Part shown: piece by piece, positions 1 to 64,000 of the stretch
Numbering within the stretch: the first letter of the stretch is position 1
Layout: the number at the start of each line of letters is the position of its first letter
DNA from: an uncultured Bacteroidales bacterium
Lineage (GTDB): Bacteria; Bacteroidota; Bacteroidia; Bacteroidales; Bacteroidaceae
Reading direction: 5' to 3'
Length of the DNA: 64,000 nucleotides
NCBI GenBank assembly: GCA_937916465.1
Contig: CALFTK010000021.1
Span: forward strand, 35,297-99,296
The notes under the pieces: model-generated
The model's database searches: none
Seen by the model: only the letters and a program-made list of their open reading frames with translations
What the model was told of the DNA's origin: nothing
Made by a program: the position numbers and the translations under genes

Positions 1-703
1 TTCGGTAAGATACACCTAAATTGCCCTGCAATTGGTTGTAGTGCATATTTTCGCGGTGCCCATTGCTTTGGTTGTATATAACAGAAGCGTGCGCTTTCAG
101 TTTATCCTTGGAATATGATGTTGCTATATTGGACTGCAAAGAGTTATGTGAACCGTATGCCACTGTGGCTGAACCATTAAAACCGTGGTATGCCGGACTG
201 CCTGTTATTATGTTCATTGTACCACCCATGGCATTTGAACCATATAAAACAGATGACGGGCCACGTACTATCTCTATTCTTTTGGCCATGGTTGCCTGAT
301 ATAAATCAGCAATAGGGTGTCCCATCAAACCAGCGTATTGCGGATGTCCGTCTATAAGTACCAACATTTGTGCTGAATTTGTTCCTCCTATGCCACGTAT
401 GTTTATACCACCTGCTGCTCCTGTAGATATTCCGTAGCCCATTACGCTGCGTGATGTGCTGAAAAACCCGGGTATCTGTTCATTCAGAATAGTGAGTAGC
501 GATGGTTCAAATCTGGATTCAATATCTTCACTATCAATAACGGAAACTGTTGACGGAATTTCTGAAACGGGGGACTGGTCTCTACTTCCGGTAATAACAA
601 TCTCATTCAAATCAATTCCTGCCAATGCATCTTGATTGTTATTTGCCGATAAGGTGCAAGCAAAGGTTAGTGCAAATAGTATTATGCTAAATTGTTTTTT
701 CAT
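1..703 (-). CDS. TonB-dependent receptor, N-terminal part (signal peptide plus plug domain); runs off the left edge of the window
   Basis: I translated the minus strand from the ATG at 703-701: MKKQFSIILFALTFAC...NEIVITGSRDQSPVSEIPSTVSVI...IEIVRGPSSVLYGSNAMGGTMNIIT. These are typical plug-domain motifs. The ORF is missing from the track because it has no stop inside the window. Confidence 0.8.
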   Translation of the reverse strand, partial: MKKQFSIILFALTFACTLSANNNQDALAGIDLNEIVITGSRDQSPVSEIPSTVSVIDSEDIESRFEPSLLTILNEQIPGFFSTSRSVMGYGISTGAAGGINIRGIGGTNSAQMLVLIDGHPQYAGLMGHPIADLYQATMAKRIEIVRGPSSVLYGSNAMGGTMNIITGSPAYHGFNGSATVAYGSHNSLQSNIATSYSKDKLKAHASVIYNQSNGHRENMHYNQLQGNLGVSYR

Positions 704-838
704 TGAATATCCTATTTGGGTTAGTATCTATTCTTTTCGTTGCAAAAATAGTGGTTTTATTCATTTATTCAATACGTAATAAGGTCATTTTGAAAAGTAT
801 AGTTAAATTTGCAGATAAGAATATTTGTTTAGGACTAT

Positions 839-2068
839 ATGGTATTGAATTGGATTTGGGTGGCTTTTTTTCTGATAGCGTTTGTGGTGGCGCTGTTGCA
901 TCTGATATTTGCAGGCGATGCAAGCATATTTGAATCGATAATAAACTCCACTTTCGATTCTGCTAAGACAGGTTTTGAAATATCATTGGGTCTTACCGGT
1001 GTGCTATCTTTGTGGTTAGGTATAATGAAGATAGGCGAAAAGGGTGGCGTAGTAGATATTTTTGCTCGAATGTTAAGCCCGGTATTTTCACGCTTGTTTC
1101 CATCGCTTCCCAAAAATGATCCGGCATACGGTTCTATCTTTATGAATATTGCCGCCAATATGTTGGGTTTAGACAATGCTGCCACACCTATGGGGCTGAA
1201 AGCAATGGAGCGAATGCAGGAACTGAACAAAGAGAAAGATACTGCTTCCGATGCCATGATAATGTTCCTTGTACTGAATACATCCGGTCTGACTATTATT
1301 CCGGTAAGCGTAATGGTCTATAGGGCGCAATTGGGTGCAGCACAACCTGCTGATGTCTTTCTACCTATTCTGCTTGCTACATTCTTTTCTACTATGGTGG
1401 GCTTGATAGCTACCTGTTTAATTCAGAAAATCAAATTCGATAAAGTGCTGTTTGCTTTCTTTGGCGGTTTAAGCATTTTGGTGGCATTGATAATATGGGG
1501 TTTCAGCTCTATGCCGGCAGTTAAGATAGGTTCATTATCTACATCAGTAGCAAACATTATTCTGGTATTGGTCATAGTGGGCTTTATGGTAACAGGAATA
1601 ATAAAGAAGGTAAATGTGTATGAAGCCTTTGTTGAGGGCGCAAAAGATGGATTTACCACAGCAGTAAGAATTATACCGTATCTGGTAGCAATACTTGTTG
1701 GTATAGGTGTATTCCGTGCTTCGGGTGCAATGGATTTTATAGTGGATGGTGTGGCCTGGTGCGTGGAAAAATGCGGAATCAACAGTGATTTTGTGGCTGC
1801 TCTGCCTACAGCTTTGATGAAACCTTTAAGCGGGAGCGGTGCACGTGGCCTTATGATTGATGCAATGACCACATACGGCGCCGATTCGTTTGTAGGACGT
1901 ATGGCATGTCTGTTCCAGGGTTCTACCGATACCACGTTCTATATACTTGCCGTCTATTTTGGCAGTGTAGGTATTAAGAAGACAAAGTATGCGGTGCAGT
2001 GCGGTCTGTTGGCCGATTTGGCAGGTATTTTGGCGGCCATTGCAATGGGATATATATTTTTTGGATAA
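839..2068 (+). CDS. Nucleoside-recognition (gate) domain membrane protein, fused SpmA/SpmB-like
   Basis: 409-aa polytopic membrane ORF. The N-terminal segment (MVLNWIWVAFFLIAF...GLTGVLSLWLGIMKIGEKGG) resembles the SpmA/SpmB nucleoside transporter gate family. Confidence 0.6.
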   Translation: MVLNWIWVAFFLIAFVVALLHLIFAGDASIFESIINSTFDSAKTGFEISLGLTGVLSLWLGIMKIGEKGGVVDIFARMLSPVFSRLFPSLPKNDPAYGSIFMNIAANMLGLDNAATPMGLKAMERMQELNKEKDTASDAMIMFLVLNTSGLTIIPVSVMVYRAQLGAAQPADVFLPILLATFFSTMVGLIATCLIQKIKFDKVLFAFFGGLSILVALIIWGFSSMPAVKIGSLSTSVANIILVLVIVGFMVTGIIKKVNVYEAFVEGAKDGFTTAVRIIPYLVAILVGIGVFRASGAMDFIVDGVAWCVEKCGINSDFVAALPTALMKPLSGSGARGLMIDAMTTYGADSFVGRMACLFQGSTDTTFYILAVYFGSVGIKKTKYAVQCGLLADLAGILAAIAMGYIFFG

Positions 2069-2085
2069 CATAAAATTATAATAGA

Positions 2086-2508
2086 GTGTCTAAGATTGCA
2101 TTTTATACAGAAAACATAAAGATGCCAGCTATTAACAAAAGCAGGGTAAAGGAGTGGCTTAAAGAGGTTGCAGCTTTCTATAACAGGGAGATAGGTGCAT
2201 TAAATTACATTTTTTGTGGTGATGACAGGATTATAGAGGTAAATAATCAATTTTTAGGTCATAATTACTATACCGATATAATTACGTTCGATTACTCTGA
2301 TAATAAGATAGTTAGCGGTGATATGTATGTTAGTGTAGATACTATATGTAGCAATTCTTTGAAATATAAAACATCTTTTGACACTGAATTGCATAGAGTT
2401 ATAGTACATGGTTTATTACATTTGTGCGGAATTAACGATAAAGGTCCCGGCGAAAGGAAGATTATGGAGGCTGCCGAAGAGAGAGCTTTATCTATTTTAA
2501 ACAGATAA
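2086..2508 (+). CDS. ybeY: Endoribonuclease YbeY (rRNA maturation)
   Basis: 140 aa with the zinc-binding signature HRVIVHGLLHLCGINDK. Size and context fit YbeY. Confidence 0.85.
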   Translation: MSKIAFYTENIKMPAINKSRVKEWLKEVAAFYNREIGALNYIFCGDDRIIEVNNQFLGHNYYTDIITFDYSDNKIVSGDMYVSVDTICSNSLKYKTSFDTELHRVIVHGLLHLCGINDKGPGERKIMEAAEERALSILNR

Positions 2509-2512
2509 GAAT

Positions 2513-5500
2513 ATGAAGAAAAGATTATATACTTTAGCTACATTGGCGTTATTGCCTCTGTTGTTGTTTGCACAACCGCAATTACAGTTGGAGAGTGCAG
2601 ATGGATTCCTGAAAGAGGGAAGAAGACTGTTTAATCAGAACGATTATCAGGCTGCCGAAACATATCTGGAAAAGTGGCAAGATTTAACTAAACAGCAGAA
2701 TGGCACAGAAGCCAGAGATGAAGAGGTGGAATATATGCTTTTGGTTATAGATGCCGAAGCCAATTTATATGCTGCTGCGGGTGCTATTTCTGAATATCAG
2801 GCTCGTTATCCATATTCCATATATACTAATAGACTTAATTCGTTGATGGCAGCATCATATTATGAACAATGCGAATATGAAAATGCAGTCTATTGGTATG
2901 AAAAGACAGATATAGAGAAACTTACTATGTCTGATGTGTTACGAGCTACCTATTTTTATATGGTCTCTTTGTTAAAAACAGATAATTTGGATGCAGCCAA
3001 ACAGCAGTTAGCCATATTGAAAATGATTGATAACGGCAGTTATTCCGGTGAAATAGTCTTTTATGAAGCCTATGTGGATTATCTGCAGGAAAACTATGAA
3101 AAGGCTAAAGAGGGGTTCTCCATAAGTCGCGGACTTACATATTTTGCAAATGAATCGAATCTGTATCTGGCAGAAATAGAGTTGATTCAAGGCAATTATA
3201 CCGTGGCTGCCGATATTGCAGCTCTGCTTTTGGAGAGCGATGCATCCGAAGCGCTTTTGTTAGAATCGGAGAGAATAATGGGTGTATCGTTATTCATGCT
3301 TGAACAGTATGAAGATGCAATTCTGTTCCTATCCAGTTATGTAATGAGCAGTGAACAGGTAGAGCGTCAGGAACTCTATTGTCTGGGTGTATCATGTTAT
3401 AAGATAGGCGATAATGAAGGCGCAATAGAGTATCTGAAACGTGTTACAAAAGTTATTGATGATATGTCACAAAATGCATTGCTTTATCTTGGAATGGCAT
3501 ATCTGAATAATAATGAAAAACAGCAGGCGCTAATCTCTTTTGAAGAGGCTACATTGATTACTGGTAATGATGCTGTACGTGAACAGGCAATGTATAATTA
3601 TGCTATGGTAGTACATGAAATGCCCCATTCGATGTTTGTAGAATCGGTGCTGGCTTTTGAGAATTTTCTGAATGAATATCCTAAGTCAAAATACGTGGAC
3701 AATGTAAATAGCTATCTGATAGATGTTTATATGAACACGACCAGTTATGACGCGGCTTTGGCATCAATTGCAAAAATCAATAATCCCGGTGCATCTATTT
3801 TGGAGGCCAAACAGCAGTTGTTGTATAAAAAAGCCATGGAACTGTATGCCAATTCCAACTATGCAGAAGCTGCACAAATGTTTGGCTCGGCCATTGAGTA
3901 CATGGATTTGAATAAACAGTTGGCAACCGACGCCTATTTCTGGCGTGCCGAATCGTATTATCGCAGCGGTAATGTAAGCAAAGCGGAATTGGACTATAAC
4001 AAATATATTCAGTTGGCATCAACAAAAAACAGTCGTAATTATGTATTATCCCAATATGGTTTGGGTTACATTAATTACAATAATGAAAAATATGCTAAAG
4101 CGTTAAATAATTTTACAGAAATGCTGAATAGAGTATCGGTTGTAAAGGTATCTGATAGTTTTGTGACCGATGCCTGTATAAGGGTGGCAGATTGCCATTT
4201 CTATATGCGCTCATTGGATAAGGCAATCGATTATTACAATGCAGCCCTGAATATGAATCCGGCAATGGGCGATTATGTACTTTATCAGAAGGGATTGGTT
4301 AGCGGACTACAGCATAGTTATCGTGATAAAGTTGCATCCTTGGAACGTCTTGTAACCGATTATCCTACATCTACATACGTGCCTATGGCACTCTACGAAG
4401 CCGGCAGAGCATATAGGCAGATGGACAGCACAACCGATGCAATCAGAGTCTTCAACAAGATTGTATCTGATTATCCGCAAAGCGATTTAGCAAGAATAGC
4501 TTCTACTGAAATAGCACAGATATACTATCAGGTAGAAGATTATCAAAAGGCTATATCAGCATATAAACAAATTGTCGATAGATTTCCGGGCAGTGACGAG
4601 GCGCGTCTTGCCATGCGTGATTTGCGTTCTATCTATGTGGAGCAAGGTGATGTGAACAGCTTCCTAAAGTATTCGGAGACTGTACAAGGGGTTGCTCCTA
4701 TTCAACTTAATGAACGTGATTCCTTGTCGTATGCTTCGGCAGAACTGGTCTTTAGCCGTGGCGACTATAAAAACGCCCTAAATCTGTTTGAACAATATCT
4801 GGAAGAGTTCCCCCAAGGGGCTTATGCAGTAAATGCCTGGTATTATCAGGCGGTTATTTATCAGAATGACAACAATTACGAAAAGGCACTGGATAGTTAT
4901 CTAAAGAGTGCCGCGTATGAAAACAGCCGTTTCTGTGAAGAATCGCTCGATAAAGCTGCAGTTATGGCTTATACCGTTGGCGATTATCAGACTGCATTCA
5001 ATACCTATCAGCGTTTGGTAGCAAAAACCATTAATTCGGAAAAGAGACGAAATGGTTATACCGGGCTGGTTAATAGTGCAGTGCAGTTGGGTAATCATAC
5101 AGCGGTGTTGGAATATGTGGATAGAGCTCTGGAAGTGGTTCTAACCCCTGCCGAGCGTACCGCATTGACATTCCATAAAGCCAAATCACTGTTGGCAACA
5201 GGTAATAGCAATGAGGCTCAAAAACTGTTTGAACAGTTATCAGCCGATACCAGAACTGCCTATGGTGCAGAATCGGATTACAGACTAAGCCAGATCCTGT
5301 TCGATGGTGGTGATAGTAAAGCAGCAGAAAAGAATGTTATGGAACTTATTCAGACAGGAACATCACATTCCTATTGGTTAGCACGTAGTTTTATTCTTTT
5401 AGCCGATATCTATATGGCCGAAGATAAAATGATTGAGGCACGTCAATATCTGTTGTCATTGCAACGTAATTATACTGCACAAGGTGACGATATTCCGGAA

Positions 5501-5536
5501 ATGATAAGGGAAAGATTAAGTAAAATTGAAGAGTGA
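2513..5536 (+). CDS. Large secreted tetratricopeptide-repeat protein
   Basis: 1007 aa with an N-terminal signal peptide (MKKRLYTLATLALLPLLLFAQ). Repeated Y/A/L-rich helical TPR-like units run through the whole length. Confidence 0.7.
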   Translation: MKKRLYTLATLALLPLLLFAQPQLQLESADGFLKEGRRLFNQNDYQAAETYLEKWQDLTKQQNGTEARDEEVEYMLLVIDAEANLYAAAGAISEYQARYPYSIYTNRLNSLMAASYYEQCEYENAVYWYEKTDIEKLTMSDVLRATYFYMVSLLKTDNLDAAKQQLAILKMIDNGSYSGEIVFYEAYVDYLQENYEKAKEGFSISRGLTYFANESNLYLAEIELIQGNYTVAADIAALLLESDASEALLLESERIMGVSLFMLEQYEDAILFLSSYVMSSEQVERQELYCLGVSCYKIGDNEGAIEYLKRVTKVIDDMSQNALLYLGMAYLNNNEKQQALISFEEATLITGNDAVREQAMYNYAMVVHEMPHSMFVESVLAFENFLNEYPKSKYVDNVNSYLIDVYMNTTSYDAALASIAKINNPGASILEAKQQLLYKKAMELYANSNYAEAAQMFGSAIEYMDLNKQLATDAYFWRAESYYRSGNVSKAELDYNKYIQLASTKNSRNYVLSQYGLGYINYNNEKYAKALNNFTEMLNRVSVVKVSDSFVTDACIRVADCHFYMRSLDKAIDYYNAALNMNPAMGDYVLYQKGLVSGLQHSYRDKVASLERLVTDYPTSTYVPMALYEAGRAYRQMDSTTDAIRVFNKIVSDYPQSDLARIASTEIAQIYYQVEDYQKAISAYKQIVDRFPGSDEARLAMRDLRSIYVEQGDVNSFLKYSETVQGVAPIQLNERDSLSYASAELVFSRGDYKNALNLFEQYLEEFPQGAYAVNAWYYQAVIYQNDNNYEKALDSYLKSAAYENSRFCEESLDKAAVMAYTVGDYQTAFNTYQRLVAKTINSEKRRNGYTGLVNSAVQLGNHTAVLEYVDRALEVVLTPAERTALTFHKAKSLLATGNSNEAQKLFEQLSADTRTAYGAESDYRLSQILFDGGDSKAAEKNVMELIQTGTSHSYWLARSFILLADIYMAEDKMIEARQYLLSLQRNYTAQGDDIPEMIRERLSKIEE

Positions 5537-7170
5537 TTATGAAAAATAGATATTTTTTGTTTGCATTGTCCGCATTAGTGCTAACAATGCCAATGTGGGG
5601 ACAGAATGATAATCTGCTTCCTTCAAGAACAATGACTATAGAGGGAACCTACAACCCGGCCTTGTCAAAAGGGGAAAAGATAACTGTAGCATCGGAGCAG
5701 TTGAATACTGAACGACAAGTAACAAATGTACAATATGTTACAGACGAACCTCAGGTTGCGGTCTATGAACGTGTACCAATACAGCCATTTGAAGCCAATC
5801 TTGAAATTGAAGAGGTTGATGTTTTTTCCGGATTTCTAAGTGGTGGTTATGGTTTAAGAAATAATTTTGATGCACTTATGGATTTGGAGTTTGCTAATTC
5901 TAATGGTACTGTATTTGGTTTTGATGGCTATATGGAGGGCTGGAATACCGAATTGGATGATGATTGGCGTTCCAAAATGTTTAATTCAAATGCAGAACTT
6001 TCATTCATGCACAGTTTTGATAATATCTCTATAGCTTTTGATGCCGATTATGGTTATCGCCGATACAATATTAGAAAAGGTAGCCTGATGGAATTCTATG
6101 GCAATGGATTAAACCGTTTCAATAGGGTAATAAATGAAGGCTCGTTTTTTGCCTCCATATTATCTGTTGGCGATTCTCCATGGGACTACTATTTGCAGGT
6201 GGGCTATCAAGGATTTAAAGGTAATAAACTTATTATCAATGACAAGAATCAAGACTACGATGAAAATATTCTACGTCTAAATGGTAATATTTCATTGCCG
6301 TTGGAATCGGGTATATTAAGTGTTGATTATAACCAAAAAAGTGTGTTGAATGATAAATATTCAACCATTACACTTACTCCTGCATGGATATGGAGCAACG
6401 AAAAGACATTCTTGTCATTGGGAGCCAATATAGATTTAAGAACAAAAAAGGAGGATGCAATATTAGCATCTCCTATGGTGATATACCGTAATCAGATGAA
6501 AACAAAAAGGAATATTGGTATATTATCGTTTACAGAAATCTCTGGTGGATTGATAGATAATGATATGCGTTCCTTATGGACTCTGTCACCATATTGGAGC
6601 AGCCAGAACAAAATTAAAGATGGATATACACTGGTTGATATATATTCCGGTTTGACCTTCTCGTTTACAGATAAGGTGACAATGGTTATAGGTAATGGTT
6701 TTAGTTATACAAAAAATGCTCTGTTTCAGACACTGTCCGATTCTATCATAGTTAGTTCCATGTTGGAACAGCACAATTCGGGATTGTTCTATAATAAACT
6801 GACTATTGATGCAGAAATGTCATCGTTGCTGAGTATGCGTTTTGGTGTAACTCACTATGATTGGACCAACAAGGATCTGGGTAAAGCCTTAACCTACAAA
6901 CCTGTTTGGGATATAACACTCGATTCAAGATTCATAATTACCGATGCTTTTGATGTGGTATTATCATACAATTTCAGCAAATTCCACAAATACAACGGTA
7001 AGGCAATAAACAATATGAATAATCTTTCGTTGAGCGCCGACTACAGATTTAGAAACAATTTGTCGCTATTTGCCGATTTGAACAACATTTTTAATAGTAG
7101 GCACTACTATTATGCAGGGTATATGGCACAAAAGTTCAATTTTGTAATAGGTGCAGCGTATAGATTCTGA
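5533..7170 (+). CDS. Putative outer-membrane beta-barrel protein
   Basis: 545 aa with a signal peptide, alternating aromatic/hydrophilic beta-strand patterns and a C-terminal ...GAAYRF aromatic terminus. It overlaps the stop of the TPR gene by 4 nt (ATGA). Confidence 0.5.
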   Translation: MIMKNRYFLFALSALVLTMPMWGQNDNLLPSRTMTIEGTYNPALSKGEKITVASEQLNTERQVTNVQYVTDEPQVAVYERVPIQPFEANLEIEEVDVFSGFLSGGYGLRNNFDALMDLEFANSNGTVFGFDGYMEGWNTELDDDWRSKMFNSNAELSFMHSFDNISIAFDADYGYRRYNIRKGSLMEFYGNGLNRFNRVINEGSFFASILSVGDSPWDYYLQVGYQGFKGNKLIINDKNQDYDENILRLNGNISLPLESGILSVDYNQKSVLNDKYSTITLTPAWIWSNEKTFLSLGANIDLRTKKEDAILASPMVIYRNQMKTKRNIGILSFTEISGGLIDNDMRSLWTLSPYWSSQNKIKDGYTLVDIYSGLTFSFTDKVTMVIGNGFSYTKNALFQTLSDSIIVSSMLEQHNSGLFYNKLTIDAEMSSLLSMRFGVTHYDWTNKDLGKALTYKPVWDITLDSRFIITDAFDVVLSYNFSKFHKYNGKAINNMNNLSLSADYRFRNNLSLFADLNNIFNSRHYYYAGYMAQKFNFVIGAAYRF

Positions 7171-7181
7171 AATTTTTGTTC

Positions 7182-7189
7182 TACTTTTG
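7182..7189 (+). promoter_or_regulatory. Bacteroides-type -7 promoter box (TACTTTTG) upstream of topA
   Basis: Matches the TAnnTTTG consensus of Bacteroides sigma-ABfr promoters and lies 40 nt upstream of the topA ATG. Confidence 0.45.
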
Positions 7190-7228
7190 CCCCCGATTTT
7201 TTTTCGGAGCAAATTAATTTGAAGAGTA

Positions 7229-9568
7229 ATGCAGAAAAATTTAGTGATAGTTGAGTCTCCGGCCAAAGCCAAGACAATAGAGAAATTCCTTGGAAAAGAC
7301 TTTAAAGTTTTATCAAGCTATGGCCATATATGTGACCTTAAAAAGAAGGATCTAAGTATTGATACAGATACATTTGAACCTATATACGAGATACCTCAAG
7401 ATAAAAAAAGAGTTGTTACGGAACTGAAAGAGGCTGCAGCCAAGGCAGAAATGGTTTGGTTGGCTTCCGATGAGGACCGCGAAGGAGAGGCTATCAGCTG
7501 GCATCTGTATGATACATTGGAACTAAAGCCGGAAAAGACAAAACGTATTGTATTTCACGAAATTACTAAGAATGCCATATTGCAGGCAATAGAAAACCCG
7601 CGCGATATAGACAGAAATCTGGTGCTTGCCCAGCAGGCCAGACGTGTTCTGGATAGAATAGTTGGTTTTAAACTTTCACCTGTTTTGTGGCGTAAAATCA
7701 AACCGTCGCTGTCAGCAGGACGTGTTCAGTCTGTGGCTGTTCGTCTTATTGTAGAGCGTGAACGTGAAATTAAAGCGTTCAAACCGGAAGTTTCGTATAA
7801 AGTGGTTGCAATATTCAGCTATCAGACTGCAGAAGGAAATGTGGTGAATGTCAAAGCGGATTACAGTGAGCGTTTCAAATCGAAAGAAGAGGCTACCCGT
7901 TTTCTTGAAAGTTGTGTAGGCAAAGAATTTTCGGTGAAGGATATCTCTGTGAAACCTCTTGTTAAAACGCCTGCTCCTCCGTTCACTACTTCTACTCTTC
8001 AACAGGAAGCTGCCAGAAAATATGGCTTTACAGTAATACAAACCATGATGTTGGCACAGCGCCTGTATGAATCGGGACGTATTACATATATGCGTACAGA
8101 CTCAGTAAACCTGTCATCGCTCTGTATCAATTCAAGCCGCAAGGTTATAGAAGATACTATGGGTGCTGAATATGTAAAGAGCAGGCAGTATAACGTTAAA
8201 TCCAAAGGTGCGCAGGAGGCTCACGAAGCAATTCGTCCAACATATATGGAGAATGCAACAATAGATGCTCCTGCACCCGAAAGAAGAATATATGAACTAA
8301 TCTGGAAACGTACCATCGCATCGCAGATGGCAGATGCTCAGATTGAGAAGACTGTTGTAGCCGTTCAGGCCGATGGCTTGCAAGGCGAATTTGTAATTAC
8401 CGGCGAAATAACAAAGTTTGATGGTTTTCTTAAGGTTTATCGTGAATCGCGTGATGATGATCAGGAGACAATCAACGAAAGTGTTTCGGGAATGCCGGCA
8501 TTTGCCGTAGGTAATAAACTGCAAGTTGTTAATATTGATGCAGTAGAACGCCTTACACAGCGTCCGCAGAGATACAACGAAGCTGCTCTTGTTCATAAAA
8601 TGGAAGAATTAGGTATAGGTCGTCCATCTACATACGCCCCAACAATCAGCACAATTCAGCAGCGCGAATATGTGTTGCGTGAAGATATAGCAGGTAAGAT
8701 GATCAATTATAATCTTATCAGGCTACAAGACGATACGATAACAGAACAGACTCTTTCAGAGAATCACGGTTCTGAAAAGTCAAAACTTGTTCCAACAGAT
8801 ATAGGACTGGTTGTAAACGATTTCCTATTGGATAGTTTCCCTGATATTATGAGTTATAACTTTACTGCAATGGTAGAAAAAGAATTTGACGGTATTGCTG
8901 ACGGTGAGAAGCCTTGGGATGCAGTAATTCGTGAATTCTATGCCGATTTCGCACCTGCAGTAGATAGTGCTATGACACAGAAAAACGAATATAAGGTGGG
9001 TGAACGCGTCTTAGGTACAGATCCTGTATCGGGCAAACCTGTAACTGTCAAGATAGGCAGATATGGTCCTATTGTTCAGATAGGCAGTGCCGAAGATGAA
9101 GAGAAACCTCGCTTTGCGCAGATGAAGAAGGGACAGACTCTTGAAAATATAACCTTTGAACAGGCAATGGAACTCTTTAAGTTGCCTCGCACTCTTGGCG
9201 AATATAACGGGCAATCAGTTATAATTGGTACAGGAAAATTTGGCCCATACATACGTTATGGCAGTTCATACGTATCGATACCTAAAACTCTCGATCCGCA
9301 TACTATTACTTTTGAACAGGTGTTGGAACTGATAAAAGAAAAGGAACAGACCGAAGCAAATAAACTGATAAAGAAGTTTGAAGGCGAATTGGATGTAGAG
9401 ATTCTGAACGGTCGATATGGTCCATATATTGCAAGTGGTGGCAAAAACTATAAGATTCCAAAGAACCTGAATCCTGCTGACTTGACAATAGAAGAGTGCA
9501 AGAATATTATCAGTGAATTAGAATCCAAGGGAACTGCTACAAAACGTCGTTCAACCAAACGTAAATAA
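7229..9568 (+). CDS. topA: DNA topoisomerase I
   Basis: 779 aa with the TOPRIM start LVIVESPAKAKTIEKFLG, a DEDREGE motif, and a C-terminal repeated zinc-ribbon-like/KR-rich tail. Confidence 0.95.
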   Translation: MQKNLVIVESPAKAKTIEKFLGKDFKVLSSYGHICDLKKKDLSIDTDTFEPIYEIPQDKKRVVTELKEAAAKAEMVWLASDEDREGEAISWHLYDTLELKPEKTKRIVFHEITKNAILQAIENPRDIDRNLVLAQQARRVLDRIVGFKLSPVLWRKIKPSLSAGRVQSVAVRLIVEREREIKAFKPEVSYKVVAIFSYQTAEGNVVNVKADYSERFKSKEEATRFLESCVGKEFSVKDISVKPLVKTPAPPFTTSTLQQEAARKYGFTVIQTMMLAQRLYESGRITYMRTDSVNLSSLCINSSRKVIEDTMGAEYVKSRQYNVKSKGAQEAHEAIRPTYMENATIDAPAPERRIYELIWKRTIASQMADAQIEKTVVAVQADGLQGEFVITGEITKFDGFLKVYRESRDDDQETINESVSGMPAFAVGNKLQVVNIDAVERLTQRPQRYNEAALVHKMEELGIGRPSTYAPTISTIQQREYVLREDIAGKMINYNLIRLQDDTITEQTLSENHGSEKSKLVPTDIGLVVNDFLLDSFPDIMSYNFTAMVEKEFDGIADGEKPWDAVIREFYADFAPAVDSAMTQKNEYKVGERVLGTDPVSGKPVTVKIGRYGPIVQIGSAEDEEKPRFAQMKKGQTLENITFEQAMELFKLPRTLGEYNGQSVIIGTGKFGPYIRYGSSYVSIPKTLDPHTITFEQVLELIKEKEQTEANKLIKKFEGELDVEILNGRYGPYIASGGKNYKIPKNLNPADLTIEECKNIISELESKGTATKRRSTKRK

Positions 9569-10098
9569 TGGAACGTATCTTTCTGATAGGTTTTATGGGG
9601 GCAGGTAAGACAACGCTGGGAAAAGTGTTGTCTGCCAGTTTGGGACTCTCTTTCTGCGATCTTGATCAATATATAGAGCAGAGATATATGAAGAGTATTT
9701 CCGATATATTTGCACAGAGCGGTGAGCAAGGTTTTAGAGAGATAGAAAAAAAGATGTTGCATGAAGTAGCCGATTTTGAAGATGTGGTTATTGCGTGTGG
9801 CGGTTCAACTCCTCTGTTTTTCGACAATATGGATTATATGCTTGCCCGTGGCGAAACCATATATCTGAATGCCAGTGTAGATACTTTGGTAAGAAGATTG
9901 AAGGAGGCACGTTCTAAGCGTCCGCTTATAGCTCAGAAGAGTGATGAAGAACTGGAACTTTTTGTAAAGAGCGAAATTAAACGTAGAGAACCGGGTTATT
10001 TAAGAGCAAAGCATATATGCAGTGCAGATTCTCTGGAGAGTATAGACCAGATTTCAGATACTGTAAAAGAGGTAAAGAGACTGTTAGAAATAGAATAA
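9568..10098 (+). CDS. aroK: Shikimate kinase
   Basis: 176 aa with the P-loop GFMGAGKTTLGK and typical AroK length. Confidence 0.85.
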   Translation: MERIFLIGFMGAGKTTLGKVLSASLGLSFCDLDQYIEQRYMKSISDIFAQSGEQGFREIEKKMLHEVADFEDVVIACGGSTPLFFDNMDYMLARGETIYLNASVDTLVRRLKEARSKRPLIAQKSDEELELFVKSEIKRREPGYLRAKHICSADSLESIDQISDTVKEVKRLLEIE

Positions 10099-10112
10099 TA
10101 CAAAATCAGGAT

Positions 10113-10886
10113 ATGAAAGAACCATTGGTAATAGTAAAAGTGGGTGGAAAAATAGTTGAAGAACCTGAAACATTACAGCGTCTGTTGCAGGATTTTTCAA
10201 ATATACCGGGTAAAAAAATTCTTGTTCACGGTGGTGGACGTTCTGCAACAGCTATGGCAGCCAAATTAGGAATTGAGAGCAAAATGGTTGATGGCAGACG
10301 TATAACCGATGCCGAAACTCTGAAGGTAGTTACAATGGTTTATGGTGGTCTGGTGAATAAAAATATTGTAGCAGGACTACAAGCAAAGGGCATAAATGCA
10401 ATAGGTCTTACAGGTGCCGATTGTAATGTAATTCGTTCCGAAAAACGTCCGGTCAAGGAGATAGACTATGGTTTTGTAGGTGATGTAAAAGCTGTTAATG
10501 CCCAATTCCTATCTGAATTATTGGACAAAGATATAGTTCCGGTGCTTGCTCCGCTTACTCACGATAAGAATGGTAATATATTGAATACAAATGCCGATAC
10601 AATAGCCGGTGAAACAGCTAAAGCATTGGCTTCTATGTTCAAAGTTACACTAATATTCTGTTTTGAAAAGCCGGGAGTTCTAATGAATCCCGACGACGAC
10701 AATACAGTTATCCCATATATATCATACTACGATTTCCCACTGTTGGTAGAAAATGGAACTATCAGCGGAGGTATGATACCAAAGATACAGAATGCCTTTA
10801 CCGCACTTACAGCAGGTGTGGCATCGGTGCTTATAACATCGGCTTCATCTTTGGATAATCTAACGGGAACAACTATAGCATTATAG
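10113..10886 (+). CDS. argB: Acetylglutamate kinase
   Basis: Amino-acid kinase motifs VVKVGGK and HGGG. I chose the ATG at 10113 (MKEPLVIVKVGGK) rather than the track start at 10017, which overlaps aroK. Confidence 0.85.
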   Translation: MKEPLVIVKVGGKIVEEPETLQRLLQDFSNIPGKKILVHGGGRSATAMAAKLGIESKMVDGRRITDAETLKVVTMVYGGLVNKNIVAGLQAKGINAIGLTGADCNVIRSEKRPVKEIDYGFVGDVKAVNAQFLSELLDKDIVPVLAPLTHDKNGNILNTNADTIAGETAKALASMFKVTLIFCFEKPGVLMNPDDDNTVIPYISYYDFPLLVENGTISGGMIPKIQNAFTALTAGVASVLITSASSLDNLTGTTIAL

Positions 10887-11693
10887 TTGTTCTTCCAACG
10901 CTTTCTTGTTGGAGTAGAATTTTACCGTATAGTAAATAAGTGCTGCCGATGCTATGGTAAATGCTATGGCAGTGGCTATCATTTTAGGGTCTGACATAGA
11001 GAGTTCTTCGCTACCACTACCTGTCCATTCGTATTTCATATCTAAAAATGCAAATGAATTGTTTACTATATGACCTACTATTGATGGCAACATACTGCCT
11101 GTCTGAACATACATCCAACCAAAGAAGATACCTCCTGCAAATGTAACTGGTATTTGAGCCGGATTCATGTGCACAAGTCCGAACAGTAAGGCTGAAATTA
11201 GTATTGCAAGCCAGGTGCGTTTGGTCGATTTTGTAAATTCATCTATCATTACTCGGCGGAAGATAACCTCCTCCAAAATCGGTCCTAATATGGCTATTGC
11301 TAAAAATCCCCAAATACTATCTGTCATAGATTTAAACTGTTCTGCCAAAATATCAGGTAGTTGCATTGTTGCGTTTATGATGTTCAGTACCATCATTACG
11401 CAATAAACCATAGGAATAGATATCAGCAGGATCTTTCCGGGAACTTTTTTTACCAATTCTGCAGGCTTTACATATTTTAGAGCCCATAGAATAAGGAAAG
11501 TCATAACAGAACTGAGTATAAGCCCCCATATAACAATGTTGGTCATCTCTTCTGTATAGAGTGCCTGAATGTTCTCTACGCTTGGTGATTCTAACTGTGA
11601 TACTTTGGGCATTACTACAAATAATATTGCCAATCCGGTACCAACTAATTGCATTACAATGAATAGCAGGAATGAAATGATTGATTTCTTCAT
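10881..11693 (-). CDS. CPBP-family (CAAX) intramembrane metalloprotease
   Basis: 270-aa polytopic protein carrying EEVIFRRV, FGLVHMN and HIVNN motifs. Confidence 0.75.
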   Translation of the reverse strand: MKKSIISFLLFIVMQLVGTGLAILFVVMPKVSQLESPSVENIQALYTEEMTNIVIWGLILSSVMTFLILWALKYVKPAELVKKVPGKILLISIPMVYCVMMVLNIINATMQLPDILAEQFKSMTDSIWGFLAIAILGPILEEVIFRRVMIDEFTKSTKRTWLAILISALLFGLVHMNPAQIPVTFAGGIFFGWMYVQTGSMLPSIVGHIVNNSFAFLDMKYEWTGSGSEELSMSDPKMIATAIAFTIASAALIYYTVKFYSNKKALEEQL

Positions 11694-11695
11694 AA

Positions 11696-12622
11696 TTATA
11701 TTTTTGATTTGATAATTACTTTTGCAGTCTCTTTATCTTTTGCCAATTGTAAGGCAAGTTCTGAAGGTGAACAGAATTTTTTCTCCGGACGTATATAACT
11801 AACAAACTGAAGTGTAAGCGGTTGGAAGTATATGTCTTTTGAAAAATCTATAATGTGGGCCTCTATTGTACGGTTGCCTTCTCCGTTAAATGTTGGCCTG
11901 AATCCAATATTTAACATTGCAGGGTAACTTTTGCCTTCTACCGTAGCAATAGCAGCATATACGCCATTGGCAGGTATCTGCATTAAATCACAATAAGGAC
12001 CAAGATTGGCGGTGGGGAAGCCCATTTTTCTGCCGTTTTGCAGTCCGTGAACAACTGTGCCGCTTATAGAATACTTATAGCCCAACATTTCGTTGGCTTT
12101 CTCTATGCTGCCATTTGCAAGTGCGCGGCGAATTCGGGAACTGCTTATGGGGCTGGAATCATATAGAAGAGCTGATGCTCCTATAACCTCCATGCCTATT
12201 TCATTACCAATAATCTTGTAGTCTTCAATATTGGTACCCTTTTCGCATCCAAAGTGGTGGTCATGACCAACAAGCAGAGCCTTTACACCTAATCTTTTCT
12301 GCAAGAAAGATTCCATAAAGGTGCGGGCATTCATTTGTGACAGCTTTTTTGTAAAATGCAGTGGAAAGCACAAATCGGCTACAGTCTCTTCCAATCTTGC
12401 TATCTTATCTTCCGGAGTAGATAGCAACAATGGTCTGTAATCGGTTTGAAGAATCTGTCGGGGATGTTCAGGAAATGTAACCACCATACTTTTTAGATTA
12501 CGTTCTTCTGCTATCTGAGCCAACTGATCTATCAAGTTCAAATGCCCCAAGTGGACTCCGTCAAAGAAACCCACTGTTGCGGCAATTCCGTTATCTGAAT
12601 TTTGAATACTTTCTATTGTCAT
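11696..12622 (-). CDS. ribF: Bifunctional riboflavin kinase / FMN adenylyltransferase
   Basis: 308 aa with the GFFDGVHLGH nucleotidyltransferase motif and the GFPTANL kinase motif. Confidence 0.9.
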   Translation of the reverse strand: MTIESIQNSDNGIAATVGFFDGVHLGHLNLIDQLAQIAEERNLKSMVVTFPEHPRQILQTDYRPLLLSTPEDKIARLEETVADLCFPLHFTKKLSQMNARTFMESFLQKRLGVKALLVGHDHHFGCEKGTNIEDYKIIGNEIGMEVIGASALLYDSSPISSSRIRRALANGSIEKANEMLGYKYSISGTVVHGLQNGRKMGFPTANLGPYCDLMQIPANGVYAAIATVEGKSYPAMLNIGFRPTFNGEGNRTIEAHIIDFSKDIYFQPLTLQFVSYIRPEKKFCSPSELALQLAKDKETAKVIIKSKI

Positions 12623-12722
12623 AATACCTTTAAAGGATGTGCAAAATTAAGCATACTGATTTATTTAAAGACATAACTGCAAAAATATTTTTAGAAAACT
12701 TGTCAGTTTGAACTACTTGCTT

Positions 12723-12730
12723 TATCTTTG
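12723..12730 (+). promoter_or_regulatory. -7 promoter box (TATCTTTG) upstream of the tRNA
   Basis: TAnnTTTG match about 40 nt upstream of the tRNA 5' end. Confidence 0.4.
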
Positions 12731-12771
12731 CACTCGAAAACAGAACCAAAATTGTTTTGGTGAGGTTTCAC

Positions 12772-12845
12772 GGGCTTTTAGCTCAGTCGGTTAGAGCAAC
12801 AGACTCATAATCTGGAGGTCCTAGGTTCAAGTCCTAGATGGCCCA
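12772..12845 (+). tRNA. tRNA with CAT anticodon (tRNA-Met; a lysidine-modified tRNA-Ile2 cannot be excluded)
   Basis: Hand-folded cloverleaf. Acceptor GGGCTTT/ATGGCCC has one T-T mismatch and one G-T pair. D stem is GCTC/GAGC, the anticodon loop is CTCATAA, the T arm is CTAGG-TTCAAGT-CCTAG, and the discriminator is A. No CCA is encoded. Confidence 0.85.
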
Positions 12846-12846
12846 C
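12827..12846. repeat. 20-bp direct repeat, copy 1 (3' end of the tRNA, tcaagtcctagatggcccac)
   Basis: Identical to 12982-13001 by direct reading. Confidence 0.95.
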
Positions 12847-12850
12847 TTAA

Positions 12851-12880
12851 GAAAACTGCTACGGCAGTTTTCTTTTTTTT
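12851..12880 (+). terminator. Rho-independent terminator after the tRNA
   Basis: Stem gaaaactgc/gcagttttc with a 4-nt loop, followed by a run of 8 T. Confidence 0.6.
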
Positions 12881-12901
12881 ATGTTCTAGGACTTTCACCT
12901 A

Positions 12902-12983
12902 CGGTTATCTCCTTCGTTTTACGTTTGCACCGGCTTTGCCGACAGCAAACACGAAGTCGATGGGTCTCTTCGAGACAAATCTC
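12902..12983. repeat. 82-bp direct repeat, copy 1 (left island boundary)
   Basis: Reads identically to 25843-25924 (cggttatctccttcgttttacgtttgcaccggctttgccgacagcaaacacgaagtcgatgggtctcttcgagacaaatctc). Confidence 0.95.
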
Positions 12984-13001
12984 AAGTCCTAGATGGCCCA
13001 C
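12982..13001. repeat. 20-bp direct repeat, copy 2 (orphan tRNA 3' end; attR-like scar)
   Basis: Identical to 12827-12846 and followed by its own terminator hairpin. Confidence 0.9.
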
Positions 13002-13011
13002 ATTAAAAATC

Positions 13012-13044
13012 AAGCAGTTACGAATTTTCGTAACTGCTTTTTTC
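13012..13044 (+). terminator. Rho-independent terminator following the orphan tRNA 3' fragment
   Basis: 13-bp stem aagcagttacgaa/ttcgtaactgctt with a 2-nt loop, followed by a T-run. Confidence 0.6.
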
Positions 13045-13333
13045 TTTATCTGCGTAAACGATGCGTAAACAAACTGTTTGAGTTAGGCTATGAAATGACA
13101 TGATACATATAAAGAATCAACAACTATCATATTATTGTCTCCTGTAAAGTAAGTGAAGAAAAAACGTCTGTGTAGTCATTTAATGGAATTCTATCTTACA
13201 TATAAATCATTTATATGGTTGACACTATGAATATTTCATATTGTTTCGAGGAATAAAGTGAAATAAATTCACTAAAACTCTATTTTGCTGCTTCTTTTTC
13301 TTGAAAAATTAATAAGTATAGCGAATAATTTAC

Positions 13334-13341
13334 TATTTTTG
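13334..13341 (+). promoter_or_regulatory. -7 promoter box (TATTTTTG) for the island operon
   Basis: TAnnTTTG match 22 nt upstream of the ATG at 13363. I found no other such box before hsdS. Confidence 0.45.
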
Positions 13342-13353
13342 TAACAAACAATT

Positions 13354-13578
13354 GTGAATAACATGGAAGTAGTAAGAGACTTAAATCGCTTGAAAGTAAT
13401 TTTGGCTGAGAAAAAAAAGACAAACAAATGGTTGGCTGAACAATTGGGGTGTGCGCCAACCACCGTCTCTAAATGGTGCACAAATTCCTCTCAGCCTTCC
13501 TTGGAAATGATTGAGAGAATCGCTATTCTGCTAGACATAGATTATACGGAACTTATTAGAATAGACAGGAAATCATGA
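13354..13578 (+). CDS. XRE-family helix-turn-helix transcriptional regulator (C-protein-like controller?)
   Basis: About 71-74 aa with the HTH core KTNKWLAEQLGCAPTTVSKWCTNSSQPSLEMIERIAILL. The real start is probably the ATG at 13363. The stop overlaps the next gene's start (ATGA). Confidence 0.85.
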   Translation: MNNMEVVRDLNRLKVILAEKKKTNKWLAEQLGCAPTTVSKWCTNSSQPSLEMIERIAILLDIDYTELIRIDRKS

Positions 13579-14426
13579 GGGATAAAAACACTTTTACCAT
13601 TCATACAGAGCTTCTTGGTGGTAAACTCAATGGGGCAAGAAATATATATATGGGTGCGAATTCCACCTGTCATCTTTATGTAATTCCTCGTGAAGAGATT
13701 ACATTAGCCAATGCAATCAATGACATTTCTGGTCAGCCAGCCTTCTATATTTTGCTTAGTTCCCTTGACGCAAAGAGGAAACAGGCTTATATTGGTCAAA
13801 CGACAGATTTCGCAAATAGAAAAAATGATCATGTGCAAAAGAAAGATTTCTGGAACATAGCCCTTATCTTTATTTCAGATAATCATAAAATTTATGGTGA
13901 CGATGTGAAATATTTGGAGTATCTAGGTATTGAAGCAGCACAAAATGCTGGCTCATTCGAGTTGTTGAATGGTATCAATCCTAAAAGACCAAACATTGCT
14001 CCCTATCGTATAAATGATATGGAAGTATTCTTCCGTGACATTCAGTTGTTATGTAATTTTTATGGCTGTAATATTTTTGAAACTATCACGTATAAAGAAA
14101 CAAAAGAGCATTTATATTTTGTCGAATCCATAGATCGACCTGCACAAGGTCGTGGATTCTACGATGAGAAACATGGTAAATTCATTTTGTTAGAAGGAAG
14201 TATCATTGCAAATGAGGTTGTGAAAAGTTTTAAGTCCATTTCATTTCGTAATCAGTTTATTAAAGAACATTGTAAAAAAGATAAGGGACAAATAGTACTC
14301 CTTAATGATATATCTTTTGACACTCCTAGTGGTGCTTCTAGTCTTGTTTTAGGTCGTCCAAGTAATGGGTGGAGCGATTGGAAGGATGCAGAAGGAAAGA
14401 AGCTTAGTGATATAATTAAAAGATAA
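13575..14426 (+). CDS. GIY-YIG nuclease-like protein with a C-terminal DUF4357-like domain
   Basis: 283 aa. FYILL...(12 aa)...YIGQTTDFANRKNDH...W...YLEYLGIE...N matches the GIY-YIG / Arg / Glu / Asn pattern. The C-terminal TPSGASSLVLGRPSNGWSDWK resembles the DUF4357 signature. Confidence 0.7.
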   Translation: MRDKNTFTIHTELLGGKLNGARNIYMGANSTCHLYVIPREEITLANAINDISGQPAFYILLSSLDAKRKQAYIGQTTDFANRKNDHVQKKDFWNIALIFISDNHKIYGDDVKYLEYLGIEAAQNAGSFELLNGINPKRPNIAPYRINDMEVFFRDIQLLCNFYGCNIFETITYKETKEHLYFVESIDRPAQGRGFYDEKHGKFILLEGSIIANEVVKSFKSISFRNQFIKEHCKKDKGQIVLLNDISFDTPSGASSLVLGRPSNGWSDWKDAEGKKLSDIIKR

Positions 14427-14436
14427 AAGTATTAAT

Positions 14437-15720
14437 ATGACAGCAATTGTAGGTACTATAAATCGAAGAGGTGTTGCATTTGCAGCAGATAGTGCAGCAA
14501 CACATACTGTATCTTCTAAGCATAAGATTACAAATCATGCTAATAAGATTTTTGAATTATCAAGGCGACATCCTGTAGGTGTTTGTATTTGTGGGAATCT
14601 AGATTTTTTAGGAATGCCTTGGGAGGATATTTTCAAGTTGTTTAGAAAAGAACTGGGAAAAACTTCATGCGCAAATCTCAAAGAATATCCTACCATGTTT
14701 TTTGAATTTGTGAAAACTCATATAATGTCTCATTTGTTAGAAGATCAAACAACAAATCTTAGAGTCATAGTAAATGGTTTCTGGCAAGAAATTATAGATA
14801 TTTCAAGCAAAGAATTGAAAGAGGCTAGTAAAGATACATCGGAAGAGAATTTGTTCTGTAAGATACAAGAGAAACTGATTTATTTCGAAAATATATATTC
14901 TCCTATTAATATCAATAAGTGTGCAGATTTTGAAGATTATACAATAGATGAATTTACAAGTTATGCAACGGAAATCATTGAAGATGTGCTAAAAGAACCT
15001 TTGAACTCTCATTTGTGTCCTAAAGATTTCTTGAAGCAGTTTACCCAAGCTTTATATAACATCATTGTCTCCACTGTTCATGTTTATCTTGTTAACTCTG
15101 AAATTATTTTCTGGGGATATGGTGAAGAAGATTTGTTTCCTTCATATTTCTCTTTTATCATAAGTTCTGCTTTTGATGGGAGAATAAAATTTACCAATAA
15201 GAGTGCATATGTTGTATCAAACATCAATAATGCGTGCGTTGAGCCATTTGCACAGACAGATGTTGCCAACACAGTGGTAAGAGGCATAGATGACGATCTT
15301 CGCAAAAAGTTTTATGACAGCTATAAAGCATCAATAACCGTTTTTAGAGATGAAATCATATCTCAATTAGACTCTGCCGGAGCGCCTGAAGTCTTAAAAG
15401 ATGCATTGCTAAAAATTGACCTGGAAAATTATACAAACTTATATGTTCAAGGTATGGATCTGTATATTCAGGACAATTATATTGCGAAATTAGTTAACAC
15501 AGTGTCATACTTGAGTAAGGAAGATTTGGCGGATATGGCCGAAAGTCTTGTTCGAATGACATATTTAAAACGGCGCATAACATCAGAAGAAGAAAGTGTG
15601 GGAGGACCTGTTGATGTAGCTGTGATAACTAAAGGAGATGGTTTCGTTTGGTTAAAAAGAAAGCATTATTTTTCTGCAGAGTTAAATCCACATTATTTTG
15701 AACGCACCAATATAGATTAG
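14437..15720 (+). CDS. Proteasome-beta/HslV-like Ntn-hydrolase homologue with large helical insertions (uncharacterised)
   Basis: 427 aa. MTAIVGTINRRGVAFAADSAAT places Thr directly after Met and Asp 16 residues later, as Thr1/Asp17 in proteasome beta subunits. NKIFEL supplies a Lys33-like lysine, followed by VGVCICGNLD. The C-terminal SVGGPVDVAVITKGDGFVWL resembles the SGG...kdG end of beta subunits. Confidence 0.55.
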   Translation: MTAIVGTINRRGVAFAADSAATHTVSSKHKITNHANKIFELSRRHPVGVCICGNLDFLGMPWEDIFKLFRKELGKTSCANLKEYPTMFFEFVKTHIMSHLLEDQTTNLRVIVNGFWQEIIDISSKELKEASKDTSEENLFCKIQEKLIYFENIYSPININKCADFEDYTIDEFTSYATEIIEDVLKEPLNSHLCPKDFLKQFTQALYNIIVSTVHVYLVNSEIIFWGYGEEDLFPSYFSFIISSAFDGRIKFTNKSAYVVSNINNACVEPFAQTDVANTVVRGIDDDLRKKFYDSYKASITVFRDEIISQLDSAGAPEVLKDALLKIDLENYTNLYVQGMDLYIQDNYIAKLVNTVSYLSKEDLADMAESLVRMTYLKRRITSEEESVGGPVDVAVITKGDGFVWLKRKHYFSAELNPHYFERTNID

Positions 15721-15722
15721 TA

Positions 15723-15899
15723 ATGATTACAATATATAGTGAAAAGAAAGAAGTTCGTAATAATGCTATGCCATCACAAATGAAAGGTGGTGTAGGTGTA
15801 GAATCCGTCATGCCCGTTTCTTTGTTGAAAATGCGTGAACTTGTAAAAAAGAACTTGGATGCCGTTAAAATAGAATGGCAAAATGAAAAACAAAAATAA
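15723..15899 (+). CDS. 58-aa small ORF (hypothetical), below the track cutoff
   Basis: My translation is MITIYSEKKEVRNNAMPSQMKGGVGVESVMPVSLLKMRELVKKNLDAVKIEWQNEKQK. The ATG lies 2 nt after the upstream stop and the ORF ends 20 nt before hsdR, exactly filling the gap. Confidence 0.35.
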   Translation: MITIYSEKKEVRNNAMPSQMKGGVGVESVMPVSLLKMRELVKKNLDAVKIEWQNEKQK

Positions 15900-15919
15900 G
15901 GAACATAAAATGCCAATCC

Positions 15920-20070
<4,151 letters not shown>

Positions 20071-20074
20071 AGGT

Positions 20075-21229
20075 ATGGAAAACAATATAGTCATATCGAT
20101 GGAGCAACAGTTTGGCGAAGTTGTTGATATTATTCTTCAACATAAAAGCCGTGCATCTAAAGTCGTAAATGATGAATTGCTTCTTACGGCTTGGCATGTA
20201 GGTGGCTATGTTTCAGCCAAACTAAAAAGCGAAGAATGGGGAAGCAAAGTTGTATCTCAGTTATCAGAATATATACGTTCTCAGCATCCCGATATAAAAG
20301 GATATGGACGTAGCAGTATCTACAATATGGTTATGTTCTATGAAGAATACTCATCAGAAACTTTTGCTTTAACTGTAGAACGATATCTGAATTCCGAATT
20401 CGTCCAGCCAACAATTGGACAAATTGAAAGGTCATCAATTGTATCAAGCGATGAAGCAAATATAATAGTGCAGGCAGCATCCGCACAAATTGTCCAACCA
20501 TTGGCTGGACAAATGCCTAAAATATTGGAATTGACAACGTTTACAAATCACATTGAGATTCTTTGTCGATGCAAAAGCAATGAAGAACGATTGTTCTATA
20601 TTCTTTATGCTAACAAAGAACGTTTGGTTAAACGAGAACTTCAACGTTGCATTTCCAATCAGACTTATTCTACGCTGTTGGGTAGCAAAAATAACATGTC
20701 AAAAGGTTTGCTTGAAACATATCCCAATGCACCTGTAATGTTCAAGGACACGTTGTTTGTTGACTTTCTTAATTTACCGAAGAAGCATAGTGAAACAAAG
20801 CTAAAAAACAGTTTGGTGGAAAACATGAAGCAGTTTATCCTTGAATTGGGAAAGGACTTCATCTCTATGGACCAAGAATACAGACTTCAAGTTGGTGCAT
20901 CGACATATAAAGCGGACTTGCTGTTTTATCATCGTGGTTTGCAAGCTCTGGTAGCAGTAGAACTTAAAAAGACAAAGTTTCATCCAAGAGACCTCGGACA
21001 ATTGGAGTTCTATTTGGAGGCCCTTGACAGAGACGTGAAGCGTTCCAATGAGAATCCATCTATTGGAATCATTCTTTGTCCTGAAGCCGATCGTGTGGTA
21101 GTGGAATATGCCATGAGTCGTAGTATGAGCCCTACAATGATAGCTGAATATAAGCGTATCCTCATTCCGCAGGAGCGCTTGCAACAGCAACTTGATGAAT
21201 TTTGTAATGTATTTCTAACTAAAAAATAA
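20075..21229 (+). CDS. DUF1016 / YhcG-family PD-(D/E)xK nuclease-like protein
   Basis: 384 aa. The N-terminal region (SKVVNDELLLTAWHVGGYV...WGSKVVSQLSEYI) and the C-terminal core (DLLFYHRGLQALVAVELKKTKF) are typical of YhcG. Confidence 0.7.
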   Translation: MENNIVISMEQQFGEVVDIILQHKSRASKVVNDELLLTAWHVGGYVSAKLKSEEWGSKVVSQLSEYIRSQHPDIKGYGRSSIYNMVMFYEEYSSETFALTVERYLNSEFVQPTIGQIERSSIVSSDEANIIVQAASAQIVQPLAGQMPKILELTTFTNHIEILCRCKSNEERLFYILYANKERLVKRELQRCISNQTYSTLLGSKNNMSKGLLETYPNAPVMFKDTLFVDFLNLPKKHSETKLKNSLVENMKQFILELGKDFISMDQEYRLQVGASTYKADLLFYHRGLQALVAVELKKTKFHPRDLGQLEFYLEALDRDVKRSNENPSIGIILCPEADRVVVEYAMSRSMSPTMIAEYKRILIPQERLQQQLDEFCNVFLTKK

Positions 21230-21234
21230 CTGTC

Positions 21235-22683
21235 ATGGATACCAAGAAACTACGTCAAAAGATACTCGACCTTGCTATTCATGGCAAGCTTGTTTCCCAA
21301 GATCCCAACGATGAACCTGCATCGGTGTTACTTGAACGTATCCGTGCAGAGAAGGAACGACTGGTAAAAGAAGGGAAAATAAAGAAGAGCAAAGCCTCAA
21401 AAACTACCGATACGCCCCATTATGAGAACGTGCCGTTTGAGGTACCGAGTTCGTGGGAGTGGTGCAATCTGGAGGATATATGTATTTTTCTATCACGAGG
21501 GAAATCACCGAAATATTCAGAAGATGATAGAACCTACCCAGTGTTCGCTCAAAAATGTAATTTGAAGGATGGTGGTATATCATTAGAACAAGCAAGATTT
21601 TTAGATCCTTCAACAGTCACTAAATGGAACGACATTTACAAATTACAGACAGGTGACATTCTTGTTAATTCTACTGGTACAGGAACTGTCGGTAGAACAA
21701 GATTGTTTGATGTCACTTGTTTGGGAAGCTATCCTTTTGTGGTTCCAGACTCTCACGTCTCTGTTATAAGAACTTCAAACCAAATAAATTCAAAGTTTAT
21801 TTTTGCCTATATATCATCTAAATTTATCCAACAATATCTAGAAGAGAATCTTGCAGGAAGTACAAACCAGAAGGAATTATACATAGGAGTCTTATCAACT
21901 CTTCGTATTCCAATCCCTTCTTTTACCGAACAAGAACGTATTGTCGCAGAAATAGAGAAGTGGTTTGCTCTTATAGATCAGATTGAACAAAAAAAAGGCG
22001 ATTTACAAGCTACCATCAAACAGACAAGAAGTAAGATTCTCGACCTTGCCATCCACGGCAAACTCGTACCACAAGACCCCAACGATGAACCTGCTTCGGA
22101 ATTGCTCAAACGTATAAAACCTAAAGCGGAAATCACTTGTGATAACGGGCAGTATGGGAAGTTACCAGAGGGATGGTGTTTGGTAACTGGTACAACTCTA
22201 TTCAAACAGATGAAATCCTCTAAACCAAAAGGAGAACTTTTTAAGTATATTGACATTGACTCTATAGATAATAAGTCTAATATTGTGTCCTCTATCAAAG
22301 AAATACCCACTGTAAAAGCCCCAAGTAGAGCAAGCAGATATACAGAAAAAGGAGATGTGGTTTTTTCAATGGTTAGACCATATTTAAGAAATATTGCCCG
22401 AATAACGGAAAACGATTGCATTGCATCAACAGGCTTTTATATATGTAGTCCTTACAATTATATGCATTCTATGTTCTGCTATTATTTAATGCTTTCGGAT
22501 TATGTCGTTGATGGTCTTAACTCCTTTATGAAAGGTGATAATTCACCATCCATAACGAAAAGAGATGTTGATAATTGGTTATATCCTTTACCACCGATGA
22601 ATGAACAACATCGTATTGTCGTTAAAATTGAGGAAATCTTTACCCTCCTTGATAGGATTGAATTGTCACTCAGAATGTGTTGA
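21235..22683 (+). CDS. hsdS: Type I R-M specificity subunit, expressed locus (CR1-TRD A-CR2-TRD B-CR3)
   Basis: 482 aa. The conserved segment KILDLAIHGKLV.QDPNDEPAS occurs at the N-terminus and again in the centre. There are two variable TRDs, and the gene is the last member of the operon. Confidence 0.9.
   Translation: MDTKKLRQKILDLAIHGKLVSQDPNDEPASVLLERIRAEKERLVKEGKIKKSKASKTTDTPHYENVPFEVPSSWEWCNLEDICIFLSRGKSPKYSEDDRTYPVFAQKCNLKDGGISLEQARFLDPSTVTKWNDIYKLQTGDILVNSTGTGTVGRTRLFDVTCLGSYPFVVPDSHVSVIRTSNQINSKFIFAYISSKFIQQYLEENLAGSTNQKELYIGVLSTLRIPIPSFTEQERIVAEIEKWFALIDQIEQKKGDLQATIKQTRSKILDLAIHGKLVPQDPNDEPASELLKRIKPKAEITCDNGQYGKLPEGWCLVTGTTLFKQMKSSKPKGELFKYIDIDSIDNKSNIVSSIKEIPTVKAPSRASRYTEKGDVVFSMVRPYLRNIARITENDCIASTGFYICSPYNYMHSMFCYYLMLSDYVVDGLNSFMKGDNSPSITKRDVDNWLYPLPPMNEQHRIVVKIEEIFTLLDRIELSLRMC
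21409..21462. repeat. Shufflon inverted repeat IR1, copy a (end of CR1 in hsdS)
   Basis: The reverse complement of 25629-25682 matches at 49 of 54 positions by my count, with a 20-bp perfect core gatacgccccattatgagaa. Confidence 0.8.
22129..22151. repeat. Shufflon inverted repeat IR2 core, copy a (end of CR2 in hsdS)
   Basis: 23-bp perfect match (gaaatcacttgtgataacgggca) to the reverse complement of 24973-24995. It sits within a roughly 200-bp imperfect inverted similarity. Confidence 0.8.
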
Positions 22684-22745
22684 GCACTATTGTATAAAAA
22701 TGCCAAGGAGATATCACATCTCCCTGGCACATCCTTAAAGAAAAT

Positions 22746-22985
22746 TTATCCACGAGGTGGAAATGGGTCGTTTCCATGAGAGTCACGTTCTCTTATACAT
22801 CCATCTCGTCAATGCACAAACAGTTCCGTGTGTTGATTTTTAGAAATAGAACGAGCGAGTGCGATGGCCTCTGCTTGGGTTGCATGATAAGACGTCATTC
22901 GACTATTGCCAGCTCCTTTCACACCCCATTTCCCATTTGACGGAACAACATGTTGATTCTTACCAATTTTAACACCTCCTCTCAA
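22746..22985 (-). pseudogene. DUF2188-family small protein gene, disrupted by an in-frame TGA with no ATG at the expected start
   Basis: My translation is ..KIGKNQHVVPSNGKWGVKGAGNSRMTSYHATQAEAIALARSISKNQHTELFVH*RDGCIRERDSHGNDPFPPRG*. The internal stop is at 22811-22809. AGGAGG sits 7 nt upstream of an ATT at 22967-22965. Confidence 0.6.
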
Positions 22986-23106
22986 GGATGATATTTACAA
23001 GATCATTTGTATGTCCCATTATACTATTACAAACAATATGTCTACATATATTTAATGTCAAAAAGGATGTAAATTCCTTATTGATATGATATTATGGCAT
23101 ATTTGC

Positions 23107-23910
23107 TCACCAATTCACCACCTTATCTACAATCTTTTGCTGTTCGCTTGCAGTTCGACGTAGATAGATACGAGTCGTTTCTATGCTTTCATGACCCATC
23201 AGGTCAGCAAGTAGGGCAAGGTCATTGAAACGGTCGAGGAAGTTCTTAGCAAAACGATGACGGAATGAATGGGGATAAACAACTTCCCTGTTCATTCCGT
23301 ACTTGTCTGCAAAATGCTTTAACTGTTGAGCTATGCCACGTGTAGTAATGCGTTCGCCAAATCGATTGAGGAAGATGTAACCAGAAGAGCGTCCTTGTTC
23401 TTTTAGCCATTTAGTGGCTTCTAATCTCAGGTTCTTCGGAATATACAAACGACGTATCTTTCCGCCCTTGCTATAAAGGTCAAGATGCCCAATCAGCACG
23501 TGTTCTGCTTTGATATGAAGCAGTTCACTGACACGTGCTCCTGTAGCTGCCATAAACCACACTACAAAATACCATTCATCATAACCATCTGCTTTGAGTC
23601 GTGCTTTGAGAAACTTGTAATCGGCATCACTGATTACATTTTCCAAGAAGTTCTTCTGTTGGACTTTTACGAATTTCACTTTCAGTTTCTCTTGCTTTGT
23701 AAATTCAAGATACTTGTTGATGCCTTGCAAACGTAGGTTTACGGTCTGTGGTTTGAAGTTCTCTACTAAATACCCTTTGTATGCCAAAAGGTTCTTTTTG
23801 TTGACTTCCCCATAATGACTGAGAAAATACTGTACCGTCCATACATAAGAAGTAACGGTGTTCTTTGCCAAATTAGTCTTGGCCAGATTGTCTTTGAATT
23901 TTGTTACCAT
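23107..23910 (-). CDS. Tyrosine site-specific recombinase (shufflon invertase)
   Basis: 267 aa with catalytic-signature residues ATGARVSEL (Arg), HSFRHRFA (His-x-x-Arg) and GHESIETTRIYL (His...Tyr). It lies between hsdS and the silent cassettes. Confidence 0.85.
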   Translation of the reverse strand: MVTKFKDNLAKTNLAKNTVTSYVWTVQYFLSHYGEVNKKNLLAYKGYLVENFKPQTVNLRLQGINKYLEFTKQEKLKVKFVKVQQKNFLENVISDADYKFLKARLKADGYDEWYFVVWFMAATGARVSELLHIKAEHVLIGHLDLYSKGGKIRRLYIPKNLRLEATKWLKEQGRSSGYIFLNRFGERITTRGIAQQLKHFADKYGMNREVVYPHSFRHRFAKNFLDRFNDLALLADLMGHESIETTRIYLRRTASEQQKIVDKVVNW

Positions 23911-23959
23911 ACTACATTGAAATTAAAATGAATACAGTATCAATATAAAGAAGACGTAT

Positions 23960-23981
23960 CGGGCATTATCAGAACTTGCCT
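23960..23981. repeat. Shufflon inverted repeat IR3, copy a
   Basis: 22-bp perfect match (cgggcattatcagaacttgcct) to the reverse complement of 24957-24978. Confidence 0.8.
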
Positions 23982-24446
23982 AGTTCGTGGTGTGTTGCGC
24001 CCATGGGAATACTGTGTTCTTTAAGCGACGGGGAGAAGCAAACAGGTGTAGAAAGAATAAATCTTGATGTCAAATATTTGAGGGGTGAGCGTGATGCCAA
24101 AACTCTAGCAGTAGGTAAGTTCACACCAGCAAATTCACTTCTGATATTGGTTGACGGAGAAAATTCTGGAGAAGTTTTCAGGACTCCAATTGAGGGTTAT
24201 CAAGGCAGTACTTTCAAGCAACTGTCTATAAAAGATGATATGAATACAGACTATGTCCTGCAAGTTATAAACTTACATCGTAAGACACTGAGAGAAAATA
24301 AGGTAGGCTCTGCAATTCCGCATCTGAACAAAAAACTGTTTAAAGAAATAGAAGTACCAATTCCTCCTTACAAAGAACAACAAAGGATAGTCGAAACCAT
24401 AAATCATGCATTTAAGCATCTTGATACAATAATGGAGAGCCTATAA
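23976..24446 (+). other. Silent hsdS half-cassette (TRD E plus CR3); no start codon or promoter of its own
   Basis: It begins in mid-motif (..GHYQNLPSSW..) at a TTG and ends with the hsdS C-terminal consensus PPYKEQQRIVETINHAFKHLDTIMESL. Confidence 0.8.
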
Positions 24447-24460
24447 ACTCTCCATTATTG
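24427..24460. repeat. Perfect 13-bp inverted repeat at the tail-to-tail junction of the two silent cassettes
   Basis: caataatggagag (24427-24439) and ctctccattattg (24448-24460) are separated by 8 nt. Both arms encode ..IMESL, and the two stop codons overlap. Confidence 0.85.
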
Positions 24461-24956
24461 CGTCTAATTGAGCAAATGTCTTTCTAACTGCACTTACGAT
24501 TCTTTCTTGTTCTCCCAATGGAGGCAAAAGAAAATCAAAATTGCCTATTACGTTAGCACTGATATTAGGTTGTGCACCACCATAAGCCAGTTTTAGTATT
24601 TCTTCCACTTTTGACCGCATAAAACAATCCCTGTACGATGCTAGCAATATGGAATCATCTAAGATACGTATGTTCGCAACTCGTTGGTTCAAATATACTG
24701 TTTCTTCATATGAATAAACTCCCATTTTACCGGTTGTAGCTCCTGACATTGCGATCAACAAATCGCCCTTGGTTACAATAAATCTGTCATCTACTTTTTC
24801 CTGAATATAAACACACTCTGTTAAATCGATGGAATTGTTCACTATATTAGATATGCGTATTAACGGTACACCTTCTGTCATGTAATCATTGCTGCTAAAG
24901 GCAAAACCATTTTCAATTTTACACAAATCGGAAAGCTTACATACTCCCCATCCTTC

Positions 24957-24978
24957 AGGCAAGTTCTGATAATGCCCG
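24957..24978. repeat. Shufflon inverted repeat IR3, copy b
   Basis: Reverse complement of 23960-23981. Confidence 0.8.
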
Positions 24979-24995
24979 TTATCACAAGTGATTTC
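24973..24995. repeat. Shufflon inverted repeat IR2 core, copy b
   Basis: Reverse complement of 22129-22151. Confidence 0.8.
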
Positions 24996-25628
24996 GGCAT
25001 TTGGATTGATACGTTTGAGCAACTCTGATGCAGGCTCGTCACTTGGGTCTTGCGCTACAAGTTTGCCTTGTATAGCAAGGTCAAGAATTTTAGATTTGGT
25101 TTGTTTGATCGCTGTTAGTAAATCTGTCTTTTCTCGTTCTATTTGCTCTATCAAAGCAAACCATTTCTCTATTTCTGCTACAATTCGGATTTGCTCTGCA
25201 AGTGGAGGAAGAGGAAATAATAACTTTGCAAAATTTCCTTTGTTTAATATTGGAAGAGTAGTTGCTGAGGCATTAAATTTTATTTCATCCTGAAAATAAT
25301 CTGATGTGCACACATCATATATGAATTCCGCTAAAATGAAATCATGAGGAATTATTGCGTTTATTTGTTGATTACAACTACCTTCAATTGTTATTAGCCC
25401 TGTTTTTCCAATAGTTGCACCAATACAAGTAATTAATACTGATTTTACAGGTAGTTTTCGAGCTTGTTCAAATCCTAATAATGAAAGATGATCACTTGCT
25501 CTTTTCACGCATTTTCCTTGTTCTAAATCTGTTGGTTTATAAAATGGTATATCACCGCCATAGTATTCAGGAATATCTTTAGAAGGGGTACTACCTGTAA
25601 CGATTTCACCAATATTCCCGACCTCCGT

Positions 25629-25682
25629 CCACTCCCACGAACTAGGAATTTCAAACGGCACATTCTCATAATGGGGCGTATC
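25629..25682. repeat. Shufflon inverted repeat IR1, copy b
   Basis: Reverse complement of 21409-21462 with 5 mismatches. Confidence 0.8.
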
Positions 25683-25720
25683 AGAAGCGCAATACTATAT
25701 AAACAAAGCACTTCTAATTA

Positions 25721-25834
25721 TTATCTTCTCCTTCTGGTGTTATTATCATTCTTCTTCTCTCCCCAAGGCATATTAGACGATGAGCCGCCTCCACCTGTTC
25801 CAACATGAGTCTGTGCTGGACCACCAGAGAGCAT
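25721..25834 (-). CDS. 37-aa Gly/Ser-rich, Arg-tailed small ORF (hypothetical)
   Basis: My translation is MLSGGPAQTHVGTGGGGSSSNMPWGEKKNDNNTRRRR. The ATG sits 8 nt downstream of the 82-nt repeat element, which ends in AAGGAG. Confidence 0.25.
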   Translation of the reverse strand: MLSGGPAQTHVGTGGGGSSSNMPWGEKKNDNNTRRRR

Positions 25835-25842
25835 CTCAAATT

Positions 25843-25924
25843 CGGTTATCTCCTTCGTTTTACGTTTGCACCGGCTTTGCCGACAGCAAACACGAAGTCG
25901 ATGGGTCTCTTCGAGACAAATCTC
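25843..25924. repeat. 82-bp direct repeat, copy 2 (right island boundary); hairpin-rich on the minus strand
   Basis: Identical to 12902-12983. Confidence 0.95.
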
Positions 25925-25985
25925 GTTAGTTGTTAAAGAAACTTAAAAAGCGGGTAGGATTTATTGTTTTTCGATAAAAGAGATA

Positions 25986-25993
25986 TACTTTTG
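25986..25993 (+). promoter_or_regulatory. -7 promoter box (TACTTTTG) for the DUF2975-HTH operon
   Basis: TAnnTTTG match 31 nt upstream of the ATG at 26024. Confidence 0.45.
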
Positions 25994-26008
25994 TATCGTT
26001 AAACGATA
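25994..26008. promoter_or_regulatory. 15-bp palindrome tatcgttaaacgata, candidate operator
   Basis: Perfect 7-1-7 palindrome immediately after the -7 box, upstream of an operon that encodes its own HTH protein. Confidence 0.35.
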
Positions 26009-26023
26009 AAAAATTATTGAATT

Positions 26024-26509
26024 ATGAAACAAGACTTATCAAAACGTATGACTGTACTAACAGTTATTGTGATTCTTTTTGGCGTGCTAAGTATAGTGGC
26101 AACGCTAATAGCAACAGGAAATACAGTAGGGCTTTTTAGCATAGGTAGCGGAACTGTACCCACTATTGATTGGGATGGTGAATTTCTGGTATGGAAGATT
26201 TTAATGTTGCTGGGACTTGTTGTATCGGGGCTTGCAACAAATATTTTATTGATAGCATTTATGTGGAATACAGTAAGGCTGATTAAGAGCGGTGAATTCT
26301 TTTCGCATCTCAACACAAAAATATTGTGGTGGTTAGTTCCATTAAGCTTTTTAAATGACTTTTTAGGAAATAATGCTGATATGCTATTTAAGGATACATC
26401 ATTAACAATATCACTTTGGTCTATTTTTACACCTCTTTTAATAGCAGTAGTGGCTTTAATCTATTCAACAGGAGTATTGCTTACTGAAGAAAACCGTTTG
26501 ACAGTTTGA
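26024..26509 (+). CDS. DUF2975-like small membrane protein
   Basis: 161 aa with 4 predicted TM helices, followed by a YozG-type HTH gene. This is the classic DUF2975/HTH gene pair. Confidence 0.6.
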   Translation: MKQDLSKRMTVLTVIVILFGVLSIVATLIATGNTVGLFSIGSGTVPTIDWDGEFLVWKILMLLGLVVSGLATNILLIAFMWNTVRLIKSGEFFSHLNTKILWWLVPLSFLNDFLGNNADMLFKDTSLTISLWSIFTPLLIAVVALIYSTGVLLTEENRLTV

Positions 26510-26540
26510 TAATCAGGTATTAACAAAATAAAAGAATGTT

Positions 26541-26744
26541 ATGTCAATAATAGTGAATGTAGATGTGATGTTAGCTAAACGTAAGATGAGTTCTGGCGAA
26601 CTGGCTGAAAAAGTAGGTATTACGGCAGCTAATCTTTCAATATTAAAGACCGGTAAGGCGCGTGCTATTCGTTTTTCCACTCTGGATGCAATATGTAAGG
26701 CTCTTGATTGTCAGCCCGGAGATATACTGGAGTATCGCGATTAA
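26541..26744 (+). CDS. XRE/YozG-type helix-turn-helix transcriptional regulator
   Basis: 67 aa: MSIIVNVDVMLAKRKMSSGELAEKVGITAANLSILKTGKARAIRFSTLDAICKALDCQPGDILEY. Confidence 0.85.
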   Translation: MSIIVNVDVMLAKRKMSSGELAEKVGITAANLSILKTGKARAIRFSTLDAICKALDCQPGDILEYRD

Positions 26745-26808
26745 ATTTTGTGGTTCTCAATTATTTTGTAATTTCGCGCTGAAGACTAATATTAAGTAGT
26801 TTAAGCGT

Positions 26809-27966
26809 ATGGAACAGAGTAGAAGAGATGTAGATAGATTGGCCAGATGCATAATGATTGCGGCTGCAGTATCATTAGTGGGCTTTTTATGCTGGTTTTT
26901 CAGAGATATTATAGCATATATATTGGTAGCGGTAGTAGTATCACTAATAGCTAATCCTATAGTGAAACTGCTAAAGAAGATACATATAAAAGGTAGATAT
27001 ATACCGGGATGGATGTCGGCAGCGTTGGCTTTGATCATTGTAATAGGACTTCTGCTGGCAATAATCTTTCTGGTAGTTCCTATAGTGAGCGGTATAGTTA
27101 AAAACATATCGGTAACCAACATAGAAAGCTCCGCTAAAAGTATTGCTGTTCCGTTAGCAGATTTTAATGCCTTTTTAAGAGATAGCTTCTCTTCATTAGG
27201 TCCCGATTTCCGTATAGAAGTTGCCATAATTCAGGAACTGCAGAAGCTGTTCGATACATCGCGTATATCGTCTATAATTGGTTCGGCAGCATCGTTTATT
27301 ACCAGTTTTGGTGTAGGAATATTTTCTGTAGTATTCATTAGTTTCTTCTTTATAAAAGATGATTCTCTATTCACTAAAATACTATGTGCACTGGTTCCCG
27401 ATAAGCATGAAAAGACCGTTGAAAAGGCAATTTCTGATATTGAATATCTGCTTTCAAGGTATTTTGTGGGTGTGCTGGTGCAGGTAATGGGAGTAACATT
27501 GGTAAACTTTCTGGGATTGTTCTTTATAGCCAGATTAGGTTTCCATTCATCCATAGGAATAGCGTTTCTAACAGGAATATTCAATATTATTCCGTACATA
27601 GGTCCATTGTTGGGTGGTGCATTGGGAACAGTTTTCGGTTTGGTTCTAAAATATACAAGTGTAGTTCCGGTTGGATTGGATGTAAGTTTCTGGTTCTTTA
27701 CCGCTGTTTTGATAGCAATATTCTGCTTTACACAGTTTATGGACAACTATCTGTATCAACCGCTCATTTACTCTACAAGCATTAAAGCAAAGCCTTTGGA
27801 GGTCTTCTTTGTAATGTTGATAGTGGGTTATGTAGGCGGACCTTTAGCCATGATTATTGCAATACCAATATATACAGTATTCAGAGTTATTGCTTTCCGC
27901 TTCTTTGGCCATATAAAAGCAATACGGAAACTAATCCCATCCGAGGATTTGATTTCCAACGATTGA
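26809..27966 (+). CDS. AI-2E family transporter (PerM/UPF0118)
   Basis: 385-aa polytopic membrane protein with the characteristic segment NIIPYIGPLLGG. Confidence 0.8.
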   Translation: MEQSRRDVDRLARCIMIAAAVSLVGFLCWFFRDIIAYILVAVVVSLIANPIVKLLKKIHIKGRYIPGWMSAALALIIVIGLLLAIIFLVVPIVSGIVKNISVTNIESSAKSIAVPLADFNAFLRDSFSSLGPDFRIEVAIIQELQKLFDTSRISSIIGSAASFITSFGVGIFSVVFISFFFIKDDSLFTKILCALVPDKHEKTVEKAISDIEYLLSRYFVGVLVQVMGVTLVNFLGLFFIARLGFHSSIGIAFLTGIFNIIPYIGPLLGGALGTVFGLVLKYTSVVPVGLDVSFWFFTAVLIAIFCFTQFMDNYLYQPLIYSTSIKAKPLEVFFVMLIVGYVGGPLAMIIAIPIYTVFRVIAFRFFGHIKAIRKLIPSEDLISND

Positions 27967-28049
27967 TAGCTGTGCAGATTATCTCTTTTGTAAGAGGTAT
28001 ATCTTGTTTTTTTTTCATATCTTCGCTAAAATTTTAACAATTTGTTCAA

Positions 28050-29186
28050 ATGGCAGTAAAGGTTGTTGCAATCGATGCAAATTCAAGACGTGAATTAAAG
28101 CGATTTATAAGGTTTAATGATAAGCTATATAGGGGTAATCCTTACGCAGTTCCCGAACTCTATTTCGATACATTCGATACATTGAACCCAAAGAAAAATG
28201 CAGCATTCAGTTTTTGTGACGCACAATATTTTTTAGCTTACAAAGATGATGAACTGGTTGGTCGCGTTGCTGCCATTATCAATCACAAAGCAAACAAAAT
28301 CTGGGGTACAAATACAGTGCGCTTTGGATGGATAGATTTTATTAACGATTTAGAGGTTTCAAAAGCGCTTTTAGATACTGTTGCAGAGTGGGGTAAGGAG
28401 CGTGGAATGGATGAAATAGAGGGACCTTTTGGGTTTACTGATTTCGACCCTGAAGGCATGCTTACAGAAGGTTTTGACCAATTAGGAACGCTTGTAACCA
28501 TATACAACTATGCTTACTATCCGGAGCATATGCGTAAACACGGACTGGAAGAATCGGCTAAATGGATAGAGATGAAACTAACCGTTCCTGATGAAGTACC
28601 GGAAAAGCATACTCGCGTGGCCGCACTTGTAAAACAGAGATATGGTTTGCGTACAGAACATTGTAAATCGGTTAGAGAACTGGCCAACAAATATGGCAAG
28701 CAGATTTTTAAATTGCTGAATGAAGCATACGCCTGCCTATATGGTTATTCAGAACTATCTCCGGAACAGATTGAACTATACATAGATATGTACGTTCCAA
28801 TCTTAGACCGCAGAATGATATCAATGGTTGTAGATTCTAACGATAATTTAGTGGCTGTAGGAATATCTATGCCTTCACTATCGGAAGCTTTGCAAAAAGG
28901 CCACGGTCTGATGTTACCATTTGGATGGTGGTATCTGCTGAAAGCTCTATTTATAAAGCGTCCTAAAGTGTTGGATCTGATGATGGTAGCCGTAAAACCG
29001 GAACTTCAAAATAAGGGTATAAACGCTCTGCTTATGGAAGAACTTGTACCAAACTATAAAGCTATGGGCTTTGAATATGGTGAAACAAATCCGGAACTTG
29101 TAACCAACACAAAAGTACAGTCTATGTGGGAGTTCTATAAACCGGAAATACATAAACGTAGAGCAACTTTCAAAAAGAGTATATAA
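28050..29186 (+). CDS. GNAT-like acyltransferase-family protein, paralogue 1
   Basis: 378 aa. The C-terminal VAVKPELQNKGINALLMEEL resembles GNAT motif A. It is clearly alignable with the next gene along its full length. Confidence 0.5.
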   Translation: MAVKVVAIDANSRRELKRFIRFNDKLYRGNPYAVPELYFDTFDTLNPKKNAAFSFCDAQYFLAYKDDELVGRVAAIINHKANKIWGTNTVRFGWIDFINDLEVSKALLDTVAEWGKERGMDEIEGPFGFTDFDPEGMLTEGFDQLGTLVTIYNYAYYPEHMRKHGLEESAKWIEMKLTVPDEVPEKHTRVAALVKQRYGLRTEHCKSVRELANKYGKQIFKLLNEAYACLYGYSELSPEQIELYIDMYVPILDRRMISMVVDSNDNLVAVGISMPSLSEALQKGHGLMLPFGWWYLLKALFIKRPKVLDLMMVAVKPELQNKGINALLMEELVPNYKAMGFEYGETNPELVTNTKVQSMWEFYKPEIHKRRATFKKSI

Positions 29187-30325
29187 TGACTGAATCTATC
29201 CATATAGTAGAAGTAAAGAGCCGTAAAGAGCTTGACAGGTTTATCAAGTTCAACTATAAACTGTATAAAGGGAATAAATATGCAGTTCCGGAACTATATA
29301 GTGATATGGTAAACAACTTTACTCCAAATGGAAATGCAGCACTTGAATTTTGTGATTTAGTGCTATTCAACGCCTATTGCGAAAACACTATAGTAGGGCG
29401 TATAGCAGGTATAATTAACCACAAAGCCAATAATGTCTGGAACAGAAGAGTAGTTCGTTTTGGTTGGATAGACTATATAGACAATAAAGATGTATCCAAA
29501 GCTTTGCTTGATGCTGTAGAAAACTGGGGCAGAACACAGGGTATGACAGAAATAGAGGGTCCGTTGGGCTTTACCGATTTTGACCCTGAAGGTATGCTTA
29601 CCGATGGTTTTGACCAATTGGGTACTATGGCCACCAATTATAACTACCCTTATTATGCTGAACATCTGGAAGCATTAGGCTATGAAACATCAGCAAACTG
29701 GGTGGAGTGGCAGATTCCGTTCGATGTTATACCCGAAAAGATGAGCAGACTGGCAGATGTTGTGCTAAAACGATACAATCTGCACGTAGCAGAGTTCGGG
29801 AAAAGCAAATCGGATGAAGCCAAGAGATATGCTACAAAACTATTTGAACTTGTAAATGAAGCATACGCACCTCTATATGGATATTCTGCATTCTCCGATA
29901 AACAGATAGCGGATTATGTTAAGCGTTATCTTAAACTTATAGATAAAAGACTGGTAGTTATTATTCTGGATGAAAACGAAGAGCCTATAGCTGCCGGTCT
30001 CATTATGGCATCACTATCCAGAGCATTGCAGAAATCTAAAGGTTATATGTTTCCATTCGGATGGTGGCATTTGGCTAAGGCATTGTGGTGGAAACATGAC
30101 AACATAGTAGATTTGATGTTTCTGGCTATCAAACCGGAATATCAGAATAAAGGCCTCAATTCAGTTATGTTCAACAGGCTTATTCCTATAGCCAAAGAGA
30201 TGGGATTTAAAGTAGCGGAGAGCAATCCTGAACTGGATAACAATAGCAAGATGCAAGCCCATTGGAACTATTTTGAGGGCGCACATATACATAAACGTAG
30301 AAAAGCTTTTAGAAAAGATATATAA
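29186..30325 (+). CDS. GNAT-like acyltransferase-family protein, paralogue 2
   Basis: 379 aa with [20 protein letters not shown]. Its start overlaps the stop of paralogue 1 (TAATG). Confidence 0.5.
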
Positions 30326-30326
30326 T

Positions 30327-32297
30327 ATGGCAGACGAGGCATTGTTTGATGAAAATTTAGATGGTATAGTTCAACCGGAACAGGTTCGTTACGATGAAGA
30401 GAATATACGCCACATGAGCGATATGGATCATATTCGTAATCGCCCCGGTATGTATATAGGTAAGTTGGGTGATGGCTCTCAACCGGACGACGGTGTCTAT
30501 GTCCTGATGAAGGAGATAATAGACAACAGTGTAGATGAATTTAGAATGGCCGCAGGCAAACGTATAGAGATAGATTTGGAGAATAATACGGTAGTAAGAA
30601 TACGTGACTATGGCCGCGGTATCCCTCAAGGCAAACTGGTGGAAGCAGTCAGTGTTTTGAATACCGGTGGTAAATTTGATAGTAAAGCATTTAAAAAGAG
30701 TGTCGGTTTGAATGGTGTGGGCTTGAAAGCAGTTAATGCGCTGAGTTCAGCCTTTACAGTGAGCAGTTATCGCGACGGTGTGGTACGAACTTTAAACTTT
30801 GCCAAAGGCAATCTGTTAAACGATGTTACCGAGAAAACCAATGACGAAAATGGTACAATGATATGCTTTGAACCGGATAAGACACTGTTTGTGAACTATT
30901 CTTTTCGTGCTGCCATTATTGAGACTATGCTCAGGAACTATGCCTATCTGAATACCGGTCTTACCATAATGTATAACGGACAGCGCATAGTATCCAGAAA
31001 CGGTTTGGAAGATCTGCTTGTAGAACGTATGAGTTCCGAAAGCCTATATCCAATAATACATCTAAAAGCCGATGACATAGAGATAGCCTTTACTCATGCC
31101 AATCAATATGGAGAAGAGTACTATTCGTTTGTAAACGGACAATATACGTCGCAAGGCGGAACGCATCAGAGTGCATTCAAAGAACACATAGCCAAAACAA
31201 TTAAAGAGTTCTATAACAAGAACCAGGAAGCATGCGATATTAGAAACGGTATTGTGGCTGCCATAGCAGTAAACGTGGAAGAACCGGTGTTTGAAAGCCA
31301 GACCAAAATCAAATTGGGTTCAACCACCACAAGCCCAAATGGTGGAATGTCTTTGAATAAGTTTATAGGCGATTTCATTAAAAAAGAGGTAGATGATTAT
31401 CTGCATAAGAACAGCCAAATAACCGATGTGCTGCTGCAAAAAATTCAGGAATCGGAAAAAGAGCGTAAAGCTATAGCCGGTGTAACAAAACTGGCTCGTG
31501 AACGTGCTAAAAAGGCAAATCTGCATAATAAGAAACTGGCTGACTGCCGAGTCCACCTGAACGATTCCAAAGGTACGCAGCAGGAAGATAGCTGCATATT
31601 TATAACCGAGGGTGATTCTGCCAGTGGTTCAATAACAAAGAGCCGCGATGTTAATACACAGGCAGTATTTAGTCTAAGAGGTAAACCACTGAACTGTTTT
31701 GGGCTAACCAAAAAGGTGGTATATGAAAACGAAGAGTTTAACCTGTTGCAAGCGGCTTTGAATATAGAAGACGGACTGGAAGGACTCCGTTACAACAAAA
31801 TAATTGTTGCAACCGATGCCGATGTAGATGGTATGCATATACGTCTGCTAATGATAACCTTCTTCCTTCAGTTCTTCCCGGAATTGATAAAGAAAGGACA
31901 CGTTTATATACTGCAGACTCCTCTTTTCCGCGTAAGAAACAAGCGCAGAGGTAAAAAGGGTTTGGATAATGTAGAAGGTGTTGTTACCAGAAAAGGTGAA
32001 TTTGAAACTATCTACTGCTATAACAACGAAGAACGATTGGAAGCAATAGAAAAACTAAGCCCAAATCCGGAAATTACCCGATTCAAAGGTCTTGGTGAAA
32101 TATCGCCCGATGAATTCAAAAACTTCATAGGTGCCGATATGCGTTTGGAACGTGTTACTCTGCAAAAGACTGACGATGTGGAGAATCTACTATCATTCTA
32201 TATGGGAAAAAATACCATGGAAAGGCAGAATTTCATTATAGACAATCTGATAGTAGAGCAGGATTTGATAGAAGAAGACGAAGGAGAAAAATTTTAA
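30327..32297 (+). CDS. parE: DNA topoisomerase IV subunit B (type IIA topoisomerase ATPase subunit)
   Basis: GHKL ATPase and TOPRIM motifs: [37 protein letters not shown] and [10 protein letters not shown] chose the ATG at 30327 (MADEALF) rather than the track start at 30273, which overlaps the upstream gene. Confidence 0.75.
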
Positions 32298-32307
32298 CTA
32301 TACACAA

Positions 32308-32757
32308 ATGAAACTACTGTTCCCGGGCACTTTTGACCCATTTACAATAGGCCACGCAGATATTGTAGAGCGTGCATTGCGTTTTGCCGATGAATTGGTT
32401 ATAGCAGTTGGCATAAACGAAAACAAGAAGACTATGTTCGATGTAGATGAACGTCTGTCCGCCATAAAAGAGTACTACAAAGCCAATCCTAAAGTAAAGG
32501 TTATAGGGTACGATAGCTTTACATCCGATGCAGTGCGTTCAGAAGGAGCCGATGCTATTCTGCGTGGGGTTCGTTCCGTTGCCGATTACGAGTACGAACG
32601 CAATATGGCCGATATAAACGCCACTTTGGAAAATGTAGAGACCATATTTCTATGTTCATCGCCTACGGTACAACATATAAGTAGTAGTCTGATAAGAGAG
32701 ATGATAAACTTTGGCCGTCCTATAGATGGTTTGGTAATAGACACATTCAATATCTGA
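32308..32757 (+). CDS. coaD: Phosphopantetheine adenylyltransferase
   Basis: 149 aa with the motif FPGTFDPFTIGHADIVERA. Confidence 0.9.
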   Translation: MKLLFPGTFDPFTIGHADIVERALRFADELVIAVGINENKKTMFDVDERLSAIKEYYKANPKVKVIGYDSFTSDAVRSEGADAILRGVRSVADYEYERNMADINATLENVETIFLCSSPTVQHISSSLIREMINFGRPIDGLVIDTFNI

Positions 32758-32760
32758 TTT

Positions 32761-34320
32761 ATGAAAAGATTTACATTCACTATATGGTTGTTGGTTGCCA
32801 TTATTTTGCAAGTAAGTGCCCAGCAGACTATCGATTCCCAACTCCAAAAGCTTTTGATAGCAGAAAGTGCTATTGAAAATCTTTATGTTGATAAGATAGA
32901 CAATGCAGAACTTGTTGAATCTGCCATACGTGGTATGTTGAAAGAACTGGATCCACATTCAACATATCTAACTCCTGATGAGGTTGAAAAATCGAATGAA
33001 TCGTTACAAGGTAATTTCGATGGCATAGGCATCCAATTCAATATGATTGAAGATACCCTGTTTGTGGTACAGCCACTGCCAAACGGACCATCTGAAAAGG
33101 TAGGTATTCTGGCAGGCGATAGAATAATAACTGTTAACGATACCACTATAGCAGGTGTGAAAATGTCGCAAGAAAACATTATGAAGCGACTTCGCGGTCC
33201 AAAAGGTACAGAAGTTAAAATAGGTGTAAAGCGTCAGGGGCTGGATGAACTTGTCTATTTCAATGTTATACGTGACAAAATTCCGGTGAATACAGTAGAT
33301 GCGGCATATATGGCTGCCGATGGCGTAGGTTATATAAAGGTATCAAGTTTTGGACTTACCACACTGCAGGAATTTCGAGAAAAGATGAAAGAACTGCAGT
33401 CTGCCGGAGCAAAATCGCTAATACTTGATTTACAAGGTAACGGTGGTGGTTATCTGCATGCAGCTGTAGAATTAGCAAATGAATTCCTGGAGCGTGACCA
33501 GTTGATAGTATATACAGAAGGTCGTCGTTCACCACGTAGTGGTTACCGAGCTACCGGGAATGGTATGTTCAGAAAGGGTAAACTGGTAGTGCTTATAGAT
33601 GAATTCTCTGCATCTGCTTCGGAAATTGTATCGGGAGCAATTCAGGACTGGGACAGAGGAACAGTGGTAGGGCGCCGATCATTTGGAAAAGGATTAGTAC
33701 AGCGTCCCATAGAATTCCATGATGGGTCAATGATAAGACTTACCATAGCACAGTATTTTACTCCTGTAGGTCGTTGCATACAGAAACCATACGGAGAAGA
33801 TATTGATTATGCTGCCGATATAGTAAAACGACTTGAAAGTGGCGAACTAACAAATGCCGATAGCATACATCTTCCGGATTCACTTAAGTATCAGACAAAA
33901 ATAAAAGGTAGAACGGTATATGGCGGTGGTGGAATAATGCCCGACGTGTTTGTACCACTTGATACCACCAGAACAAATAAATATTACAGTGAAGTAACTG
34001 CTAAAGGTTGTGTGCTGCAAACATCGCTTTCATACGTAGAAAAACATCGTAAGCAATTGGAACGTAGATATAAGACATACGAATCATTCAATGAAAAGTT
34101 TATCATAGACGATGATATATTGCAATTACTACAAGATAAAGCATTGGCAGCTAATGTGGATTTTGATGAAAAACAATGGAATGAAGTGTTGCCTATCTTT
34201 AAAATTCAGCTTAAATCGTTGATTGCCAGAAATATCTGGAGTATGAATGAGTATTATCAATCTATGTCGGAATTGGATGATATTCTTCAACAGGCGTTGA
34301 AACTATTAGATACAGAGTAA
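32761..34320 (+). CDS. S41-family C-terminal processing peptidase
   Basis: 519 aa with a signal peptide, a PDZ segment, LDLQGNGGG, the catalytic Ser context FSASASEIV, and Lys in RRSFGKG. Confidence 0.85.
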   Translation: MKRFTFTIWLLVAIILQVSAQQTIDSQLQKLLIAESAIENLYVDKIDNAELVESAIRGMLKELDPHSTYLTPDEVEKSNESLQGNFDGIGIQFNMIEDTLFVVQPLPNGPSEKVGILAGDRIITVNDTTIAGVKMSQENIMKRLRGPKGTEVKIGVKRQGLDELVYFNVIRDKIPVNTVDAAYMAADGVGYIKVSSFGLTTLQEFREKMKELQSAGAKSLILDLQGNGGGYLHAAVELANEFLERDQLIVYTEGRRSPRSGYRATGNGMFRKGKLVVLIDEFSASASEIVSGAIQDWDRGTVVGRRSFGKGLVQRPIEFHDGSMIRLTIAQYFTPVGRCIQKPYGEDIDYAADIVKRLESGELTNADSIHLPDSLKYQTKIKGRTVYGGGGIMPDVFVPLDTTRTNKYYSEVTAKGCVLQTSLSYVEKHRKQLERRYKTYESFNEKFIIDDDILQLLQDKALAANVDFDEKQWNEVLPIFKIQLKSLIARNIWSMNEYYQSMSELDDILQQALKLLDTE

Positions 34321-34361
34321 TGTTTTTGCATCATACAGCAGCAAAAAATGAATTATTATTG

Positions 34362-34369
34362 TACTTTTG
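34362..34369 (+). promoter_or_regulatory. -7 promoter box (TACTTTTG) upstream of the GPH transporter gene
   Basis: TAnnTTTG match 48 nt upstream of the ATG. Confidence 0.4.
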
Positions 34370-34416
34370 CGATAATTAATAGTGATTATACTAATTATTA
34401 AACAATTTATAAAATT

Positions 34417-35826
34417 ATGTCAAACAACGAGAATGCGGGTTTTTATAAACTCAATTGGGTGCAGCGCATAGGTTTCGGTGCAGGTGATATGGCTCAGAAC
34501 CTTATCTACCAGACCATCAGTATGTGGCTGCTCTTCTTCTATACCAATGTATTTGGTATTAAACCGGGTGTTGCAGCAACAATGTTCCTTATTGTACGTA
34601 TTATTGACGTTATTTGGGATCCTATTGTAGGTGCTTTTGTTGATAAGAAAAATCCAAAGATGGGTAAGTACCGTTCATATCTGGTACTTGGTGGTATTCC
34701 TCTTACAGGTTTTGCTATTCTCTGCTTCTGGAACGGGTTCTCAGGTTCATTGCTCTATGCTTACATCACTTACGTAGGTATGTCAATGTGTTACACTTTA
34801 GTAAATGTTCCTTACGGTGCTCTGAATGCATCACTAACACGTGACACTCATGAAATTACAGTACTAACATCAACTCGTATGTTTATGGCAAACCTTGGTG
34901 GTCTTGCTGTATCTATGGGTATTCCTATCTTGGTTAAGTACTTTGCTAAAGGTAGTGAATTGGTAGGTGAACAGGCTATGCCTAACGACGGTCGTGCTTG
35001 GTTCCTCACTATGTTGGTATATTCATTGGTAGGTCTATTCTTCCTTATCTTCTGTTATTCACAGACTAAGGAAAGAGTGGTTATGGATCAGAAAGAGACA
35101 GAAAACGTTAAGGTTTCTGACCTCTGGACCGAATTTGGCCGTAACAAACCATTGCGTATATTAGCATTCTTCTTTATCACAGCATTTGCTATGATGTCAG
35201 TAGGTAATGCAGCAGGTTCATACTATATGCAGTATAACATTGGTTCAACAGCAGAACAGATGTCACTCTTTATGGGCTTGGGTTCAATTCCTGCATTTAT
35301 CTTTATGCCATTGGTTCCTGCTATCAAGAAAATGGTTGGTAAGAAAGGTATGTTCTATATCTTCTTGAGCACAGCTATCTTCGGTATGGCGCTTCTTTAC
35401 ATTGTATCAGTAGTTCCAGCATTAAGATCACAGATGTGGATTGTTTATCTGGCACAGTTTGTAAAATCAACAGGTGTTATTGTTGCTACAGGTTATATGT
35501 GGGCTCTTGTTCCTGAAGTAATTGCATACGGTGAATATACTACAGGTAGAAGAATCTCAGGTATTGTAAATGCTCTTACAGGTATCTTCTTCAAGGCCGG
35601 TATGGCTCTTGGTGGTGTTGTTCCTGGTTTGGTACTCGCATGGACCAGCTTTGATGCAGAAATGGCAACTCAGCCAGATTCAGCATTACAGGGTATTCTC
35701 TGGTTGGTATGCGTAATTCCGGCTATCCTCTTGGTATTGGCTATGTGGATTATCAGCAAATACGAACTTTCTGACGAAAGAATGGACGAAATCAACAAGG
35801 CTATTGAAGCTAAAGCTAAAGCATAA
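34417..35826 (+). CDS. Glycoside-pentoside-hexuronide (GPH):cation symporter, MFS superfamily
   Basis: 469 aa with 12 TM helices. The N-terminal segment RIGFGAGDMAQNLIYQTISMWLLFFYTNVFGI...RIIDVIWDPIVGAFVDK is typical of the MelB/YicJ/XynT family. Confidence 0.8.
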   Translation: MSNNENAGFYKLNWVQRIGFGAGDMAQNLIYQTISMWLLFFYTNVFGIKPGVAATMFLIVRIIDVIWDPIVGAFVDKKNPKMGKYRSYLVLGGIPLTGFAILCFWNGFSGSLLYAYITYVGMSMCYTLVNVPYGALNASLTRDTHEITVLTSTRMFMANLGGLAVSMGIPILVKYFAKGSELVGEQAMPNDGRAWFLTMLVYSLVGLFFLIFCYSQTKERVVMDQKETENVKVSDLWTEFGRNKPLRILAFFFITAFAMMSVGNAAGSYYMQYNIGSTAEQMSLFMGLGSIPAFIFMPLVPAIKKMVGKKGMFYIFLSTAIFGMALLYIVSVVPALRSQMWIVYLAQFVKSTGVIVATGYMWALVPEVIAYGEYTTGRRISGIVNALTGIFFKAGMALGGVVPGLVLAWTSFDAEMATQPDSALQGILWLVCVIPAILLVLAMWIISKYELSDERMDEINKAIEAKAKA

Positions 35827-35852
35827 TAGCAATTAACATTCAATCTATTTAT

Positions 35853-35892
35853 AGAGGGTGATAGGCACTATGTCTATCATCCTCTTTTTTTC
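35853..35892. terminator. Hairpin plus T-run between convergent genes
   Basis: 12-bp stem agagggtgatag/ctatcatcctct (one G-T pair) followed by a T-run. Confidence 0.55.
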
Positions 35893-35940
35893 AAAATACC
35901 CCATTTCATCGGTATTTTTTTTGCCTCTTAATAACGTCTT

Positions 35941-38490
35941 TTATTCAATCTGCTTAATTTGTCCAATATAATCGTTATTGAGAATATGGTTTGCAGCTAT
36001 AACCATATACATAAACCAGGTGGTATGTCCACCCATACAATACTCTCCTTGTTGCCAAATAAATGGATATTTGAGCCATTCAGGAAGATCCGGTCTTATA
36101 AGGTTTGTTCCTGGAGTTACACCACCGGGTATGTATGACCATTCAGCACGGTTTGTTCCATAGGCCATAGTGGCCGATTCTGCACCAACGCCGGAAACTA
36201 ATGATGCTTGATTTTGCCCGGGATGAACACCTAATAGATAATTGATAGCATTAAAGATGTAGTCCGGTTCAAATATGTCAGGATATGATTGTACCAGATA
36301 GCAGTAATTATATGCAAGGTGCTGTGGCTCCCATGAACCTGACGAACTATTCCCTCTATTCTCCGGTATTCCGTATGGGTTTTGTTTACTATAAGCAGTG
36401 TACATATCTTTTAACCCAGGCAGAGCTTCACGTATTGCTTTTGAAAATTTCTTATTGTTGATAGCTTGGTCAAAGCGCCCTATGAACCAACCTGTTTGTG
36501 TAATGTTCTTACAGATATGTTCTTGCTCAGAAAGTATGTAATCACTATACTTCTTATTTTTTGTGGTTAGATATAGTTCAACTGCTGCGTGAAGTCTTGT
36601 TGTTTTAAGTCTATTGTTGTCTGGAAGGGAATCATACAGTGTTTCTGCAATTTCCAGACACTTTACAGAGAGCGTGTCGTTATGACCGCGCAAAACACGG
36701 CTTATTCCTGCCAACCATGCTGATACTTGTATTTCACGTGATGGATTCTCTTCTGTAAACACCCACCTGTCATCAGTGTTTCCACTAACTCCATCGGTGT
36801 GCGCCGAGGCATCGCCCAAATGAACGTACTGACGTACTGTAGGACATAATATACCTCTGTATAATCTTCCCAATGCGTTCCAACCTGCAACTATTGTTAA
36901 GGCTCCATTTTCTACCTGTTGAAGCATATCGTTCTTACCATCAGGCTGATGTAATTCAACTATGTGGTTGTTGAAATCTATAGACGTTTCATCCCAATAT
37001 ACGTTGTAGTTATCATGGGCCATTGCAAGCAGATATGCTTCGCCAGCCTGGGATTCTATGCGTAAATCGTAATCGCCGGCATCGTGCCAACCGCCTATAT
37101 TGAGTCCCGGGACAATATCTCCCGGCTGATATTTGCAAAGTGTCGATTCTCCCTGTGAATAGCCATCAATATGATTAATGCCTGTTGGTGCCATACGTGC
37201 ATCATCGTGGTGACAATAGTCGTGCCATACTCTATATTTTTCATTAACACGCATATGGCACATCTGGATAGGGAGGAAATACTCTAACTCTGTTTGCCAT
37301 ACACCTTTATTATATATTTGCGGATCTATTTGGAAAATAGGTGAAAATGAATCGCCATATTTTACTTGATATATGCCTGTTTGTGTTATGTCGCTAAAAT
37401 CGAACTGCAGATAGTTATAACGCCAAAACATTCCCCATTTATGAGCATCTGTTTTTTTTACAGTTTTAGTTCCATCTGCAGTGATATGTAGCAATTCAAC
37501 CTGTTTTATTTCATTGTCGCGATGGTCTAATTCAATTATTGCTACTTTTTTCTGTTTTGGATGGTAGCCTACCTGCGATGTCTGTACTACCGGTTTATAT
37601 CTCCATTCTTCTGTTACAGTGGGCTTTACTTTCCATTCGGCTACTCTGCCTTTGTCGCCTGCTTTGAATTCTGTACGTAATACAAACCATCCGTTGTTGT
37701 GGTTCATCCTGCCATCGTATAATTTCAAATCGCCTTTAAGCGATTCTATGGTTATGCGACTTAACTCGTCGTGTGGGTTTAACACAAATTTTTTACCTAT
37801 GGCCAAAGGGGCACTAACAACATCGTCAGCTACCATTGGGTTGAATACGCTACGGTCTGGAACCAGTATTTCAAGTTTGGCTCTACTTCTTGGATTAAAA
37901 TTGCCTACGTTGTCAAAATTGGAATTTTGTGACATTGTTGGGCCTGTAACTTGTCTGGGAAAGACACCTACTTGTTCATCCATTATCCAGGGCTTACCTA
38001 TCAGTGTGGCAGGGACGAGTTCCAGGTTGAAGCCTATTTTACCTTCATATAGTTCAGGTACCTCTCTATCTAGATTGACCGTAAATAGCAGATAATCGTC
38101 AACGGCTTTTACATTGAGCGTATAATTGAAGACGAAATCGGTATAAACCATAGGGTTAAAACCCGATAAATGTTTTGTTGAATCGGGATAGCATAATTCT
38201 ACAGTAATGCTGCCATCATTATTTACTGTACGTTTCTTTATTTTAGGAAGTCCTTGCCATTGTCCCGGCGATGTTTCCATACGAACATCACCACAGCCTG
38301 CCCATCGGTTGCCATTGAGTACAATTGTAATTCCACCTTGATGTCCTTCAGGATATATATCATTGAATACCATTACGTTAGCTCCGTGGCTTTCGAAATA
38401 CCCTTTGGAATTGATTTTAAAATCTTGAGCGTTGATGCAAATTGTAATAAGCATCAGGATGGTTGTAGTTAGTAGTTTTCTCATATACAT
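35941..38490 (-). CDS. Glycoside hydrolase family 9 enzyme with an N-terminal Ig-like extension
   Basis: 849 aa with a signal peptide and the GH9 signature NIGGWHDAGDYDLRIESQ. Confidence 0.75.
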   Translation of the reverse strand: MYMRKLLTTTILMLITICINAQDFKINSKGYFESHGANVMVFNDIYPEGHQGGITIVLNGNRWAGCGDVRMETSPGQWQGLPKIKKRTVNNDGSITVELCYPDSTKHLSGFNPMVYTDFVFNYTLNVKAVDDYLLFTVNLDREVPELYEGKIGFNLELVPATLIGKPWIMDEQVGVFPRQVTGPTMSQNSNFDNVGNFNPRSRAKLEILVPDRSVFNPMVADDVVSAPLAIGKKFVLNPHDELSRITIESLKGDLKLYDGRMNHNNGWFVLRTEFKAGDKGRVAEWKVKPTVTEEWRYKPVVQTSQVGYHPKQKKVAIIELDHRDNEIKQVELLHITADGTKTVKKTDAHKWGMFWRYNYLQFDFSDITQTGIYQVKYGDSFSPIFQIDPQIYNKGVWQTELEYFLPIQMCHMRVNEKYRVWHDYCHHDDARMAPTGINHIDGYSQGESTLCKYQPGDIVPGLNIGGWHDAGDYDLRIESQAGEAYLLAMAHDNYNVYWDETSIDFNNHIVELHQPDGKNDMLQQVENGALTIVAGWNALGRLYRGILCPTVRQYVHLGDASAHTDGVSGNTDDRWVFTEENPSREIQVSAWLAGISRVLRGHNDTLSVKCLEIAETLYDSLPDNNRLKTTRLHAAVELYLTTKNKKYSDYILSEQEHICKNITQTGWFIGRFDQAINNKKFSKAIREALPGLKDMYTAYSKQNPYGIPENRGNSSSGSWEPQHLAYNYCYLVQSYPDIFEPDYIFNAINYLLGVHPGQNQASLVSGVGAESATMAYGTNRAEWSYIPGGVTPGTNLIRPDLPEWLKYPFIWQQGEYCMGGHTTWFMYMVIAANHILNNDYIGQIKQIE

Positions 38491-38504
38491 TATAATTTGA
38501 TAAC

Positions 38505-38532
38505 AAAACAGATGGGGTAGCCCATCTGTTTT
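38505..38532 (-). terminator. Hairpin downstream of the polyferredoxin gene
   Basis: 12-bp perfect stem aaaacagatggg/cccatctgtttt with a 4-nt loop. The T-tract on the minus strand is weak. Confidence 0.35.
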
Positions 38533-38543
38533 GTATTGTAAGT

Positions 38544-40055
38544 TTAGAATCCGAATCCGAAGTCTTCTACAGCTTCACGTTTGGTGTTTTCCGGTTCTTT
38601 TGCTTCTAAATGTACTTCGTTACCATTAATAAAGATGGCTTTAACCGGACATATAAATTCACATCCACCACAGCCTACACACAGTTCCGGGTGAATTTCC
38701 GGAATAGTTATGCCATTTTTGTAAGGCACCATTCTGACAGCTTGGGTTGGGCAGTGTTCTGCACAAGCTCCACAACTGGTCCCGTTTACTTCTACCACAC
38801 ATTTACACTGTGAAAAGGCTACCTTACCGGGCTGGGTTTTATGTTTCTGCTCTACAGTAAGAGGTTTGATAGCTCCGTTTGGACAGATTTCGCTACAAAC
38901 TGTGCAATCGTAGTTACAATAGCCTTTGTCGAACTTCATTACAGGCTGCATTATTCCGCCTATACCATACTCCAGACCGGCTGGTTTAAGTACGTTAGAT
39001 GGACATTTGCTTATGCATAGATGACAGGCTGTACAGTGCTGCAACAGGTTTTTGTGGCTTATAGAACCCGGAGGTGACAATGGTGTGAGCTCCTCTCTGA
39101 TTTTGCAGCCGCAAGCGTGTTCTGCAGCCTTGGTGGTAAGAGTTGCCGGTACCATTGTTGCTACTGCCAATGCAGATTTCAAGAACTGACGTTTAGATTC
39201 ATCTACAGCAACAGGTGCAACGCTCTCTTTTGAAGACTTTTTCCATGAAGGAACATATTTGATTGCGTTCTGTTTGCAGTTGTCTATGCAGTCAAAACAA
39301 GTTACGCAACGTGAATGGTCTATAGTCTGGTTTGCTGAATCTATACAGTATGCTTTACATTTACGACTGCATAAAGAACAGTGGTTACATTTGTCTGTAT
39401 CTATCTGTACCTTAAATACAGAGAATCTTGATAATCCTCCCAAAACAGTTCCAACAGGACAGATAGTGTTACACCAGGTTCTGCCAAATTTGAATGATAT
39501 GAAACCTATAATTCCTAATGTGAGTACAGCTACTATAAACGATGTAACAGACCTTATGGTCAGTTCTACAAAGAAGAATGTGTAACTGCCTGTCTTTTCA
39601 GATATTACAGCAAGCAGATTGTTGCCCAATATGTAAAGTGGTTTGAATAACTGTGTTGCCATACGTCCGTATGCACTATACGGCTCTACAAGACTTACCA
39701 AGAAGGTAAAACCAAATATCCAGGCAATGATAAGTGCTGCCAAAACACCCCATCTTAACCAAGGGCGTTCAGGTTTATAACCGAACTTCTTTTTCTTGTT
39801 CGTCTTTTTTGCTATCCAGTTGAATAGATCCTGAAATATACCTAATGGGCATATAACAGAACAATATACTCTGCCAAACAGAAGCGTACCCACCACTAAT
39901 ATTATAAGAGTGGCTATGCTTAATGAAAACAATGCCGGTGCAAACTGAATTTTTTGCAACCAGGGGTTTTCAATAACTCCTGCAAAATCAATAAAACCGA
40001 ATGTAAGGATTGCTATGACTGCAATAGCCAAAACAACTCTAATCTTTTTTAGCAT
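38544..40055 (-). CDS. Membrane-anchored polyferredoxin (multiple 4Fe-4S domains, NapH/MauN-like N-terminus)
   Basis: 503 aa with N-terminal TM helices and six CxxCxxCxxxC(P)-type clusters, e.g. CNHCSLCSRKC, CTACHLCISKCP, CGACAEHCP and CVGCGGCEFICP. Confidence 0.75.
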   Translation of the reverse strand: MLKKIRVVLAIAVIAILTFGFIDFAGVIENPWLQKIQFAPALFSLSIATLIILVVGTLLFGRVYCSVICPLGIFQDLFNWIAKKTNKKKKFGYKPERPWLRWGVLAALIIAWIFGFTFLVSLVEPYSAYGRMATQLFKPLYILGNNLLAVISEKTGSYTFFFVELTIRSVTSFIVAVLTLGIIGFISFKFGRTWCNTICPVGTVLGGLSRFSVFKVQIDTDKCNHCSLCSRKCKAYCIDSANQTIDHSRCVTCFDCIDNCKQNAIKYVPSWKKSSKESVAPVAVDESKRQFLKSALAVATMVPATLTTKAAEHACGCKIREELTPLSPPGSISHKNLLQHCTACHLCISKCPSNVLKPAGLEYGIGGIMQPVMKFDKGYCNYDCTVCSEICPNGAIKPLTVEQKHKTQPGKVAFSQCKCVVEVNGTSCGACAEHCPTQAVRMVPYKNGITIPEIHPELCVGCGGCEFICPVKAIFINGNEVHLEAKEPENTKREAVEDFGFGF

Positions 40056-40067
40056 AATGAATTAGTG

Positions 40068-41021
40068 TTATAGTTTAATTCTCTTTACGTTCAGTTTGTC
40101 TATGTCCATTGTACCCATACCCAATTTTTGACCATTTTCAATATGTGAAACGGTTTCCAATGGAATCTGTCTGAACTGATTGAAGAATTTTGCAGCAGCT
40201 GTATCTACTGCAACTATATCGGTCGATGCAAAAAGTGCTTTGGTCAGTACTACGTCGTTTGCATTTCTACCCTGTGGGCCGTTGTCGGTCATTATGCGAT
40301 ATGCATCTACTATGTGCAAAGCTGCCGGTTTTGAAAGTGTTGTGATATCTGCAATACACTCCTGTAATCCTAAACTGTGGAATGCGCGTCTGTCCCATAC
40401 AATACCCATGTGGTTCTTCATTGCAATGGTAAGACGTGCACCACCATGATTCTTCAAAACAGGTATATTGAACCATACATCGCTTTCCAAAATGGCTTTG
40501 TGTACTTTTGCTTTTTTCAGAGCCTTGCCTTTTGGTAATTCAATCTCCTGATAGTATGATTCTTCATTTGCAGGGACCATTATGCCGCCGGCGGCTTTTA
40601 CTGCCTTGTCTATACCACTGTGGTCATAACATCTGGTCCATTCGTCACAAGTGTGATCAAATACTCTTACTTCTGCTGCACCTGCATTCTGGCACTGCTT
40701 AATCATCTCTACAATAAGGTCCGGATTTGTGTTTGCAGCAAGTTCAGGTGTCCTATCCCAACCAATGTTTGGTTTTAGGGTCACTTTATCGCCTTTCTTT
40801 ACAAACCTTTTTATACCGCCTAACTGTTCCAAAGCGGCGCGAAGCATTGCTGCAGGTTCACCGTTCATGATTGCAGCCATATCTGCATAGTTGTCGGCAG
40901 CTGCCTGTGCTGTGGCTGTTCCCGGCAATGTGGATGCCATAATATCCATAACTCCGTTGCTCTTCACTGTTAGCATAGCACCTGCTGCGGCAAGTGTTTT
41001 AAGAAAATCTCTTCTATCCAT
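40068..41021 (-). CDS. DUF362-domain protein with a twin-arginine signal
   Basis: 317 aa with the Tat-type leader MDRRDFLKTLAAAGAML. The DUF362-like body includes KPNIGWD and VLKNHGGARLT. Confidence 0.65.
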   Translation of the reverse strand: MDRRDFLKTLAAAGAMLTVKSNGVMDIMASTLPGTATAQAAADNYADMAAIMNGEPAAMLRAALEQLGGIKRFVKKGDKVTLKPNIGWDRTPELAANTNPDLIVEMIKQCQNAGAAEVRVFDHTCDEWTRCYDHSGIDKAVKAAGGIMVPANEESYYQEIELPKGKALKKAKVHKAILESDVWFNIPVLKNHGGARLTIAMKNHMGIVWDRRAFHSLGLQECIADITTLSKPAALHIVDAYRIMTDNGPQGRNANDVVLTKALFASTDIVAVDTAAAKFFNQFRQIPLETVSHIENGQKLGMGTMDIDKLNVKRIKL

Positions 41022-41231
41022 ATCGGTCAGTATGAAATTTAGTTATACGTTAATACACAATTTTTCTAAATTAGTTTGCTAATGTAGTGATTTGAATCGT
41101 AATAAAGATATTTATTGAAACTTTTTTTCTGTATGGTGAAATATTTCCCCATTATTTTTACTCTGTTGTTGTAGCAGTCCCATAAAATAGCTAAATTCGC
41201 GGAATATTATACATATTAATTTATAAGTAAG

Positions 41232-42758
41232 ATGTCAGGTACAAAAAAGATTTCATCAGCATTGGTTTCGGTCTATCACAAGGATGGACTTGATGAGATT
41301 ATTACAAAACTTCACAAGGAGGGTGTAGAACTTATTTCAACAGGTGGAACACAGCGTTTTATAGAATCGTTGGGTATCCCTTGTAAACCGGTAGAAGAGT
41401 TGACAGGCTATCCATCAATTCTGGGTGGTCGTGTTAAGACACTGCATCCAAAGGTATTCGGAGGAATACTTTGTCGTCGCGATGAAGATGAGGATATGGT
41501 TCAGATTGTAAATTACGATATTCCTGAAATAGATTTGGTTATTGTAGATTTGTATCCATTTGAAGCAACAGTCAAATCAGGAGCATCGGAAGCAGATATT
41601 ATTGAAAAGATTGATATAGGCGGTATATCACTAATCCGTGCCGGCGCAAAGAACTTTAAAGATGCAGTTATTGTAGCCAGCAAGGATCAGTACAAACCTC
41701 TGTTGGATATTCTTAATGACCGTGGCGCTGAAACTACATTGGAGGAGCGCCGCTGGTTTGCCAAAGAGGCGTTTGCAGTATCATCATATTATGATAGTTG
41801 CATATTCAACTACTTTGCAGGTAATGAAGAAGATGAACATTTCCGTTTTGCAGTAGATGGTCACAAGTCTTTACGTTATGGTGAAAACCCACACCAGAAG
41901 GGATTGTTTTACGGAAACTTTGAAAATATGTTCGATCAACTTCATGGTAAGGAGATATCTTACAACAACCTGTTGGATATTACAGCAGCCGTTGATCTGA
42001 TTGACGAATTCAATGAAACTACATTTGCTATTCTCAAACATAATAATGCTTGTGGTGTAGCTTCAAGAGATACACTATTGGAAGCTTGGAAAGATGCACT
42101 TGCCGGTGATCCTGTTTCAGCTTTTGGCGGTGTACTTATAACAAATGTTCCTGTTGACAAGGAGACTGCGGAAGAGATAAACAAATTGTTCTTTGAAGTG
42201 ATAATTGCACCTGATTATGCATTCGATGCATTGGAAATACTGGGTCAGAAAAAGAATAGAATTATCTTGGTACGCAAAGATGAACCAATGTTGAAGAAGC
42301 AGATTCGTTCTACTCTGAATGGTGTTTTGGTGCAGGATAAGGATTCAAAGACAGAAACTCCTGATGATTTGAAATTGATGACTTCCAGAACTCCATCGGA
42401 TGAAGAGATACAGGATATGTTGTTTGCAAACAAAATAGTAAAGAACAGCAAGAGTAATTCTATAGTATTCGCTAAAAACAGACAATTGCTTGCAAGTGGA
42501 GTAGGTCAGACATCTCGTGTAGATGCTTTGAAACAGGCTGTTGAAAAAGCAGGCAGTTTTGGCTTCACTCTTGAAGGTGCAGCTATGGCCAGCGATGCTT
42601 TCTTCCCATTCCCTGATTGTGTGGAATTGGCAGACAATGCAGGTGTGAAAAATGTTATCCATCCGGGTGGCTCAGTTCGCGACCAGGAGACTATAGATTA
42701 TTGCGAACAGCATAACATGACTTTGGTAACTACAGGTTTCAGACATTTCAAACATTAA
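41232..42758 (+). CDS. purH: Bifunctional AICAR transformylase / IMP cyclohydrolase
   Basis: 508 aa with ALVSVYHKDGL, STGGT, GGRVKTLHP and a C-terminus of ..RHFKH. Confidence 0.95.
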   Translation: MSGTKKISSALVSVYHKDGLDEIITKLHKEGVELISTGGTQRFIESLGIPCKPVEELTGYPSILGGRVKTLHPKVFGGILCRRDEDEDMVQIVNYDIPEIDLVIVDLYPFEATVKSGASEADIIEKIDIGGISLIRAGAKNFKDAVIVASKDQYKPLLDILNDRGAETTLEERRWFAKEAFAVSSYYDSCIFNYFAGNEEDEHFRFAVDGHKSLRYGENPHQKGLFYGNFENMFDQLHGKEISYNNLLDITAAVDLIDEFNETTFAILKHNNACGVASRDTLLEAWKDALAGDPVSAFGGVLITNVPVDKETAEEINKLFFEVIIAPDYAFDALEILGQKKNRIILVRKDEPMLKKQIRSTLNGVLVQDKDSKTETPDDLKLMTSRTPSDEEIQDMLFANKIVKNSKSNSIVFAKNRQLLASGVGQTSRVDALKQAVEKAGSFGFTLEGAAMASDAFFPFPDCVELADNAGVKNVIHPGGSVRDQETIDYCEQHNMTLVTTGFRHFKH

Positions 42759-42781
42759 TTAACTATTAACAACATACAACG

Positions 42782-43804
42782 GTGGGACTTTTTTCTTTGA
42801 CACAAGAATTATCGATGGACCTTGGTACTGCCAATACCATCATAATGTACAAAGACAAGATTGTTGTCAATGAGCCATCTATAGTAGCTTTGGACAATAA
42901 GACAGACAGACTTATTGCGGTAGGCGTAGAGGCTAAAGAGATGTATGAGAGAAATCCTCAGAACATCAGAGTTATCAGACCTTTAAGAAATGGTGTGATA
43001 GCAAGTTTTGAAGCTTGTGAACAGATGATTCGCGGCTTCATAGATAAAGTAGATACCGGCAGACGCCTCTTCTCCCCATCGTTGAAGATGGTTATTGGCG
43101 TTCCTTCCGGTATTACAGAAGTAGAATTGCGTGCTGTTCGTGACTCAGCAGAGCATGCCGGAGGTCGCGATGTATATATGCTGTACGAACCAATGGCTGC
43201 AGCACTTGGTCTTGGAATAGATGTATTGGCACCTGTTGGCAATATGATAGTAGATATAGGTGGTGGTACTACTGAAATTGCTGTAATATCTTTGGGCGGT
43301 CTGGTATCAAATCGTTCTGTTAAGGTGGCAGGCGATGATTTTACTGCCGATATCCAGGAATATATGGGAAGACAGCATAACATCAAGGTTGGTGAACGTA
43401 TGGCAGAACGTATCAAGATAAATGTGGGTGCAGCTCTTACGGAACTTGGCGATGAAGCTCCCGAAGATTTCATAGTGGCAGGTCCGAATAAAATTACTGC
43501 TCTGCCAATGCGAGTTCCTGTATGTTATCAGGAGATTGCGCATTGTCTTGATCATTCAATATCACGTATTGAGATGGAGATTCTGAATGCTCTTGAAAGC
43601 ACACCTCCTGAACTTTATGCTGATATTTTGCAGAATGGTATTTATCTGTCGGGTGGTGGCTCTATGCTTAGAGGTATCAGTAAACGTCTTGCCGATAAAC
43701 TTGGTATTGAATTCCGTGTAGCTGATGAACCGTTGCTTGGTGTGGCAAAGGGAACAGCGGCAGCACTGAAGAATGTAGAAAGGTTCCCATTCTTGATGAG
43801 ATAA
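42782..43804 (+). CDS. mreB: Rod shape-determining protein MreB
   Basis: 340 aa with a GTG start and actin-fold motifs DLGTANT, DIGGGTTE and LSGGGSMLRG. Confidence 0.95.
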   Translation: MGLFSLTQELSMDLGTANTIIMYKDKIVVNEPSIVALDNKTDRLIAVGVEAKEMYERNPQNIRVIRPLRNGVIASFEACEQMIRGFIDKVDTGRRLFSPSLKMVIGVPSGITEVELRAVRDSAEHAGGRDVYMLYEPMAAALGLGIDVLAPVGNMIVDIGGGTTEIAVISLGGLVSNRSVKVAGDDFTADIQEYMGRQHNIKVGERMAERIKINVGAALTELGDEAPEDFIVAGPNKITALPMRVPVCYQEIAHCLDHSISRIEMEILNALESTPPELYADILQNGIYLSGGGSMLRGISKRLADKLGIEFRVADEPLLGVAKGTAAALKNVERFPFLMR

Positions 43805-43823
43805 CGGAAAAGGAGACATTGCC

Positions 43824-44633
43824 GTGCGTTCGCTATTTGACTTTATAATAAAGCACAGCTATGTTATTCTGTTCCTTGTTTTGGAAACAGTATCGCTGGT
43901 ACTTCTGTTCGGTTGTAATGACCGCCAGAAGGAGGTTTTTTTGACTTCTGCCGGTAGCTTTTCCGGAACAATTCTGGAGAGTAGTTCTAACGTCCGCAGG
44001 TTTTTTACCCAGGGAAAAGAGAATAGTAAGCTTGCAGCCGAAAATGCTCGGTTGCAAGTTGAACTTTTTATGTTAAGAGATTCTCTTGCCAATAGTCAGT
44101 TGCCACAAACTAAAAACTCTATTCTTACAGCCAGAGTAATAGATAACTCCATACGTAAAGACGACAACTACATTACGTTGAACAAAGGTTTGAATGATGG
44201 GTTACGCGAAGGTATGGGTGTATATGACAGCAATGGCGTAGTAGGTGTTGTGATGTTGGTGGGAAAACGTTACAGCATAGTTCTGCCAATAATAAACGGA
44301 AAAAGCAGTATTAGCTGTAAAATTAAGGGAGACAATAGTTTTGGCTTTTTGGAATGGAGTGGGGGCGATGCCTCTATAGCAGAACTCCGAGACCTTCCCT
44401 ATTATGCCTCTATAAGCGTGGGCGATACTGTAGTAACAAGTGGTTATTCAGAAATTTTCCCAGAAGGTATAAACGTAGGAACGGTATTAGATGTTCAAAG
44501 AGTAACCTCCGGATATACGTTAAAGGTGAATGTGCGTTTGGCTGCCGATTTAAGTAAATTGGGGTGGGTGTATGTAAATACAGCGCAGACCGATGATGAA
44601 TTGATACAGTTGTTGAATCAGACAAAACAGTAA
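43824..44633 (+). CDS. mreC: Rod shape-determining protein MreC
   Basis: 269 aa with an N-terminal TM helix, a coiled coil and a beta-rich C-terminus. Its position after mreB supports the call. Confidence 0.8.
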   Translation: MRSLFDFIIKHSYVILFLVLETVSLVLLFGCNDRQKEVFLTSAGSFSGTILESSSNVRRFFTQGKENSKLAAENARLQVELFMLRDSLANSQLPQTKNSILTARVIDNSIRKDDNYITLNKGLNDGLREGMGVYDSNGVVGVVMLVGKRYSIVLPIINGKSSISCKIKGDNSFGFLEWSGGDASIAELRDLPYYASISVGDTVVTSGYSEIFPEGINVGTVLDVQRVTSGYTLKVNVRLAADLSKLGWVYVNTAQTDDELIQLLNQTKQ

Positions 44634-44634
44634 T

Positions 44635-45162
44635 ATGGGGACAATAGCCGTTTTCAAGAAGATAGGGCAGGTATTTCTGTTGGTGGCATTACAGGTGCTC
44701 ATTCTGAATAAGATAAACCTGTTTGGTTATGTTACCCCTTTGGTTTATATATGGGTTACTATTAAGATAGATAACAGCTATTCCAGAAATGCTATTCTGC
44801 TAATATCATTCTTGACCGGTCTTGCGGTGGATATATTTACAGGAACACCGGGTATGCATGCTGCAGCAATAACACTGTTGGCTTTTGTTCAGCCAAATCT
44901 TGTAAAGTTGTTTGTGTCGTATGACCGAAGAGAACTAATGATACCAAGTATAGATACAATGAGAAGAGGACCTTTTATTGGTTATGTATCATTGTGTACT
45001 TTAATACATCATCTTTTATACTTTGTTTTGAAGAGTATTCCGGTGGCTGACTGGTCTATGCTTATTTCAAAAGTGATATTCAGTGCTGCTTTGACAGTTC
45101 TGCTTATAATTGTTGTTGAGATTTCGTTTGTAAAGAGTGCCGGTAAAAAGAGCAGAAGGTGA
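44635..45162 (+). CDS. mreD: Rod shape-determining protein MreD
   Basis: 175-aa polytopic membrane protein located between mreC and mrdA. Confidence 0.65.
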   Translation: MGTIAVFKKIGQVFLLVALQVLILNKINLFGYVTPLVYIWVTIKIDNSYSRNAILLISFLTGLAVDIFTGTPGMHAAAITLLAFVQPNLVKLFVSYDRRELMIPSIDTMRRGPFIGYVSLCTLIHHLLYFVLKSIPVADWSMLISKVIFSAALTVLLIIVVEISFVKSAGKKSRR

Positions 45163-47003
45163 AGGGCTATAAATACAAGAATAGGAAGTTTACAATAATG
45201 ATTATCTTTACGGTTGTTGTTATTGTCTATATATGTCGTCTGTTTTCCATACAGGTGGCCGATACAACCTATCGCGAATCGGCCAGAAGTAATGCTTTGT
45301 ACAATAGAACCATACATCCGTTGCGTGGTATAATATATGACAGAAACAATAATATGGTTGTAGGTAATCAACCTTATTATGATGTTACTGTGACTATGCG
45401 CGATGTGGATAATCTGGATACGTTGGAACTGTGTAGGTATCTGGATATAACAAAGGAATTCTTTGATGAAAGGATGAAGGAGATAAAGAATACCAAGCGT
45501 AATCCAGGTTATTCCAGATATACGTCGCAGGTGTTTATGCCACAGCTGTCTATGGAAGAGGTTGCGGGATTCAGGGAACATCTGTATCGTTTCAGTGGTT
45601 TTGCAATTGAAAATCGTTCTCAGCGGCAGTACCATTATGATGTTGCAGCTCATCTTCTGGGCGATTTGGGTGAAGTCTCTAAAAGTGAAATGGATAAAGA
45701 TGAATTCTATGAAAGAGGCGATTATATAGGTAAACAGGGCGTAGAAAAGTTCTATGAAAAATATTTGCGTGGGGAAAAGGGCATTGAAGTGATGCTAAAA
45801 GATGCATACGGAAGAATTCAAGGCAGTTATATGGATGGCCAATACGATATAGCTCCACGCGCAGGCAGTAATCTGGTTCTGGGAATAGATATTAAACTTC
45901 AGGAATTGGGCGAAAGACTGATGCAGGGTAAAATAGGTAGTATAGTAGCCATAGAGCCTGCTACAGGTGAAATACTATGTATGGTATCGGCTCCTACCTT
46001 TTCGCCAGCCAGTCTGGTGGGCCGACATAGAAGTGATAATTATAATGAACTCTATAATCACAAATCAAAACCTTTATTGAATCGTACCATAATGGGTACA
46101 TATCCTCCCGGTTCTACCTTTAAAACAGCGCAGGCCCTTACATTTTTAGAAGAGGGTATAGTCAATTCAAACACATCCTATCCCTGTTCCAATGGTTTTG
46201 TCTATGGTCGTCTGAAAGTGGGCTGTCATGAACACTCTTCGCCTATCACTTTGGCTCCAGCCATAGCAACATCGTGTAACAGCTATTTCTGTTGGGGCTA
46301 TTTTAGAATGATAGGCGACGAAAAGTATGGTTCTGTACAACAGGCTATGACTGTATGGAAAGATTATATGGTGGATATGGGCTTTGGCTATGCACTCGGT
46401 GTAGATCTGCCCGGTGAAGTGCGTGGTATGATTCCTAATGCACAGTATTACGATAAACTTTATAACAAAAGTTGGAATGGTTTGACAATTATAAGCAATT
46501 CAATAGGTCAGGGCGAAATAACCCTAACACCATTGCAGATTGCAAATTTAGGTGCAACCATTGCAAATAGAGGTTACTATATAACTCCTCATGTGGTAAA
46601 GCAGATTGAGGGGGCAGAAATAGATTCTCTATATTCCAAAAAGCACTATGTGAATGTAAGTAGAGAAAACTATGAACTGGTAGTGGAAGGGATGCGTCAG
46701 TCTGTGCTGAATGGAACCTGTACTGCTGCAGCAACTAACCTGTATGAAGTTTGTGGAAAGACCGGAACAGCCCAGAACAGAGGTAAAGACCATTCGGTAT
46801 TTATGGGTTTTGCTCCAAGAGAGAATCCGCAGATTGCAATAGCTGTATATGTGGAGAACGGAGGTTTTGGTGCAACATACGGTGTTCCTATAGGTGCTTT
46901 AATGATGGAACAGTACATTACCGGTACGCTATCGGAAGAGAGTGAAAAAAAAGCGGAGTATTATGCTAACAGGAGTATAGATTATGGTGACCAGACGCGT
47001 TAA
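45159..47003 (+). CDS. mrdA: Penicillin-binding protein 2 (elongasome transpeptidase)
   Basis: 614 aa with SxxK (GSTFKT) and KTGTA motifs. Confidence 0.9.
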   Translation: MKGYKYKNRKFTIMIIFTVVVIVYICRLFSIQVADTTYRESARSNALYNRTIHPLRGIIYDRNNNMVVGNQPYYDVTVTMRDVDNLDTLELCRYLDITKEFFDERMKEIKNTKRNPGYSRYTSQVFMPQLSMEEVAGFREHLYRFSGFAIENRSQRQYHYDVAAHLLGDLGEVSKSEMDKDEFYERGDYIGKQGVEKFYEKYLRGEKGIEVMLKDAYGRIQGSYMDGQYDIAPRAGSNLVLGIDIKLQELGERLMQGKIGSIVAIEPATGEILCMVSAPTFSPASLVGRHRSDNYNELYNHKSKPLLNRTIMGTYPPGSTFKTAQALTFLEEGIVNSNTSYPCSNGFVYGRLKVGCHEHSSPITLAPAIATSCNSYFCWGYFRMIGDEKYGSVQQAMTVWKDYMVDMGFGYALGVDLPGEVRGMIPNAQYYDKLYNKSWNGLTIISNSIGQGEITLTPLQIANLGATIANRGYYITPHVVKQIEGAEIDSLYSKKHYVNVSRENYELVVEGMRQSVLNGTCTAAATNLYEVCGKTGTAQNRGKDHSVFMGFAPRENPQIAIAVYVENGGFGATYGVPIGALMMEQYITGTLSEESEKKAEYYANRSIDYGDQTR

Positions 47004-48438
47004 AATAGTTTCCAATCTGGATTGGCTTACAGTTGTACTGTTCATAGTTATTATGTTCTGTGGATGGTTAAGTATCTGTGGCGCAAGTTTTGACGCCGAT
47101 ATGACTCAATTGCTGTCATTCTCTACCCGCCCGGGAAAACAACTTGTTTGGATGTTCTGTTCGCTGATACTTGCTTCGTGTATATTGTCTATAACAAAGG
47201 ATTTTATTGATAAATACTCCTATCTTATTTATGTAGTTGCGTTATTGGTGCTTCTAATTACGATTGTGATAGCAGAAGATACCAAAGGTTCGCGGTCCTG
47301 GTTACATCTTGGCCCTGTAAGTATTCAGCCGGCAGAGTTCTCCAAATTTGCTACTGCATTGGCACTTGCAAAATTTATTGATTCCAATAAACTGGATTTA
47401 AGTAATTGGAATGCTTTGTTAAAGAGCGCTCTTATCTTTATTATTCCTCTGCTATTGATAATATGTCAGAAAGAGACAGGAACAGCTATAGTATTCATAG
47501 CCTTTTTCTTAGTCCTTTTTCGCGAAGGCATGAACGGCACAATATTGCTGATAGGGTTTTGTATGGTTCTGTTCTTTATATTAGGTATTAAATATGCTGA
47601 AACCGTATTCGCCAATCAACTGTTCAGTGTTGGAGTATGGTTGGTTTTATCACTTATTCAGATTATAACAACTATTCTGGTATGGATGTTTGCAAAAGAG
47701 AGAAGAATAACGGTTATCACCTTTTATATAAATATAGGAGGTATGCTTTTGGGAATGTCGGTATCAATGTTGGTATATCCATTTGACGTAACAATTTTGC
47801 AGATTGTTCTTATATCCCTAAACATACTTTTATTGTTATACCGATGGCTTAAAGATATGGCAAGACAGTATCTCTATATAGCCCTGTTCGCTATATGTTC
47901 TGTTGGTTATCTCTATTCGGTCGATTATGTATTTGAAAAGGTTCTTGAACCACACCAGCAGGTAAGAATTAATGTAATATTGGGACTTGAAGATGATCCT
48001 TATGGTGCAGGTTATAATGTAAATCAGTCAAAGATTGCTATTGGATCGGGTGGTTTTTCCGGAAAGGGATTTATGAAAGGGACTCAGACCAAACTGAAAT
48101 ATGTACCAGAACAGGATACCGATTTCATATTCTGTACGGTGGGCGAAGAACAGGGCTTCTTGGGCTCTACGTTTGTGTTATTGCTCTATCTCTCTTTACT
48201 GCTTAGGTTGGTATATCTTGCAGAATTGCAGACTTCTGCCTTTGGCAGGGTTTATGGGTATTCAGTGGCATCTATACTGTTTTTCCACCTATTTATAAAT
48301 ATAGGTATGGTGCTTGGAATTACTCCTGTCATAGGTATTCCATTGCCATTCTTCAGCTATGGTGGCTCTTCACTATGGGGCTTTACTATTCTGTTGTTCC
48401 TCTTCCTGCGTATGGATTGCGAACGGACAGCCCGTTAA
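46984..48438 (+). CDS. rodA: SEDS-family peptidoglycan polymerase RodA
   Basis: 484-aa polytopic protein of the FtsW/RodA/SpoVE family (PEQDTDFIF, GIPLPFFSYGGSS). It overlaps mrdA by 20 nt. Confidence 0.9.
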   Translation: MVTRRVKIVSNLDWLTVVLFIVIMFCGWLSICGASFDADMTQLLSFSTRPGKQLVWMFCSLILASCILSITKDFIDKYSYLIYVVALLVLLITIVIAEDTKGSRSWLHLGPVSIQPAEFSKFATALALAKFIDSNKLDLSNWNALLKSALIFIIPLLLIICQKETGTAIVFIAFFLVLFREGMNGTILLIGFCMVLFFILGIKYAETVFANQLFSVGVWLVLSLIQIITTILVWMFAKERRITVITFYINIGGMLLGMSVSMLVYPFDVTILQIVLISLNILLLLYRWLKDMARQYLYIALFAICSVGYLYSVDYVFEKVLEPHQQVRINVILGLEDDPYGAGYNVNQSKIAIGSGGFSGKGFMKGTQTKLKYVPEQDTDFIFCTVGEEQGFLGSTFVLLLYLSLLLRLVYLAELQTSAFGRVYGYSVASILFFHLFINIGMVLGITPVIGIPLPFFSYGGSSLWGFTILLFLFLRMDCERTAR

Positions 48439-48454
48439 GACTGTCCGCCACTAT

Positions 48455-49705
48455 TTATTGCTCTCCGTTATTGTTGTTATTATTGTTACGTTTCTGGAAC
48501 TTATCTTTTCTGTTCCAATGACCATCTCTACCACGTCTGTGTTGGTCTTCACGATTCTGTGGCTGTTGTGGCTGTTGGTTGTTTTCAGTTCTGTCTTGTT
48601 GGTCAAAGTTCTTTCTGGTTGGTCTCTTTTTCTTCTTTTTCTTTGTGCTGTCAAAGCGTGTCAAACCATCTTCGTCAAGAATATCGGATGTGCTTTTAGC
48701 ATTGTTATCATTGTCATAACCATTCAGACTCTTTGGTTTGATGCCTCGTTTGTTTAGCGCAATTATCTCTAATGCTCTGCCGGAAGATATGGTCTCCAAA
48801 TTGGCCGCAAATACTTTGTCGGTAGAATAAGATAACTGGTCATTCAATATGTCAGCTTTAAAGAAATAGTAGGTGTTATCTATGGTAATTAGTTCCATTT
48901 CGCGCGATGGGAAATGTTTTTGTGCCTCAACATAAGTATCTACTTCGTAGTTCAAACAGCATTTTAACTTAGCGCACTGTCCTGCTAACTTCTGAGGATT
49001 CATTGATAAATCCTGAAAGCGTGCTGCACCTGTAGAAACAGATACAAAGTTGGTCATCCAGGTGGAACAGCACAATTCACGTCCGCAAGGACCAATGCCG
49101 CCTATTCGGCCGGCCTCTTGTCTGGCGCCAATCTGTTTCATCTCTATCCTGACGTGGAAGTTCTCTGCAAGAACCTTAATAAGCTGGCGGAAATCTACAC
49201 GTCCATCTGCTATGTAATAGAATATAGCCTTATTGCCATCGCCTTGATACTCTACATCGCCTATCTTCATCTCCAATCCAAGGTCTTTGGCAATCTGACG
49301 AGAACGTATCATAGTGCTGTGCTCGCGCGATTTAGCCTCTTCAAACTTCTCCATATCTACTTCGCGGGCTTTTCTATATACACGCTTTATCTCTATGTCC
49401 GGCCTAAGGTTTGCCTTTTTCATTTGCAATTTTACCAGTCTGCCGGTCATGGTAACCGTACCTATATCGTGTCCGGGGTTCGATTCCACTGCTACAATAT
49501 CGCCCTTTTCAAGCTCCAGATTATTTGCATTCAGATAGAACCCTTTTCTGGTGTTTTTAAATTGCACCTCAACATATTCACAGTCATTATTTGCTCCGGG
49601 TACCCCCTCCAGATAGTTGAAAGAGTGGAGCTGACCTATATTTTTGCCGCATCCTTTATATGAGATGCCCTGACATCCCGGTTTAAGTATGAAATCCTGA
49701 TCCAT
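48455..49705 (-). CDS. PSP1-domain protein (RicT/YaaT-like) with a low-complexity basic tail
   Basis: 416 aa with a PSP1-like core (CGRELCCSTWM, KLKCCLNYE). The last ~70 aa are K/N/Q/R-rich. Confidence 0.75.
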   Translation of the reverse strand: MDQDFILKPGCQGISYKGCGKNIGQLHSFNYLEGVPGANNDCEYVEVQFKNTRKGFYLNANNLELEKGDIVAVESNPGHDIGTVTMTGRLVKLQMKKANLRPDIEIKRVYRKAREVDMEKFEEAKSREHSTMIRSRQIAKDLGLEMKIGDVEYQGDGNKAIFYYIADGRVDFRQLIKVLAENFHVRIEMKQIGARQEAGRIGGIGPCGRELCCSTWMTNFVSVSTGAARFQDLSMNPQKLAGQCAKLKCCLNYEVDTYVEAQKHFPSREMELITIDNTYYFFKADILNDQLSYSTDKVFAANLETISSGRALEIIALNKRGIKPKSLNGYDNDNNAKSTSDILDEDGLTRFDSTKKKKKKRPTRKNFDQQDRTENNQQPQQPQNREDQHRRGRDGHWNRKDKFQKRNNNNNNNGEQ

Positions 49706-49707
49706 AT

Positions 49708-50841
49708 TTACTGTTTTATAAGAATGATAAGTTTCAACGATAAATCGAAGAATACCATTCTGGAATTTACATTCTGTTCTATATGTCGTTGGGCTAATGA
49801 AAATTCTTCCATCAGTCCTATTATGTTTCTCTCATTAACAAACGGAGCAAATTTTGTGGAAAAATTCTGCTCTTGCATTGTAAGATAGTTGAGCGATGGG
49901 TTGTGAAAATTGCAGATGAAATTTTCTCGAATCATGCGTTGGCAATAGGCTAAGAACCGTTTTTGCCATTCACGACCATACGCAGCCAATGTCTCTGCCA
50001 GGTTTTTTATCTCTTTTACATTTCTGGAGTAAGCCAGACGCATTAACTGCATAAAGAAATTTAGATACTCCTGACTCTCTTCGTTTATTTGTAATGTCTG
50101 TAGTGCCTTGTGCCAACTGCCTGAACAGATATGTGAAATGTTCTGGGCAGTAGTACTGTCAACACTATATGGCGGTTGCTGAAGTCTGGCAGAAATTTCG
50201 TTCTCCTGCAACCGTTTGAACTCAATTCGTTGTGTTCTACTTGTTATGGTTTCCAATATCATATCCGGATTGTTGGAAACCAAAATAAATACTGTCTTCT
50301 GTGGCGGTTCCTCTAACAGTTTCAGCAGACTGTTGGAACATGCCGGATGCATCTTTTCAGGATACCAGATAATGGCTATTTTATAACCGCCTTCGGTCGA
50401 TTTCAACGATAGTTTGTTGGTAATTACATCACTTTCTGCTGCAAAAATCTGAGCCTGTTTATTATCTGCTCCCAGTGATATAAGCCAGTCTTCCAAATTG
50501 AAATACTCCTTTTCTGTAACAATCTCTCGCCAATTCTTTATTTCGTCATCACATCTGGTTGGTTTTTGCGATGACTTGCTTTTGTTTATTACAGGATATA
50601 AAAAATGTAGATCAGGATGTACCAGTTTGTTCATCTTGTAACACGAAGGACAAGTGCCGCAAGAATCGTTGTCGGCACTGTTCTTGCAGAGCAGATACCT
50701 GGCAAAGGCAATAGCCATTGGCAGTTTGCCGGTTCCTTCCGGACCACTGAACAGCAGTGCGTGAGGGACTGTCCCCTTACGCACCATATTCAGCAATCTG
50801 GCTTTTATATCGTCCTGTCCAATTATATCCTTGAAGTACAT
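49708..50841 (-). CDS. holB: DNA polymerase III delta-prime subunit
   Basis: 377 aa with HALLFSGPEGTGK, the zinc-module cysteines CGTCPSC, and an SRT(Q) sensor. Confidence 0.8.
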   Translation of the reverse strand: MYFKDIIGQDDIKARLLNMVRKGTVPHALLFSGPEGTGKLPMAIAFARYLLCKNSADNDSCGTCPSCYKMNKLVHPDLHFLYPVINKSKSSQKPTRCDDEIKNWREIVTEKEYFNLEDWLISLGADNKQAQIFAAESDVITNKLSLKSTEGGYKIAIIWYPEKMHPACSNSLLKLLEEPPQKTVFILVSNNPDMILETITSRTQRIEFKRLQENEISARLQQPPYSVDSTTAQNISHICSGSWHKALQTLQINEESQEYLNFFMQLMRLAYSRNVKEIKNLAETLAAYGREWQKRFLAYCQRMIRENFICNFHNPSLNYLTMQEQNFSTKFAPFVNERNIIGLMEEFSLAQRHIEQNVNSRMVFFDLSLKLIILIKQ

Positions 50842-50861
50842 CAGTATTAAGGTTATGCGGT

Positions 50862-52502
50862 TTACAGGATTGTACAGTTACAACTTGGTTTTAGCTGTTT
50901 GAAGAAATCATTACCCTTGTCATCTACAAGAATGAAAGCAGGGAAGTCTTCTACTTCAATTTTCCAAATAGCCTCCATACCCAATTCCGGATACTCTACA
51001 CACTCAATAGATTTGATATTGTTCTGTGCAAGTATGGCAGCAGGACCACCTATTGAACCTAAATAGAATCCACCATGTTTTTGACAGGCATTAGTAACGT
51101 CTATTGAACGGTTACCTTTAGCCAACATTATAAGTGAACCACCATTAGCCTGGAATTCATCTACGTATGGGTCCATACGACCGGCTGTAGTTGGTCCCAT
51201 TGAACCGCAAGCCATTCCTGCAGGTGTCTTTGCCGGACCGGCATAGTAAATTGGATGGTCTTTCATATACTGTGGCATAGGTTCACCGGCATCCAGGCGA
51301 GCCTTGATTTTTGCATGTGCTATATCGCGTCCTACTATGATAGTACCGTTCAGTGAAAGTCTGGTTGAAACAGGGTATTTGCTCAGTATTTTGCAAACTT
51401 CGCTCATGGGCTGATTCAAATCAATTCTTACTACTTCGCCTTCGCCTGCATTTCTCAACTCTTCAGGTATCAGTTCGTATGGTTTGTCATCCATCTTTTC
51501 AATCCAGATACCATCTTTGTTAATCTTACACTTTATGTTGCGGTCGGCCGAACAGCTTACACCCAAACCTATAGGGCAACTTGCACCGTGACGTGGCAGA
51601 CGTACTACGCGCACATCGTGAGCCATATATTTGCCACCGAACTGTGCTCCCAAACCTATCTTGTAAGCCTCCTGAAGCAGTTGCTTTTCAAGCTCTATGT
51701 CGCGGAATGCACGACCGGTTTCATCGCCTGTAGTTGGAAGTTCATCATAATAGTGTGTAGATGCAAGTTTAACTGTTAACAGGTTCTTTTCTGCACTTGT
51801 TCCACCTATTACAATTGCAATATGGTATGGAGGACAAGCTGCTGTTCCCAAACTCTTCATCTTTTCTACAAGGAATGGAACCAATGTGCCGGCATTCTGT
51901 ATGCGGGCTTTTGTCTCCTGATACAGGTATGTCTTGTTTGCTGAACCGCCACCTTTGGTTACGCAGAGGAAATGGTATTCCATACCTTCTGTTGCCTCTA
52001 AATCTATCTGTGCAGGCAAATTACATTTGGTATTTACTTCGTCATACATAGTTAACGGAGCGTTCTGGCTGTAACGCAGGTTCTCTTCTGTATAGGTTTT
52101 ATAAACACCTAATGAAAGAGCCTCTTCGTCACAGTAACCTGTCCATACCTGCTGACCTTTTTCACCATGAATAATAGCTGTACCGGTATCCTGACAAAGC
52201 GGTAACTTACCTTTTGCAGAAACTTCTGCATTGCGCAAGAATGTAAGAGCTACATATTTGTCGTTGTCACTGGCTTCCGGGTCTCTCAATATTTTAGCTA
52301 CCTGTTCGTTGTGTGAACGGCGCAACAGGAACGATACATCGCGGAAAGCAGCATTAGCCATTTTTGTAAGACCCTCCTTTTCAATTTTCAGGATAGGTTT
52401 GCCTTCGAACTCGCTTACACTTACATGATCTTTTGTAAGCAGATAGTACTCTGTTTTGTCTTCGCCCAACTGAAACATTGGTGCATACTTGAATTTATCC
52501 AT
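50862..52502 (-). CDS. fumB: Class I (Fe-S) fumarate hydratase
   Basis: 546-aa fused alpha/beta hydrolyase with CQDTGTA, GGGSANK and a C-terminal beta-domain. Confidence 0.85.
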
Positions 52503-52514
52503 ATCGCTATATTT

Positions 52515-53777
52515 TTATTGTTCGTATTCTGTATCGGGATAGAGGAAATCGTTGTACGGATATTTCTGTACGTGAAGCTGTTTCACCCTGTCGTAAAGCA
52601 CGCTTCTCAGTTCCTCTATATTGGTTCGTTTGGTTGCAGAGATGAATAGACATTCTCCGTCTAATTTTGCCATCCAGGTCTGCATCAGTTCATCAATTGT
52701 AACATTCTCTTTTGTGGCAGGCGTTAAATCATCGGCCTCTTTTTCTACCCATGAATATGCATCTATCTTATTGAATATCACAATGCTGGGCTTATCTCCT
52801 GCGCCAAGTTCAGACAGTGTCTTTTCCACAACTGTCATCTGGTCTTCAAAATCTGGATGTGATATATCTATAACATGAAGTAATAAATCGGCTTCACGCA
52901 CTTCGTCCAGTGTGGATTTGAATGATTCTACAAGGTCTGTAGGCAGCTTGCGAATAAATCCTACTGTATCGGAAAGCAAAAACGGCAGATTCTCTACCAC
53001 CACTTTTCTTACTGTGGTATCTAAAGTGGCAAATAGTTTGTTCTCTGCAAATACGTCACTCTTTGACAGTAGGTTCATAAGTGTGGATTTACCTACGTTT
53101 GTATATCCAACCAGCGCTACGCGGATTAATCTGCCACGATTTTTGCGCATTGTCGATTTCTGTCTGTCAATATCTTGCAGTTGCTGTTTAAGCCACGAAA
53201 TTCGTTTGGTTATTATTCGGCGGTCCATTTCAAGCTGGGTTTCACCCGGTCCGCGCAGACCAACACTACCCTTACCGCCTCCGGCACCTGAACCACCACC
53301 CTGGCGTTCCAAGTGGGTCCACATTCGTTGCAGTCTGGGCAGCAGATATTTGTATTGTGCAAGTTCAACCTGTGTTTTTGCGTGGGCTGTTTGTGCACGC
53401 ATGGCGAATATGTCCAATATTAGTGATGTCCTGTCCAGAACTTTTACATTCAGAGCTTTCTCTATGGCCGACATCTGTTTGGCGGTCAGTTCATCATCAA
53501 AAATAGCCATACCTACTTCATCTTCCAGGTCTGCCATTTTATCTATGTAGGCTCTTATCTCTTCAAGTTTACCCTTTCCAACGTATGTGGCAGAATTTGC
53601 AGCATTTATCTTCTGGGTAAAACGGCGCATGACTCTTACTCCGGCAGTATCGGCCAAGAACTCCAGTTCATCAAGATACTCTTCGGTTTTGCGCTCGTTC
53701 TGCTCCTGTGTTATTATACCCACAAGTACAGCGGTTTCTGCTCTATTTTCGGCTGTTACTATAAACTCTTCCTTCAT
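52515..53777 (-). CDS. hflX: GTPase HflX
   Basis: 420 aa with an HflX N-terminal domain and G motifs GYTNVGKST, DTVGF and NKID. Confidence 0.9.
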   Translation of the reverse strand: MKEEFIVTAENRAETAVLVGIITQEQNERKTEEYLDELEFLADTAGVRVMRRFTQKINAANSATYVGKGKLEEIRAYIDKMADLEDEVGMAIFDDELTAKQMSAIEKALNVKVLDRTSLILDIFAMRAQTAHAKTQVELAQYKYLLPRLQRMWTHLERQGGGSGAGGGKGSVGLRGPGETQLEMDRRIITKRISWLKQQLQDIDRQKSTMRKNRGRLIRVALVGYTNVGKSTLMNLLSKSDVFAENKLFATLDTTVRKVVVENLPFLLSDTVGFIRKLPTDLVESFKSTLDEVREADLLLHVIDISHPDFEDQMTVVEKTLSELGAGDKPSIVIFNKIDAYSWVEKEADDLTPATKENVTIDELMQTWMAKLDGECLFISATKRTNIEELRSVLYDRVKQLHVQKYPYNDFLYPDTEYEQ

Positions 53778-54484
53778 CTTTCTCTTTTTTCAGTGTCTTT
53801 CTTCTCTTTATCCTCTTTTCCCCCTACCAACATAACTATTTCTCCCTTGGGTTCGTGGGTGGTGAAATGTTCTATCAGTTCTGCCAATGTACCTCTTACA
53901 CACTCTTCATGTATTTTGGATATTTCGCGGCATACAGCAGCCGGTCTGTCCGGTCCAAATGTTTCTGCAAACTGACTTAATGTCTTTACCACTCTGTAAG
54001 GCGATTCGTAGAATATCATTGTTCTGGATTCATCTTTAAGTGATGCAATCTTGGTAGCACGTCCCTTTTTTTGTGGTAGAAAACCTTCAAAACAGAATCT
54101 GTCGCATGGTAGGGCCGATATTACCAGCGCCGGAACAAATGCTGTGGCGCCCGGCAGACACTCTACATCTATGCCACTGTTTACGCATTGGCGCACTAAC
54201 ATGAATCCCGGATCTGAAATGGCCGGAGTGCCTGCATCGCTTATCAGAGCTATGGATTCTCCGCTTAAAATACGTTCGGATATTCGTGCAACAGTTTCGT
54301 GTTCATTGAATTTGTGATGTGACAGGAGAGGCTTCTTAATATCATAATGCTTTAACAGAATACCACTTGTGCGGGTATCTTCTGCCAAAATAAGGTCAAC
54401 TTCTTTCAATATTCTTATTGCCCTTAAAGTGATATCTTCCAGATTGCCTACCGGCGTAGGAATCAAGTATAATTTTCCTGCCAT
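53774..54484 (-). CDS. rsmI: 16S rRNA (cytidine1402-2'-O)-methyltransferase
   Basis: 236 aa with LYLIPTPVGNLEDITLRA and the tetrapyrrole-methylase fold pattern. Confidence 0.9.
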   Translation of the reverse strand: MAGKLYLIPTPVGNLEDITLRAIRILKEVDLILAEDTRTSGILLKHYDIKKPLLSHHKFNEHETVARISERILSGESIALISDAGTPAISDPGFMLVRQCVNSGIDVECLPGATAFVPALVISALPCDRFCFEGFLPQKKGRATKIASLKDESRTMIFYESPYRVVKTLSQFAETFGPDRPAAVCREISKIHEECVRGTLAELIEHFTTHEPKGEIVMLVGGKEDKEKKDTEKRER

Positions 54485-54650
54485 TATTCAAATTATTATC
54501 AGAGAGCAAAAATAAACAAAAAAATTCTCAATCATTCTATTTTTCCACCTTATTAAAGGGTAATCTGATTTTATTCATAACAGAGTTCGGTTTTTAATCT
54601 ATTTGTACTATCTTTACACATTGCATACAAGAATTATCAAGTAAGTCTAT

Positions 54651-56375
54651 ATGAAGAAAGTATTGAAAATATCAGGTATAGTATATTTGCTGCTCTTCTT
54701 TGCAGCAATCTTCTTGTTCTATAAGTTAGTAGTTCCATATCAGATGGCATTTAAAGAGCAAGCAGGTTTCTTTATGGCAACATCGTCATATATAGCTCAA
54801 TATTTGCAAAAACCGGCCATTTTATCGGAACTTTTGGGCGATTTTCTTACTCAGTTGTTCTGCCTGAAAACTTATTATGCAGTAATTCCTGTTTTGTTGC
54901 TTGTCTTAGTGTGGTTGGGTTTTGCGTTGACCATTAAGAGGGTGACAAAAAACAGTTCAGCTTTTATATCTGCATTGTTACCGGTCGCAGTAGAGGCGGC
55001 ATTTCTTGTCTATATGAATTATCCGCTATCTTCCACTATATCGCTTCTTGTTGCAGTATGGTCTGCATATCTGGTTACAGGTTTGCAGAATAATTGGAGT
55101 AAAAAGATTTTGCTTGCAATTTTGGTACCCCTACTATATCTGCTTATAGGCGGGCATACGCTGACGTTTATGCTGATAGTTACAGTAATGGATTTGAAAT
55201 TGTGGCAATTCAATCTGTCTGTGTTTGTGGTTGGAATAGTAGTAATTATGCTCATGGGACGTTTATATAACCTAACCTTTCAGCAGTCACTATTGTATCC
55301 TATTATTCCGGGTTATATTATTCCATCAAATACAATGCTTTTGCTTATGGCTGCAGCTGTTTTGTTGGCTTTGATATGTGGTAGTCTGAAAGTTTATGGT
55401 TGGATAACTTCTGTTTTGTCGGCTTCATTATTGGTTTTGGTTATGCATTTTTCATATAATGCCGATACAGAATATGCTGTAAAAATATCAACAAAGGCAT
55501 ACAACGATAAATGGAACGAAGTAAAGAGTTTGTCATTAGATAACAAAACCAACAATCCTCTTGGAATATACTACAGAAATTTGTCATTCGCACGTGAAGG
55601 CAGACTGGCTCAGGAACTGTTTAAGCATGCGCAGATGACTTCTGACGGGCTTTTTATGGATCTTCAACCCGGGGTGACATATCTGGAGGTCTTTTCATAT
55701 CTTGATGTCCTTTTGGAAGTAGGCGATGTTTCGCAGGCAACAGACTGTGCTTTGCTTTGTCAGACTGTTATGCCAAAATCATATTCATCGCGTGGCATAA
55801 AGAACCTTGCAGAGATAGCAATGATAGTGGGCGATATAGATGTGGCAAATAAATACCTTGATATGTTGGAAGCAACCATTCCGCATAAGAAATGGGCTGT
55901 AAAAATGAAAGAATGTATGGCTGCCGATTCTCTACCGCAAGAGTATGTGGTATATCGTAATCGTATGCCTTTAGTCGATTATTTTTATCAGCAGAATAAC
56001 TGGCGCGAATCACTTGTTGCAGTAGCCGATGCCAATCCGCTGAATGTGGTTGCAATAGATTACCTGTTGTCAGCAAGTCTGCTCAATAAGAATTATCAGA
56101 CATTCCTTTCTCACTATGACCGATACTATCTTAATAAGTTGGATAGAATAATTCAGGTACCTGAAATATATCAGCAGGCATTACTGCTTCAGGCTACTGA
56201 TGATGAAAGTCTGCAGATGATTATGGAAAAGTACAGAATTCCTATGAGTATGGTCGATTATTATTTTGCTTTTGTAGATGCACAAGCTGAATCGCAAGGC
56301 GATATACGTAAATTAGGCAATTTTGCAGGCACGTATTGGTATTATATGGTTTTAGCAAGATTTAATAAGCAATGA
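54651..56375 (+). CDS. Large polytopic membrane protein with a soluble helical C-terminal domain (possibly DUF6057 family)
   Basis: 574 aa, with about 9-10 hydrophobic helices in the first ~270 aa followed by a helical soluble part. Confidence 0.4.
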   Translation: MKKVLKISGIVYLLLFFAAIFLFYKLVVPYQMAFKEQAGFFMATSSYIAQYLQKPAILSELLGDFLTQLFCLKTYYAVIPVLLLVLVWLGFALTIKRVTKNSSAFISALLPVAVEAAFLVYMNYPLSSTISLLVAVWSAYLVTGLQNNWSKKILLAILVPLLYLLIGGHTLTFMLIVTVMDLKLWQFNLSVFVVGIVVIMLMGRLYNLTFQQSLLYPIIPGYIIPSNTMLLLMAAAVLLALICGSLKVYGWITSVLSASLLVLVMHFSYNADTEYAVKISTKAYNDKWNEVKSLSLDNKTNNPLGIYYRNLSFAREGRLAQELFKHAQMTSDGLFMDLQPGVTYLEVFSYLDVLLEVGDVSQATDCALLCQTVMPKSYSSRGIKNLAEIAMIVGDIDVANKYLDMLEATIPHKKWAVKMKECMAADSLPQEYVVYRNRMPLVDYFYQQNNWRESLVAVADANPLNVVAIDYLLSASLLNKNYQTFLSHYDRYYLNKLDRIIQVPEIYQQALLLQATDDESLQMIMEKYRIPMSMVDYYFAFVDAQAESQGDIRKLGNFAGTYWYYMVLARFNKQ

Positions 56376-57808
56376 TTATGAAGAAGATATATGTATTATT
56401 GGCTACAGTACTTGTACTCTTTGCAAGCTGTTCTAAAGATAGTGGTACAGTTACATCGGAAAGTATATTTCCTAACTATTCCGATGTAGTTATCCCAGTC
56501 AATATAGCACCGCTTAATTTTATGGTCAGTGGTGCCGAAAAGGTGAAAGTAAACATTAGCGGAACATCTGAATATAGCTTTTCCAATAGAGGTGAAACAG
56601 TAAAATTTCCATTGAAGAGATGGAAACAGATGTTGAATGTAGAAAAAGGAAACAGTTTGAAAGTATCGGTATTTGTAAATGGTGAAAACAGTCCGCTGGC
56701 GCAGTTTAATTGGACCGTTTCTGCCGATTCCATCGATAAATATCTAAGTTATCGTCTTATTGAACCTGCCTACGAAGTGTGGAGCAGAATAGAGATTCAG
56801 GAACGAAACCTTGAAAACTTCTCTACTCGTCTTCTGGGCGACAACAGAACTGCCGATAAGTGTTGTATTAACTGTCACACAACAAATAACAAAGGCACAT
56901 CATTCATGCATCTGCGTGGCTCAAATGGTGGAACAATATTAAACAGAAATGGTGTTGTTACAAAACTGAATACCAAAACTGAATTTACCGGCAATACTGT
57001 ATATGGCGATATATCGACCGACGGCAGATATGGCGTGTTCACAACGGCCGATATCAAGTTTGCCATCCATTCCCACTATACAAAGCGTATGGAGGTCTAT
57101 GACTCTTCAAGCGATTTGGTAGTTTTGGATTTTGACAATCTTACAGTAACCGATGCTCCTTGTGTAAAAGGTACGGAGTATCAGGAAACTTTCCCATGCT
57201 TTGCTCCGGATGGAAAAACTATCTTTTTTTGCCGTGCAAAGCATCTGCCACAACCCGATAGTTTGGCCCACATGAAGTATGATATAGCTGCTGTCCAATT
57301 TGATCCGAATACAGGAAAAATTGGAAACAAGGTGGTTACAGTGGTAAGTACTGAAGGTAGGGATGTATCTTTCAGCCACTTGAAATGTTCTCCTGACGGT
57401 CGTTATCTTATGGCTACTGCAGCCAGTTATGGAACTTTCCCTGTTTGGCACGAAGAGAGTGAATTGTGGCTTATCGATTTGAGAACCGGTGCGGTTGATG
57501 TTATGAAGGATACTAATGCCAGGTATGCCGATACATATCATAGTTGGAGCAGTAACAGTCGTTGGATAGTGTTTGCCTCCAAACGTGACGACAAGGTATA
57601 TGGTCGTCCTTACATTGCTCACGTTGATGAAAACGGCAAAGTATCTAAAGCGTTTGTATTACCGCAAAAGAATCCGGATCTTTATAACACAACATTGAAA
57701 TCATTTAACCTTCCTGAACTTTCGGCAGTAAAGGAAGATTATAATGCACGTGACGTTTCCGTTCTATACAACAAAATAGAACCTAAACAGGTAACTTATA
57801 AACAGTAA
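56372..57808 (+). CDS. Lipoprotein with a CxxCH motif and PD40/TolB-like beta-propeller repeats
   Basis: 478 aa with the lipobox LFASCS, the sequence CCINCHT, and repeated DGRYGVF / PDGKTIFF / SPDGRYLMA / SNSRWIVFAS motifs. It overlaps the upstream gene by 4 nt. Confidence 0.5.
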   Translation: MIMKKIYVLLATVLVLFASCSKDSGTVTSESIFPNYSDVVIPVNIAPLNFMVSGAEKVKVNISGTSEYSFSNRGETVKFPLKRWKQMLNVEKGNSLKVSVFVNGENSPLAQFNWTVSADSIDKYLSYRLIEPAYEVWSRIEIQERNLENFSTRLLGDNRTADKCCINCHTTNNKGTSFMHLRGSNGGTILNRNGVVTKLNTKTEFTGNTVYGDISTDGRYGVFTTADIKFAIHSHYTKRMEVYDSSSDLVVLDFDNLTVTDAPCVKGTEYQETFPCFAPDGKTIFFCRAKHLPQPDSLAHMKYDIAAVQFDPNTGKIGNKVVTVVSTEGRDVSFSHLKCSPDGRYLMATAASYGTFPVWHEESELWLIDLRTGAVDVMKDTNARYADTYHSWSSNSRWIVFASKRDDKVYGRPYIAHVDENGKVSKAFVLPQKNPDLYNTTLKSFNLPELSAVKEDYNARDVSVLYNKIEPKQVTYKQ

Positions 57809-57816
57809 TTTTTTTA

Positions 57817-59169
57817 TCAATCCAGATAACGGGCAAAGAAATCCAGGAAGTAGGGCCAGTTTGGTCCGGCTTCGTGGCCTCCTGAATGTTGGCGGAAAGC
57901 TATATCTCCATCCAACAATCCGTAGTTAACTCCCGGGAAAAGGTCTGTACCAATACCTTTTAAACCCAGGAACTCATAAATTTCCGATGCTTTTGCAGCA
58001 CCAATAAATGAACCGTTTATATCAACCCACATTTCCGGTTCAGATACTGCACCTACCGAAATGAATATTGGTCTGGGGGCACACATCCCTATTAGTTCGT
58101 GCTGGTCAACAGGCAGGTCGTCCCATGAACGGTTAACATCGGAATATTTTATCATGTTTCCTGCAACCCAGTGGTATGAATCCCATGCAGTGGTGTTGTC
58201 ACAGGTTTCTCCACAGTTTCTTCTCCATGCTCCTGCGCCTGCTCGACCTGATGAACAGACCATTGCGGTGGCTACACGTTCATCGAATGCCATTGTAACC
58301 AATGCTGCTTTGCCATATCGCGATACACCCTCAACTGCAACTTTATCGGCTGCAAAACGGTTGTCTGTTTCAAAGTAGTCTATAAGTTTAGAAACTCCCC
58401 AGCCCCAAGCGCGAAGTACACCCCAATCATCGGGTTTACGATACTCTCCTTTGTTACATAACCCAATAATACCACTTCTTAGACCGTGCCCGGAGTCCGG
58501 CTGGACTGTATTAGGTAATATCTGCGCAGCTGCCCATCCGCGTTCCAGAACCTGTTGTTGCCAACTGATTGCACCACCCCACGACATAGGCATTCCTAAC
58601 ATATATGAAAAAACTACTACCACCGGCAGGTTTTCAGTAGCATCTTTTCTCCACATAACCTGCGCCTGAATCTCTACCTCTATTTCAGGATAGCTACTGT
58701 TGTCAACAATACCACGCAATTCTCTTATTACAATATCCATATCTGCCAATTTTGCATCGTATTCGCGTGCTATTTGCCAATCTACATTAGGAACATTTTC
58801 CGGGATTCGCCCATAGACCTCTCTTTCAAAGACCTCTTTGATTTCGGGACGGCGTACTTTATACCACATACGGGCATTCTTTACCTTCTTTCCACTGAAT
58901 GTAGTAAATGGATCGGGGTAGAAAGGAAACGGGTTTGCCAACAGTTCATTGTAGTTTGGACGTAAAGCCGGGTCGGCAGCCTGACTGTCACGGCGTGGAT
59001 TGGTCTCTTTTACTCCAATCTGAGATTTCATATTCTCATAATCTGCCATAGTAGCTCTGTTCAAACTATCTTGATTAACTCTTTGCATAGCACCCCATTG
59101 TGCTTTAGCACTACATACGGTCAGGATAAGTGTAACAGCTGTCAGTAGAATTTTCTTCTTCATATACAT
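57817..59169 (-). CDS. Carbohydrate esterase family 15 (glucuronoyl esterase)-like
   Basis: 450 aa with a signal peptide and the nucleophile motif GVSRYGKAAL (CE15 G-C/V-S-R-x-G-K). Confidence 0.65.
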   Translation of the reverse strand: MYMKKKILLTAVTLILTVCSAKAQWGAMQRVNQDSLNRATMADYENMKSQIGVKETNPRRDSQAADPALRPNYNELLANPFPFYPDPFTTFSGKKVKNARMWYKVRRPEIKEVFEREVYGRIPENVPNVDWQIAREYDAKLADMDIVIRELRGIVDNSSYPEIEVEIQAQVMWRKDATENLPVVVVFSYMLGMPMSWGGAISWQQQVLERGWAAAQILPNTVQPDSGHGLRSGIIGLCNKGEYRKPDDWGVLRAWGWGVSKLIDYFETDNRFAADKVAVEGVSRYGKAALVTMAFDERVATAMVCSSGRAGAGAWRRNCGETCDNTTAWDSYHWVAGNMIKYSDVNRSWDDLPVDQHELIGMCAPRPIFISVGAVSEPEMWVDINGSFIGAAKASEIYEFLGLKGIGTDLFPGVNYGLLDGDIAFRQHSGGHEAGPNWPYFLDFFARYLD

Positions 59170-59220
59170 ATTGGTTCTTTTTTATGCTTTAGCGAATTTT
59201 AGTTTATGCAAAAATAGTAA

Positions 59221-59228
59221 TAACTTTG
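59221..59228 (+). promoter_or_regulatory. -7 promoter box (TAACTTTG) upstream of the GH28 gene
   Basis: TAnnTTTG match about 20-30 nt upstream of the candidate ATGs. Confidence 0.4.
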
Positions 59229-59241
59229 CGTTAACCAAATA

Positions 59242-60663
59242 TTGAACTGTATGAAAAAAATGCTTTACATTTTGTTGTTATTGACGGTATTTGCTGTTCC
59301 TGTGGTAGCAGAAGATTTTACGCAGGTGACAGCTCCTGAAGCTCCGTTTATCTTTGAACCATTGCAAATGTATGTTTTTCCAGACAAAGACTATCCTATA
59401 ACCAAATATGGAGCAAAGCAGGGCAATGTTCAGGCTACTACAAATGCTTTTGCAAAAGCAATGGCTGCCTGCAATAAAAATGGTGGTGGGCGTGTGGTTG
59501 TTCCACCGGGAGTCTGGAATACCGGCCCAATTCATTTTAAAAGTAACTGTAATCTATACATAAGCGAAGGTGCCAAAATTGTCTTTGATGATGATTTGCA
59601 TATGTATTATCCTGCTGTCAAGACATCGTGGGAAGGTACTGAATGTATGAACATATCGCCGTTAATATATGCATACGAATGTAAGAATATAGCTATAAGC
59701 GGTCCCGGTATGCTTGCTCCGGAAATGGACTTTTGGCGTACATGGTTTGAAAAGAGTGATTCGCACCTTGAAGCTACTCGCAGATTGTACGCAATGTGTT
59801 CTACTCAGGTGCCTGTAGAGCAGCGCCGAATGGATGCTCCGGGAGTTCAAATGCGTCCGCATCTTATACATTTGAATCGTTGTGAAAATGTTCAATTGGA
59901 TGGCTTTCGTATTCATGAAAGCCCTTTCTGGACAATACATACCTTTATGTGTAAAGATGTTTGGGTGCACCATTTGGATGTTTATGCGCATGGTCATAAC
60001 AATGACGGTATAGATTTGGAGATGACTCAACATGTTGTGGTAGAAGATTGTACTTTCAATCAAGGCGACGATGGAGTGGTTATAAAAGCCGGTCGCAATC
60101 ATGATGGATGGCATTTGGGAATGCCTTCACAGGATATTGTGATACGTAATTGTGAAATAATCAATGCTCATTCCGTATTGGGTATAGGAAGTGAAATGTC
60201 CGGTGGAGTACGCAGGGTATATATGCATAACTGTAACTCATCGTCGGAAGTGTATAGACTCTTTTACATTAAGACAAATCATAGGCGTGGAGGTTTTATT
60301 GACAATGTTACTGTGCAGAATGTATCGGCTTCCAAGATGATGCGTGTATTTGAAATCGATACAGACGTTATGTATCAGTGGCGCGATATAGTTCCTACAT
60401 TCGATACAGTCTATACGAAAATCAGTAATATAGCTATTATTGATGCCAAAGCAGACCAGGCAGATGCCATATACGAAATAAAAGGTGATGATAATTCTCC
60501 TATAGAGAATATCACCATTAAAAATATTCACGTGGGCGAAGTTAACCAGTTTATAAATAATGTGGTCAATGTAAGGAATCTTACTGTCGATAATGTCAGA
60601 TGGGATAATTTTACGCTGAAAGATCGCGAAATCAATGTACCGGGTATCGCTCCCGGCCGTTAA
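59242..60663 (+). CDS. Glycoside hydrolase family 28 (polygalacturonase-like)
   Basis: 473 aa with GH28 motifs NNDGIDL, QGDDGVVIKAG, GIGSEMSGG and YIKT. The true start may be the ATG at 59251 (MKKMLYILL). Confidence 0.8.
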   Translation: MNCMKKMLYILLLLTVFAVPVVAEDFTQVTAPEAPFIFEPLQMYVFPDKDYPITKYGAKQGNVQATTNAFAKAMAACNKNGGGRVVVPPGVWNTGPIHFKSNCNLYISEGAKIVFDDDLHMYYPAVKTSWEGTECMNISPLIYAYECKNIAISGPGMLAPEMDFWRTWFEKSDSHLEATRRLYAMCSTQVPVEQRRMDAPGVQMRPHLIHLNRCENVQLDGFRIHESPFWTIHTFMCKDVWVHHLDVYAHGHNNDGIDLEMTQHVVVEDCTFNQGDDGVVIKAGRNHDGWHLGMPSQDIVIRNCEIINAHSVLGIGSEMSGGVRRVYMHNCNSSSEVYRLFYIKTNHRRGGFIDNVTVQNVSASKMMRVFEIDTDVMYQWRDIVPTFDTVYTKISNIAIIDAKADQADAIYEIKGDDNSPIENITIKNIHVGEVNQFINNVVNVRNLTVDNVRWDNFTLKDREINVPGIAPGR

Positions 60664-62736
60664 TTAAGGTAATGGCAGTAAACCTTCCCAATGAACATCC
60701 CAATTTCCATCTTTAGGAAAACCCGGGTTCTTCTCGGTGCAACCATCATAACCTGCACACATTAGTGCCATTGCGGTCAGTAATCCGCCGTTTCCCGGCA
60801 GATAGCAACGCAAACTACTGTTCTGGTAGTTGTGCCCATTGGGTAGATATGTGTTTGTTGTAACGTCTTTCAGAAGTGCTTCCACTGCTATCTCAGGTTC
60901 TCCCAAACGTACTGCACACATACTTGTTAGCGGGAAATCCCATCCCCATGTTTTGTTCCAATTCCAATTCTCCATTACCCAATATAGTGTATGGCGCATA
61001 ACTTCCGCATTGAATTGTGGGGAATTTGGTAACATTCCGTATGCAGCTAACACTGCGGGATGGTCAGACGTGAGTTCTATTTGTGAATATGTCTCGGGGT
61101 TTGACTCTGCTGCTGTGTAAAGACCATTGCTTTCTGCCAAACTTGACATCTTTTTAGCCATTTCATCGGCCTTTTTTGCCAATTTCACGTTGGCAATAGC
61201 TCCCATTTTATTGACAGTATTCAAACCATATCTCCAGTATGCAAGTTCAAAAGGTGGGTTGACAGTGGTCTCCGGTTTAAGTGTTTCCTGTGCAGGAATA
61301 CACCCTTTGAGAATATATCTGTCATTTGCGGAATCGTATGTGGCAAAATCAACCATAAATTCTGCCGTCTCTTCCAGTAATGTTTTGTATTTGTCTATGT
61401 TTGAACCACTGCGTTGTAACAGATGGGCTAAATATATAATATGTGGTTGTTGCCAGATAAGGTATGTACCAATATCTGATGGAGTGTCTTTTGCCGATGG
61501 GTCGGTCATTTTCATCCAACGGATACCATTAAAACCCTGTCTTTGCGCAATTGATCGCCCCTCTTCTGCAGCAGACAAGTACCATGGCATGGTCCGTTCA
61601 AGCATTGCACTGCGATTCCATAAGGCAAAATGAGCCTGATGCCACCAAATCATCTCCATGTGAAATTTGCCATACCATGAATTATATGTTAATCCGGTCT
61701 CTTGCGGAGGTGTTGTAGCAGAACACTGTATTGCTGTAAGATATTGTGAAAGTACAACCCTTCGTTCCAATTCTGCCGCCCTTTTGTCTTTACATTTGCT
61801 AAAATCTACAGCTGCTCCATCCTTCCAGAAATTTTTCCAGTGGTTTGCTGCATCAGCAATACAACTTTCTGCTGAATGGCACTTATCCTGAGGATTTTCA
61901 GTGAATAGAACACTGAACTGCCATTCGTCACTGTTGGGAGTAATGGTTATGGTGTTTTTTGCAGTTATTTGTGGCGTATTAGCTTTTTCTGTGGTTATTA
62001 TCAGATAATATGTTGTGTTATCGATGCATCTTTTTACAATAGTAGTGTTGTTGTCCTGTTCTATTATTTCTGTTGTGTGAGGTTTGTCATTACTCCAGTC
62101 AGAAGCATCGTCCGTATGTGCTCCGGTGGGATATGCAAAGCGGATTGTTATGGGCATTTTGATTTTAGACGATATTTGTGCCGATACAATATCGCTTTCA
62201 GGATGTACTACTGTTTTAACATCGACATCTTCTCCTTTTGCTTTGAAATGTGAATGTAGTATGCCATTCCACATGTCCAGAGTTTGTTGTGTTTCTGATA
62301 TATCCTGGGGTAAAAGGTTTGCAAAACCTATGTATCCCAAATGTAGCCTATGAGGATTTGAACGGACATATTCGGCAGCTGCTTTATGTCTGCCTTCTGA
62401 TGCCTGACATGCGTATAATTCTGTTTTTCCGCGCCCAAAATCTTTTGCAACAAGACACTCCCTGAGTGTGTACTCTTCTGTGTTGGGGAAGCTGTGCCAG
62501 CCCCATCCTGACATTGTTCCCAAAGGTATTCCGTTGCAGTACAGTTCCGGATAGGTCTGTAATCCGGTTATATCGGCTGTAAAGGTAAAACCACCGTTAC
62601 CTAATGAAAGTGAAGCCAACGTATCAATCAATGTTATGTGCGGATTGTTTCTGGATACAAGCGCTTTGCGGTCAATTTTTTCTGTACAGCCTATAAGCAG
62701 AACCGCACAGATTATGGTCAGTAATACTTTTTTCAT
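60664..62736 (-). CDS. Secreted lipoprotein, putative glycoside hydrolase of unassigned family
   Basis: 690 aa with the lipobox LLIGCT. It is W/aromatic-rich (WWHQAHFALWNR, LIWQQPHIIYLA), which suggests an alpha/alpha-barrel. The CAZyme neighbourhood is consistent. I did not recognise a family. Confidence 0.35.
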   Translation of the reverse strand: MKKVLLTIICAVLLIGCTEKIDRKALVSRNNPHITLIDTLASLSLGNGGFTFTADITGLQTYPELYCNGIPLGTMSGWGWHSFPNTEEYTLRECLVAKDFGRGKTELYACQASEGRHKAAAEYVRSNPHRLHLGYIGFANLLPQDISETQQTLDMWNGILHSHFKAKGEDVDVKTVVHPESDIVSAQISSKIKMPITIRFAYPTGAHTDDASDWSNDKPHTTEIIEQDNNTTIVKRCIDNTTYYLIITTEKANTPQITAKNTITITPNSDEWQFSVLFTENPQDKCHSAESCIADAANHWKNFWKDGAAVDFSKCKDKRAAELERRVVLSQYLTAIQCSATTPPQETGLTYNSWYGKFHMEMIWWHQAHFALWNRSAMLERTMPWYLSAAEEGRSIAQRQGFNGIRWMKMTDPSAKDTPSDIGTYLIWQQPHIIYLAHLLQRSGSNIDKYKTLLEETAEFMVDFATYDSANDRYILKGCIPAQETLKPETTVNPPFELAYWRYGLNTVNKMGAIANVKLAKKADEMAKKMSSLAESNGLYTAAESNPETYSQIELTSDHPAVLAAYGMLPNSPQFNAEVMRHTLYWVMENWNWNKTWGWDFPLTSMCAVRLGEPEIAVEALLKDVTTNTYLPNGHNYQNSSLRCYLPGNGGLLTAMALMCAGYDGCTEKNPGFPKDGNWDVHWEGLLPLP

Positions 62737-62838
62737 AAATGCAAACTTAATCTATTGATTCCAATCTCCCAAATATCTAATTGAAAATAGAACTATAAAT
62801 ATTTGTAGTAACTTGGTTGGGTTTTTAAGAAAATCTTA

Positions 62839-62846
62839 TAATTTTG
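62839..62846 (+). promoter_or_regulatory. -7 promoter box (TAATTTTG)
   Basis: TAnnTTTG match 35 nt upstream of the ATG at 62881. Confidence 0.4.
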
Positions 62847-62880
62847 CAACGGCTCTGAAACCGTAAAAACAATTTTAACC

Positions 62881-63762
62881 ATGAAACAAATTAAAAGTTT
62901 GTGTATGCTATTTGCCATTACATTGGCAATGGCTTCGTGCGAGAAGCAAACAGTTCAGTTGCTTCCCGACAAAGTGAGTAACAAAGTGACATTCAAAGTG
63001 TCAAGTTTTGAACAGATTCCATTCGGTACATCTACAAAGGCTGGTAGTGCGCAGACTCTTGAAGAACTCTGCTCAAAAATCAATTTTGCCGTTTTTGAAG
63101 GCGAAACCAAAGAACAGAGTATTGTACAGAATGTTGGAGACGAAGGATTTGGTACAATCTCTCTCTATCTGAAGCAGGGTACGCATAAAGTGGTGGTTAT
63201 AGCCCATAATGGTGATGCAAGTGCTACCATATCGTCACCCAATGAAGTATCTTTCAGTAATAAAGTGACAAACAAGATGACAGATACCTTCTACTATTAT
63301 GGCGAAATTACAGTAGGTAAGGATGAACAGACCTATAACCTGAATCTGGAACGTGCAGTTGCAATGGTTCGTTTCAATATTGCAGATGATTATCCTGAAG
63401 GCGTAACTCAGATGAAGTTCTACTATTCCGGTGGTAGTAGCACACTCGATGCAACTACCGGTTTAGGCTGCGTAAACAGTAAGCAGACCGAATTGTTTAC
63501 TGTAAATCCTGATATGAAGCGTTTTGAAATGTTTACCTTTCCTCATGCAGTAAAAGATACGTTGAAAATGACAGTCTCTGCTCTGGATGTTAACGAAAAT
63601 ATCATTAAGGAGCGCGAATTTGCCGAAGTGCCGGTAACTCAGAATATGATAACCAGTTATACAGGCAATTTTTTCGTAGGTGAAACCTCTTCTTATACCA
63701 TGAGTCAGGTTGCAATCTCTGCAAATGGTGAATGGGCAGGCGAAAATGAAATAGAGTACTAA
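62881..63762 (+). CDS. Lipoprotein, possibly a FimB/Mfa2-type fimbrial anchor subunit
   Basis: 293 aa with the lipobox LAMASCE. Size and beta-rich composition resemble Bacteroidales type V pilus accessory subunits. Confidence 0.35.
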   Translation: MKQIKSLCMLFAITLAMASCEKQTVQLLPDKVSNKVTFKVSSFEQIPFGTSTKAGSAQTLEELCSKINFAVFEGETKEQSIVQNVGDEGFGTISLYLKQGTHKVVVIAHNGDASATISSPNEVSFSNKVTNKMTDTFYYYGEITVGKDEQTYNLNLERAVAMVRFNIADDYPEGVTQMKFYYSGGSSTLDATTGLGCVNSKQTELFTVNPDMKRFEMFTFPHAVKDTLKMTVSALDVNENIIKEREFAEVPVTQNMITSYTGNFFVGETSSYTMSQVAISANGEWAGENEIEY

Positions 63763-63787
63763 TAATAACCTTGTGTTTTAGAGCCGG

Positions 63788-63821
63788 AGTCGCAAAATGT
63801 TACGTTTTGCGACTTTTTTTT
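63788..63821 (+). terminator. Rho-independent terminator
   Basis: Stem agtcgcaaaa/ttttgcgact with a 7-nt loop, followed by a T-run. Confidence 0.6.
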
Positions 63822-63852
63822 ACTATTTTACAATCCTTTATATTTTTTATTA

Positions 63853-63860
63853 TACTTTTG
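63853..63860 (+). promoter_or_regulatory. -7 promoter box (TACTTTTG)
   Basis: TAnnTTTG match 27 nt upstream of the ATG at 63887. Confidence 0.4.
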
Positions 63861-63886
63861 TTGCAAGAACTATTATTTATGCAAAT

Positions 63887-64000
63887 ATGAAAGAAACTCT
63901 AAAACTATCAATCTTCGCGGGAATATCTATTTCATTGGGTGGTGCAGTTTTTTTGAATGTAGGAGGTGTAGCCGGTGCTGTACTCTTTGCCTTTGGCTTG
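63887..64000 (+). CDS. Membrane protein, N-terminal fragment (formate/nitrite-transporter-like?); runs off the right edge
   Basis: My translation is MKETLKLSIFAGISISLGGAVFLNVGGVAGAVLFAFGL. It is hydrophobic and glycine-rich. Confidence 0.3.
   Translation, partial: MKETLKLSIFAGISISLGGAVFLNVGGVAGAVLFAFGL

Follow-up and report, generated by a model that had tools for sequence, protein, structure and literature searches.

A proteasome-like hydrolase and its small downstream gene as a candidate defense module beside a type I restriction-modification operon in Bacteroidales

Four genes of an uncultured Bacteroidales bacterium, packed against the 5′ side of a type I restriction-modification (R-M) operon within a 64,000-nucleotide stretch of DNA (hereafter the window), raise the question of whether they form a single second-line system coupled to restriction. 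PrrC (EcoprrI locus) and RloC, which are R-M-linked latent anticodon nucleases, offer the obvious model, and the preliminary description of the locus had proposed such an analogy.

Architecture of the island and its gene cluster

The genes lie in an island of ~12.9 kb, directly 5′ of which is a tRNA-Met gene (12772–12846, + strand; ARAGORN; Rfam RF00005, 67 bits), and which is enclosed by the left (12902–12983) and right (25843–25924) copies of a perfect 82-nt direct repeat, delineated by exact-match extension and alignment. The tRNA-Met 3′ end recurs as a 20-nt copy at 12982–13001, after the left repeat. The orthologous island at locus L010 likewise abuts a tRNA gene. The cluster comprises eight closely spaced + strand ORFs rather than the nine first counted, in the order XRE-family HTH, 283-aa protein, 427-aa protein, 58-aa smORF, hsdR, hsdM, DUF1016 and hsdS. 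The HTH stop codon overlaps the start of the 283-aa gene (ATGA at 13575–13578), followed by gaps of 10 nt to the 427-aa gene, 2 nt to the smORF, 20 nt to hsdR, 5 nt to hsdM, 4 nt to DUF1016 and 5 nt to hsdS. The ORF calls, junctions and gene identities of the preliminary description were re-derived at the same coordinates, and its operon-like packing is borne out by gaps of at most 20 nt between genes that are all on the + strand.

A TAnnTTTG box at 13334–13341 (+ strand; TATTTTTG) is a candidate Bacteroidota −7 promoter element of the cluster and is conserved as TATYTTTG in seven orthologous loci, where it precedes the start codon by 22–24 nt. It had been described as a single box; it is indeed the sole copy in the upstream intergenic space, but seven more + strand copies occur inside the cluster (13397, 14072, 17257, 17284, 18755, 19901 and 21798). 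The window has 101 copies where 74 ± 9 would be expected, and the motif by itself is not statistically distinctive. A + strand search from 13341 to 22683 yielded no convincing terminator, which makes co-transcription of the cluster plausible, and strong hairpins are located just 5′ of it (12849–12874 and 13012–13039). The cluster is probably a single transcription unit.

The R-M genes proper include hsdR (15920–18631, +; EcoEI/EcoAI-like restriction subunit; Pfam ResIII, EcoEI_R_C and HSDR_N; PADLOC REase_I), hsdM (18637–20070, +; methyltransferase; Pfam N6_Mtase 8.6e-70 and HsdM_N; PADLOC MTase_I 1.6e-167) and the expressed copy of the specificity subunit gene hsdS (21235–22683, +; Pfam Methylase_S; PADLOC Specificity_I 1.3e-102), all three full-length in the window. 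Between hsdM and hsdS is a gene for a DUF1016/YhcG PD-(D/E)XK nuclease-like protein (20075–21229, +; Pfam YhcG_C 4.6e-49 and DUF1016_N; PADLOC PDC-S02 1.2e-111). The expressed hsdS is followed by an hsdS shufflon (23107–25661), recognized from its ORFs and inverted repeats, with a tyrosine recombinase ORF (23107–23910, −) and silent hsdS cassette ORFs (23976–24446, +; 24441–25661, −); inverted repeats of 269, 84, 59 and 25 nt connect the expressed and silent hsdS sequences. Besides the type I R-M subunits, which the preliminary description had expected to be the only PADLOC call, the 283-aa protein (PDC-S14) and the DUF1016 protein (PDC-S02) have PADLOC matches.

The upstream nuclease and the four-gene proposal

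The first gene of the cluster encodes an XRE-family HTH regulator of 71 aa (13364–13578, +; Pfam HTH_26 1.6e-9 and HTH_3 4e-9). Its ATG at 13364 is conserved among orthologous loci, and GTG 13354, an alternative start, was set aside on that ground. An HTH is also found 5′ of GIY-YIG homologs at two other loci (L198 and L199), and homologs of the window's HTH head R-M operons at a further two (L118 and L162); it is likely to control the adjacent nuclease or operon. The 283-aa nuclease-like protein (13575–14426, +) matches the HMM of the PADLOC candidate PDC-S14 (PDLC04925) over its full length (residues 6–280, E = 3.8e-59). It combines an N-terminal GIY-YIG domain, which scores just under the Pfam cut-off (21.6 bits vs 22.6; E = 2.8e-4), with a C-terminal DUF4357 domain well over it (58 bits vs 38.4; E = 8.5e-16), and NCBI names its homologs 'GIY-YIG nuclease family protein'. 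PDC-S14 is a prediction, for which no phenotype is published in the literature searched. Unlike this single-gene candidate, the gene in the window is overlapped at its 5′ end by the XRE HTH gene, and the L198 and L199 relatives have a D12 methylase 3′, hinting at an R-M-like triad.

The proposal that this nuclease and the threonine-protease-like protein make up one PrrC-like system under the HTH did not survive comparison with other genomes. Among 100 non-redundant protease relatives, the GIY-YIG/DUF4357 gene adjoins the protease only in the lineage of the window's island (the window itself, L117 and L013). GIY homologs at 60–73% identity were never found with a protease neighbor, being either solitary or part of HTH-GIY-D12 methylase triads, and the nuclease is already catalogued alone as PDC-S14. 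In gut Prevotella relatives (L011, L114–L117), all four genes are intact while hsdR is cut to ~408 aa and hsdM and hsdS are absent, so they are not obligately tied to a functional type I R-M. Accordingly, we reject a single four-gene system and distinguish two units, an HTH regulator with a nuclease that is already a catalogued candidate, and a mobile protease-smORF pair.

The proteasome-like protein and its downstream partner gene

Neither the 427-aa protein (14437–15720, +) nor the 58-aa smORF product has any Pfam, NCBIfam or PADLOC match. The AF2 model of the former (pLDDT 82, pTM 0.78; low-confidence loops near the active site at 20–34 and 382–389) retrieves only 20S proteasome subunits among its best 50 Foldseek matches in the PDB (best E = 6e-4, probability 0.91–1.00, target-normalized TM-score up to 0.55), and its best BFVD match is a 'Proteasome beta type-2 subunit' (target-normalized TM-score 0.65). 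An insert-free core profile likewise matches only the Thermoplasma acidophilum proteasome beta subunit (E = 1.3e-5), aligning T2 with Thr1, D18 with Glu17 and K37 with Lys33. All of 38 close members have T2. Among 73 diverse members, D18 never varies, and T2 and K37 are each retained in at least 90%, K37 being invariant or nearly so; most of the best 150 representatives at 50% identity begin with MT and a few with MS. An equivalent of the Gly47 oxyanion-hole residue is not clearly conserved: the T. acidophilum alignment ends at Ala46, the window's G53 lies two residues beyond, and the family consensus reads IYxxA. The modeled secondary structure alternates between strands (4–53, 221–271 and 392–409) and helices (62–211 and 274–382), the helices making up two large insertions. 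Thus, the initial recognition of a proteasome-like Ntn hydrolase is borne out by the model, both structural searches and the core profile: the protein has a proteasome-beta/HslV-type Ntn (threonine) hydrolase fold, from which protease activity is predicted. Given its N-terminus, M-T-A-I-V-G, removal of the initiator Met would expose Thr1.

By fold and insert layout, the protein fits the published description of the PMI homologs ('Proteasome homolog with Multiple Insertions'; Fuchs, Alva and Lupas 2021; PMC8665760), to which no function is assigned, and is probably of the PMI-4 type (reference sequences HDY66466.1 for PMI-4 and OGZ26396.1 for PMI-3; PMC8665760). PMI and the 427-aa protein have in common the proteasome-beta fold, the Thr1/Asp17/Lys33 triad and the absence of a propeptide, and the long insertions of PMI-3 and PMI-4 after H1/H2 and between H3/H4 are matched by helices spanning 62–211 and 286–382.

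The small gene directly downstream (15723–15899, +), which the preliminary description had listed without connecting it to the protease, encodes a hydrophilic 58-aa putative small partner of the protease, and a downstream ORF of this kind is conserved. An ORF of 45–80 aa directly follows the protease gene in 82 of 93 representatives, as against 58 of 740 (7.8%) other genes at the same loci, with a median gap of 5 nt (range −23 to +29 nt). The smORF of the E. coli relative WP_000123148.1, for instance, has 49 aa. No third conserved neighbor was found beside the two, and the conserved unit is the protease with its downstream smORF, not four genes. The smORF evolves under weaker constraint (dN/dS 0.10–0.50) than the protease (0.06–0.12), and its products are hydrophilic and charged, with no membrane segment and no conserved Cys pattern. 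Within Bacteroidales they can be aligned, and clades have their own short conserved terminal motifs; between differing clades no alignment is possible, so that homology, and hence a common role, stays a supposition.

These features bear on whether the smORF could be a precursor cleaved or ligated by the Ntn hydrolase, in a connectase-like or RiPP-maturation-like pair unrelated to immunity. Connectase sets the precedent of an insertion-bearing proteasome homolog acting as a sequence-specific ligase (PMC7980362; PMC8665760), and the adjacency of the smORF and its clade-wise terminal motifs are compatible with such processing. The products are, however, long, charged and hydrophilic and devoid of a conserved Cys pattern, and transporter, immunity and modification genes do not co-occur with the pair, which leaves this reading very improbable. 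We instead favor a restraining partner: the 427-aa protein, which lacks a propeptide and would have its Thr1 nucleophile free, would be a latent protease whose helical insertions might provide target specificity or active-site gating, and the small protein could restrain it as its cognate inhibitor, antitoxin or sensor. Proteolysis of host or phage proteins would then be unleashed by infection or by loss of this partner, as an abortive-infection or toxin-antitoxin (TA)-like defense.

Genomic context, alternative roles and known systems

The protease family spans 5622 clusters at 50% identity, and the protease-smORF pair is found across phyla in defense islands, prophages, satellites and plasmids. 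Among the 31 cellular loci with good flanks, at least 13 have defense-type neighbors within ~3 genes (counting R-M, AbiE, SIR2/ThsA-like, PDC-S60, PDC-M36A, PLD/OLD and FRG); about half of the cellular loci are without a recognized defense neighbor, and seven border polysaccharide-biosynthesis clusters.

In Providencia and E. coli prophages, the gene occupies a moron slot next to the antiterminator Q and lysis genes. The copy in a Providencia phage is in the late region, co-oriented with Q and the holin/lysis genes, a placement that fits a phage-serving role too, and that of a Porphyromonas prophage has a methyltransferase as its neighbor within the morphogenesis region; in Streptococcus satellites it is at the accessory ends. 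The cassette might on these grounds serve the mobile element itself against the host or competitors, as a counter-defense protease that destroys immune proteins of the host or a superinfection-exclusion or lysogenic-conversion factor, and relatives are indeed abundant in viral contigs (248 stretches in IMG/VR; phrog_5990 match, E = 4e-95). This is unlikely in view of the many copies in phage-gene-free chromosomal islands beside host defense systems and of the E. coli and related prophages, where the gene has the opposite direction of transcription to Q and the lysis genes, as is typical of lysogen-expressed morons.

The cassette, found on plasmids and integrative islands and in prophages and satellites, could instead be a selfish addiction (TA) or stabilization module with no role against phages. 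Its layout matches the co-oriented, near-gapless gene pairs of two-gene TA and abortive-infection systems on mobile elements, with a small fast-evolving partner, and TA genes (RelBE, HokD and AbiE) are nearby at some loci. Type II antitoxin genes are mostly upstream of the toxin. The small gene here is downstream, unlike most of them, and the frequent siting among bona fide defense genes fits defense at least equally; we consider pure addiction fairly unlikely, with the proviso that many TA systems themselves defend, such that the two readings overlap.

Whether the protease gene recurs beside R-M operons had been posed as a check, and it often does, with several R-M types. At locus L162 the cassette abuts a divergently transcribed type I operon, at L019 it abuts methyltransferase and specificity genes with a 4-nt overlap, and at L110 and L118 it is beside a PLD-helicase and an MmeI-type methylase; at L118 and L162 a related XRE HTH separates the cassette from the R-M operon. 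Of the 67 cellular representatives, 11 have an R-M component within 8 kb, whereas none of the 33 viral ones has; the cellular figure is far above what would be expected of a random gene, a base rate that is estimated rather than computed. Together with the position of the cassette in the window, 20 nt 5′ of hsdR with no predicted terminator, and a gene order retained in several Bacteroidales lineages, these associations are what a PrrC/RloC-like guard, with or without the GIY nuclease, firing when a phage disables restriction, would lead one to expect. Yet 56 of the 67 cellular and all 33 viral representatives are without R-M within 8 kb (again with many short flanks), and at L144 only a DUF1016 homolog is found, ~6.5 kb off. 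The cassette travels alone in prophages, satellites and plasmids, persists with the other two genes beside the broken R-M of the gut Prevotella relatives, and is never accompanied by GIY outside one lineage. It shares no domain with PrrC or RloC either: an ABC-ATPase-like N-domain and an anticodon-nuclease C-domain are absent from all four upstream proteins (Pfam, NCBIfam and PADLOC). A guard function is hence improbable, and the adjacency to R-M would reflect defense-island clustering, possibly with shared regulation, and no obligate guard relation.

With middling confidence, we read the island as a stack of three separable defense modules. The first would be the XRE HTH controller with the GIY-YIG/DUF4357 nuclease (PDC-S14); the second a self-contained cassette of the PMI-type Ntn threonine hydrolase and its soluble, fast-evolving partner of 45–80 aa, a candidate for abortive-infection or TA-like activity; and the third the phase-variable type I R-M, in which a DUF1016 nuclease is embedded. 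The further proposition that the pair is a new anti-phage class, a latent threonine protease held by its partner, released upon infection and wired to R-M through the XRE regulator in some lineages, is possible and put forward tentatively. If true, it would be the first prokaryotic defense system built on the proteasome fold, and would provide a function for the largest group of 'orphan' proteasome homologs.

Among known systems, the likeness to PrrC and RloC consists in a non-R-M gene packed into or beside a type I R-M operon that could back up failed restriction; the link of the protease cassette to R-M is facultative, and the PrrC-like interval between hsdM and hsdS is occupied by DUF1016, not by the protease. 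HslV and the 20S proteasome beta subunits (MEROPS T1) are equal to the 427-aa protein in fold and catalytic residues, and HslV attains its mature N-terminus by simple Met removal, as the 427-aa protein would. In contrast to both, the latter has ~230 additional residues in helical insertions, and its gene is accessory and mobile instead of housekeeping. No HslU or other AAA+ unfoldase recurs among the neighbors of protease-family loci, and the insertions of such homologs possibly block ring assembly (PMC8665760). PMI proteins are likewise spread over phyla, including phages, without an AAA+ partner; their description has neither the downstream smORF nor the defense-island and moron context seen here, and lists 501 sequences against our 5622 clusters at 50% identity, which are about ten times more (PMC8665760).

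Like Lit, the CHAT/caspase-like proteases, the Lon-like CalpL and the two-gene TA modules, the cassette is compact and accessory, pairs a putative protease effector with a small partner, and sits in defense islands and on mobile elements. It departs from the proteolytic effectors in its catalytic class, an N-terminal threonine, with no recognizable sensor domain in the cassette, and from the two-gene TA defense modules in that its partner is downstream and has no DNA-binding domain. Consistent with the earlier statement that no described defense system is known to be built on a proteasome-beta-fold protein, no proteasome-fold or N-terminal-threonine defense protein is described in the defense libraries or literature searched. 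Of the genes at this locus, then, the nuclease is an already known candidate, and the protease-smORF pair is a widespread, uncharacterized one.

A proteasome-fold protein and its small partner

The 427-aa protein encoded two genes upstream of hsdR has a proteasome-like fold. Neither it nor the 58-aa product of the smORF directly downstream has a match in Pfam, NCBIfam (June 2026) or PADLOC, and the 427-aa protein matches phrog_5990, a family of unassigned function (4e-95). An AlphaFold model built from 38 homologues (pLDDT 82, pTM 0.78) displays a beta core broken by two helical regions (residues ~62-211 and 274-382). In a Foldseek search of the PDB, every one of the top 50 matches is a subunit of the 20S proteasome (best E = 6e-4, at a probability of 1.0), and the best viral structural match is a "proteasome beta type-2 subunit". 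The full-length profile recovers only weak proteasome matches from PDB sequences (E = 0.2), and hhalign against one T. acidophilum sequence aligned just the C-terminal 21 residues; a profile freed of the insertions matches nothing in the PDB but the Thermoplasma proteasome beta subunit (E = 1.3e-5). The insertion-free alignment to T. acidophilum beta equates T2, D18 and K37 with Thr1, Glu17 and Lys33, respectively. D18 does not vary among 73 members that are only ~30-45% identical to the 427-aa protein, and at least 90% of them have T2 and K37. Most of the best 150 of the 50%-identity representatives start with Met-Thr, such that the threonine nucleophile would be freed by removal of the methionine, with no propeptide involved. 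The model, the Foldseek matches, the insertion-free profile and the conserved T2/D18/K37 thus bear out the preliminary description of this protein as a proteasome-like Ntn-hydrolase homologue. It is very unlikely that the protein and its small partner are devoted to peptide processing. A further candidate identity, a phage major capsid protein, was considered for its position between portal and neck genes in a Porphyromonas prophage, and was rejected because a prohead protease and a major capsid protein are encoded at other positions of that prophage and because the fold is proteasome-like.

The work of Fuchs, Alva and Lupas (PMC8665760) brought to light 22 proteasome homologues not known before, and its 'Proteasome homolog with Multiple Insertions' groups PMI-3 and PMI-4 bear long insertions at exactly the same two sites as the 427-aa protein; PMI-4, the largest of these groups, is spread over many phyla and includes phages, and the authors found no gene context hinting at function. 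Matched by description, the present family fits the PMI-3/PMI-4 picture, and that bioinformatic catalogue of 2021 probably already includes it.

The protease family is large: it numbers 3792 matches in a database clustered at 90% and 5622 representatives at the 50% identity level, almost all of them 400-450 aa long, and every named member is a "hypothetical protein". We gathered ~190 loci from genomes, metagenomes, viral contigs, and phage and E. coli records, and reduced them to 100 representatives at ≤80% identity. An ATG-started ORF of 45-80 aa, placed -23 to +29 nt from the protease stop, is found in 82 of the 93 representatives with enough downstream sequence, against a background of 58/740 (7.8%) for other genes of ≥150 aa in the same loci. 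The products of these smORFs are alignable within the Bacteroidales, where they share an N-terminal M-x-T-I-Y-S-E and a C-terminal I-x-W motif, and no alignment was obtained between those of different clades. They are hydrophilic (median GRAVY -0.78), and a search for membrane segments in them found none. With dN/dS values of 0.10-0.50, the smORF is a real gene under purifying selection, and it is less constrained than the protease (0.06-0.12). All-vs-all clustering of 329 neighbouring proteins recovered no third conserved partner; judged by this gene-neighborhood analysis, the conserved unit is a two-gene cassette of protease and smORF.

Modules stacked in the restriction-modification island

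In the window, the cassette is embedded in a cluster of eight + strand ORFs (13354-22683), one fewer than the nine first counted, whose previously listed junction spacings hold for all eight: the HTH and 283-aa genes overlap by 4 nt (ATGA at 13575-13578), 10 nt lie between the 283-aa and 427-aa genes, 2 nt between the latter and the 58-aa smORF and 20 nt between the smORF and hsdR, with 5, 4 and 5 nt at the hsdR/hsdM, hsdM/DUF1016 and DUF1016/hsdS junctions. The TAnnTTTG box at 13334-13341 by itself is no proof of a promoter, since the window holds 101 copies (74 ± 9 expected), and seven more + strand copies fall inside the cluster. It is the sole copy in the upstream intergenic region, and seven orthologous loci keep it as TATYTTTG, 22-24 nt 5' of a conserved ATG (13364); orthologous loci share this ATG as the HTH start, but not the GTG at 13354. 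A pair of strong hairpins lies a short way 5' of the box, and no convincing + strand terminator was found from the box to the end of hsdS, making a single transcript for the whole cluster plausible. Scanning the promoter region for operator-like repeats returned nothing conserved.

Two identical 82-nt direct repeats (12902-12983 and 25843-25924) bracket the stretch from the HTH through the hsdS shufflon, near a tRNA-Met gene (12772-12846) whose 3' end recurs as a 20-nt copy at 12982-13001, 135 nt downstream of the gene itself. Locus L010 is 99% identical, and its homology to the window begins at this tRNA-end copy, beside a different tRNA gene. With the bracketing repeat, the tRNA-end copy and this homology boundary, the whole cluster looks like one mobile island of ~12.9 kb in which several modules have accumulated, and this tRNA-associated island was possibly formed by two nested integration events.

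The first gene codes for an XRE/Cro-type regulator (Pfam HTH_26, 1.6e-9). The second codes for the 283-aa protein (hereafter GIY), which matches DUF4357 (8.5e-16), with a GIY-YIG score slightly under the Pfam cut-off, and PADLOC PDC-S14 over its full length (3.8e-59); its homologues go by 'GIY-YIG nuclease family protein' at NCBI, and PDC-S14 is mentioned in the searchable literature in genome surveys alone. HTH-GIY-methylase arrangements elsewhere suggest that the HTH of the window belongs with the GIY nuclease: two loci with GIY homologues of 70% identity (L198/L199, 5740-8737) have a 65-aa XRE HTH 5' and a D12-class adenine methyltransferase 3', an order resembling the controller-nuclease-methylase layout of type II R-M systems. 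Further downstream, hsdR, hsdM and hsdS constitute a complete type I system, and a DUF1016/YhcG PD-(D/E)XK protein is encoded between hsdM and hsdS (20075-21229; PADLOC PDC-S02, E = 1e-111). PADLOC was expected to call the type I R-M genes only; it also matches the GIY (PDC-S14) and DUF1016 (PDC-S02) genes. In the prr locus, PrrC sits between hsdM and hsdS, and because the DUF1016 gene occupies that position, it is the better placed candidate if any gene of the operon is a PrrC-style R-M passenger.

The hsdS locus (21235-25661) combines the expressed hsdS with a 267-aa tyrosine recombinase (23107-23910, - strand) and silent hsdS cassettes (23976-24446, + strand; 24441-25661, - strand), with inverted repeats of 269, 84, 59 and 25 nt connecting the expressed and silent copies; these features make its specificity look phase-variable. 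Between hsdS and the recombinase lies a 58-aa ORF (22809-22985, - strand; sequence beginning MRGGVKIGKNQHVVPSNGKWGVKGAGNSR), which we presume to resemble DUF2188-type small proteins.

Relation of the cassette to its neighbours

The HTH-GIY-protease-smORF-hsdR order is kept in Alloprevotella, Prevotella, other Prevotellaceae and one Bacteroidaceae MAG (protease identity 67-99%), loci which, by their synteny, make up a single island lineage. A GIY homologue adjoins the protease in 3 of the 100 representatives, all from this lineage, and is already absent from three loci at 78% protease identity (L118-L120). GIY homologues of 60-73% identity occur alone among housekeeping genes, in HTH-GIY-D12 methylase triads or in other islands, and none of them adjoins the protease. 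Because the two genes are side by side in one lineage only, the nuclease-protease pair, which had been proposed to act as one system, essentially does not co-occur elsewhere, and we reject a single four-gene system of HTH, GIY, protease and smORF. GIY, the cassette and the R-M genes are independent modules. Separately, we observed a decayed locus in a Prevotellaceae MAG (L016, 8926-11192), in which the HTH is frameshifted, the GIY-YIG/DUF4357 gene intact, the protease a pseudogene (frameshifted and truncated at ~residue 399) and the smORF and hsdR absent.

The preliminary description had further likened the upstream genes to PrrC and RloC, as second-line effectors that fire when restriction fails. 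In weakened form this idea persists: a true guard coupling would accord with the R-M components found ≤8 kb from the cassette in 11/67 cellular representatives (9-10 of the ~31 well-flanked ones), which belong to at least three different R-M types in both orientations. It would also accord with an XRE HTH of 46-62% identity to that of the window, which lies between an opposite-strand R-M operon that it heads and the cassette, ~175-190 nt from the protease start, in L118-L120 (7614-8001; PLD-helicase and MmeI-type methylase) and in L162 (7633-8001; hsdM-hsdS-hsdR), where a divergent promoter region in common could tie the cassette to the controller of the R-M genes. However, a set of gut Prevotella loci (L011, L114-L117) retains HTH, GIY, protease and smORF intact at ~80% identity, although hsdR stops at ~408 of 903 aa and no hsdM or hsdS was found within 8 kb downstream of it, so a functional type I R-M system is dispensable for keeping the module. 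We consider guard coupling quite unlikely; the clustering of defence islands, shared regulation and real coupling could each account for the proximity of R-M genes and cassette.

Defence-type genes occur within ~3 genes of the cassette in at least 13 of the 31 well-flanked non-redundant cellular loci, and the commonest neighbouring Pfam families are Eco57I, N6_Mtase, ResIII, MmeI_Mtase, PLDc_2, Methylase_S and AbiEii. The individual contexts comprise AbiE with type I R-M (L001) or on its own (L154), a PLD nuclease (PDC-S05) with OLD/UvrD-like genes (L005), PDC-M36A with SIR2_2 (L009), an HNH gene and MTase-HIT fusion upstream with a ThsA-like SIR2 downstream (L018), PDC-S60 (L017, L022), MTase and S genes that run 4 nt into the protease gene (L019), a PLD-helicase with an MmeI-type methylase (L110, L118), an integrase island with AbiE and an Eco57I/TaqI_C-type R-M (L112), a divergent HTH-hsdM-hsdS-hsdR operon (L162), an FRG protein (L015) and a DUF1016 homologue ~6.5 kb upstream, with two large upstream genes that have no assigned identity (L144). 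Neighbours are uninformative at a few cellular loci. About seven non-redundant cassette loci (L005, L009, L020, L021, L023, L126, L132) lie at the edges of capsule/LPS sugar-biosynthesis clusters instead of amid recognisable defence genes.

The cassette is also carried by mobile elements, with 248 stretches in IMG/VR encoding a relative. A Providencia lambdoid phage and E. coli prophages carry it in a moron slot beside antiterminator Q with Dam methylase and lysis genes nearby, on the strand opposite to all of these in the E. coli prophages; it is an insertion within the morphogenesis region of the Porphyromonas prophage, lies at the accessory end of Streptococcus satellite phages, and is found on plasmids of Rhizobium, Enterococcus and Pantoea. 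The protease homologue WP_000123148.1 ('hypothetical protein') is present in 22/5426 complete E. coli genomes. In E. coli ETEC-2265 (L194, NZ_CP023346.1), the cassette (5957-7413) resides in a lambdoid prophage adjoining antiterminator Q, with Dam methylase, tRNA and holin genes nearby on the other strand; its 49-aa partner ORF (7264-7413) carries no annotation in the RefSeq record, an instance of how often annotation misses the small gene. Such carriage brings up two other readings, namely a function that serves the phage, which we regard as unlikely, and a pure addiction module, which we regard as rather improbable.

Predicted function and comparison with known systems

We propose that the protease would be active and kept latent, that the small protein may restrain or target it, and that the cassette would act as an abortive-infection or toxin-antitoxin-like defence, a reading whose chances we put at about even. 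This threonine-protease-based hypothesis is testable, and a native E. coli version exists. A context is thereby given to an orphan family, the insertion-bearing proteasome homologues catalogued in 2021 without a function or telling gene context. If confirmed, the hypothesis would bring into bacterial immunity a catalytic class new to it, connect prokaryotic immune functions with the proteasome fold and account for a passenger that recurs with the R-M operons of gut and oral Bacteroidota. For the annotation of islands, tight operon packing does not equal one system, as three modules are stacked here.

The searchable literature holds no relevant paper linking the proteasome, Ntn hydrolases or HslV to phage defence, and the earlier statement that no described defence system is built on a proteasome-beta fold stands for both that literature and the defence libraries. 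That the cassette represents a genuinely new class of immune system is a possibility we advance tentatively, as one that may well prove wrong. Set against known systems, the R-M genes are of an ordinary kind, and PADLOC already includes the GIY nuclease among its candidates; the novelty lies in the pairing of a proteasome-fold enzyme with a smORF and in the occurrence of this enzyme among defence genes and on mobile elements.

Follow-up and report, generated by a model that had tools for sequence, protein, structure and literature searches.

The proteasome homologues of bacteria (HslV, Anbu and BPH) are viewed as proteostasis machines. Proteases are also found in anti-phage and toxin-antitoxin modules, examples being Lit, the CBASS- or CRISPR-associated proteases and the Lon-dependent type II toxin-antitoxin systems, but to our knowledge none of these modules, nor any in the literature that we searched, has a proteasome-family N-terminal-threonine protease. 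The same literature contained no experiment or publication tying proteasome or Ntn homologues, or the family described here, to defence.

In 2021 Fuchs, Alva and Lupas described 22 further families of proteasome homologues, including the PMI group (for “Proteasome homolog with Multiple Insertions”); no function is known for any of these families, and the authors found nothing informative in their gene contexts (PMC8665760). In PMI-3 and PMI-4 a long insertion follows H1/H2, a further one lies between H3/H4, and a propeptide is lacking; an insertion in the H1/H2 region is common to PHI and both PMI-3 and PMI-4, one between H3/H4 to PMI-2 to PMI-6, and an S3/S4 insertion is the mark of PMI-5, PMI-6 or connectase (PMC8665760). 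PMI-4, whose representative is HDY66466.1, is the largest PMI group and is present in Bacteroidetes, Firmicutes, Proteobacteria and phages (their Table 1), and that paper has no report of PMI-3 from Bacteroidetes, Firmicutes or phages. According to the authors' models, the H1/H2 and H3/H4 insertions would hinder classical stacked-ring assembly (PMC8665760).

Here we describe a gene of this kind, together with a small gene directly downstream of it, in a 64,000-nucleotide stretch of Bacteroidales DNA (the window). The small partner ORF, the defence and mobile-element contexts of the family, and its near-invariant core set against hypervariable insertions are new beyond PMC8665760. The pair resembles the protease-based modules above in its putative proteolytic effector and regulator, its compact mobile operon and its place in defence islands, and we judge the chance about even that it is a two-gene anti-phage protease module, made up of a PMI-3/PMI-4-type Ntn hydrolase as effector and a small regulator.

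Catalytic core and kinship with the proteasome

The 427-aa ORF, with its ATG start, is present exactly where the preliminary description of this DNA had placed it (Table 1), and the reading of its product as an Ntn threonine hydrolase is supported by structural matches, by a catalytic triad conserved in 52/52 sequences and by a profile alignment to the Thermoplasma beta subunit, as follows. When an AF2 model of the protein (pLDDT 83.5, pTM 0.78) was compared with the PDB by Foldseek, the best 50 of 239 matches were all 20S proteasome subunits, mostly beta (probability 0.97–1.00, target-normalised TM 0.37–0.58), in keeping with the four-layer alpha-beta-beta-alpha Ntn fold of those subunits, and in BFVD the top match was a phage protein labelled “Proteasome beta” (TMt 0.65). 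The family profile matches the Thermoplasma beta subunit with E = 0.002, which aligns the N-terminal sheet to beta residues 1–46 and places Thr2, Asp18 and Lys37 on Thr1, Glu17 and Lys33. The Pfam proteasome family, PF00227, is touched by the protein below its gathering threshold (12.1 vs. 22.4 bits, E = 0.16) and individually by 30 of the 52 family members, also below threshold (best E 1.7e-4); such sub-threshold matches are expected of remote homologues of the kind described by Fuchs et al. (PMC8665760). Each of the other Pfam families is touched by at most 2 of the 52 members. Neither a single-sequence phmmer search of the PDB nor a search of NCBIfam returned a match for the 427-aa protein.

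The protein starts MTAIVG (N-terminus MTAIVGTINRRGVAFAADSAAT). The Thr of this N-terminus is residue 2, Asp18 follows 16 residues later, and in the profile alignment with the Thermoplasma 20S beta subunit Lys37, within HANKIFEL, falls on Lys33 with a 3-residue gap, all just as had been counted from the letters; Gly48, within VGVCICGNLD, stands at the position of the oxyanion Gly47. Among the 52 sequences compared, which reach down to 26% identity and come from three phyla, phages and plasmids, residue 2 is Thr in 50 and Ser in 2, Asp18 and Lys37 are each found in 52/52, residue 48 is Gly in 45 and Ala in 7, and every protein starts M(T/S)A without a propeptide. Given a strictly conserved Thr/Asp/Lys triad and no propeptide, loss of Met1 would be enough to free the nucleophile. 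HslV (ClpQ), also bacterial, is alike in this respect, since its Thr comes right after the initiator Met (MTTIVSV in E. coli HslV), Met removal is sufficient there, and the N-terminal pattern MT..V....G.....D..T is common to both proteins; hhalign of the family profile against the single E. coli HslV gave a weak match in the right register over residues 1–26 only (E 0.003, probability 10%). However, HslV has 176 aa, no insertions and an adjoining AAA+ partner gene, hslU, whereas the protein described here has 427 aa and two insertions.

The core continues beyond the N-terminal sheet, whose strands in the AF2 model are E4–8, 13–18, 21–25, 28–32, 37–40 and 47–53. The mid-protein segment EIIFWGYGEEDLFPSYFSFI, which had been likened to a proteasome strand pair, does cover two predicted strands (E221–227 and E236–246) and holds the invariant G227 and G229 and the near-invariant P235, features that are consistent with that likeness; strands 249–259 and 267–271, the invariant G283 and the near-invariant A272 and Q273 complete this middle core. 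The resemblance claimed for the C-terminal segment EESVGGPVDVAVITKGDGFVW is borne out by its alignment with beta-subunit residues 166–187, in which, in a provisional register, the HMM places E385/E386 near Asp166 and S387/V388 near Ala168/Ser169, with Val388 on Ser169. Residues 361–412, which hold the KEDLADMAESL helix, the E386-S-V-G-G-P-x-D loop, the GDG hairpin and a family-specific W405/KRKHYF signature, are better conserved than any other part of the proteins (majority-residue fraction 0.69–0.82), and E386, V388, V394, G402 and W405 are invariant.

The 20S beta subunit (PF00227, MEROPS T1) is thus the best structural match; it has the same Thr/Asp(Glu)/Lys triad, and its sequence matches the protein collinearly both in the N-terminal catalytic strands and in the GG..D.AvItk.G hairpin of the C-terminus. 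Unlike it, and besides the sub-threshold Pfam match, the protein described here carries ~200 additional residues as two helical insertions and has no propeptide, A272-Q273-x-D275 (AQxD) appears to replace the GSG(S/T) motif that begins H3 in 20S beta, no alpha subunit or AAA+ partner is encoded nearby, and the gene is mobile and sporadic. The second-shell residues of the superfamily are Ser129, Asp166 and Ser169; here the second shell appears to differ from that of 20S beta, and the chemistry may be other than simple proteolysis.

Insertions and PMI architecture

Two helical insertions are present in the AF2 model, as the preliminary description had held (helices over residues 62–211 and 274–382). 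The sizes of 150 and 100 residues proposed for them are right as lengths between the conserved blocks, but when the native H1/H2 and H3/H4 helices are subtracted from these stretches the net insertions are ~125 and ~77 aa. The first contains helices 83–99, 101–129, 136–153 and 170–189, with pLDDT above 90, and the second helices 286–314, 318–325 and 329–356. Across the family their lengths range over 106–149 and 50–90 aa, respectively, and the majority-residue fraction is 0.28 in each, vs. 0.67–0.82 in the core, so that a near-invariant catalytic core contrasts with hypervariable insertions. The earlier suggestion that the insertions could gate or retarget the active site is compatible with this hypervariability, and a conserved effector with a variable cap is an architecture typical of immune proteins.

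The protein had also been suggested as a possible undescribed branch of the proteasome-homologue family, alongside HslV, Anbu, BPH and connectase, a claim that is not supported, since PMI homologues with exactly both insertion sites were catalogued in 2021 (PMC8665760). The insertion in the H1/H2 region is as in PMI-4 (residues 62–211, compared with ~45 residues in beta), that between H3 and H4 is as in PMI-2 to PMI-6, and an S3/S4 insertion is absent, there being only a 3-residue gap relative to beta. The architecture is that of PMI-3/PMI-4, and PMI-4, which has the same Thr1/Asp17/Lys33/Gly47 core, lacks a propeptide and has a host range (Bacteroidetes, Firmicutes, Proteobacteria and phages) that agrees with that of our family, fits best by architecture and distribution. 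In contrast to the absence of informative context or a co-occurring gene for PMI-4 in PMC8665760, the genes studied here have a small downstream gene and lie in defence islands and moron sites.

Homologues of the 427-aa protein number 3,792, and representatives of 50%-identity clusters number 5,631; among the members are proteins from gut Bacteroidales, E. faecium, streptococcal satellites and ETEC prophages, all of them entered as “hypothetical protein” in every public source. Phage relatives were found by tblastn against annotated phages, and a pattern-based scan of viral contigs gave 146 pattern matches and zero confirmed relatives.

A small partner gene

The preliminary description missed a 58-aa ORF that begins 2 nt past the stop of the large gene (Table 1). 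Small downstream ORFs of this sort (50–70 aa) are present in 18/18 distinct Bacteroidales loci, vs. 2.2% of composition-matched shuffles, in the orientation of the protease gene and separated from it by –20 to +12 nt. In these partners Trp52 is invariant and M1, T3, I4 and I50 are near-invariant, and the predicted structure has a disordered N-terminal half and a helix at 32–57. The partners are only 21–43% identical where the proteases are 44–67% identical, and adjacent or overlapping co-oriented genes, one of them small and fast-evolving, form a layout like that of type II toxin-antitoxin systems.

A small ORF, annotated or detectable, occupies the same position beside the Providencia, Porphyromonas, Enterococcus, Stenotrophomonas, Pantoea, E. 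coli, Ruegeria and Rhizobium copies. In the E. coli prophage cassette of WP_000123148.1 (locus L039, 7957–9413) the downstream ORF has 49 aa; a second E. coli prophage homologue is WP_231531568.1 (locus L040). Alignment of the small proteins across phyla found no convincing similarity beyond Bacteroidales, with two exceptions: an MITI start common to Bacteroidales and Enterococcus, and an enterobacterial type of its own. Partners from separate phyla may therefore not be homologous, and across phyla it is positional conservation that we claim. An apparent natural fusion of protease and partner, a 478-aa Mesorhizobium annotation, was rejected, as the last 50 residues are read-through of low complexity that overlaps a better ORF in another frame.

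Genomic neighbourhood in the window

The defence-island setting proposed earlier is supported by PDC-S14, a Type I R-M system and PDC-S02 in the window (Table 1). GC content drops to 32–35% over 13–16 kb, vs. 38–44% in the flanks, a low-GC insertion beside the tRNA-Met whose 3' end is repeated. The models of PADLOC 2.0 match many of the neighbours and gave no match for the protease itself. A sigma-70 promoter scan, which does not cover Bacteroidota promoters, found 29 where 31 were expected.

The GIY-YIG/DUF4357 gene ends 10 nt upstream of the protease gene, and a functional link between the two was considered and rejected: a same-sized (283-aa) upstream ORF is present in the closest relatives (L009–L011) only, and in other lineages the upstream genes are unrelated and the upstream gap is 137–279 nt. 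Three PDC-S14 matches among the pooled neighbour ORFs, where the matched ORFs are not itemised, are consistent with the 283-aa gene, which we treat as a separate, single-gene candidate system.

Table 1. Coordinates of the protease gene, its parts, its partner and the surrounding island in the window.
Feature	Coordinates	Strand	Basis or remark
tRNA-Met, island boundary	12772–12846	+	
Repeat of tRNA-Met 3' end, island boundary	12982–13009		155 bp downstream
XRE-type HTH gene	13354–13578	+	Overlaps GIY-YIG/DUF4357 gene; outside conserved cassette
GIY-YIG/DUF4357 gene, PADLOC candidate PDC-S14	13575–14426	+	Outside conserved cassette
Propeptide-less proteasome-beta-like Ntn threonine hydrolase gene, 427 aa, PMI-type architecture	14437–15720	+	ORF, AF2 model, Foldseek, profile match
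N-terminal catalytic sheet, residues 1–61 (Thr2 nucleophile, Asp18, Lys37, Gly48)	14437–14619	+	Conservation 52/52, profile alignment
Helical insertion 1, residues ~74–197, H1/H2 region, hypervariable	14656–15027	+	AF2 model, family alignment
Middle core sheet, residues 216–283 (GYG..FP hairpin, PFAQxD motif at H3 start)	15082–15285	+	AF2 model, conservation
Helical insertion 2, residues ~284–360, between H3 and H4, hypervariable	15286–15516	+	AF2 model, family alignment
H4-like helix and C-terminal core, residues 361–412	15517–15672	+	Conservation, alignment to beta 166–187
Conserved small partner gene, 58 aa	15723–15899	+	ORF, conservation at same position
hsdR of Type I R-M system	15920–18631		
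hsdM of Type I R-M system	18637–20070		
YhcG/PDC-S02 nuclease	20075–21229		Embedded in Type I R-M system
hsdS of Type I R-M system	21235–22683		
Tyrosine recombinase	23107–23910	–	Near Type I R-M system
Extra hsdS gene	23976–24446	+	
Extra hsdS gene	24441–25661	–	

Contexts of the homologues

In every context examined the cassette lies in a defence island, at a prophage moron site, at the end of a satellite or on a plasmid. The genes adjoining homologues include AbiE, Type I R-M, OLD-TOPRIM + UvrD, SIR2, TIR, DpnII R-M, NACHT, Schlafen/AlbA_2 and HNH genes, and a pooled PADLOC scan matched 90 families among 123 neighbour ORFs, vs. 1 among 37 control ORFs. Mobile carriers comprise the ends of Streptococcus satellites and prophages, as well as plasmids; in Providencia and E. 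coli lambdoid prophages the copy is placed between Q and the lysis genes. Rhizobial plasmid copies neighbour ubiquitin-like conjugation operons, and there may be a link between the two.

Proposed mechanism and alternatives

Since the cassette is conserved and is mobile cargo of defence islands, moron sites, satellites and plasmids, we propose that it is an anti-phage module, which could work as follows. Methionine aminopeptidase would remove Met1 of the cytoplasmic protein and so free Thr to act as nucleophile and general base, and Asp18, Lys37 and the oxyanion position Gly48 would assist the exposed Thr. The two hypervariable helical insertions on the conserved core would form a specificity or sensor cap, and would also hinder stacked-ring assembly if the models in PMC8665760 apply. 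Together with the fast-evolving 50–70-aa protein, whose predicted disordered N-terminal tail bears a short conserved motif and is followed by one helix, the protease forms a conserved two-gene cassette, carried as cargo by the mobile elements and islands above, which would act in an abortive-infection or toxin-antitoxin-like manner with the protease as its effector. The small protein would be the cognate regulator; a pseudo-substrate inhibitor or labile antitoxin is the likeliest form, a substrate or adaptor the alternative, and infection would free or redirect proteolysis onto host or phage proteins.

Guilt by association can mislead, as mobile islands carry other cargo too, addiction modules among it. 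The cassette could be a plain addiction or toxin-antitoxin module that stabilises mobile elements by means of a toxic protease and a small antitoxin and has no role in phage defence, a credible though unlikely alternative; it would account for the two-gene cassette with its small, fast-evolving second gene, for carriage on plasmids, prophages and satellites, and for the existence of disrupted copies of the gene (L014, L023 and P0030). Such copies also speak for the anti-phage module, being expected of costly accessory genes. However, most occurrences are among bona fide defence genes and not replication or partition genes, and morons that protect the lysogen typically occupy sites such as those seen here, by a prophage repressor or between Q and the lysis genes. 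In addition, the addiction and defence readings overlap, many toxin-antitoxin modules also being defence systems.

The protein might also modify or mature its small partner or some other defined target and not degrade proteins, which we regard as decidedly unlikely. The precedent is connectase, an archaeal proteasome homologue with a helical insertion that is a monomeric, non-compartmentalised and highly specific protein ligase, so that non-degradative chemistry occurs in this fold (PMC7980362; PMC8665760). The hindrance to ring stacking modelled for the H1/H2 and H3/H4 insertions (PMC8665760) would fit such an enzyme, as would the partner's conserved short N-terminal motif and invariant Trp, which are possible recognition elements. 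Connectase, however, is confined to methanogens and has a two-helix S3–S4 insertion and lacks H1/H2 (PMC8665760), unlike the present family of bacteria and phages; no connectase is among the best 50 of 239 Foldseek PDB matches, and evidence of a conserved target is absent.

Quite improbable is a gene of benefit to the phage, that is, a protease for counter-defence, host takeover or lysis timing whose chromosomal copies are prophage remnants. It would explain why phrog_5990 is matched over the full length of the protein and why copies in Providencia, Stenotrophomonas and Streptococcus phages adjoin holin and endolysin genes, but most Bacteroidales loci have no phage structural or lysis genes in the vicinity and belong to islands of the R-M, Abi, TIR or OLD kind, and satellites, which are devoid of lysis genes, carry the gene as well. 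Moreover, one E. coli prophage copy is antisense to the late operon and another lies directly 3' of a repressor-like HTH gene, which implies expression in the lysogen. Finally, a housekeeping, self-compartmentalising quality-control protease like HslV, Anbu or BPH, which would share the superfamily and the catalytic triad, is very improbable for genes that are sporadic and strain-specific (22/5,426 complete E. coli genomes), lie in mobile, low-GC contexts, have no AAA+ unfoldase, hslU-like gene or Anbu-operon partner in any neighbourhood examined, and encode large insertions that would hinder ring stacking (models in PMC8665760).

Returning to the anti-phage module, we put forward more tentatively, and at slightly less than an even chance, the wider proposal that the cassette is an anti-phage system of two genes, widespread and so far unrecognised, in which a proteasome-family N-terminal-threonine effector bears a hypervariable helical cap that senses or selects targets and is restrained by a small partner with a disordered tail. 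Because divergent homologues are present in E. coli prophages, the hypothesis is testable by standard phage-plaque and toxicity assays, and a large family with thousands of cluster representatives thereby gains a testable hypothesis. If true, it would give the PMI proteasome homologues their first function and the fold its first defence role in bacteria, and, if confirmed, it would add a new class of protease to bacterial immunity and widen the parallels between the prokaryotic and eukaryotic antiviral uses of proteasome-type enzymes.

Fold and active site of the protease

The ORF claimed in the preliminary description is real, and each of the motifs quoted there was found in its product, whose N-terminus is MTAIVGTINRRGVAFAADSAAT. 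The window derives from the metagenome-assembled genome of an Alloprevotella sp. (locus L008, 99% identity). The family comprises 3,792 homologues and 5,631 representatives of 50%-identity clusters, all labelled "hypothetical protein" in public records; in PHROGs the full-length match is phrog_5990, which has no known function. Searches with the single sequence hardly detect the protein's kinship with proteasomes: Pfam PF00227 (Proteasome) gave E = 0.16 for residues 2–53, below threshold, and there was no match in the PDB (phmmer), NCBIfam or PADLOC.

We aligned 52 family members, down to 26% identity and including element copies from Streptococcus, Enterococcus, Providencia, Stenotrophomonas, Pantoea and Porphyromonas. 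PF00227 is touched individually by 30 of the 52, at best with E 1.7e-4, and any other Pfam family by two at most. All 52 start M(T/S)A, with Thr (50) or Ser (2) at position 2; Asp18 and Lys37 are present in 52/52, as the catalytic layout proposed earlier predicts, and position 48 is Gly (45) or Ala (7). The best match of the family profile among PDB sequences is the Thermoplasma 20S beta subunit (E = 0.0022), in two collinear segments that place Thr2/Asp18/Lys37 on Thr1/Glu17/Lys33, the same three-residue lysine offset as first counted, and VGGPvDVAvItkgDG on beta residues 169–185. AlphaFold2 models the protein with confidence (pLDDT 83.5, pTM 0.78). Of this model's 239 Foldseek matches in the PDB, the best 50 are all 20S proteasome subunits, mostly beta (probability 0.97–1.00, target-normalised TM 0.37–0.58); their rmsd is high because the alignments are forced over ~200 inserted residues. 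The best viral structural match is a phage protein annotated as a proteasome beta subunit (TMt 0.65). Structure, profile and Pfam contacts thus agree in supporting the proteasome-type Ntn fold and catalytic layout first read from the sequence. We infer that the protein is catalytically active and that Met removal would suffice, the latter because methionine aminopeptidase tolerates Thr at P1′ and E. coli HslV, which starts MTT, likewise has Thr right behind its initiator Met.

Conservation is high in the core (majority-residue fraction 0.67–0.82), and both insertions are hypervariable (0.28), ranging across the family from 106 to 149 aa (insertion 1) and from 50 to 90 aa (insertion 2). Where GSG(S/T) opens H3 in 20S beta, this family has AQxD; its second-shell residues appear to depart from those of 20S beta, and its fine chemistry may therefore differ.

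Decayed copies of the gene exist. The protein record P0030 (360 aa), in which an XRE-HTH N-terminus is joined to protease residues 157–422 at 100% identity, is a deletion or assembly chimera without Thr1; at homologue locus L014 the gene is truncated, with an apparent transposase ORF (by eye) behind it, and L023 retains the first 130 residues alone.

Relationship to known proteasome homologues

In 2021 Fuchs, Alva and Lupas (PMC8665760) added 22 families to the proteasome homologues; the newly described proteins all lack a propeptide, and the authors found no genomic context or co-occurrence that suggested a function. Their PMI-3 and PMI-4 ("Proteasome homolog with Multiple Insertions") share two insertions, a long one at the H1/H2 site and another between H3 and H4; PMI-4, the largest PMI group, occurs in Proteobacteria, Firmicutes, Bacteroidetes and phages. 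Both architecture and distribution match the present family, and on these two grounds the window protein is probably a PMI-4 member. Since the architecture was catalogued in 2021, the earlier suggestion of an undescribed branch is not supported, and the protein joins a kind already known and functionally uncharacterised. In the literature searched there was no later paper about PMI proteins, nor one linking a proteasome or Ntn homologue to phage defence.

A conserved small partner gene

The preliminary description identified the protease gene but overlooked a conserved gene downstream of it. An ATG-initiated ORF of 51–68 aa, starting between −40 and +30 nt of the protease stop, is present at 18/18 distinct Bacteroidales loci versus 2.2% of composition-matched shuffles. 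These partners have a common start, M-x-T-I-(Y/F)-(S/T)-(E/N), and an invariant Trp, in many of them C-terminal or nearly so, with a conserved Ile two residues ahead of it. The partner evolves about twice as fast as the protease, with 21–43% identity where that of the proteases is 44–67%. In the predicted structure ~30 disordered N-terminal residues precede one confident helix (residues 32–57). Small ORFs also stand at the equivalent position in other lineages (Table), with no detectable sequence similarity across phyla, and the two loci without a partner, L014 and L023, both have a disrupted large gene. The upstream neighbour differs between loci and a 137–279-nt gap precedes the protease gene in most, so the conserved unit is protease plus small ORF.

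The unannotated ORFs 3′ of the homologues in E. coli locus L040 and Pantoea locus L030 share an MS(I/V)KQ.L.NAYK..(V/A).QKFG-like start, and the enterobacterial ORFs may be a distinct partner family overlooked by genome annotation. In one Bacteroidales lineage (L031, L036) a TIR_2-domain gene follows the partner by ~20–60 nt on the same strand and might be co-transcribed with the cassette.

Features of the window, the protease and homologue loci
Feature	Location	Strand	Remarks
tRNA-Met	12772-12846
76-aa ORF	12838-13068		Overlaps the hairpins and tRNA repeat; probably not a gene
Strong terminator-like hairpins	12849-12874; 13012-13039
Repeat of tRNA 3′ end (last ~20 nt)	12982-13009		155 bp further on
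XRE-type HTH gene	within 13354-14426		74 aa, GTG start; overlaps next gene start by 4 nt
GIY-YIG + DUF4357 gene	within 13354-14426		PADLOC candidate single-gene system PDC-S14, E 4e-59
Protease gene	14437-15720	+	427 aa
Partner gene	15723-15899	+	58 aa; starts 2 nt past protease stop codon
Type I R-M system	15920-25661		Other flank of cassette
YhcG nuclease gene (PDC-S02)			Between hsdM and hsdS
hsdS internal repeat (83 nt)	21259-21341; 22033-22115
Short tyrosine recombinase	23107-23910	-
Extra hsdS	23976-24446	+
Extra hsdS	24441-25661	-
Core strands	residues 4-53, 221-271, 392-409
H1-like helix	residues 62-73		Conserved PWE..IK.YR
Insertion 1	residues ~74-197		Four long helices, pLDDT >90
H2-like helix	residues 198-215
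Insertion 2	residues ~284-360
H4-like helix	residues 361-383		KEDLADMAESL
C-terminal hairpin			Followed by family-specific W405/KRKHYF signature
Small ORF, Providencia phage			58 aa, annotated
Small ORF, Porphyromonas phage			55 aa, annotated
Small ORF, E. faecium plasmid			56 aa, annotated; overlaps large gene
Small ORFs, Stenotrophomonas phage, Pantoea plasmid, Ruegeria megaplasmid, Rhizobium plasmid, E. coli prophages			34-67 aa, unannotated in records shown
Small ORF, E. coli	L039 9264-9413; L040 9207-9311		Unannotated
Small ORF, Pantoea	L030 7323-7430		Unannotated
TIR_2-domain gene	L031 9524-10300; L036 9487-10263
Multiubiquitin/ThiF neighbourhood, Mesorhizobium plasmid	L042 2733-7437
Multiubiquitin/ThiF neighbourhood, Rhizobium gallicum plasmid	L043 5001-10515

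Genomic context

The cassette of protease and partner lies within a low-GC stretch (32–35% versus 38–44%) directly downstream of the tRNA-Met gene, and the att-like tRNA scar at its edge suggests a recurrent integration hotspot. The defence-island setting claimed earlier is borne out by the PDC-S14, Type I R-M and PDC-S02 genes that flank the cassette; an ORF of equal size to the GIY-YIG/DUF4357 gene lies upstream only in the closest relatives (L009–L011). With its tyrosine recombinase and two extra hsdS genes, the Type I locus is probably a phase-variable (shufflon-type) specificity system.

Nine further homologue loci with precomputed annotation (two near-identical pairs, hence about seven distinct arrangements) are all defence islands or mobile elements. 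Homologues adjoin AbiEi/AbiEii and Type I R-M with Abi_C; OLD-TOPRIM and UvrD, in two versions; SIR2; DpnII R-M and TIR, in two related islands; and HNH with methyltransferase-HIT, Schlafen/AlbA_2 and NACHT, in two related islands. In a pooled PADLOC scan (E ≤ 1e-10), 123 flanking ORFs from 11 named genomes matched 90 families, versus one matched by 37 control ORFs taken from elsewhere in the window, outside the island. On mobile elements the gene takes up moron positions: in Streptococcus satellites and prophages it lies at the very end, in a Providencia phage it separates Q/Dam from the holin gene, and in Stenotrophomonas phages it neighbours the holin gene. A DNA search that detects the conserved 3′ core only found homologues in 22 of 5,426 complete E. 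coli genomes; one copy is placed between Q and the lysis genes on the strand opposite the late operon, and another directly 3′ of a repressor-like HTH gene and in its orientation, which is where rexAB sits in lambda.

On two rhizobial plasmids the homologue lies ~1–1.5 kb from an operon for a multiubiquitin domain protein and a ThiF-family E1 (+ DUF6527), in an order that differs between L042 and L043; the operon was not seen at the Bacteroidales loci. Either the two share a defence island, or a proteasome homologue and a bacterial ubiquitin-like conjugation system are functionally linked.

Proposed function

The most economical reading makes the cassette a two-gene module for immunity or abortive infection, a defence role to which we give not quite an even chance. 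The near-invariant Thr-protease core would be the effector, the hypervariable helical insertions could be a cap for choosing substrates or for sensing a phage trigger, and the fast-evolving partner would be the cognate regulator of the protease. Its disordered tail could fill the substrate cleft while its helix docks onto the cap; in the simplest form it would be a pseudo-substrate inhibitor or a labile antitoxin. That the pair is purely an addiction module seems unlikely, and that the protease is a connectase-like specific ligase or processing enzyme somewhat less likely still; a gene of benefit to the phage is improbable. A housekeeping protease is the least credible, as the distribution is sporadic, mobile and in defence islands, and no AAA+ partner was found in the neighbourhoods.

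What the analysis adds to the PMI proteins is a conserved partner gene and a consistent defence context, and through these an orphan family becomes a directly testable candidate defence system.
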